Shown: one piece after another, positions 1 through 31,238 of the stretch
Position numbering within the stretch: the first letter of the stretch is position 1
Layout of the letters: every line of letters starts with the position of its first letter
Assembly (NCBI GenBank): GCA_023261815.1
Contig: JALNKA010000012.1
Coordinates: 1 to 31,238 of the forward strand
Direction of reading: 5' to 3'
Source of the DNA: Candidatus Wolframiiraptor sinensis
Lineage (GTDB): Archaea > Thermoproteota > Nitrososphaeria_A > Caldarchaeales > Wolframiiraptoraceae
Length of the DNA: 31,238 nucleotides
Position numbers and translations under genes: made by a program
The notes under the pieces: generated by a model
Database searches by the model: none
What the model saw: the letters and a program-made list of their open reading frames with translations, nothing else
Told to the model about the DNA's origin: nothing

Positions 1-2
1 TC

Positions 3-167
3 ACGGACACAAAGAAAACAGCTCACGCGCCCACACCCCCATACGCTATAATAGTCAAGCCGAGACGGAATCTGGAGATAAAGTATCCATGCGAGGTCAG
101 GATGGAGGATGGAGCGATAATAGTGATAGACAGGGAGAGGGCTGAGAAAGTGGCTGAGGAGAGGTGA
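3..167 (+). CDS. 3' end of a hypothetical protein running in from the window edge
   Basis: Open frame from base 3 (TDTKKTAHAP...DRERAEKVAEER) to TGA at 165-167, with purine-rich coding-like codon use. No family recognised. Confidence 0.45.
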   Translation, partial: TDTKKTAHAPTPPYAIIVKPRRNLEIKYPCEVRMEDGAIIVIDRERAEKVAEER

Positions 168-440
168 TGCTGAGCGATCTAATACTACTGCTGGTAGAGG
201 CGCCAGAACGATCTGGCGGTCTGCGAGGAGTCATAGGCGAGCGAATCATCGCGAGCGCACGATAATAGGCGAGGGGAGATTTGCGAGAAGATCAAGCACC
301 TCATTATAAGGCTTCAGAAAATAAAATATCCGTACGGATGGAAAGAAGAGATCCGGAAAATAGCGTCCCGAGAAGGGCTTAGAAGCAGGGAATGAGGATC
401 TAAAGTTAGCATTTTAAACGGGCCTGACATTCCTATAAAC

Positions 441-522
441 GCCCCACCGCTGCGTTTGGCTCCTCGGAGAAGGGCGCCGAGCCCCGGCCATGATGGGGAG
501 TTGTCGGCGGTGGGGCACAATC
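441..522 (+). ncRNA. Candidate single-hairpin H/ACA box guide sRNA
   Basis: Basal stem GCCCCACCGC 441-450 pairs with GCGGTGGGGC 507-516 and is followed directly by ACA (517-519). Upper stem GGCTCCTC pairs with GGGGAGTT, ending 14 nt before the ACA. K-turn-like GGA-GA.../UGA. TATA-like TTTTAAA at 412-418. Confidence 0.6.
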
Positions 523-524
523 GC

Positions 525-1343
525 CTAGCCCGCGAGCAGGATTATCGCCATCATGATCAGCACGGAGGAGAACATTTTTCTCAAGGCCGGTGAGCTAGTT
601 CTCCGGGCGGCAGATGTGCCGAGCTGAGCTCCAGCAATTATTCCGGGCGCGAGCGCGAGTAATTCGATCAGCTTGACGTGGCCTAGGAGGATGTGGCCTA
701 TAGCCCCTGATAGTGCAGTGAGCGTTATCATGAGCGTAGAAGTCGCGATTGCCACGTGCATAGGCACGCCGATATGATACATCAACGGGACATTCACGCC
801 GCCGCCTCCCACACCGAAGAAGCCTGAAATTACTCCGGCAAGGAAGCTCGCCGGAAGAAGCTTCAACAAATCAACCGAGTACGCAAAAACCTCACCGCGC
901 GAATCTCTAAGAACCCTCTTCCAACAAGTTTCCCCATGATCTCTCTTGAAGACTTCTTCATCGGCCGGCGAGCTTCTTCTGAAGATGATTGAGAGCGCTA
1001 AGGCGATGAGGAAGATCGAGAATAGAATCCTAAGCGAGCTAGGCGCGGCGAGCCCCGTCAGAGTCGCTCCAAGAAATGATCCGGGCATCGCTGTGGTCTC
1101 GGCGACCAGCGCGAGCCTCCAATCGAGCCTGCCCTGCCGGTGATAGGCGAGGGCTGATGCGGCTCCTGCGAAGACTATGGCGGCCATGCTGGTTCCAATT
1201 GCGTGGTGGGCATCGAACCCGGCTAAGATCATGAGAGCGGGAACGGTGATGATGCCGCCGCCTAGGCCGAGCATGGCGCCGAGAGATCCCGCAAACAGTC
1301 CTAGGAGGATGATCATGGGCAGGTGGATGAGCGGCTCGAGCAA
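525..1343 (-). CDS. TauE/SafE (TSUP) family sulfite exporter membrane protein
   Basis: Two repeats of the GxGGG motif (GLGGGIITVP, GVGGGGVNVP), AIGTS/AIATS motifs and about 8 TM helices. Confidence 0.88.
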   Translation of the reverse strand: MLEPLIHLPMIILLGLFAGSLGAMLGLGGGIITVPALMILAGFDAHHAIGTSMAAIVFAGAASALAYHRQGRLDWRLALVAETTAMPGSFLGATLTGLAAPSSLRILFSIFLIALALSIIFRRSSPADEEVFKRDHGETCWKRVLRDSRGEVFAYSVDLLKLLPASFLAGVISGFFGVGGGGVNVPLMYHIGVPMHVAIATSTLMITLTALSGAIGHILLGHVKLIELLALAPGIIAGAQLGTSAARRTSSPALRKMFSSVLIMMAIILLAG

Positions 1344-1376
1344 CGCGCTTAATCCGGTTAGAGCGGCTCTAAAGGC

Positions 1377-2242
1377 TTATCGCGTAATCTCTTGGGACCT
1401 GACGATCTCATACAGCTCTCTCGCCCGCTTATCCTTCTCGAAGTGCTCTCTAACGGGCTCTATGAGCTGATTCAGCGCCTCCGCGACGCCTTCCTTCAGG
1501 TCCGCCGGGTGAAGCCTGCCCTCGACATAATCCCTCTCGAGCTCCTCGTATGAGGAATATTCGACCGGGCCTCCATACTTGCTGGGCCTATCGATGCGAA
1601 GGCTCCCGAGCTTCCTGAAGATTATGTACTTGGCGTACTCCAGTATGGGGTTGTTCTCCGAGGTCTTCGGAGGGCAGTAAGCTCTCTTAATCTTCTCTCT
1701 TATCGTGTTCTCGTCGTCGTGGATGAAGATGCTGGTTTCCGGTATACTCTTGCTCATCTTAGAGGCTATCTGGAGATTCATCCTCGGGTCGTCCTCGAAT
1801 CCCTTGAGCTCCGATGGCCCTTGAAGCCCCATCAGCATGTGATGGTGGACGGCGACGGGCTTCCTGAATCCCAGCTTGGGAGCCAGCTCCCTCGCGAGAA
1901 TATTCGCCCTCCTCTGATCGAGGCCCAGCTGGCATATATCGATGCCCATGTAGAATATGTCTGAGACCTGCATCGCGGGGTAGATTATCTGGGCCGCCTC
2001 CTCGAGCTCCCCGGCAACCCTCCCCATTATCGGGAGAGCCCTCAATATCCGCCTTATCGTGACGCTTTTAGCCACTTTTATCACGAGCTTCCAGTAATCT
2101 GGATCCGCCGCCAAGTCGCCGCCCAGACAACCTCAACCCTGCTCAAATCGACTCCAGCAGCTTTCCAGACCTCGAGAAGATACTCCCCAACCTTTCTTAT
2201 CTTCTCCAGATCCCCTCCCATCTTATTGTTTATCATTGCGTG
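1377..2242 (-). pseudogene. tyrS: 3' part of the resident tyrosyl-tRNA synthetase gene (5'-truncated, frameshift at ~2119)
   Basis: 2242-2120 translates HAMINNKMGGDLEKIRKVGEYLLEVWKAAGVDLSRVEVVWA. One base is missing before DLAADPDYW. The frame then contains YPAMQVSDI, GLDQR, KMSKS, AYCP, RPSKYGG and LHPADLK. The HIGH-motif region is absent. Confidence 0.88.
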
Positions 2243-2252
2243 TCACCGGTTG

Positions 2253-2264
2253 TATTTATAAATA
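2253..2264. promoter_or_regulatory. Palindromic TATA box, potentially bidirectional
   Basis: TATTTATAAATA is a perfect 12-bp palindrome, about 30 nt upstream of the tyrS ATG at 2293 (+) and about 20-35 nt upstream of in-frame ATGs at 2236 and 2221 (-). Confidence 0.6.
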
Positions 2265-2292
2265 AGGGAGAGAAGTTGAGGTAAGGGGAAAT

Positions 2293-3252
2293 ATGGAGGC
2301 CTTAAATGAGGAAAATGCGAGATTGCTATCATTACTCAAGAAAACTTCGGTTGAAATATTAACCGAGGAGGAATTGATCTCACTTATTAAAAGTGGAAAT
2401 ATAACGGCGTATATCGGATACGAGCCAAGCAATGTCCTTCACATAGGATCCTTGGTGGCATGCTCACCATTACTACTTTTGGCTAAACATGGATTCAGGG
2501 GCAAGATTCTCCTCGCCGATGTTCATGCTTGGCTGAATGGCAAAGGGGAGTTAGAAGAATTAAGAGAGCTGGCAGTAGAGAATGAGCGCATATTAAGGAG
2601 GGTGATCAACGCGTTCGGAGTTCCCGCTTCCCGTATCGAGTTCGTATATGGATCTGATTACCAGTTTTCCGAGGATTATGTGAAGTCTTTACTCAAGTTA
2701 TCTCGCCTTATAACGGCGAGTAAAGCTAGAAAAGCTATGGATATGATAAGTAGGAGGGAAATGGCGCATAAAATCTCTTCTGAAATTTACAGCTTAATGC
2801 AATGCTTGGATATAATGTTTCTGGGAGTGAATGTTGCTATAGGCGGCAGAGATCAAAGAAGAATTCATGTGCTGGCGAGAGAGTATTTGACCAGGCTGGA
2901 CTATATTAAGCCAGTAGCAATTCATACTCCAATTATTCTCGGCATTGATGGTAAAGAGAAGATGTCAAAAAGCCTTAATAACGCCATCTTCTTAAATGAT
3001 CCACCCGAGCAAATAGAGTACAAGGTGAGAATGGCATATTGTCCTGAAGGAGCTCTGGAGGCAAACATGGTATTCGACATCTTACAGTACCTGATACTCG
3101 TGTGGATGGGGAAGATCGAAATAAATGGAGTCCCATTTGATGATGCCTCGACAATTTTTAGGTATTGGGTCGATAAAAGGATAAGCGCGAAAGAGCTAAA
3201 GAAATCTGTATCCGAGGCATTAATACAACTCCTTAAGAAAATTCAAGGATAG
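2293..3252 (+). CDS. tyrS: Tyrosyl-tRNA synthetase, short archaeal type, probably xenologous
   Basis: Motifs AYIGYEPS, HIGS (HIGH), LLADVHAWLN, YSLMQCLDI, GGRDQRRIH, KMSKS and AYCP. Collinear by eye with M. jannaschii-type TyrRS. Confidence 0.92.
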   Translation: MEALNEENARLLSLLKKTSVEILTEEELISLIKSGNITAYIGYEPSNVLHIGSLVACSPLLLLAKHGFRGKILLADVHAWLNGKGELEELRELAVENERILRRVINAFGVPASRIEFVYGSDYQFSEDYVKSLLKLSRLITASKARKAMDMISRREMAHKISSEIYSLMQCLDIMFLGVNVAIGGRDQRRIHVLAREYLTRLDYIKPVAIHTPIILGIDGKEKMSKSLNNAIFLNDPPEQIEYKVRMAYCPEGALEANMVFDILQYLILVWMGKIEINGVPFDDASTIFRYWVDKRISAKELKKSVSEALIQLLKKIQG

Positions 3253-3287
3253 AGGAAAAAGAGAGTAGAGGAAAGGGGGTTTATTCA

Positions 3288-4230
3288 TTAACAGATCTTC
3301 TTAAACTTGCTGGCAGCTATCAGCATATGAAGCTGCTCCTGCTCTCGCCTTATTCTGAATCCTACAAGCTTGCTGAATCTAATGATACAGCAACGGCGTA
3401 TTCTAACGGTATACGTCTTACCTGACTTTGGCTTGTATATTTTCCCGGTCTGTGGACTTATGAACTCTTTTGCGTTCTTGAATCCTCCGATTGTGTAGTG
3501 GATGCCTAAGAGGTCGAGTAGATAAGCCATTAGTCTCACGATGTCTTGATTTGCGGAAGCCCCTCTGGGAGCATCGTATTTATAACTATTTAGATTGAAG
3601 CTTCCTGGAGACCCCTCGGCATCAAACCATCCTGTTAGGGCGCCTCTCGCAATTTCCTTGTTGATAGTTAAGACCGGCAATAGCCTGAGTGGTTGCACCT
3701 TTCCCACCTTGATTAACTCCGTGACCACAACGTTACTATATGCCACTTGCCATCCTCTTTTTCCTCCACTTCCATGCCGGTATACCCAATCTTTCTGCGC
3801 TCTTAACTATCGCGTCCGCAAAATCTTCATCTTTCAGCCAGGCATATTGTGTTGATCTCCCCTTAGGATCTGCTGATCCGTCGCCGATTCCGGAACCGAG
3901 TAGATAGCCGAGGTCATAGGTGGGCGGCGGGATCTTGTAACTCGTAAATGGCGATGTGCCTTTCTTGAACCAGAAGTAGATCGTTGACTTTTCTATACCA
4001 AGAAACCTCGCTATCTCGAATATTCCAAGCTCCTCATTTAATAGTCTCATGAATTTGCGATACAATACTGCCTGTCGGTAAATCGATCTATAATGACGAA
4101 GCCGTTTAGGATCACCGTATTTAGAAGTAATAACTTCTTCTACAGCATCAGCAATGCTCAATAAATCATCTTCGTCAAGCTCCCTAAATAGCTCTGGCTC
4201 CTCAATTATGAGAACATCTTTTCTTGTCAC
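3288..4230 (-). pseudogene. Free-standing double-motif LAGLIDADG homing endonuclease with N-terminal HTH, split by a frameshift at ~3760
   Basis: ORF 3736-4260 has an HTH (IFEIARFLGIEKSTIYFW) and motif 1 LGYLLGSGIGDGS. ORF 3288-3746 has motif 2 ALTGWFDAEGS. Removing one A from an A5 run fuses them (WRKRGWQVAYSN). GTG at 4230 is preceded by GGAGGTGG. No intein splicing motifs. Confidence 0.8.
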
Positions 4231-4289
4231 TATCCTTCCACCTCCAGCTCCTAGAACCACCAGCTGACCCCCTTATCCATCAGCTGATA

Positions 4290-4343
4290 GACCTCCTCGG
4301 TCGGCGGCCGCAATATGAGCTCCATCCTCGTCTCCACGTCCAT
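4290..4343 (-). pseudogene. tyrS: 5' fragment (first 18 codons) of the resident tyrS
   Basis: MDVETRMELILRPPTEEV is a typical N-terminus of crenarchaeal/Thermococcales-type TyrRS. Similarity stops at 4290 and the frame stops at 4251. Confidence 0.8.
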
Positions 4344-4674
4344 TTTAGCCCCCAGTAACCTGGCTGAAAGCCTAGAGAAAAACATGCTCTTCGGGGAGCT
4401 CGCTGGGCGGGTGGCCCGTCTCCGGCCCCCGAGGGCCATCATGGCCAAAAAGCCGGGCGCTCCCGAGAAAAAGAACTTCTCGACCATTTTTCGACGAGAA
4501 CAGCGTGCTCCAAGCCATTATCCGGTTTTCTCATCTAGGAGCATTTCTTCATGCTGGAGATCTTTAATCCGCGCTCACCAGTTTTTCTCAAGCGTTGATA
4601 GGCTTGTCCTAGGCGCTACCTCAACCCTTAAATCACTCGTGTGCGGTGGGATCGTAATTGGGGAGTATAGAAAA

Positions 4675-7362
4675 TTGAAGGATAACTCGAGAAAATTAGA
4701 GTTCCCGGTTAAGAAGGTCATCAAACGAGATGGCAGAGTAGTCGACTTCGATCCCACGAGGATACGCGAGGCAATTAGGAAGGCGATGGTTCACGTCAAC
4801 CGCTACGATGAGGAGAGCTTGAACAAGGTCGTCGAATATGTCCTGAATATAATATCGGAGAAGTATGGAGCGGAGAGGACGCCGCACGTGGAGGAGATTC
4901 AGGATATAGTCGAGCTGAGCCTCGTGAAGTTCGACCTCTATGAGGTCGCGAAGGCCTACATCATCTACCGGAAGGAGAGGGAGAGGATCAGGGAGGAGAA
5001 GAAGAGGATCCTCGAGAAAGATTACGTCGATGAAGTCGATAAGGCTTTCAGTCTCAACGCGCTCCGCCTCATGGCCAGCAGATACCTTCTGAGGGATGAG
5101 AACGGCAAGCTTAGGGAGACCCCCAAACAGATGTTCCAGAGAGTCGCGGCCCTAATAGTCATCCCCGACATCCTTCACGATCCCCGAATCTTCGATAAGG
5201 ACTTCGGGCAGAAGGAACATCCGCGCGAGGAGTTCAACCCGATCGAGTATGAGGGGAGGCTCGGCCTAGGCAGGAGGCCCGATGGATCATTCGAGATAAC
5301 ATGGAATAGATGGCACCTCGAGCGGATGAAATATCTCTATGATGAGCTGAATCGAGAGCGGGCGATGAGGATTTCTTGGAGCGAGTTCCTGCGAATGCTC
5401 GAGGCGGGCGAGTTCGACGGCTACTACAAGAACTTCCTCCAATATTATCAGCTGATGGTGAGCAAGAGGTTCATGCCGAATAGCCCGACGCTCTTCAACG
5501 CCGGCACGAGGCTGGGCCAGCTCAGCGCATGCTTCGTCCTCCACATAGACGATAACCTCGAATCCATAATGGATGCGGCTAAGCACGCGGCCCTAATATT
5601 CAAGTCGGGTGGTGGAGTGGGGATAAACTACTCCAGGCTCAGGCCCGAGGGCGACATCGTCTTCTCGACGTTCGGCGTGGCCTCGGGCCCCGTCTCATTC
5701 ATGAGAATAATAGACACGGTTACGGAGGTGGTTAAGCAGGGAGGCAAGAGACGCGGAGCTAACATGGGGATTCTCGAGATATGGCACCCGGATATCGAGA
5801 CCTTCATAAAGGCTAAGGAAAGGGAGGGCTTTCTCGAGAACTTCAACATATCCGTGCTGATCACGCCTGACTTCTGGGAATACTATGAGCAGGGCAAGCC
5901 CTATCCACTGAGAAACCCGAGAGATGGTAAAGTCTGGAGGACAATAGATCCCGCGAGACTCCTCAGAACTATCGCGGAGATGGCTTGGAAAACCGGCGAC
6001 CCTGGCGTCCTATTCCAAGACAACATGAACAATCATAACATATTCTTGGAGAAGCTCGGGCCGATAAGATCGACGAACCCGTGCGGCGAGCAGCCCCTCT
6101 ACCCCTTCGAATCCTGCAACCTCGGAAGCATAAACGTGCACGCCTTCGTCAGGAATGGCGAGTCTGGCCCATACCTGGACTGGGAGGGCCTCGCGGAGAC
6201 CGTCAAGCTCGCCGTCAGATTCCTGGATAACGTCATCGACGTGAACAAGTATCCGCTGAAGCAGATAGAGTATAGGACGAAGAGATCTAGGAGGATAGGC
6301 CTCGGGGTCATGGGCGTCGCCGACGCACTATTCGCCCTGAAGATACCATATAACAGCGAAGAGGGCTTCCGTTTCATGAGCAGGCTCGCGGAATTCATAG
6401 CGTATCACGCTTATCTTGCGAGCGTGGAGCTGGCCAAGGAGCGCGGCCCATTCCCAACCTACTGGGACTCGGCATATCCGAGGGGAGAACTCCCGATCGA
6501 GGGATTCTATCACCCGGAGGAGTGGACGCTAAACTGGAATAAGCTCGTTGAGGAGATAAAGAAGCACGGGATCAGGAATAGCCACGTGACAACAGTCGCC
6601 CCCACCGGAAGCATCTCCATGCTCGTCGACGTCTCATCTGGGCTGGAGCCCCAATTCGCCCTAGTATACGAGAAACGAGTGACTGTTGGAACATTCTATT
6701 ACGTTGACATAGAATTCGAGAGGCAGTTGAAGGAGCGCGGGCTGCTGAATGACGCGATATTGAAGAAGGTCGCCGAGAATGGTGGATCGGTTCAGGGCCT
6801 GGATGAGATACCCGAGGACATGAGGCGAGTCTTCCTCGTCGCCTACGACATACCATGGTGGGATCACGTGAGAGCTCAATACGAGTTCCAGAAGTGGGTG
6901 GATGCCTCAGTCAGCAAGACGATAAACATGCCTGCATGGATCACGGTCGATGACGTATTGAAGGCATACCTCTTCGCGTACAAGCTCGGGCTAAAGGGCG
7001 TAACAATCTACAGGGATACGTCGAAGTCGGCGCAGGTTCTCGTCACACCATCGCAGAGGCTATCGAGGTATATTTCCCTAACTCCCAACAAGACTCTCGA
7101 GATCATGAAATCCCTCGGGATCGAGCCTCCCATAATCGGTGTCCAAGAAACCGAGGATGTCGAGCGGAAGAAGAGGATACTCCAAGTGACGTATGCGGGC
7201 GGAGAGCACGTGGAGGTGGAGGCCGAGAAGACGGGCGGCGGAAAACAAATTAAGAAAGAGCCCTATGAGAGGTGTCCGGAGTGCGGCAGCCTGAACCTCA
7301 TCTATCAAGAGGGCTGCGTCAGGTGCATGGACTGTGGATGGACCAGCTGCCTAGTCACCTAG
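4675..7362 (+). CDS. nrdJ: Class II (adenosylcobalamin-dependent) ribonucleotide reductase with ATP-cone and C-terminal Zn ribbon
   Basis: ATP cone VIKRDG; motifs PNSPTLFNAG, LSACFV, NPCGEQPL, CNLGSIN and APTGSIS; C-terminal CPECG...C. Start moved to TTG 4675 (GGGGAG upstream, TATA-like CTTAAAT at ~4627). No intein. Confidence 0.93.
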   Translation: MKDNSRKLEFPVKKVIKRDGRVVDFDPTRIREAIRKAMVHVNRYDEESLNKVVEYVLNIISEKYGAERTPHVEEIQDIVELSLVKFDLYEVAKAYIIYRKERERIREEKKRILEKDYVDEVDKAFSLNALRLMASRYLLRDENGKLRETPKQMFQRVAALIVIPDILHDPRIFDKDFGQKEHPREEFNPIEYEGRLGLGRRPDGSFEITWNRWHLERMKYLYDELNRERAMRISWSEFLRMLEAGEFDGYYKNFLQYYQLMVSKRFMPNSPTLFNAGTRLGQLSACFVLHIDDNLESIMDAAKHAALIFKSGGGVGINYSRLRPEGDIVFSTFGVASGPVSFMRIIDTVTEVVKQGGKRRGANMGILEIWHPDIETFIKAKEREGFLENFNISVLITPDFWEYYEQGKPYPLRNPRDGKVWRTIDPARLLRTIAEMAWKTGDPGVLFQDNMNNHNIFLEKLGPIRSTNPCGEQPLYPFESCNLGSINVHAFVRNGESGPYLDWEGLAETVKLAVRFLDNVIDVNKYPLKQIEYRTKRSRRIGLGVMGVADALFALKIPYNSEEGFRFMSRLAEFIAYHAYLASVELAKERGPFPTYWDSAYPRGELPIEGFYHPEEWTLNWNKLVEEIKKHGIRNSHVTTVAPTGSISMLVDVSSGLEPQFALVYEKRVTVGTFYYVDIEFERQLKERGLLNDAILKKVAENGGSVQGLDEIPEDMRRVFLVAYDIPWWDHVRAQYEFQKWVDASVSKTINMPAWITVDDVLKAYLFAYKLGLKGVTIYRDTSKSAQVLVTPSQRLSRYISLTPNKTLEIMKSLGIEPPIIGVQETEDVERKKRILQVTYAGGEHVEVEAEKTGGGKQIKKEPYERCPECGSLNLIYQEGCVRCMDCGWTSCLVT

Positions 7363-7426
7363 AATTTGAAGTAAACTTCGTAATCGCTAATAAGTGGGGA
7401 CGGAGAAGTCAGGTCGAGAAGAACGC

Positions 7427-8518
7427 ATGAGCCAGCAGATCTATGCGTCGGATAAGATAAAGCAGGCGGTAATGGAGCGCCTCAAGAAGCTTGGAGAGCG
7501 CGTGGTATCCGACCTCGAGAGGGGGGCCTTCCCGAAGCTCGAGATCCCGGCGAGGACAACGTCGAATATCGTGTATGATGAGAGGCTGAGGCAGTACGTG
7601 CTCGGTGACAAGAGGATGGAGAGGACGGCGAGAAATGTTAGACACTTGAGGCCATTCGCCCAGCTCCTCTGGATAGCGACATTTGCTAAGCAGCTAATCC
7701 AGCGCGGGAAAACCTCGACTCTCAGGGATACCTACTACGTGGCTATAGGCGAGGGAATAGACTTCGAGGATCAGAACGAGAGCGATGAGCTGATAATGCA
7801 GCTCGAGTCGATCCTAGATTTCCCGAGAGAGGACTTCAACATATTCCCGGAGGAAAGAGCATCCATATACGGCGACCTCGTGATAGAGTACACGGTGCCG
7901 GGATTTCGAGGGAAGAGGATAGATCTCTCAGCGCACCCGGATGGCTTCGCCATAGGCCCGGCGCTGACGACGGCGGAGTTCGTCAAGTGCGGGGCCGAGC
8001 AGGTCTTCGTGATAGAGAAGGGCGCGGTCTTCGCGAGGTTCGTCGAGGAGGGAGCGGACAAGAAGTATAAGGCGATACTAATACACACTGCGGGACAGTC
8101 GCCGAGAAATTGCAGGAAGCTTATCAGGCGGCTGCATGACGAGCTGAATCTGCCCATATACGTCTTCACGGATGCTGATCCATGGGGAGTTCACATCGCC
8201 AGCGTCCTGATACACGGCTCGGCACTCAGCGCTCATATAAAGGAGATAAACGTGCCCGACGCTGTCTGGGCGGGAGTCTGGCCCAGCGACATAAGAAGAT
8301 ACAAGCTTCCATCCATGAAGCTATCTGACCGCGATATGAAGCGGATCCAGGAGCTAGAGTCCGATCCAAGATACCAGAAGGATCCATGGAAAAGGGAGAT
8401 AAAGGAGTTCTGGAAGATAAAGAGGAAGGCGGAACTCGAGGCCTTCAGCAGGTATGGTCTGGAATTCATAGTTGAGGAGTTCCTTCCGGAGAGATTAGCT
8501 GAGCTCCAGAAGCGCTGA
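7427..8518 (+). CDS. top6A: DNA topoisomerase VI subunit A (Spo11-like)
   Basis: Catalytic Tyr motif TLRDTYY, TOPRIM motifs VIEK and FTDADPWG, and KAELEA. The start could be 7394 or 7427. Confidence 0.93.
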   Translation: MSQQIYASDKIKQAVMERLKKLGERVVSDLERGAFPKLEIPARTTSNIVYDERLRQYVLGDKRMERTARNVRHLRPFAQLLWIATFAKQLIQRGKTSTLRDTYYVAIGEGIDFEDQNESDELIMQLESILDFPREDFNIFPEERASIYGDLVIEYTVPGFRGKRIDLSAHPDGFAIGPALTTAEFVKCGAEQVFVIEKGAVFARFVEEGADKKYKAILIHTAGQSPRNCRKLIRRLHDELNLPIYVFTDADPWGVHIASVLIHGSALSAHIKEINVPDAVWAGVWPSDIRRYKLPSMKLSDRDMKRIQELESDPRYQKDPWKREIKEFWKIKRKAELEAFSRYGLEFIVEEFLPERLAELQKR

Positions 8519-8559
8519 TAACATGCTATTATACCGATCTCAGGGCCCCGAGATGAGAA

Positions 8560-9408
8560 TCACCTCACAAATCCCATCGTTAATCCTCTGATTATGTATT
8601 TTTGGATCGCGATCGCCAGCACTATTACCGGGAGCGAGATTACTACTCCGGCCGCGGCTAATGGCCCCCAGAGGATGCCATACTGGTTGGAGAAGTAAGC
8701 GGCGAAGACCGTTAAGGGCATGGCTGCCTCTCCGGGAGCTAATAGCAGTGGGATCAGAAACTCGGCCCAGCTGAACAGGAACGCGAAGATAGCCGCTGTG
8801 GCGAGGCCGCCCGCCGCCTGCGGCAAGACTATCTTGTGGAATACTTCCCACTCGCTGCATCCATCCAGCATCGCCGCCTCCTCAGTCTCTTTTGGAATAT
8901 TCTTGAGCGGGCCTATCATGAACCACGTGGTTATTGGGAGAGTTACTATGGGGTAAACCAGTATGAGCCCTCCTATCGTGTTATATAGGCCTATGGCCCT
9001 TGTTAATACCACGAGCGGGTAAAGTATTGCGACCGCCGGGATCATTCTTAAGCTGAGGATCCAGTTGGCGAAAAGAGTCCCGCCCGCGCGGAATCTGACT
9101 ATCGCGTAGGCGGTCATAGCGCCGAGTATGCTGGTGATCAGCGCTATGCAGATTGATACTATCAAGCTGTTCATCAGGTATCTGCCTATGGGCGGGAAGT
9201 GCCCCCTGACACCGTAAATCCCTCCGGTGACGAGCACCTCGAAATAGTTCTTGAGCGTGGGATCGCGCGGCAGAAGTTCCGCGGTCGCCCACTCACCTAT
9301 CGGCTTGAATGAGGTTGAGATCATCCAGATGAACGGCGTCAGGTATAATATGACTATCAGCCAGCATACAAGGGTGCTCACAATGGTGAGTAGATGAGCC
9401 CTCTTCAT
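8560..9408 (-). CDS. Carbohydrate ABC transporter permease (MalG-like)
   Basis: PFIWMISTSFK, NSLIVS and the EAA loop EEAAMLDGCS; 6 TM helices. Confidence 0.9.
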   Translation of the reverse strand: MKRAHLLTIVSTLVCWLIVILYLTPFIWMISTSFKPIGEWATAELLPRDPTLKNYFEVLVTGGIYGVRGHFPPIGRYLMNSLIVSICIALITSILGAMTAYAIVRFRAGGTLFANWILSLRMIPAVAILYPLVVLTRAIGLYNTIGGLILVYPIVTLPITTWFMIGPLKNIPKETEEAAMLDGCSEWEVFHKIVLPQAAGGLATAAIFAFLFSWAEFLIPLLLAPGEAAMPLTVFAAYFSNQYGILWGPLAAAGVVISLPVIVLAIAIQKYIIRGLTMGFVR

Positions 9409-9412
9409 GCCA

Positions 9413-9910
9413 TCACCCCCATATCAGCCTTTCAATCTTGAAGGTCCTCATCAAAGTGAATATCACTAGAATCGTTGCCATCACGAGTAGGATCACTGAG
9501 AGCAGCGCGGCGTATCCTATGTTCGCCTTAGCCGCCGTCAGCGTAAACCCGACCTTGTAGATGTAGAAGGGGAGCGTCGTGGTAACGTTTCCAGGCCCAC
9601 CGAAGGTCAGCATGTAGATTATATCGAATATCCTGAGGGAGTCTATTAGCCTTAGAAGCGCGATGACCATTATGACGCTCCTCACCATCGGCAGCGTTAT
9701 GTGCCTTAGTATCTTCCACTCGCTTGCCCCATCTATGGAGGCGGCTTCCCGTATGTCGGCGGGGACGCTCTCTATTCCGCTAGCGACGGCGAGCATAACA
9801 TACGGCGTCCACTGCCATATATCGAGTATCGCTAGTGTGAAGATAACGTTGAAGGGGTCGCCGAATGGCGCGCTAAGCCAGGGTTGTGGAGGTATTCCGA
9901 AGAGGATTTC
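9413..9910 (-). pseudogene. Carbohydrate ABC permease (MalF-like), N-terminal half missing
   Basis: PWLS...DIWQWTPYVML, EAASIDGAS and FDIIYMLTFGGP. Similarity ends at ~9910, where it runs head-to-head into the solute-binding protein gene. Confidence 0.8.
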
Positions 9911-11187
9911 ATGAAGAAATACCCGAACATCGAGGTTGAGACCCTGCTATTCGACTGGGAAACCGGCAGGGATAGGCAGCTTCACGAGTTCGCGACTCGC
10001 GCCGGCGAATATGATGTCGTTATGTGGGACTGCATCTACACGGGCGCCTTCGCGCCCCACTGCTACCCGATAGACGAGTTGAGGGCAAAGTATCCCGATG
10101 CGGAGATCTTCACGGAATATGGAGACTTCCTTCCGACAATTGATAGAAGGTATATGCAGTGGGAGGGAAAGAAGATCGGATATGTAATCTGCGCTAACGT
10201 AATGGCGATGTTCTATAGGAAAGATCTCTGGCAAGATCCGAGGATCAAGGACATGTATAGCAAGTGGATAGATAAGAATCTGGCGGACCTGCAAGCTAAG
10301 GCGCCTGAGATAGGCCTTGACCCGAAGAAGATACCAACGGAGCTCAAGGTTCCAACGGTTTTGGAGGATGTCTACGCGATTGGCAGATTCTTCACGAAGA
10401 AATTCAACCCGGATTCACCGGTCGAGGCCGGAAACACAATAATGGCGATGAGGACGCACACCATTCACTGGGAGTACGCTTGGCTATTCGCCCAGTGGAG
10501 GAACTCGCCCGAGGGCAAGAGAGTATGCGGCGAGCTTAAGGAGCCTTGGGGAGGGCCTTCACGCAGGATGGCAGAATAGCATTCGACCCCGCTATAACCG
10601 ATATGGGAATAAGGGTGCTGAAGATGTTTAAGGAGTTCTGCGAATACGTGCCCAACGCGATGCAGACCGAGTGGTCCGAGTGCATGGAGCTCCTCGGCAG
10701 AGGCCGCGCCGCAATGTGGGCGGGATCCTGGGCTTCAACATTCATAGACTTCATCGAGAAAGCTCCAGAAGAGTATCCTGAGGTTGCTGGGAAGATCGCG
10801 GCAGCGCCGACTCCGGGAGTCCCGATCGACGGGACCTGGCAGGTGGGCGTTAATAGGTACTCGAAGAATCCGAAGGAGGCTTGGCTATTCTGTCAATACC
10901 TAGTGCTCCGCGAATCCGCGATAAAGCAGTGGAAGGTCTCCTCGTCGTTCCCAGGCCGCCGCTCGGTGATCGAGGAGCTGGCGCCGCAGTATCCGGGAAT
11001 ATTCAAGGAGGTATTCCTAGACTCGTTGCTTAGGGCGGACTTCAGGAATTATGTTCCGGAGAACCCGATGCTCGAGGACTCGATAGCCAAGTGGGTTACG
11101 GAGTACGTCGCTGGCAGAATCGACGCCGAGACCGCAATACATGAGCTGACGAAAGAGTGGAAGTCCATCCTCAGGCTCTCCTACTAA
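9899..11187 (+). pseudogene. Sugar ABC extracellular solute-binding protein, signal/N-terminus missing, frameshift at ~10550
   Basis: FMKKYPNIEV, YDVV and MFYRKDL in ORF 9884-10579; GRAAMW and SKNPKEAWLFCQYL in ORF 10546-11187. One G is missing from a G-run (TGG GG- AGG GCC). No signal peptide. Confidence 0.8.
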
Positions 11188-11250
11188 TCATCCCCTCCCA
11201 TCTTTTTTCTTGAGCTTAGATTAAATATGCCTTATCGGCAGGCTTAATTA

Positions 11251-12051
11251 TTGAGGTTGAAATTTATTCTCGGGTGGCCTGCTCTACTGGTTGAGAAGCC
11301 TACTAGATCATTGATAGTCGCTGATGTTCATTTCGGTTTTGAGGCGGAGCTTGCGGGGAGTGGCATCAGGGTTCCTAGCCAAGCTTGGAGGCTCGAGAGA
11401 AGCCTTATCGAGCTTTGTGAGGAGGCGGGCGCTGAGAAGCTGATATTCCTGGGAGACCTTAAGCACATGATCCCGCTGTCCTCTTGGATCGAGTGGAGGG
11501 AGATGCCCGAGGCGATCCGGAGGATGCGCGAGCTCGGCGTCGAGCTAATACTAATTCCCGGAAACCATGATGGCGGCGTGGATGATATTCTGGGAGACCT
11601 GGTCTCCTATCAATCCTCGAGGGGGATGCTCATCGAGGGAGGGCGAAGGATATTCCTGTTTCACGGTCATGCCTGGCCTGATGAGCGCGTCCTCGATGCC
11701 GACGTCATAGTGATGGGCCATCTTCACCCTGTCGTGAGCCTGAGAACCGACATAGGCTCCATCATAAGTAGGAAGGTGTGGCTTTATGCTAGCGGAGATA
11801 AGAAGATGCTCGCCGAGAAGCTCGGAGTAAGCAGCAGGAGAAGGGGCAGGATAGACTTGATAGTGATGCCAGCCTTCAACCCCATAGTATCCGGGTTATC
11901 CGTGAACAGTCTCCAGCCTCGGGAGAGGCTCTGGCCGCTGGTGAGAAGCGGAGCCTTCGACCTAGATAAAGCTGAGGCGATAACGCTCGAGGGCGAGCGC
12001 CTCGGATATATAGGATACCTGAGAAGGCTTTTACTGGAGCGGGAGGCTTGA
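11251..12051 (+). CDS. Calcineurin-like metallophosphoesterase (COG1407-type)
   Basis: Motifs ADVHFG, LGDLKH, PGNHD, FHGH, MGHLHP and MPAFN. Confidence 0.88.
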   Translation: MRLKFILGWPALLVEKPTRSLIVADVHFGFEAELAGSGIRVPSQAWRLERSLIELCEEAGAEKLIFLGDLKHMIPLSSWIEWREMPEAIRRMRELGVELILIPGNHDGGVDDILGDLVSYQSSRGMLIEGGRRIFLFHGHAWPDERVLDADVIVMGHLHPVVSLRTDIGSIISRKVWLYASGDKKMLAEKLGVSSRRRGRIDLIVMPAFNPIVSGLSVNSLQPRERLWPLVRSGAFDLDKAEAITLEGERLGYIGYLRRLLLEREA

Positions 12052-12374
12052 CGAGCATCCTGGTAGAGGCTGAGAACGCGGTGAGAGCTGGCAGGGTGAG
12101 GCTGCACATCTTCAAGCCGAGCGAAAGGAGTAGGTGGGTAGTCGTCGGGAGGCATGGGGAGTATCTTGTTCTCCCCGAGGCCGGCTACTGCTCATGCCCC
12201 GACTTCTTCTTCAGGGTCATGAGCGGCGAGAAGTCCACCTGCTATCACCTAGTAGCCGTGAAGCTCGCAATCGAGAGAAATCAATTCAAGATCATGGAGA
12301 TGGATGATGCCGAGCACGATCAGCTCATGGAGCGCTGGCTCAGAGGTGAAGTCTCCTCGGAAAAAGGAGCATGA
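12048..12374 (+). CDS. SWIM zinc-finger protein
   Basis: CSCPDF...CYH motif; the start overlaps the upstream stop codon. Confidence 0.8.
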   Translation: MTSILVEAENAVRAGRVRLHIFKPSERSRWVVVGRHGEYLVLPEAGYCSCPDFFFRVMSGEKSTCYHLVAVKLAIERNQFKIMEMDDAEHDQLMERWLRGEVSSEKGA

Positions 12375-12428
12375 GATCCTGCTCGAGCCATATAAATCAG
12401 CTACAGGAAAAATGCGGGAGCTCTATGC

Positions 12429-12472
12429 TACGCGGGGCCCCTCTCGCATCCCCTCTGAAGCGCCCCCAGACG
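12429..12472 (-). other. 3' strand of the pre-16S processing stem with BHB motif (pairs with 13991-14034)
   Basis: Trailer GGGG-A-UGCG-AGA-GGGGCCCCGCGUA pairs with leader UACGCGGGGCCCC-CGCA-AGA-C-CCCC: a 4-bp helix between two AGA bulges. Confidence 0.85.
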
Positions 12473-12494
12473 GGGGAGTACGGAAATTGGCGGT

Positions 12495-13987
<1,493 letters not shown>

Positions 13988-13990
13988 CGC

Positions 13991-14034
13991 CGCCTGGGGT
14001 GCGCTTCTCGGGGGTCTTGCGGGGGCCCCGCGTA
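13991..14034 (-). other. 5' strand of the pre-16S processing stem with BHB motif
   Basis: Complementary to 12429-12472 over about 35 bp. Confidence 0.85.
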
Positions 14035-14375
14035 AGACCTAAGCGTGATCATGTGCTTAGGTCCCCATTTTGTAACTGGCGGAGGAGGCCGCCCACACAT
14101 TGGCAGGCCGGGTAGCGGCCCGAGGCGTTCGTGGGCGGTACCGCCGTCGCCGCCAGCCAACAATATGTAATGGGCTCCTTGGATAAAAACTTGTCGCATC
14201 CTCTCCAGCCCAGCCGCCCGCAGATCTCGAGACCCCGGAGCATGAGCCCCAGAATAAAGCCGCCCCCGGAAATACGCTATTAATCCGTGGATAAATACTG
14301 CTTAAATGCCCGAGTATGACTGAGAATATAATTTCTGCGAAAGCCTTATCCACCTCCCATTTCCTACTAGGAATC

Positions 14376-14592
14376 GAGGTCGGCCGGAAGAGGAGAGCGC
14401 GTCCATAGAGGAGGGCTGCCGGGGGGTGCCCCGGAAAGCCGTCCTCATGGAGCACCGCGTGCCAGCCCGTGAGCGCCGCGCAAGCGGTCCCCGAAGGCCA
14501 TGCATGCGGTGTGGCTGAAGGGGTGTCCCACCTCGGGGAAAAGCTCACGTGGTGGGATGCTCACAAGCCACGCGCCTCCGAAGGCCGGCCTC
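14376..14592 (+). ncRNA. Unclassified highly structured candidate ncRNA (~217 nt)
   Basis: Terminal 10-bp stem, three long internal helices, a GCAA tetraloop and two 7-bp long-range pairings. G-U pairs favour the + strand. BRE/TATA-like CGAAAGCCTTATC at ~14338-14350 and a T-rich tract at 14597-14609. Confidence 0.7.
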
Positions 14593-15252
14593 AACGTATT
14601 TTCTTATTTGCTGGAGGCTTGGGCAGAGGTCGCCATATTTCTCCAAGTATTTTCTCGGGCTCAGCCTCATTACTTCCAGCAGATCAACGTTTATCACGTA
14701 TATCGCGTGAAGCCTCATCTTCGAGAGCTTCTCGACTGCGATCTCCGGCGTCTTGTAATACTGGTCACAGAGGCTTTTGAGGAGCTGGATCTCAGCGGGC
14801 TTCCGAGCGCTCGCCGGCTTTAGCAGCGTTCTAGGTATCTGGAGTATGTTGTGGGCTGGAGTCGCTAGGCTGAACCTATCGGCGTGGGGGCTGTATCTCG
14901 CGATCTTGCTTATGGCCCTTGCAGCGAGGTATGCCTGCGGGTCCAGGGCGTTCTCGGGCGACGTGAAGCCGGTCTCGACCTCGATTATCATGCTCTCTCC
15001 ATTTCTCCATGCGATCACGTCGGCCACGAGGTCGTTGGCGAGCGGGTGCTCGAGCTCAACCCTATAGCCCTTGCTCGCGAGATATGCCGCGAGAACATAC
15101 TCCATTATCGAGTGGTTGATCTTTATCCGGTTCTCCCCGTGAAGCGTTATCAGCCTCTCAGCTATCTCGCCGATCCTCCGCCGGATTCCCGGGCCATACC
15201 TTTCCTCGAGAAGCCTTTGAACGGTTCTCACATCCTCCTCGAAGGGATCCAT
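14545..15252 (-). CDS. Conserved hypothetical protein, probable PD-(D/E)XK nuclease-like fold
   Basis: GYRVELE...VADV...IIEVETG pattern. INHSIME and SKIARYS resemble a TACK-conserved family (from recollection, not searched). Confidence 0.65.
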   Translation of the reverse strand: MDPFEEDVRTVQRLLEERYGPGIRRRIGEIAERLITLHGENRIKINHSIMEYVLAAYLASKGYRVELEHPLANDLVADVIAWRNGESMIIEVETGFTSPENALDPQAYLAARAISKIARYSPHADRFSLATPAHNILQIPRTLLKPASARKPAEIQLLKSLCDQYYKTPEIAVEKLSKMRLHAIYVINVDLLEVMRLSPRKYLEKYGDLCPSLQQIRKYVEAGLRRRVACEHPTT

Positions 15253-15328
15253 CTTGAAGCCGGAACGGTGTGGGAGATATTAACCATAGCGCGGCTGACG
15301 CGGCGGCGTGGGAGATGATTCGAGCGGC

Positions 15329-16477
15329 TTACTCGGGTGTGGCCATGATTATGAAGGCGTTGAGCCTCCCATACATTATCTGCCTCCTCGACTCGACGAT
15401 GTATCCGGCGGACTCGAGCGCTCTTCCGAAGATCGTTGGCTTCGAGACTATCGCGGTCAGCCTGGCATCTGGCGCGGCATCACGTATCGAGGCGCAAATC
15501 TTTTGATAGAACTCCTCTATCCTCCTGACGCCCATTCTCACTCCATAGGGAGGATTCATCAAGACGTGGCTCGGCCTCTCATCTAGCCACTCATCTAGCC
15601 TCAGCGCATCTCCGACGACGAGCTTGATCGCGCTCAGCACTCCAGCGGCCTCGGCGTTCGCGATGGCGCCTCTAATGCTCTTCGGCGAGGCATCTGAGCC
15701 GATGATCCTCGGCCTGAACTCGAGGTCGGCCTTGGCTTCAAGCTCCTCCGCAATCTCCTGAATTCTCTCTCTATTCAAGAACTTGAGCCTGCTGGCGGCG
15801 AGATCGTGGAGCCTTCTCGCTCCTGGAGGCATTCTCAGCGCGATTAGGGCGGCCTCAATCGGTATTGTTCCTCCGCCGCACATGGGGTCTAGGAGCGCCT
15901 CCTCCCTCCTCCACCCCGAGAGCATCAGCATGCTCGCCGCTATGCTTGGCTGGAGCGCGGCCCTATGATGATAAACCCTGTAATATCTCCTGTGAAGGGA
16001 TTTTCCGGTGGTATCGAGGCCTATCAGCAACTCCGAGTCCCTGATCAGGCAGTAGAGCTGGACATCGGGGTTATCCAGGTTCACTCTGAGCCTCGTTCCC
16101 GTCTTCTCCCTGAAGCTCTCTATCACTGCCCTGCCCACAGCCGCCGCCATATCCATGCTCGTGAAAGGCTTATCCTTCGAGTGCCTCTCACCCTTGACCG
16201 CAAACGTCTGATCTGCTCCAATGAACTCCGCGTAATCCACTTCCCTCGCGGCTCGATAAACATCATCCAGGACCTCGGCGCTCGACTTGGAGATGAGCAC
16301 GAAGATCCTGTGAAGAGTCCTGGACGCGAGGTTCAGCCTTATTATGCCGTCCTCGTCGGTCTCGAAAAAGATCTTGCCGACATCCGGCCTGGCCTCGGTC
16401 CCGAGTATCTCACCGCATTCCCGCGCCGCGACATCCTCGAGCCCCATAATGGTTGTGGCGAAGCATTTGAATCTCAA
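15329..16477 (-). CDS. trm14: THUMP-domain tRNA (guanine-N2) methyltransferase, Trm14-like
   Basis: GLEDVAARE, THUMP region, SLHRRYYR, LLDPMCGGGTIPIEAA and NPPYG. Confidence 0.82.
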   Translation of the reverse strand: MRFKCFATTIMGLEDVAARECGEILGTEARPDVGKIFFETDEDGIIRLNLASRTLHRIFVLISKSSAEVLDDVYRAAREVDYAEFIGADQTFAVKGERHSKDKPFTSMDMAAAVGRAVIESFREKTGTRLRVNLDNPDVQLYCLIRDSELLIGLDTTGKSLHRRYYRVYHHRAALQPSIAASMLMLSGWRREEALLDPMCGGGTIPIEAALIALRMPPGARRLHDLAASRLKFLNRERIQEIAEELEAKADLEFRPRIIGSDASPKSIRGAIANAEAAGVLSAIKLVVGDALRLDEWLDERPSHVLMNPPYGVRMGVRRIEEFYQKICASIRDAAPDARLTAIVSKPTIFGRALESAGYIVESRRQIMYGRLNAFIIMATPE

Positions 16478-16496
16478 GCGCGCCGCCCCACCTCAT

Positions 16497-17648
16497 CTAG
16501 ATCTTTATCTCGACGATATCTCCATCCTCGAGAACGTGATCCGGCCCAACCCTCTGGCCCTGAACCTTGACGGATCTTCCCCAGACCCTCGCGTACTTCA
16601 TCCTCTCCGCAAAGTCCTTGTGAATCACTTCTGCGAGATCCTTAACTGTGGAGTTTCTCGGAAGTATTATCGGCTTATCCGAGGTGGCGCCGGCCTTCCT
16701 AGTGTATATCCTCATCAGATTGAGGGACTCGAATATCGCCTTTCTGAGATCATCTAGGCCCGCGCCCCGCTCGGCCGAGACGGCCACGACCGGGATCTCG
16801 CCGGCAATACTCCTGACATCATCGAGGGCACCCGGAGCCGCTTGATCGATCTTATTTACGGCAATGAGGGCTCTCTTATGGATCATCTCCCTTATCACCG
16901 CCTCCTCGAAGTCCTCTATGCTGGCCTCGCCGCGGACTTTAACCACGGCATTCCTTATCCCGATGGATCTCAGCAGATCCTCCACCTCCTTCACATCGCC
17001 CCTAATACTTCCGAAGACGACGAGCCTTATCCCGCCGCTATCCTTCTTCTCGATCTCTATCTCGCATCTCTTGCGCCTGAAGCTGACTCCAGACTCATCA
17101 TAGATCTCTAGTATCTTCTCGAGCTGGCTCGCTGGATCGCGCGCGCCATTCAGAATGATCAGGATCAGGTCCGCGTTTTTGGAGAAGCCTATCGACCTGT
17201 TCGTGAACTGCGTCTCCTCGAGGTCCTCGGTCAGGATCGCCGGGAGCTCGACGAGCTGGATCTCGACGCCATCGTAGAGCATCATGCCGGGAACCGGCGT
17301 CGTTGTCGTGAGCGGGTAATGCGTGACCTGCGGCCTCGCATTCGTCAGTGCCCTGAGAAGGCTTGACTTACCCGAGTTCGCAGCGCCTATCAAGACCACC
17401 TGAGCAGCACCTTCCTTCGGCACGTGAAAGTAATCTCTTCTAACAGCTCTCAACGAAGCCTTCCGCTCAGCCTCCCTCCTGAGCTCGGCTATCCTCCGCT
17501 TAATTCTCCCCCTAAGCTTCTCGGTCCCCTTATGATCCGGGATGAGGCTGAGAGCCTCCTCAAGCGCCCTAATCTTCTCCTCGATAGTCCTCGCCACCTG
17601 ATACTTCGCAAGCGCCCTCTCGGCCTCGGCCGGCAGGTTTGCGGGCAT
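16497..17648 (-). CDS. DRG/OBG-family GTP-binding protein with TGS domain
   Basis: N-terminal MPANLP, PDHKGTEKL, G1 GAANSGKSS, YPLTT, NKID and TGS motif VLEDGDIVEI. Start trimmed to ATG 17648. Confidence 0.9.
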   Translation of the reverse strand: MPANLPAEAERALAKYQVARTIEEKIRALEEALSLIPDHKGTEKLRGRIKRRIAELRREAERKASLRAVRRDYFHVPKEGAAQVVLIGAANSGKSSLLRALTNARPQVTHYPLTTTTPVPGMMLYDGVEIQLVELPAILTEDLEETQFTNRSIGFSKNADLILIILNGARDPASQLEKILEIYDESGVSFRRKRCEIEIEKKDSGGIRLVVFGSIRGDVKEVEDLLRSIGIRNAVVKVRGEASIEDFEEAVIREMIHKRALIAVNKIDQAAPGALDDVRSIAGEIPVVAVSAERGAGLDDLRKAIFESLNLMRIYTRKAGATSDKPIILPRNSTVKDLAEVIHKDFAERMKYARVWGRSVKVQGQRVGPDHVLEDGDIVEIKI

Positions 17649-17747
17649 TCCCCGAAAATCCTTTACCCCAAGCTCAGCTAATAAATGATCGCGGCGCTCA
17701 TACTTGGACAATCTTTAAGATTCTCGATCGCTCCTCCGGTCTGGGAG

Positions 17748-19628
17748 ATGGGGCTCAGGCGCTTTATTGCTGAGGCTGAGAGGCTTCTTAGATCGGCCGG
17801 AGTCCAAGAGCCATTAGTCCAAGTGAATAGGGATCCGGGCTTCGGCGAGGTCTCTTCGACCGCGGCCTTCCAGCTCGCAAAGAGCCTCGGGAGGAGCCCT
17901 AAGCTGATCGCGGAGGAGATTGCGGCTAGGATAGATGTCTCGAAGTCGGATCTCATCAGCGCCGTCGAGGCAATTAACGGATACGTGAACTTCAAGGCCA
18001 ACTGGATGGAGTATTCCCGGGTGATACTCGAGGAGATTCTCTCGAGCGGCGAGCGGTATGGCTCATCGGGCGCCGGAACTGGAAAGAGGATAATAATCGA
18101 ACACACAAGCGTGAACCCGAATAAGCCGCTTCACGTAGGACACGCGAGAAACGTCTGCATCGGCGACACCCTCGCTAGGCTATACAGGTTCCTCGGATAC
18201 GACGTCCTCGTCCTAAACTACATTGATGATAGCGGGACCCAGATGGCCGACGTAATCCTCGGATTCATGGAGCTCGGATATAGCCTAGACCCGCCTGCTG
18301 AAATGAGATTCGACGAGTACTGCGGCGACGTGGTTTACGTAGAATCGGTCAGGAGGGCGGAATCCGATCCATCCCTGGCCGAGAAGAGGAGGCAGATAAC
18401 GAGGGAGATAGAGTCCGGGAGCGGCAAAGCCTTCGAGCTCAATAGCATGATAGTGCGGAGAGTTTTAATGGATCAGCTTAAGACATGCTGGAGGCTCGGC
18501 GCGAGGTACGACTTGCTGAACATGGAGAGCGACATCCTCGCGTACGGCCTATGGGATGAGGTGTTTGAGAAGCTGAGGGCCGCCGGCGCCGTGTACTTCG
18601 CGGATAGCGGGCCTAAGGCGGGGTGCTGGCTCCTAGATCTCTCAGGTCATCCGGTTCTCTCGAAGGAGGGCGATGAGGTCCTGATAAAGAGCGATGGCAC
18701 GACGACGTACATAGCGAGAGATATAGCATACGCGGCATGGAAGCTCGGAGCATCATCAAAGGACTTCTCATACGAGGTCTTCGGCGAGAACCCGGATGGA
18801 TCGAGGATCTACGCGACGTCGATGAGCGGCGGCGCGAGGATTCCGATCTCAGGCGCTGTCAAGGTGATAAACGTGATAGATGTTAGGCAGAGGAGGCCGC
18901 AGGAGATAGTGAGGTATGCGCTGGGCCTGCTCGGCCTAGATGCCACCAAATACGTCCATTATGGATATGAGGTCGTCGCCCTGAGCAGGAAGGATGCTGA
19001 GAGGCTCGGCTACAGCCCGGAGCCAAGCCAGAAAGTAGTCCACATGAGCGGGAGGAGGGGTCTCTACATTAAGGTGGATCAGCTATTGAACATGCTCAGG
19101 GAGAGGGCGATGAAGGAGGTTCGCGAGAGGCATCCAGACTGGAGCGATGATATGATTTTCGAGACCGGCGAGAAGATAGCCGTGGCCGCGCTCAGATACG
19201 CCCTGATAAGGCAGGACATCGATAAGCTGATAGTAATCGATACGGATGAGATTATGCGGCTCGAGGGCGCTACGGGCCCATACCTGCAATACACTTACGC
19301 GAGGGCTCTTAGGATACTCGAGAAGGCGGGCTCCGAGTTCTCCACAGCCCCCCCGAGCGAGCCCGGCGAGCACGAGAAGACGCTCCTCAGGAAAATGGCC
19401 TATCTGCCGATCCTCCTCGACGAGTTCCATTCAAGCATGCTGATAAAGCCGATCGCCGACTACGCATACGAGCTTGCATCAGAGTTCAACATCTTCTACG
19501 AGAATGTACCTGTTCTGAGGGCCGAGCATGGGGAAAGGGCCTTCAGGCTCGCAATCGTCAAGTCATTCGTAACAGTATTCTCAATAGTGTTGGATCTGCT
19601 CGGCATACCGAGACTCGATTTTATGTGA
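17748..19628 (+). CDS. argS: Arginyl-tRNA synthetase
   Basis: EHTSVNPNKPLHVGHARN, KSDGTTTY, MSGRRG and GPYLQYTYAR. Start trimmed to ATG 17748. Confidence 0.95.
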   Translation: MGLRRFIAEAERLLRSAGVQEPLVQVNRDPGFGEVSSTAAFQLAKSLGRSPKLIAEEIAARIDVSKSDLISAVEAINGYVNFKANWMEYSRVILEEILSSGERYGSSGAGTGKRIIIEHTSVNPNKPLHVGHARNVCIGDTLARLYRFLGYDVLVLNYIDDSGTQMADVILGFMELGYSLDPPAEMRFDEYCGDVVYVESVRRAESDPSLAEKRRQITREIESGSGKAFELNSMIVRRVLMDQLKTCWRLGARYDLLNMESDILAYGLWDEVFEKLRAAGAVYFADSGPKAGCWLLDLSGHPVLSKEGDEVLIKSDGTTTYIARDIAYAAWKLGASSKDFSYEVFGENPDGSRIYATSMSGGARIPISGAVKVINVIDVRQRRPQEIVRYALGLLGLDATKYVHYGYEVVALSRKDAERLGYSPEPSQKVVHMSGRRGLYIKVDQLLNMLRERAMKEVRERHPDWSDDMIFETGEKIAVAALRYALIRQDIDKLIVIDTDEIMRLEGATGPYLQYTYARALRILEKAGSEFSTAPPSEPGEHEKTLLRKMAYLPILLDEFHSSMLIKPIADYAYELASEFNIFYENVPVLRAEHGERAFRLAIVKSFVTVFSIVLDLLGIPRLDFM

Positions 19629-19638
19629 TGCCCCGGCC

Positions 19639-20211
19639 TTACTCGATCTTTATCTTCAGCCCGGACTCTCCTTTTCCGACCTTCTTCAGAATAACCTCAA
19701 GAACGCCGTTCTTGTACGTGGCCTTGGCGGATTGCGGATCAACCTCAGTCGGCAAATCAACCTCCTTGTAGTATTTCCTCTGAGGAGTATCCACTTTTAT
19801 GATGAGCCTCCTCTCGGTCGCGTTCAGGTTTATGTCATCTTTCTCCACTCCCGGAACCTCCGCGATGACCTTTATCACGTCCTCCTCCTCGAAGACGTCC
19901 ACAAGCGGCTCCCTCGCCTCGCTCACCTCGACCATCTCGGGCTCCCTTCCCGGCCTAATATTCCCGAACTCCCTTATTATCGGTCTCCCATCAGGGCCTA
20001 TCGTGATCGAGTAGCCATATACTATCGGCCCTATCTCTCTGATGTAGCCGCGATCAGTCCTCTTCTCCCTGATCAGGCTTCTCGGTATCTCGCGCTCGAG
20101 ATCCTCGAAAGACCTGGAGAACATTTCATCTAGCTCCCGCATCATCCTCTCCATTTCATCGAATATCCTACCGAAGGGCGACCTCCTTCTCCACCATCTC
20201 TCCCAGGACAT
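19639..20211 (-). CDS. hsp20: Small heat shock protein (archaeal Hsp20)
   Basis: GPIVYGYSITIGPDG, EPLVDV, AEVPGV, YKNGVLEV and a C-terminal IxI motif. Confidence 0.93.
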   Translation of the reverse strand: MSWERWWRRRSPFGRIFDEMERMMRELDEMFSRSFEDLEREIPRSLIREKRTDRGYIREIGPIVYGYSITIGPDGRPIIREFGNIRPGREPEMVEVSEAREPLVDVFEEEDVIKVIAEVPGVEKDDINLNATERRLIIKVDTPQRKYYKEVDLPTEVDPQSAKATYKNGVLEVILKKVGKGESGLKIKIE

Positions 20212-20438
20212 AATCTCGCACCGTAGCCTCACTCCTGAAGCCCCCTAATAACCTTTTAGAGAACCCCTAGCTCGAGATCTCGAGACCCATGATCTCGAAA
20301 GAGGTATCTTCGGAAAACGCGGTCTTTCCTCCAGCATCCTTAGCCACGACCTGTTCGGAATCGCTTTAATTGTCAATGTAGGCTTTTTCTCGGCTAAAGG
20401 AATTCTTATCTAGCCCTCCGGGGAATGCGGACTCAGCC

Positions 20439-21095
20439 TTGAAGCCGGGAGAGAAAAACGATCTGGGGGTAAGAATTATCCAGGAGGATGTGGATCGCGC
20501 CGAGATTATTCGAAGAACTAGGGAGACTGAGGTCTTCTGCAGGATCGAGGTTGGGCCGAGGAGGGAGTGGAGGATAAGCACGGGAATTGACTTCCTAGAT
20601 CATATGATCGAGATCCTGGCCTTTTACTCAGGGCTGAACATAGACTTGGAGGTGAAATCCGGGAGGAGGCTCCAGCACACGGTGGCCGAGGACGCGGGAA
20701 TAGCGCTGGGCAGGGCGCTGCGGGCCATGGCGCTCCGGAGGATCGAGGCGCAGGGCATAATGGGGTTCGGCTTCAGCCAGGGAATGCTCGACGAGGCATA
20801 CTCCGAGGCGAGGATATCCTTTGAGGGCAGAGCCGGATGCTACATCCATAGGTGCTCGGAGGCGGGCTACTTCGGCATCGTCGAGGGGATCGAGGAATCA
20901 TTTCTCGAGGCATTCTTCCAGGGTTTCTCGCAGGGCATGGGGGCAACGATCCAGATAGAGCTCAGGAGAGGCAAGGACTCGCATCACCTCTGGGAGTCGG
21001 CATTCAGGGCATTTGGAAATGCTCTCAGAATGCTCTTGAGCGTGGATGAGTGGAAGAGAGGGAGCATAGCCGGAGTAAAGGAGATCCCCGAATAA
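20439..21095 (+). CDS. hisB: Imidazoleglycerol-phosphate dehydratase (HisB)-like protein, divergent
   Basis: RRTRET, TGIDFLDHMI, MLDEA and DSHHLWESAF. The first HHxxE motif is altered to HTVAE. Confidence 0.75.
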   Translation: MKPGEKNDLGVRIIQEDVDRAEIIRRTRETEVFCRIEVGPRREWRISTGIDFLDHMIEILAFYSGLNIDLEVKSGRRLQHTVAEDAGIALGRALRAMALRRIEAQGIMGFGFSQGMLDEAYSEARISFEGRAGCYIHRCSEAGYFGIVEGIEESFLEAFFQGFSQGMGATIQIELRRGKDSHHLWESAFRAFGNALRMLLSVDEWKRGSIAGVKEIPE

Positions 21096-21099
21096 GCCT

Positions 21100-22431
21100 C
21101 TAGCCGCCCCTCACCCTGACCTTCATCGACTGGGCATGCGCTGGGAACCCCTCATAATCCGCGAGAGAAACCACTGTCTCCAGCATCCTCTTGAGCCCCC
21201 TAGCCCCCCTAACCTCCTCGATCGTGGGCTTCTTCAAGAAAACGTCAACGCTTAAGCCTGAGTACAGCCTCGCGTAGCCGCCCGTGGGCAGGGTTGCATT
21301 CGGCCCCACGCCGTAATTGCCGGCGGAGATAGGCGTATTGAGGCATAGGGTTCCAAAGTTTCTGAGCCTGTTCCTGATCTTCCTGAAAATGCTCCGAGCA
21401 TTTTTGCTATCTATTAGGAGGTGCTCCGCAGCATACCTGTTCATGAATTCGATCGCTTCATCCAGGTTCTCGACGACTATTATCGCGCTGTACTTCCTTG
21501 CGTTCTCCATGACGTAGCTCCTCCTCGGCTCCGGGAGAGCCTCAACGGCCTTATCCAGCTCCTCGGAGACGCGCACAGCATATTCCATGGAGGTCGTTAG
21601 GAGGATCGCGGCGGAATCCGGCCCATGCTCCGCCTCATTCAAGAAATCCCATGCAACCCACTCGGGTGGAAGAGTTCCATCAGCATATACTAGGGCCTCG
21701 CTCGGGCCGGCCGGCACATCGATCCTAACCACATCCCTCACCATGAGCTTCGCGGCGTAGGTGTAAGGGCCGCCGGGGCCTGCAACGACCTCAACTGGCT
21801 TAACGATGCTCGTCCCGTACGCGAAAGCGGCGATCGCGTGAGCGCCCCCCATGATGTAGAACTCGCTCGCCCCGGAGAGATGAGCAGCGACGAGAGTCGC
21901 TGGGTCCATCCTCATCTCATTCTGGTATGGCGGCGAGGCCACGGCTATCCTCGGAACCCCCGCGACGCTCGCTGGAACTGTGACCATGACCGCGACCGAC
22001 GGGTACGTGGCCTTGCCTGATGGAACGTAGAGGCCGGCGGAGGCTAGCGGGATCACGAGCTGGCCAGCATAAACTCCATCCTCAACCTTCATCATCCAGC
22101 TTCGGGGCAGCTGCCTCCTATGAAAACTCCTAACATTCTTGATCATGTGCTTTATCGCCTTGAGAACTTTCCGGTCGATCTCCTTGTAGGCCCTCCCAAC
22201 ATCCTCCTCCCTCACGACGATTTCCTCGGGCTTAACAGCCCTGCCGACCTGGCTCGAGAGAAACTCCGCTATCGCCTCATCACCACGCGCCCTAACATCC
22301 TCGATTATCCGCCTAACATCGGCCTCAACACCGCTTATATCGATCCTAGATCTATCGAGAATGCGCCTAAGCTCATTTTCCGGGATCTCACGAAGAGCAT
22401 AGATCGGGAAAACCGGCATATCGCCATACAA
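21100..22431 (-). CDS. hisD: Histidinol dehydrogenase (HisD)-family protein, variant active site
   Basis: GLYVPSG, GGAHAIAAFAYGT, AGPSE, EAEHG, AAEHL, LPTGG and HA. The start may be ATG 22419. Confidence 0.8.
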   Translation of the reverse strand: MYGDMPVFPIYALREIPENELRRILDRSRIDISGVEADVRRIIEDVRARGDEAIAEFLSSQVGRAVKPEEIVVREEDVGRAYKEIDRKVLKAIKHMIKNVRSFHRRQLPRSWMMKVEDGVYAGQLVIPLASAGLYVPSGKATYPSVAVMVTVPASVAGVPRIAVASPPYQNEMRMDPATLVAAHLSGASEFYIMGGAHAIAAFAYGTSIVKPVEVVAGPGGPYTYAAKLMVRDVVRIDVPAGPSEALVYADGTLPPEWVAWDFLNEAEHGPDSAAILLTTSMEYAVRVSEELDKAVEALPEPRRSYVMENARKYSAIIVVENLDEAIEFMNRYAAEHLLIDSKNARSIFRKIRNRLRNFGTLCLNTPISAGNYGVGPNATLPTGGYARLYSGLSVDVFLKKPTIEEVRGARGLKRMLETVVSLADYEGFPAHAQSMKVRVRGG

Positions 22432-22530
22432 TCAAAAAGCGATAACATAAACGTTAAACATGCCCAAAAGTCAAGCAGAGAAAAACATGGCGCAATAAGC
22501 TCTAAGGAGAATTAGAAATCGAAAGCCGTG

Positions 22531-22605
22531 CGGGCCCGGTGGGATTTGAACCCACGATTTGCGGCTTAGGAGGCCGCCGCCTTATCCATGCTAGGCCACG
22601 GGCCC
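22531..22605 (-). tRNA. tRNA-Arg (anticodon CCU), no intron, CCA not encoded
   Basis: GGGCCCG acceptor stem, anticodon stem GCGGC/GCCGC with loop CTCCTAA, T-loop GTTCAAAT, and TATA TTTATATTTTAAG about 25 nt upstream. Confidence 0.96.
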
Positions 22606-22661
22606 GTCCAAGACGTCTGCTAAAGACTTAAAATATAAACTTACAGTAGGGCGGCGGCGAA

Positions 22662-22712
22662 CACGATGATGAGCTTTGCCTCGGGCTTGTTGATATTGGA
22701 TTTAGCTGAGCG
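22662..22712 (+). ncRNA. Candidate C/D box guide sRNA
   Basis: Box C ATGATGA 22666-22672, degenerate D'/C' (CGGG / TGTTGA) and box D CTGA 22706-22709. Intergenic, with TATAAA at 22634-22639. Confidence 0.55.
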
Positions 22713-22921
22713 GGGCGCTAACCCACCTCGTTTTTGAAACGTGCCTGCAGGTTGCCTTGATAATGGTTTTAAGCGATCTGCAGGATTTTTCCTAAATTCA
22801 TGCTTCTATAGGCTGTTTATCGCGATTCCTAGTCAGAGCAGGTTATCGTCTTTGAATCAGCACTACTCTTTCGCATCCGAAGGCTCTTTAGGCTTTTTTA
22901 GCCATGCGGTCGAGGGCTTGC

Positions 22922-23338
22922 TTAAGCTTGCCGCCGTCGTGTGATGTCGCTTACGCTAATCGCTTCGATGAGGCTCTTCGCTTTTTCCCTTAATTCAGAA
23001 TCCTCGGTTACAAGCACCAAGTTGTTCTTGTCCGCTAAAACCACATAGGAGGCATCATAGGCAGTGATCTTCAGCTTGCTCGCAGTTGCCAGAATCTCAT
23101 ATTCATAAGGATGCGGGCTCAAGATTTTCACAACATCCACGCAATCGCTTAATATCTTGATCATCTCATAAGCATCCTCAGGGCTGATACTGCCTATTAG
23201 AGATGCCTCCTTCCATAATGCATTGGCTGCCTCGTAGATCGTAAGCCACTGAATGTAGTTATTATTAAGCGGCCCCAGTTTTCTGAGCTTTAGTAGACAT
23301 AATAGGGAAGATGCATCGAAAAGGAGCTCATCCCTCAT
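22922..23338 (-). CDS. vapC: PIN-domain toxin (VapC family)
   Basis: LFDASSL, YEAANALWK, ITAYDASYV and LVTED. Confidence 0.9.
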   Translation of the reverse strand: MRDELLFDASSLLCLLKLRKLGPLNNNYIQWLTIYEAANALWKEASLIGSISPEDAYEMIKILSDCVDVVKILSPHPYEYEILATASKLKITAYDASYVVLADKNNLVLVTEDSELREKAKSLIEAISVSDITRRRQA

Positions 23339-23343
23339 TTAAG

Positions 23344-23574
23344 TCACCTGATCTCTCTATCCTCTCGAATCACCCGCACTATCCTATTTACATCAAGCTT
23401 GTCAAGAGCGTCCTCAAGCTTCTCAAGCCTTTTCTCGAGCTCCTCAAGCTTACGTCTCCTAACCTCTTCCTCCAGCGCACATTTAAGCACCTCAGAGATC
23501 TTCACACCGAGCCGCTCCGCTTCCTCCTTTAGCTCCTTCCGAACCTTTGCAGAAACCGTCACATATCTTCCCAT
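23344..23574 (-). CDS. vapB: Antitoxin (VapB/CcdA-like, RHH type)
   Basis: VTVSAKV...ISEVLKCALEEEV...IREDRE; 76 aa, immediately upstream of the PIN gene. Confidence 0.8.
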   Translation of the reverse strand: MGRYVTVSAKVRKELKEEAERLGVKISEVLKCALEEEVRRRKLEELEKRLEKLEDALDKLDVNRIVRVIREDREIR

Positions 23575-23666
23575 ATCCCTAAGTGGTAGTAACAATGGGT
23601 AGTAAATAAGGGTTTACCTATTTTGTCGAGAAGTAGCCTTGCAACCCTCCGGAGATGTATAGTCCG

Positions 23667-24467
23667 CTATAGTGATGTGGCGGCTGCGGCGAGTAGTATT
23701 GCTCCGAGGCTCGTCGAGATGAGGTTTACCATGTGCGTGTTGATCCATTTGAGCCCTGAGATGTGTTCCGCGGGCTGCTCGCAGTGGTGCGGGTTCTCGA
23801 CGATTTTCCCGCATTCCCGGCACCTGTATTTTCCCTGTATTCCGGCTCCGAGGAGGCTGTCTATCGTCGTCCCGATTATTCCAACCGGGATCAGCATTAT
23901 GGCTAGATGCGGTGGGGCAGCTCCGAGCATCCAGGAGATGGCTGCCATGATCAGGAGGGCCATGATGCATCCGAGGTATCCGTGGGGCGAGACCGCTCCC
24001 GGAGTCCCCTTCTCAACGCTCTTGAAGTTGGTTATGAGCCTGGGCTTCCCGCGGTAAAATAATCCTATCTCGGTTGCCAGGGTGTCGGCGAACGCGGTGC
24101 CGACGGCGCCCAAGTATCCCGCCGCCATAATCCTTTCATCGCATAGTAGGAGCCTCGAGATGAGTATGGTTAGCGTTGGAGCGAGCCCGTTTGCCAGCAC
24201 GTTTCTCCAGCTCCTAATCCAGTCCTTATCTATTGGTAACTCTCCGATGATTCTCACCCTGAGTCTCGTGACCGCGGATGAGATTATGAAGAACGCTAGC
24301 AGTATCGCGAAGTAGCTTAGGCCGCCGAGGATGATGATCGCGTAGCCGATGATTATTGAGGCCGCTACGCCCTTCTTGTCGAGGAACCTGAGCTTGAGCG
24401 AGAGCGCCGCGATCGCCGCGAGGATTACGGCCGCCTGCACGTGCGCCAGCGGGCTTATGGGCATCAA
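23667..24467 (-). CDS. DUF92 (TIGR00297) membrane protein
   Basis: RSWRNVLANG, ADTLATEIG, GTPGAVS, DSLLGA, CxxC and VNLIST. Confidence 0.88.
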   Translation of the reverse strand: MMPISPLAHVQAAVILAAIAALSLKLRFLDKKGVAASIIIGYAIIILGGLSYFAILLAFFIISSAVTRLRVRIIGELPIDKDWIRSWRNVLANGLAPTLTILISRLLLCDERIMAAGYLGAVGTAFADTLATEIGLFYRGKPRLITNFKSVEKGTPGAVSPHGYLGCIMALLIMAAISWMLGAAPPHLAIMLIPVGIIGTTIDSLLGAGIQGKYRCRECGKIVENPHHCEQPAEHISGLKWINTHMVNLISTSLGAILLAAAATSL

Positions 24468-24468
24468 A

Positions 24469-25758
24469 TCAGCTCAAAACCTCCCTTATGCGATTCTCAT
24501 CCCCTAGGCTGACCTCCTGCTGGATGCCCCTCTCCAAGTCCTTAATGGAGATCTTCCCTTCCTCTTCCTCCCTCTCCCCAATTATGACGAGATACCTCAT
24601 GCCGTTCTTCAGCGCGTATTCTATCGCGGCCGGCACCCTCCTCCCCCTAACATCGACTTCAACAGAGTAGCCGATTCTCCGAAGAGCGTGCGCGACCCTC
24701 ATCACGTAGCCGGATGAGGCGCCTGAAACCCATGCCAGAAATATCTTGGGCCTCCGGGGCCTGGGCTTCTCGACCCCCCTATCCATGATGTACTGCATTA
24801 TCCTCGTTATCCCTATCGCGCATCCGACGGCCGGCGTAGGCTTACCGCCGAAGAGCTCGATCAGCTTATCATATCTGCCCCCACCATTCAGTGAGATCTG
24901 GATGTCACTGACGCCCTGCTCGAATATGAATCCATCATAGTAGCTTAGACCCCTCGCCATCCCGGGGCAGATGATGATCCTCGAGCTGACGCCTCCCTCC
25001 TCCGCGACCTCCACGATCTCCCGGAGCCTCTCCAGGCATCTTCTAGACTCATCCCAGGGAGAGAGGATGTCCTCCGCCTGCTGGAATACCTCTTGGCCTG
25101 AACCGCTTAAGCTCGCGAGTCTTTTGATCGCCTCAGCGGCTTCATCGCTTGCGCCGACCTCCCTCGCGTAGTCAATGGCCTGCTCGAGCATCCCCCTATC
25201 AATCATCGATAAGATCACGTCTTGCTTATCCTCATTTACTCCCTCGCTTCCGAGCATTTTCCTGAGAATCCCCACGTGCCCAACCTTGAAGAAGTGTTCT
25301 CTCAACCCGATCCTATTGAAGACGTCGTGGCTGACTTGGAGTATCTCTGCGTCGGCAAGCGGGCTATCGCTTCCAATCAGCTCGAATCCTCCCTGCCAGA
25401 ACCTCCTCCTCCTGCCCCACTGGGGCTCATCATATCTATAGCAGTCCGCGATGTATCCCAGCCTGAGAGGGAGAGGCCATGCCTTCAGCTTCGTCGCGAT
25501 GAGCCTGGCTATCGAGGCCGTCACCTCAGGCCTCAGAACGAGCCTCCTCCCAGCCTTATCCACGAAATCGAACATCCTCTCCCTGATCTCCTCGCCGCTC
25601 TTCGCTGCGAAGAGCTCGTAGTATTCCACCGTCGGGGTCTCTACCTCGAGATAGCCGTAAAGCGCGAAAACCTCCCTGATAACGTCCTCTATCCTCCTCT
25701 TCAAGGACATCTCATCGGGGAGAAGATCATCCATGCCCCTCGGCGTATCCAAGAGCAT
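24469..25758 (-). CDS. hisS: Histidyl-tRNA synthetase
   Basis: PRGMDD, LRPEVTAS, YRYDEPQ, ARGLSYYDG, GGGRYD and an anticodon domain. Start placed at ATG 25758; 25797 is an alternative. Confidence 0.95.
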   Translation of the reverse strand: MLLDTPRGMDDLLPDEMSLKRRIEDVIREVFALYGYLEVETPTVEYYELFAAKSGEEIRERMFDFVDKAGRRLVLRPEVTASIARLIATKLKAWPLPLRLGYIADCYRYDEPQWGRRRRFWQGGFELIGSDSPLADAEILQVSHDVFNRIGLREHFFKVGHVGILRKMLGSEGVNEDKQDVILSMIDRGMLEQAIDYAREVGASDEAAEAIKRLASLSGSGQEVFQQAEDILSPWDESRRCLERLREIVEVAEEGGVSSRIIICPGMARGLSYYDGFIFEQGVSDIQISLNGGGRYDKLIELFGGKPTPAVGCAIGITRIMQYIMDRGVEKPRPRRPKIFLAWVSGASSGYVMRVAHALRRIGYSVEVDVRGRRVPAAIEYALKNGMRYLVIIGEREEEEGKISIKDLERGIQQEVSLGDENRIREVLS

Positions 25759-25862
25759 CAACCCAACCCGTTCAATCCTAATAATATCCATTTCCACTCG
25801 GGGAAGCCGCGCGATCTCCTTCTATCCGCGCCGCCTCGCAAAAGATCGGAACAAAACTCCTT

Positions 25863-27506
25863 CTAAGATCTTCCGCCGGAGGCCATGTATTCCGCCAGAT
25901 TCACGATCAAGTTATAGTTATCCTCGAGGTAGCAGTATGGCTCCGTCAGGAATGTTACATCGCCTATCGCGATAACGGTGCCATTGCTCCTCGAGAGCGC
26001 TATGACGCTATATCTCCCAGGCTTCTCGCTCTGGGATGAGTAAGTACTCTCTGGAGGCCACGCTACCCCATAATCATCAGAGCGTATGTGTGTGGCCGTG
26101 AAGAGGATGAGCGCCCCGATATTCCTCGTCAAGGCGTTATCCGCGAACTCGGTCACATATATGTTCCTGTAGACTCCATAATGCTGCTCCTCATTATACA
26201 GGTAGCCGCTCGCGTAAGACATTCCAAACGCGTTGGCGATCGAGTTTATCGCCTTGATGTATTCCGGCGACCTAGAGTATTCCGTGGCCGGGTCATAGAG
26301 GAGCACGAGGATGCCGCCATCTCCCACGAAGCGCTTCACGTCCTCGATCTCCCCCCTCGAGTAGGATGTCGTCGGCAGCGCTATTATCAGGGCAGTGGTG
26401 TTGCGAAGCCTCTCCCTCAGCTCCCTCCAATCTCCGACGAATTCTACGGTCATGTTCCTCCTCACAAGCTCCCATGCTAGGACCTCGAGCTCAAGCCACG
26501 TTATCCTATTCCCGTGAGACGCGTCCATCAGGATGCTTTTACCGCCGCCGACTCTCATGACATTTTCAATGATATCCCTCGCGCGATCCCGCTCCACATT
26601 CATCTCAAGCTTCTCAGGCGGCAAATACAGGTAATATATCGCCGGGGGCGGATTCATGATGCTCAGTGCCCGCAGATCCAGAGTATTCCAGGCCTGCTGG
26701 GAGCTGTTCAGCGCGCTCCTCATACTTTCCATCGCAGCCTCGGCTCCCCTCGATAACTCCACGACATCATACTCGGTTAAGCCCGCCATGCTAGCGGCCT
26801 TCTCCACCGCCCTCTGCGGCGAGCCTATTTCATCGACCAAGCCTAGCGAGACCGCCTCAACGCCGCTGTAAACCTTTGCCCTCCTCAACTCGGCATCCGG
26901 GAGCTTTAGGCGATCCCCCCTGCCGAGCTTCACGGCCGACACGAAGTTATCCAAGACTACCTTGATCTCCATGGGGAAGGAGAGCACAGACATTCCAGAC
27001 ATCTTGTAAACGCCGCTCTCGAAAACCTGCTCGGAGAGGGGCTGCGCCTGCGGCCACTGAGCTATAACGCCGATATTGCCGACGCGGAATGATGGGAGGG
27101 CGTAAATATAATCCGAGGCCACGGCGATGTAGTATCCCCCGGAGAGAGCTCTTATGGCCGACGCCACGAGAGGCTTAACCCTCTTCAGCTCGAGCAACTC
27201 CATGTAGATGTGCTCTATCTGAGTCACCTCACCCCCAGGAGAATCAATGACCAAGACAACGGCCTTCATCGAGTCATTTCTCAACGCCTCCCGTATCTCC
27301 TCGACGTAAGCGCGGGTCACGTCGGATGATAAGATCGGCCCCTCTATCCTCAATACGACCACAAGCGGCTTAACCTCCCTGCGCGGGAATGATGGCAAGA
27401 CGGCGGCGTATATGAGGTAAAATACACTCGAAGCTCCAATGAATATGCAGAGGAGAATAATGAGCAGAAGCCTTTTCCTGCCAAGGCTCATGGTCAAACC
27501 ACACAT
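25863..27506 (-). CDS. S49 (SppA-like) peptidase fused to a C-terminal GldG/DUF4350-like domain
   Basis: N-terminal TM helix, IDSPGG, ALSGGYYIA, VGNIGV, GVYK and GLVDEIG. The second half has ILMDASHGN, FVGDGG and VIAIGD. Confidence 0.75.
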   Translation of the reverse strand: MCGLTMSLGRKRLLLIILLCIFIGASSVFYLIYAAVLPSFPRREVKPLVVVLRIEGPILSSDVTRAYVEEIREALRNDSMKAVVLVIDSPGGEVTQIEHIYMELLELKRVKPLVASAIRALSGGYYIAVASDYIYALPSFRVGNIGVIAQWPQAQPLSEQVFESGVYKMSGMSVLSFPMEIKVVLDNFVSAVKLGRGDRLKLPDAELRRAKVYSGVEAVSLGLVDEIGSPQRAVEKAASMAGLTEYDVVELSRGAEAAMESMRSALNSSQQAWNTLDLRALSIMNPPPAIYYLYLPPEKLEMNVERDRARDIIENVMRVGGGKSILMDASHGNRITWLELEVLAWELVRRNMTVEFVGDWRELRERLRNTTALIIALPTTSYSRGEIEDVKRFVGDGGILVLLYDPATEYSRSPEYIKAINSIANAFGMSYASGYLYNEEQHYGVYRNIYVTEFADNALTRNIGALILFTATHIRSDDYGVAWPPESTYSSQSEKPGRYSVIALSRSNGTVIAIGDVTFLTEPYCYLEDNYNLIVNLAEYMASGGRS

Positions 27507-27687
27507 GCCAGCGCCACACGCACCTAAAAATAATATAAGCGTTCCTTATTTCGGCGTAAGAATGTGCCAGCTTCTATCAGGAGAAGATTTGATTGCGAGA
27601 ATTCTAAGAAAAAGGAATTTTAACGCTGCTAAGACATTCGTCAAGAGCGCTTATAAGCGCTAAGCGCGGATTGATGTTACGCTCAGT

Positions 27688-28308
27688 TTATTGAGTGAAG
27701 TAATGTATTGTTAACAAGCTGGCCACATTTTTAATGAATTTATGTTTGTAGCCGCATTCGATCATTCTATCCACTATTGGGCCTTCTGAGCCGTGAACTT
27801 CTACGATGTACTGCTTGGCCAGCCTTATATCTTCGGTGGATAACTTGATTAGGGAGTATTCGCATCCCTCGCAATCCATCTTAACGAGGTCTATTCTCCC
27901 CTCCCCTCGAAATACTTCTCTCAAGATATCGCTTAAATGCCTCACTCTAATTGTAACGGGCGCTCCGGCAGCCGTTCTCAATCCCGTTCCAGCCCCCTCA
28001 TAATTCACGTTGAGCGCCGTCTCGCGGAACCAGGCTCCATAGTTCATCGGTATTACGCGGCCCATCGCGTTGTTCCTGAGAATATTCCTCTGCAGGTAGC
28101 GGTAATGCCTATCCACGGGCTCGAGCGCATAGACTCGATGAGCGCCCCTGGATAAGAAGAACATGGCCGTCTCCCTAATATACGCCCCAATATCTACGAC
28201 AACCGCACCTCTAACATCGACAAATCCATAATGAATGAAATATAATCTCGCGGTGTGGGGGGTGGTTTTGGTGTGGGCAATCTCCCATGCCATCGGCGGA
28301 GAATTCAT
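27688..28308 (-). CDS. FkbM-family methyltransferase, possibly degenerate
   Basis: VVVDIGAY, VYALEP, KMDCEGCE and VEVH. The SAM-motif Gly is replaced by Arg (GAYIRET). Confidence 0.7.
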   Translation of the reverse strand: MNSPPMAWEIAHTKTTPHTARLYFIHYGFVDVRGAVVVDIGAYIRETAMFFLSRGAHRVYALEPVDRHYRYLQRNILRNNAMGRVIPMNYGAWFRETALNVNYEGAGTGLRTAAGAPVTIRVRHLSDILREVFRGEGRIDLVKMDCEGCEYSLIKLSTEDIRLAKQYIVEVHGSEGPIVDRMIECGYKHKFIKNVASLLTIHYFTQ

Positions 28309-28320
28309 GGCCCCGTGATG

Positions 28321-29547
28321 CTATTCAATCGCGTTCTCCTCTTCCTCGGCTTCCCCTCTTCTCATGGATCTGGCTAGCAGGATTACTAGGATTAGGACGC
28401 CTGATCCCAGCGCTATCACCACGAGCCTGAAGATGTTGAATGTTGTCTCGAGGGATTTCGCGTATTCCGCGATATCCGTGAGGTTGGCTCTCAGCATCCT
28501 GTTCTCCCTGATCAGGCCTAGGATTGTTTTATTGCAGTATTCTGCAAGCTGCAATCCCATCTGAACCAGCTGCGTGAGGTTCTGCTTGAGGATCATGTTC
28601 TCCTCCCTCAGATGCTCTAGGGCTTGATTCGCTAGCTGGAGGTCGAGGGCCGTGTCGGCTAGCTGCTCCATCAAGGCCTCATTGATCATTCTAAGCTCCG
28701 CGTTCTCCCTGCTGAGGTTCTCAACAGCCTCCCCGAGGCCACGATTCGCCTCCTCAAACTCCTTCAGGAGACTCCTCGCATCCTTCAAGGCTTTCCACAG
28801 GATCTCGTTATCGCGCCTGAGTCCCGCGGCCTCCTCCCTGAGCTTCCGGAACTCCACCTCATATGGGACCACCATTTTATAGGGGATGCCTTTCGGGAGC
28901 GTCACGTTCTTGAAGAATTCATCGGGCCCGAATTCCTGGTAATAGACGGCGTATAGGGCGTAGAGGTCGAGGGTTGAGGGATAAACCTTCTCCCTTGTCT
29001 CGGAGGGGACGTAGAGCATGGGCTCCGGCTCCTTGTTATCCGTGAAAAGCTGCCACGCGTGACCGAGGCCTAGGGCGTGTAATAACTCATGAAGTATTAC
29101 TCCATGAACCCACTCCCTTGTCCCCATCTTGAATATGCCGCATGTAACGTAGATTCCGGACTTGTAGGAGGGAATGGCCCCCGTATAATTCGTGAAAGCT
29201 ATGTAATCTCCGAGGTTCTCCGCCAGGCTGAAGGTTATGACCGCGTCCTCCCGCCTCGAGACGTTCATGAAGCTTATCTCGAGCAGCCTGGAGTATTCCG
29301 GATACTCGTCGGCGAATCTAATGATCGCTTTCCTCAGATCTCTTATAGCCTCATAGAACAAGGCCTCCAGCTTGCCGTGATCCGGGCATGAGGTCTGTTG
29401 AACGTAAATACCTAGGGGGAAGTTTTTTGAGGGCGGCCGTTGCACGGTTATCACTGGAGCCTGCTTCTCCGCGCTTATGGCTGGAAACGCCGTGGCTAGC
29501 AGCATCAGGGCTAGGATTATCGCGGCGGCCATGAATCCGGCTCGCAC
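28321..29547 (-). CDS. Secreted, C-terminally anchored metzincin (matrixin-like) with coiled-coil stalk
   Basis: Signal peptide, HELLHALGLGH, Met-turn EPMLY, STLDLYAL, heptad region and a C-terminal TM helix. Confidence 0.8.
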   Translation of the reverse strand: MRAGFMAAAIILALMLLATAFPAISAEKQAPVITVQRPPSKNFPLGIYVQQTSCPDHGKLEALFYEAIRDLRKAIIRFADEYPEYSRLLEISFMNVSRREDAVITFSLAENLGDYIAFTNYTGAIPSYKSGIYVTCGIFKMGTREWVHGVILHELLHALGLGHAWQLFTDNKEPEPMLYVPSETREKVYPSTLDLYALYAVYYQEFGPDEFFKNVTLPKGIPYKMVVPYEVEFRKLREEAAGLRRDNEILWKALKDARSLLKEFEEANRGLGEAVENLSRENAELRMINEALMEQLADTALDLQLANQALEHLREENMILKQNLTQLVQMGLQLAEYCNKTILGLIRENRMLRANLTDIAEYAKSLETTFNIFRLVVIALGSGVLILVILLARSMRRGEAEEEENAIE

Positions 29548-29683
29548 GGCTTCAGCCTCCCCTAGCTATGAATATGAACTCGCTATAAGGCCATTTCACG
29601 AGCAGCACCCCAGCCAGCGGGCCAACTATATTTCCGGCCCTAAGTAACAGTTATTGTTACTGTTACCGAAACGGACTTTGCAG

Positions 29684-30874
29684 CTAGCCCGACTTTTGAT
29701 AAATCCGCCGCATCCTCAATATGATGGCGGAGAAGATGATTAGGCAGGCGGCTATCGCCCCGATGAGGGCGAATAGCATGAGCCTGACTTGTTCATAGCT
29801 TCGCGCGAGCCCTTCTAAAGCTGTTGAGAGGGCGGAAATTTCCCCGCCGAGTTTCGCGATTCCCGTGGAGATGGTTTGATTTACGGAGGAGATGGATGCG
29901 CTTAATTCGCCGATTTCCGCGCTCAGCGTCTGGTTCATGGATAGGAGGGATGAGTTTAGCTCTTGGAGCCGCGTCTCCACGTCTTCAACGCGCCTTGAGG
30001 TCTCGTTGAGCCCGGTTTCCACGGCGCCCAGCCTCGAGCTTATTTCGCCGGTCTTTATGATCAAGTCCGTCACAGCGGTTTCAACCCGCTCAAACCGGGT
30101 TTCCAGGTTCTCAACTTTCTGGGAAAGCTCCCCGTATTTCGCGTGAAGCTCCTCATACATTTTCCTCAGCTCATCGAATTCCACCACGTATGGCTTGACC
30201 TCTTTATACGTGATCGGGAGATCGCTCAGGTAGACCATTCTACCATCATAGTCCCTGAACCATAGTAGGTATAGGGCGTAAATATCCAGCGTCGAGACGT
30301 AGATCGTTGGCTCTGGCTGGCGCTTGGATTCCGCCATTATCTCGATCGTGTCGCCGATCTTCTCGAAATTGCTGTGCCCCAACCCGAGGGCGTGCAATAG
30401 CTCGTGGAGCACGACGTTGAACGCTGGGACTACCGGCTTCAAGACGACCTCGCAATCATATATTATCTCCGTTTGCGGGACCAGCCTGCCATCCACCATC
30501 TTGATCACGGTGATGCCGGCTACTTCTCTTCCGAGCTGCTTGCCGGTCACGTATATTAGAGCGCTCTCCCGGGTTTCCGCGTATTCTATCCTCAGCTTGA
30601 CGAGTTCATCGTAGCCGAGGTTATCGTTTTCCTCCATGAACCTGTAAATGCTTTTTCTCAGCATGATTATCGCGGTGTCCAAGGTGGCTTTTAAAACCCG
30701 GTTAAAGTCTTCGCCGCATTCCTTAGATGGCTCCCAATAAATTGTTATGGGGATTTTCCGGTATTCGCGGCTCAGCGGGATCACTTCCAAGCCGAAACCT
30801 TTCCACGCTCCCGCTACAGGATGAATTGAAAGGATTAAGAGCGAGGTCAAAAAGAAGATGACCGCAATTTTCAT
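29684..30874 (-). CDS. Second metzincin paralog with coiled-coil stalk and C-terminal TM helix
   Basis: Signal peptide, HELLHALGLGH, EIM, STLDIYAL, heptad region and TM helix. Confidence 0.8.
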   Translation of the reverse strand: MKIAVIFFLTSLLILSIHPVAGAWKGFGLEVIPLSREYRKIPITIYWEPSKECGEDFNRVLKATLDTAIIMLRKSIYRFMEENDNLGYDELVKLRIEYAETRESALIYVTGKQLGREVAGITVIKMVDGRLVPQTEIIYDCEVVLKPVVPAFNVVLHELLHALGLGHSNFEKIGDTIEIMAESKRQPEPTIYVSTLDIYALYLLWFRDYDGRMVYLSDLPITYKEVKPYVVEFDELRKMYEELHAKYGELSQKVENLETRFERVETAVTDLIIKTGEISSRLGAVETGLNETSRRVEDVETRLQELNSSLLSMNQTLSAEIGELSASISSVNQTISTGIAKLGGEISALSTALEGLARSYEQVRLMLFALIGAIAACLIIFSAIILRMRRIYQKSG

Positions 30875-30945
30875 CCATTAATTTGTATGAGAGGACCATA
30901 TAAAGGTGATGAGAAGTGTTAGCCTCTTATTGAGTATAAGTACAA

Positions 30946-30986
30946 ATATAAATAGAGTAAGTAAAAGTATGATATAAATAGAGTAA
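30946..30986. repeat. 15-bp direct repeat ATATAAATAGAGTAA x2 (26-bp period)
   Basis: Copies at 30946-30960 and 30972-30986 in an AT-rich intergenic region. Confidence 0.7.
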
Positions 30987-30999
30987 AACTCGCCAACGG

Positions 31000-31215
31000 C
31001 TAAAACTTCCTCTCGAGTTCAATATCCTCGCTAGGCTTCAGCTGAACCTCCATTCCCGATGGAGCTTGTGGAAAAGCTATCCTTATGCTCGGCTGAAAGG
31101 CGGCGGCCAAGCCCAGCAGCAGAATCAAGGTTATCGCGAGGCCTATCATGAAGCTCCTACTACCATCACCCCTATCCCCAGCTCTTCTCCTCGGGCTCAT
31201 CAAGCCCATCCACAT
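31000..31215 (-). CDS. Short hypothetical membrane/secreted protein, possibly truncated
   Basis: Basic N-terminus followed by a hydrophobic signal/TM segment; it ends soon afterwards. Confidence 0.4.
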   Translation of the reverse strand: MWMGLMSPRRRAGDRGDGSRSFMIGLAITLILLLGLAAAFQPSIRIAFPQAPSGMEVQLKPSEDIELERKF

Positions 31216-31238
31216 GAAGACAGGGCTTTAAGGGTAGA

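Follow-up and report, generated by a model that had tools for sequence, protein, structure and literature searches.

The resident tyrosyl-tRNA synthetase gene (tyrS) of Candidatus Wolframiiraptor sinensis is split by a cassette that pairs an HTH-LAGLIDADG nuclease gene with a complete, divergent tyrosyl-tRNA synthetase (TyrRS) gene. This cassette is likely a homing element that disrupts the essential tyrS while bringing a replacement TyrRS, the cleavage step being inferred. Homing elements are generally thought to spare the host gene by splicing, as introns and inteins. A bolder reading sees in the cassette a natural and still active archaeal home-and-rescue gene drive that makes itself indispensable, moves across genera and even families within Caldarchaeales, and has completed at least one full TyrRS replacement (in g6); this is judged only somewhat more probable than not.

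A cassette with its own TyrRS gene splits the resident tyrS

The analysed window, a stretch of 31,238 nucleotides (contig JALNKA010000012.1), derives from a 33-contig metagenome-assembled genome (MAG) and contains the following features at and around tyrS.

525-1343, minus strand: TauE/SafE-family membrane protein gene, the downstream neighbour of the resident tyrS, given as context (Pfam PF01925, 186.9 bits)
1377-2114, minus strand: C-terminal 245 codons of the resident tyrS, now a pseudogene piece (NCBIfam NF006330, 292.6 bits; cut-off 220)
2081-2242, minus strand: middle piece of the resident tyrS from H76 (HAMINNKMGG...), in a frame different from that of the C-terminal piece
2243-2292, plus strand: cassette end adjoining the TyrRS gene, holding the A/T palindrome TATTTATAAA at 2253-2262
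2293-3252, plus strand: cassette TyrRS, complete, 319 aa (NF006330, 304.6 bits; Pfam tRNA-synt_1b, PF00579, 4-292 of 292)
3288-3746, minus strand: second LAGLIDADG domain of the nuclease (FDAEG), matching PF14528 and aligning with intact homologues
3736-4260, minus strand: N-terminal HTH and first LAGLIDADG domain of the nuclease (GIGDG), with a LAGLIDADG_3 match
4251-4289, minus strand: leader ORF stub, the last 13 codons and stop, from alignment with an intact 53-aa homologue on G000:C13 and with L071
4290-4343, minus strand: resident tyrS codons 1-18 with the start, from alignment, with the resident promoter region in the interval towards nrdJ
4693-7362, plus strand: class II ribonucleotide reductase gene (nrdJ), divergent from tyrS, given as context (Pfam ATP-cone, Ribonuc_red_lgN and Ribonuc_red_lgC)

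The block separating the tyrS remnants (2243-4289, 2,047 nt) has a GC content of 0.39-0.50, against 0.53-0.63 in the flanks, and comprises a small leader ORF, the HTH-LAGLIDADG gene and, convergent with it, the complete divergent TyrRS gene. The original prediction, made from sequence alone, had described tyrS as cut into codons 1-18 (4343-4290) and a 3' part starting at HAMINN (2242), separated by an AT-richer block of about 2 kb with a complete TyrRS of a different type on the opposite strand and a free-standing HTH-LAGLIDADG gene, and this anatomy held. Its figure of about 55 missing codons held only in part: compared with the intact 363-aa orthologue of the relative G007, residues 19-75 are gone, which amounts to 57 codons lost by a later deletion, and the W75 codon is TGA. 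The region of the class I signature motif falls among the absent codons. A frameshift near 2119 parts the middle from the C-terminal piece, the latter being 90% identical to the intact tyrS of G007 and G002. The dN/dS of the host remnant against G007 (0.042, with dS 1.2) reflects mostly history before the insertion and is uninformative on decay. Intact tyrS sits between nrdJ and the TauE gene in relatives, with TauE also beside it in G007 and G002, and nrdJ is the neighbour of tyrS at all loci compared.

The cassette TyrRS is the sole intact tyrS found in this genome. A PF00579 census gave four matches: the cassette TyrRS gene, the two host remnant pieces and one gene on C8. The C8 gene is a TrpRS (TIGR00233, 263.9 bits; cut-off 176.75). 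This census revealed no further tyrS; with completeness at 92.4%, a contig absent from the assembly could in principle still bear one. The cassette gene passes the TyrRS equivalog model NF006330 (304.6 against 220 bits), fails the TrpRS models (best 71.4 against 176.75 bits) and contains a KMSKS motif. It is by model scores an archaeal-type tyrosine--tRNA ligase, aminoacylation itself being inferred. Its product is a xenologue with only 33-40% identity to the resident TyrRS, from which it is separated at the clade level in the tree, and the stretch homologous to the resident target differs in the cassette gene (LLADVHAWLNGKG). The palindrome TATTTATAAA, located 31-40 nt ahead of the TyrRS ATG, may possibly represent an archaeal TATA box, an assignment that is inferred.

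A leader ORF precedes the nuclease gene in related cassettes, and neither it nor the 177-aa ORF behind its G000:C13 homologue matched a Pfam or NCBIfam family. A self-splicing intron or intein was considered and rejected, with no Rfam family at the locus, nuclease frames that are discontinuous with the tyrS frame, no Hint or intein domain (Pfam) and 57 host codons absent. The Rfam searches gave no family in window positions 1-6000 at E up to 1, and two tRNAs only in six related loci.

The nuclease has a tandem LAGLIDADG fold

The window nuclease gene occupies two frames, with a +1 frameshift in a run of five A at 3758-3762, and intact homologues are present in L071, L062 and G070. Pfam LAGLIDADG_3 scores range from 23.7 to 45.8 bits (cut-off 22.5). 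GIGDG forms the first motif of the window gene and of the five close homologues that cover it (L071, G070, L062, G066 and L072), with VIGDG in the distant G021; the second motif is FDAEG in the window and four of five close homologues, with FDSDG in L072 and FDSEG in the distant G021. Both LAGLIDADG-type motifs are thus present, and each retains its conserved acidic residue.

The fold was modelled with AlphaFold for the intact L071 nuclease (pLDDT 87.8, pTM 0.86), which is 61% identical to the window nuclease in the second half, the broken window gene itself not being the model. The top Foldseek matches were I-DmoI (TM 0.60-0.63 by target), PI-SceI, I-Tsp061I and PI-PfuI, at E values from 2.5e-6 to 1e-4. 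The homologue thus shows, as predicted by the model, the tandem LAGLIDADG alpha-beta fold of a monomeric two-domain LAGLIDADG endonuclease; site-specific cleavage is only inferred. A sequence search of the nuclease against solved structures gave no significant match (best E 0.028), and Pfam detected neither a Hint domain nor a zinc finger in it. WhiA occupied ranks 48 and 50 in the fold search.

One alternative is that other machinery (a virus, plasmid or transposase) moves the cassette and the LAGLIDADG protein has another role, for example as a regulator. In its favour, the N-terminal HTH and the leader ORF, which has no Pfam or NCBIfam match, are part of the unit, and LAGLIDADG folds are also found in non-nuclease proteins such as WhiA. 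Against it, no integrase or transposase was found in the 2 kb cassette (ORFs, Pfam) and no terminal repeats were noticed at its junctions, the repeats being sought by eye only. Neither gene was present on the viral contigs scanned, in which the nuclease alignment gave only two 30%-identical matches and the cassette TyrRS none. The catalytic-type motifs GIGDG and FDAEG are moreover conserved, and the best fold matches are active homing enzymes, leaving this alternative very improbable.

The cassette recurs at one site in tyrS

The nuclease and TyrRS pair was found at the same resident-type tyrS codons, D74/W75 (LLLAD/WHAMINN, the slash marking the junction), on 13 contigs from at least three genera, which carry three cassette lineages in both orientations. 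A complete TyrRS adjoins the nuclease gene in the window and in 11 of the 11 copies reaching that far (G013, G070, G055, L062, L069, L070, L071, L072, L073, L074 and L076), L075 being too short. The TyrRS-side junction, wherever present, lies within a few bases of GAC/TGG (host residues 73-76); it is visible in G000, L069/L070, G013, L062, L072, L073, L074, G070 and G055/L076, and missing from L071, in which the host C part is lost, and L075, in which the contig ends inside the nuclease gene. Association with tyrS applied to all eight close nuclease matches in a metagenome scan and to three of four in a genome-collection scan, the fourth (G066) lying in an ABC-transporter operon. Independent genomes therefore share the same insertion site, as for a homing genetic element. 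The candidate target is the intact LLLADWHAMINN-coding site of the resident tyrS, a recognition site inferred from the junctions without a cleavage assay.

The nuclease-side junction is ragged among copies. The host N part of inverted copies ends at residue 18 (G000), 18 (L069/L070), 32 (L074) or about 69 (L071); in direct orientation (G055, L076 and L075), the C part of the host gene picks up again around residue 81-84. Orientation tracks host genus and not cassette lineage, all copies of genus g1 being inverted and those of g5 and g14 direct. Given both orientations and the ragged nuclease-side junctions, at least some illegitimate joining or later rearrangement is needed; these features do not match simple homology-templated homing and count against the homing reading, as does the link of orientation with host genus. 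At the left junction of the window, host codon 18 abuts the final 13 codons of the leader ORF; the 57-codon gap is therefore a secondary deletion and not the insertion footprint. The insertion itself lies at D74/W75.

The nuclease could instead home to a target elsewhere, in nrdJ or the intergenic region, with the TyrRS adjacent by chance. Synteny alone cannot separate tyrS from nrdJ as the target, because nrdJ neighbours tyrS at every compared locus, and the nrdJ of one relative carries an intein with a nuclease-like insert. This alternative is nevertheless very unlikely, as copies of either orientation have their junctions inside tyrS at D74/W75, with none in nrdJ or the spacer, and nrdJ is intact beside every copy that reaches it.

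Populations hold both alleles and the nuclease decays after fixation

Support for both junctions comes from public hot-spring assemblies of four studies, whose contigs bridge them; two of these assemblies (X2 and X5) contain the cassette-free allele of that species as well, the flanks of the two alleles being 98-99% identical. The bridging contigs include X3 record 19 (2054-4267), X5 record 22 (2212-4319) and X2 records 11 and 12 (2205-2463 and 2434-4343). Depths in X2 were about 200 in the flanks, 91-117 on the cassette contigs and 86 on the contig joining 2242 to 4290; those in X5 were about 242 in the flanks and 12.8 in the cassette, with loose ends at 2239/2242 that continue into intact ...RFKLLLADWH. 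In G070, the first 77 nt of a 2,083-nt cassette contig are exactly those of the intact tyrS of the same genome. The cassette is thus polymorphic for presence and absence within species, and the target is split by the insert in every carrier. Its frequency in the public metagenomes is about 5%, about 57% and about 100%, rough shares because the depths are per-contig Logan assembly figures and not read counts.

These data bear on the possibility of an assembly chimera, in which the junctions would be artefacts of binning or assembly. This is suggested by the 33-contig MAG source and by the nuclease-side junction of G013, where an exact 79-nt repeat borders a gap of 8 N, as if two alleles had been joined. 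It is all but ruled out by independent assemblies from other studies that cross the junctions (X2, X3 and X5) and by the same architecture on 12 further contigs from other assemblies.

In both X2 and X5, one base fewer at 3758 gives the nuclease a single 323-codon frame, and an additional T behind 2119 keeps the host C part open from H76 over 288 codons. Their nuclease is in frame at the break, other defects not being ruled out (22 differences unlisted). Both window frameshifts are present in X1 and X3, in which cassette depth is close to flank depth and the cassette looks fixed. The nuclease is therefore in frame in X2 and X5, has one frameshift in the window, X1 and X3, is multiply broken in L069/L070 and G055/L076, and is absent in g6. 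A cycle of invasion, fixation and nuclease decay is shown as a correlation, decay tracking fixation.

The original prediction had attributed the frameshifts to decay after fixation, which held, both being absent in the two runs with the cassette-free allele. The other checks it suggested, so far as they were feasible, also favoured it: contigs of independent studies bridge both junctions, relatives have an intact tyrS between nrdJ and TauE, no other tyrS was found in this genome, the two TyrRS fall in different clades, and the TyrRS and LAGLIDADG genes occur together on 13 contigs at the same tyrS codons. Its central claim, that a nuclease element knocks out its essential target and carries a rescue copy, is supported, with the cutting of intact tyrS inferred.

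Nuclease and TyrRS diverged together, and g6 retains the TyrRS alone

The TyrRS and nuclease trees both resolve lineages A, B and C1, mirror each other and conflict with host taxonomy, G000 (B) and G013 (A) belonging to one genus and G055 (B) to another family. Judging from the agreement of the trees and the mismatch with hosts, the cassette has probably been inherited as a unit and spread horizontally. TyrRS identity among the three cassette lineages is only 57-61%. The cassette TyrRS is under purifying selection, with dN/dS values of 0.107, 0.110, 0.156 and 0.107 (window against L069, 0.107), and the dN/dS of the nuclease is 0.215 with one partner intact and 0.93 with both broken.

All eight g6 genomes have the cassette-type tyrS only; its sister genera within the family carry the host type. 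At the two g6 loci examined (G025 and G039) the cassette-type gene is divergent from nrdJ, as the host type is elsewhere. No scars of the host tyrS or the nuclease gene were found at these two loci beyond the cassette-type gene, and a completed replacement in g6 consequently rests on synteny and phylogeny only.

An ordinary horizontal replacement of tyrS would involve a foreign TyrRS, perhaps advantageous with respect to an inhibitor or temperature, that spread by selection with the LAGLIDADG gene as a passenger. Several observations favour this: cleavage by the nuclease is inferred only, without cleavage data; the ragged junctions and two orientations suggest illegitimate recombination; purifying selection acts on the cassette TyrRS, which outlasts the decay of the nuclease; and g6 keeps the TyrRS alone. 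Against it, three lineages as divergent as these share one insertion position, to within a few bases, in a single gene, the nuclease and TyrRS co-diverged as a pair, and the intact nuclease is under purifying selection (0.215) and in frame in exactly the runs with a cassette-free allele. Such a pattern is not expected of a passenger, and this explanation is considered unlikely.

Proposed mechanism

Under the preferred reading of a homing element, the nuclease would cut a cassette-free resident tyrS at or beside the D74/W75 codons, a specificity that is inferred. The break would be mended from a cassette-bearing copy, writing the cassette into tyrS and destroying both the resident gene and the target site; this repair route and the passage of DNA between cells are likewise inferred. 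The cell would survive by means of the cassette TyrRS, whose activity is inferred and whose gene is divergent at the homologous stretch. In the window orientation, the resident tyrS promoter stands ahead of the nuclease gene, and the TyrRS gene has its own A/T-rich upstream region. After fixation no target would be left, so that the nuclease and host remnants would decay and the foreign TyrRS would be kept, the end state being an in-place swap of an essential synthetase as in g6.

Comparison with known systems

No paper on a nuclease plus synthetase cassette was found in the literature searched. The closest known analogue is the WHO element of Torulaspora and Lachancea yeasts, with FBA1 as host gene (eLife 2020, PMC7282813; bioRxiv 10.64898/2026.08.13.744650), which the cassette resembles in the way it works without being a member of that family. 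The original prediction's contrast with known homing elements needs correction here, since WHO elements already restore a host gene by replacement, a strategy described as unique to them in the August 2026 preprint (bioRxiv 10.64898/2026.08.13.744650). In both systems a LAGLIDADG-motif endonuclease gene travels with a replacement of an essential host gene, function is restored by replacement and not by splicing, dead host-gene pieces and decayed nuclease genes remain at the locus, and the nuclease and the accompanying host-gene copy are both highly diverse. WHO elements, however, are eukaryotic and have an intein-derived nuclease with a zinc finger, whereas the cassette is archaeal and has an HTH and two-domain LAGLIDADG protein without Hint. 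WHO elements also exchange no more than the 3' half of FBA1, for an allelic version, and form clusters downstream of the gene, whereas the cassette supplies a whole xenologue, 33-40% identical to the resident gene, and inserts mid-gene in either orientation, leaving both resident halves as remnants.

Free-standing homing endonucleases of T-even phages, namely MobE (PMC2790892), SegF and SegG, reportedly act by 'intronless homing': a nuclease encoded independently of introns and inteins cleaves the allele that lacks its gene, and the repair carries that gene over along with adjacent resistant sequence, as proposed here. The phage neighbour, however, is an allelic copy in its normal place with no destroyed copy left, whereas the cassette brings in a further full gene of unrelated appearance and leaves the resident one broken. 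Synthetic Cleave-and-Rescue (ClvR) drives (PMC6442612) and HomeR, reportedly a synthetic home-and-rescue drive, share the logic of a site-specific nuclease that disrupts an essential gene while a tightly linked uncleavable version rescues carriers. These drives are engineered and use Cas9 and guide RNAs in diploid sexual animals and plants, whereas the cassette is natural, would recognise its target by protein and would spread in a haploid archaeon via DNA exchange between cells. The LAGLIDADG enzymes of introns and inteins (I-DmoI, I-Tsp061I, PI-PfuI and PI-SceI) have the same fold and both acidic motifs, but the cassette nuclease has no sequence-level match to solved chains and no Rfam intron (window 1-6000), is out of frame with tyrS, lacks Hint and has an extra N-terminal HTH.

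Xenologous displacement, or 'homeoalleles', of prokaryotic aminoacyl-tRNA synthetases (PMC3191353) similarly involves two deeply divergent synthetase forms that are scattered among close relatives and swap at the same locus. That literature describes the pattern and, to our knowledge, holds no nuclease-driven mechanism with in-place remnants. If true, the homing reading would offer a testable mechanism for patchy xenologous displacement of these synthetases among prokaryotes. Under the bolder reading, the cassette would also be the first prokaryotic example of 'restore by replacement' homing elements. It would indicate that the 'bring your own replacement' strategy arose independently in archaea and works with a whole, very divergent gene, to the point of a permanent swap of an essential translation enzyme. 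The cassette family could yield thermophilic LAGLIDADG enzymes with a defined candidate target and would serve as a naturally occurring system for studying the decay and population dynamics of cleave-and-rescue drives; as public metagenomes include cassette frequencies of about 5%, about 57% and about 100%, its spread can be studied directly.

Anatomy of the interrupted tyrS locus

The window is the whole of contig C16 (31,238 nt) of an archaeal genome (1.18 Mb, 33 contigs, rated 92.4% complete), and related loci are labelled Caldarchaeales/Aigarchaeota from hot springs. The resident tyrS lies in pieces around a block at 2243-4289 (2,047 nt), referred to here as the cassette.

Features of the interrupted tyrS locus in the window
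1343-525, minus strand: TauE-family gene, one flank of resident tyrS
2114-1377, minus strand: last 245 codons of resident tyrS, past a frameshift near 2119
2242-2081, minus strand: middle piece of resident tyrS, from H76 (HAMINNKMGG...)
2293-3252, plus strand: cassette TyrRS gene, complete, 319 aa
4260-3736 and 3746-3288, minus strand: cassette HTH-LAGLIDADG nuclease gene in two frames, split at a run of five A (3758-3762)
4343-4290, minus strand: codons 1-18 of resident tyrS
From about 4693, plus strand: class II ribonucleotide reductase gene (nrdJ), other flank of resident tyrS

This anatomy confirms all parts of the original prediction, which had described a tyrS in pieces with a TyrRS and HTH-LAGLIDADG block between them. 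The NCBIfam TyrRS model NF006330 (cut-off 220 bits) matches both the resident C-terminal piece (292.6 bits) and the cassette gene (304.6 bits). Compared with the intact 363-aa orthologue of a relative, G007, the remnant lacks residues 19-75, and the codon for W75 is TGA. The GC content of the block is 0.39-0.50, against 0.53-0.63 in the flanks, and an A/T palindrome lies 31-40 nt ahead of the cassette TyrRS ATG.

The Pfam class I Trp/Tyr synthetase family has four matches genome-wide, comprising the cassette gene, two remnant pieces and a C8 gene that is not a second tyrS but a TrpRS (TIGR00233, 263.9 bits versus a cut-off of 176.75). The cassette gene is the sole intact tyrS detected, in an assembly from which 7.6% of the genome is missing. 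Relatives of the same genus and family carry an intact 363-aa tyrS between nrdJ and TauE, which within the genus is 80-90% identical to the window remnant. Two expectations, that the genome has no other intact tyrS and that relatives have an undisturbed one at this position, were thus met, the first within the limits of a 92.4%-complete assembly.

Intact homologues of the nuclease have 299-315 aa, with an N-terminal HTH and two LAGLIDADG-type domains carrying the motifs GIGDG and FDAEG, both of which are retained in the window. There is no sequence-level match to any solved chain; the predicted structure of the homologue from locus L071 (pLDDT 87.8) matches I-DmoI, PI-SceI, I-Tsp061I and PI-PfuI. 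Nothing points to the block being an intron or intein: window positions 1-6000 match no Rfam family, a Hint domain is absent and the nuclease frames do not join up with that of tyrS. Separately, nrdJ of the related genome G011 (L030:3-3035, minus strand) has a ~380-aa insert between ...STNPC and ...CGEQPLYP, ending HN, which resembles an intein and might include a nuclease domain; nrdJ in the window is without such an insert.

Cassette-bearing and cassette-free alleles

A 3.4-kb stretch is present at half or more of sampled words in 8-9 hot-spring runs from 5 studies. Contigs of four runs (X1, X2, X3 and X5), one each from four studies, were mapped on window positions 800-5200; run depths are per-contig figures and allele shares are rough only. 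Junctions are bridged by contigs of X3 (record 19, 2054-4267), X5 (record 22, 2212-4319) and X2 (record 11, 2205-2463; record 12, 2434-4343), which excludes an assembly chimera. The junction check proposed originally was therefore passed, with contigs from independent runs crossing both junctions.

These populations differ in their alleles. In X2, a cassette-free contig joining 2242 to 4290 has a depth of 86, with cassette contigs at 91-117 and flanks at about 200. In X5, flank depth is about 242 and cassette depth 12.8, and contigs continue from 2239/2242 into the intact gene (reverse complement ...RFKLLLADWH). Cassette depth is close to that of the flanks in X1 (6.4 versus 7.2-7.7) and X3 (30.2 versus 28.1). 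The same polymorphism is present in the related genome G070: contig C2 carries an intact tyrS, and the first 77 nt of a separate cassette contig (2,083 nt) match that gene exactly.

Relative to the window, the A-run at 3758 is one base shorter in the cassette of X2 and X5, and their host C part gains a T behind 2119; X1 and X3 match the window at both sites. With the X2/X5 variants applied, the nuclease frame extends to 323 codons (versus 174) and the host C part is open for 288 codons to its normal stop (versus 53). Both frameshifts are thus missing from the runs that also have the cassette-free allele and are found in those where the cassette appears fixed, a correlation which supports the earlier suggestion of decay after fixation. 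The cassette allele of X2 and X5 also has 13 extra nt at the TyrRS-side junction (window 2228/2229), which duplicate, in tandem and imperfectly, the first host codons past the junction and could be a repair scar.

Recurrence at a common site

Searches with the second half of the nuclease identified close relatives in four of the 76 genomes of the order (G013, G055, G070 and G066). A scan of 185,579 species genomes confirmed 5 loci (4 close), and a scan of a metagenome collection confirmed at least 9 (at least 8 close). Every close copy is tied to tyrS, that of G066 excepted. The arrangement is present on 13 contigs, window included, among which L069/L070 and G055/L076/L075 may each represent the same organism sampled more than once.

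Arrangement of cassette copies (G007 host residue numbers; inverted, nuclease gene on the host strand and TyrRS gene opposite; direct, TyrRS gene on the host strand)
Window: inverted; host N part 1-18, C part from 76
L069/L070: inverted; junction as in window
L074: inverted; host N part 1-32, C part from 74
L071: inverted; host N part 1 to about 69, C part gone
L072, L073, L062, G013: inverted; host C part from 73-75
G070: direct; host N part up to 74
G055/L076: direct; host N part 1-73, C part from about 81-84
L075: direct

All genus-g1 copies are inverted and span three cassette lineages, and the g5 and g14 copies, of lineages A and B, are direct. Orientation tracks the host rather than the cassette lineage, for which no explanation is offered. 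The nuclease gene of L069/L070 is broken into several pieces, and their decayed host C part is cut off past about residue 188; their TyrRS retains 96% identity to that of the window. The G013 copy has an 8-N gap, and the 79 nt just before it repeat the junction region exactly, as if two alleles had been merged by the scaffolder.

The insertion site is common to these copies: the TyrRS-side end lies within a few bases of GAC|TGG (D74|W75) in either orientation, and the nuclease-side end is ragged. Opposite-side host pieces of different copies overlap by the D74 codon. LAGLIDADG enzymes make short staggered cuts, and partly on this general ground the overlap would fit an insertion point within such a cut. 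The LLLADWHAMINNKMGG-coding stretch is conserved in ten intact alleles, except that G020 has I N K K for I N N K, and the resident DNA there is GCN GAY TGG CAY GCN ATG ATH AAY AAN AAR ATG GG. Cassette-type genes have ...GCN GAT GTN/ATA CAT GCA/T TGG CTN/TTA AAY GGN AAA GG at the homologous place, a difference that would be sufficient for discrimination by a protein reading about 20 bp. The putative nuclease target, inferred without cleavage data, is the intact resident site at the LLLADWHAMINN codons, at or near D74|W75.

The G066 nuclease (L054:6268-7167, plus strand) is intact, with 299 aa and a second half 49% identical to that of the window. It lies inside an amino-acid ABC-transporter operon with no tyrS nearby, indicating that the nuclease family has members with other sites.

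Phylogeny, selection and spread

The cassette TyrRS falls in a clade with SH-aLRT 96, whose nearest relatives outside are at most 46% identical. Three lineages are resolved: A (G070, G013, L062), B (window, database proteins P0001-P0012, G055) and C1 (the P0020 group, the gene of L072-L074), the last joined to genus g6 genes with modest support (84). A tree of nuclease halves recovers these three lineages and places the tyrS-free G066 copy apart from them, indicating that the two genes travelled together. These lineages disagree with host taxonomy: copies that belong to one genus or adjoin it are of different lineages (window, B; G013, A; L074, C1, with flanks 93-97% identical to G007), and G055 (B) belongs to another family.

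The cassette TyrRS is under constraint, with dN/dS of 0.107, 0.110, 0.156 and 0.107 in four pairs. For the nuclease, dN/dS is 0.215 between G013 and the intact L062, 0.67 between L072 and L073, and 0.93 between the window and L069, both of which are broken.

A census of TyrRS types matched 69 of the 76 genomes of the order (E up to 1e-20). The cassette type is present in 12, comprising four cassette carriers and all eight genus g6 genomes, and a third type in all three genus g7 genomes (G026, G029 and G032; loci L024-L026); the remaining 54 have the resident type alone. In two g6 genomes the cassette-type gene is divergent from nrdJ, the place held by the resident type elsewhere, and no nuclease gene or scar was detected at the tyrS locus of these two. 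Other genera of the same family have the resident type. Genus g6 thus has the appearance of a completed replacement of resident tyrS, the direction being inferred. The g7 type could be another replacement in the same order; its identity is 35-36% with the cassette type and 44-45% with the resident type.

Proposed mechanism and known systems

The cassette is likely to be a homing element that disrupts its target and brings a replacement TyrRS. The nuclease would cut cassette-free tyrS at or near D74|W75, and a cassette-bearing copy would template repair, writing the cassette into tyrS; cleavage, this repair route and transfer between cells are all inferred. Entry would destroy both the resident gene and the target site, and the cassette TyrRS, immune by sequence and inferred to be active, would sustain the cell. 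In inverted copies the resident promoter stands ahead of the nuclease gene, with the palindrome before the TyrRS ATG; in direct copies the TyrRS gene comes after the N part of the host gene, and in G070 the two share a frame. Once the cassette is fixed, nuclease and host remnants would decay and the foreign synthetase would be retained. The original interpretation as a home-and-rescue element is supported as far as sequence data reach.

By analogy, the closest natural counterpart is the WHO element of yeasts, in which a LAGLIDADG-motif endonuclease gene is accompanied by an alternative 3' half of the essential FBA1 (PMC7282813). WHO elements restore the host gene by replacement (PMC7282813; bioRxiv 10.64898/2026.08.13.744650), which a 2026 preprint describes as 'a third category', unique to them (bioRxiv 10.64898/2026.08.13.744650). 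The tyrS cassette resembles them in its proposed mode of action but lies outside the WHO family: its host is an archaeon, its nuclease has a different architecture, it supplies a whole gene rather than half, the gene supplied is a xenologue with only 33-40% identity to the resident, and it inserts mid-gene in both orientations. It is also similar to engineered ClvR drives (PMC6442612), and phage 'intronless homing' resembles it. No report of a nuclease and synthetase cassette was found in the literature searched, which did not cover most subscription journals; among homing elements restoring by replacement, this would be the first recorded from a prokaryote and also the first to bring a whole xenologous gene.

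Leader ORF and associated elements

Past host codon 18, the window has the last 13 codons of a small ORF (4251-4289). Versions of this leader ORF precede the nuclease gene in L071 (425-631), G055 (L055:~5500-5671) and L075 (1728-2042), and an intact 53-aa homologue is on contig C13 of the window's own genome (L081:1495-1656, minus strand). The stub and these homologues indicate an original cassette of three genes, with the leader ORF in addition to nuclease and TyrRS. At the window crossover, host and leader have GA(G/A)GTC in common, and the left junction is a later deletion that removed host codons 19-75 and most of the leader. The original statement that the block stands in place of the missing host codons needs correction, as they were lost by this deletion and not exchanged for the block.

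The leader ORF (about 53 aa, ...FEFCR.Y.KWLG.P..RLK.E....L.E.V.WW...) overlaps or closely abuts the nuclease start in lineage-B cassettes. The C13 homologue is followed by a 177-aa ORF whose N-terminus is similar (MVVPGAGGG...), and neither ORF has a Pfam or NCBIfam match. Short contigs of X1, X2 and X5 share 36 nt at window 4227-4262 before diverging into other sequence, which fits recurrence of the leader region elsewhere in the genome.

Further LAGLIDADG genes in the window's genome are on C6 (L082:1624-2614, plus strand) and C28 (40112-40450); the C6 gene is also in two frames and has about 31 nt of the leader region in common with the window cassette. Across the order, 37 of 76 genomes match the nuclease half (E up to 1e-3).

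A GC-rich element of ~130-180 nt (L062:1-181; L065:~1500-1680; L066 and L067:~1500-1630, minus strand) lies upstream of HTH-LAGLIDADG genes. Besides the lineage-A cassette copy L062, four sites in a pair of genus-g5 genomes have it, two of these sites adjoining tRNA genes. It has no Rfam match; 9 of the 38 pairs in its consensus fold (-60 kcal/mol) show compensatory changes, and it may be a structured leader or a mobile-element RNA.
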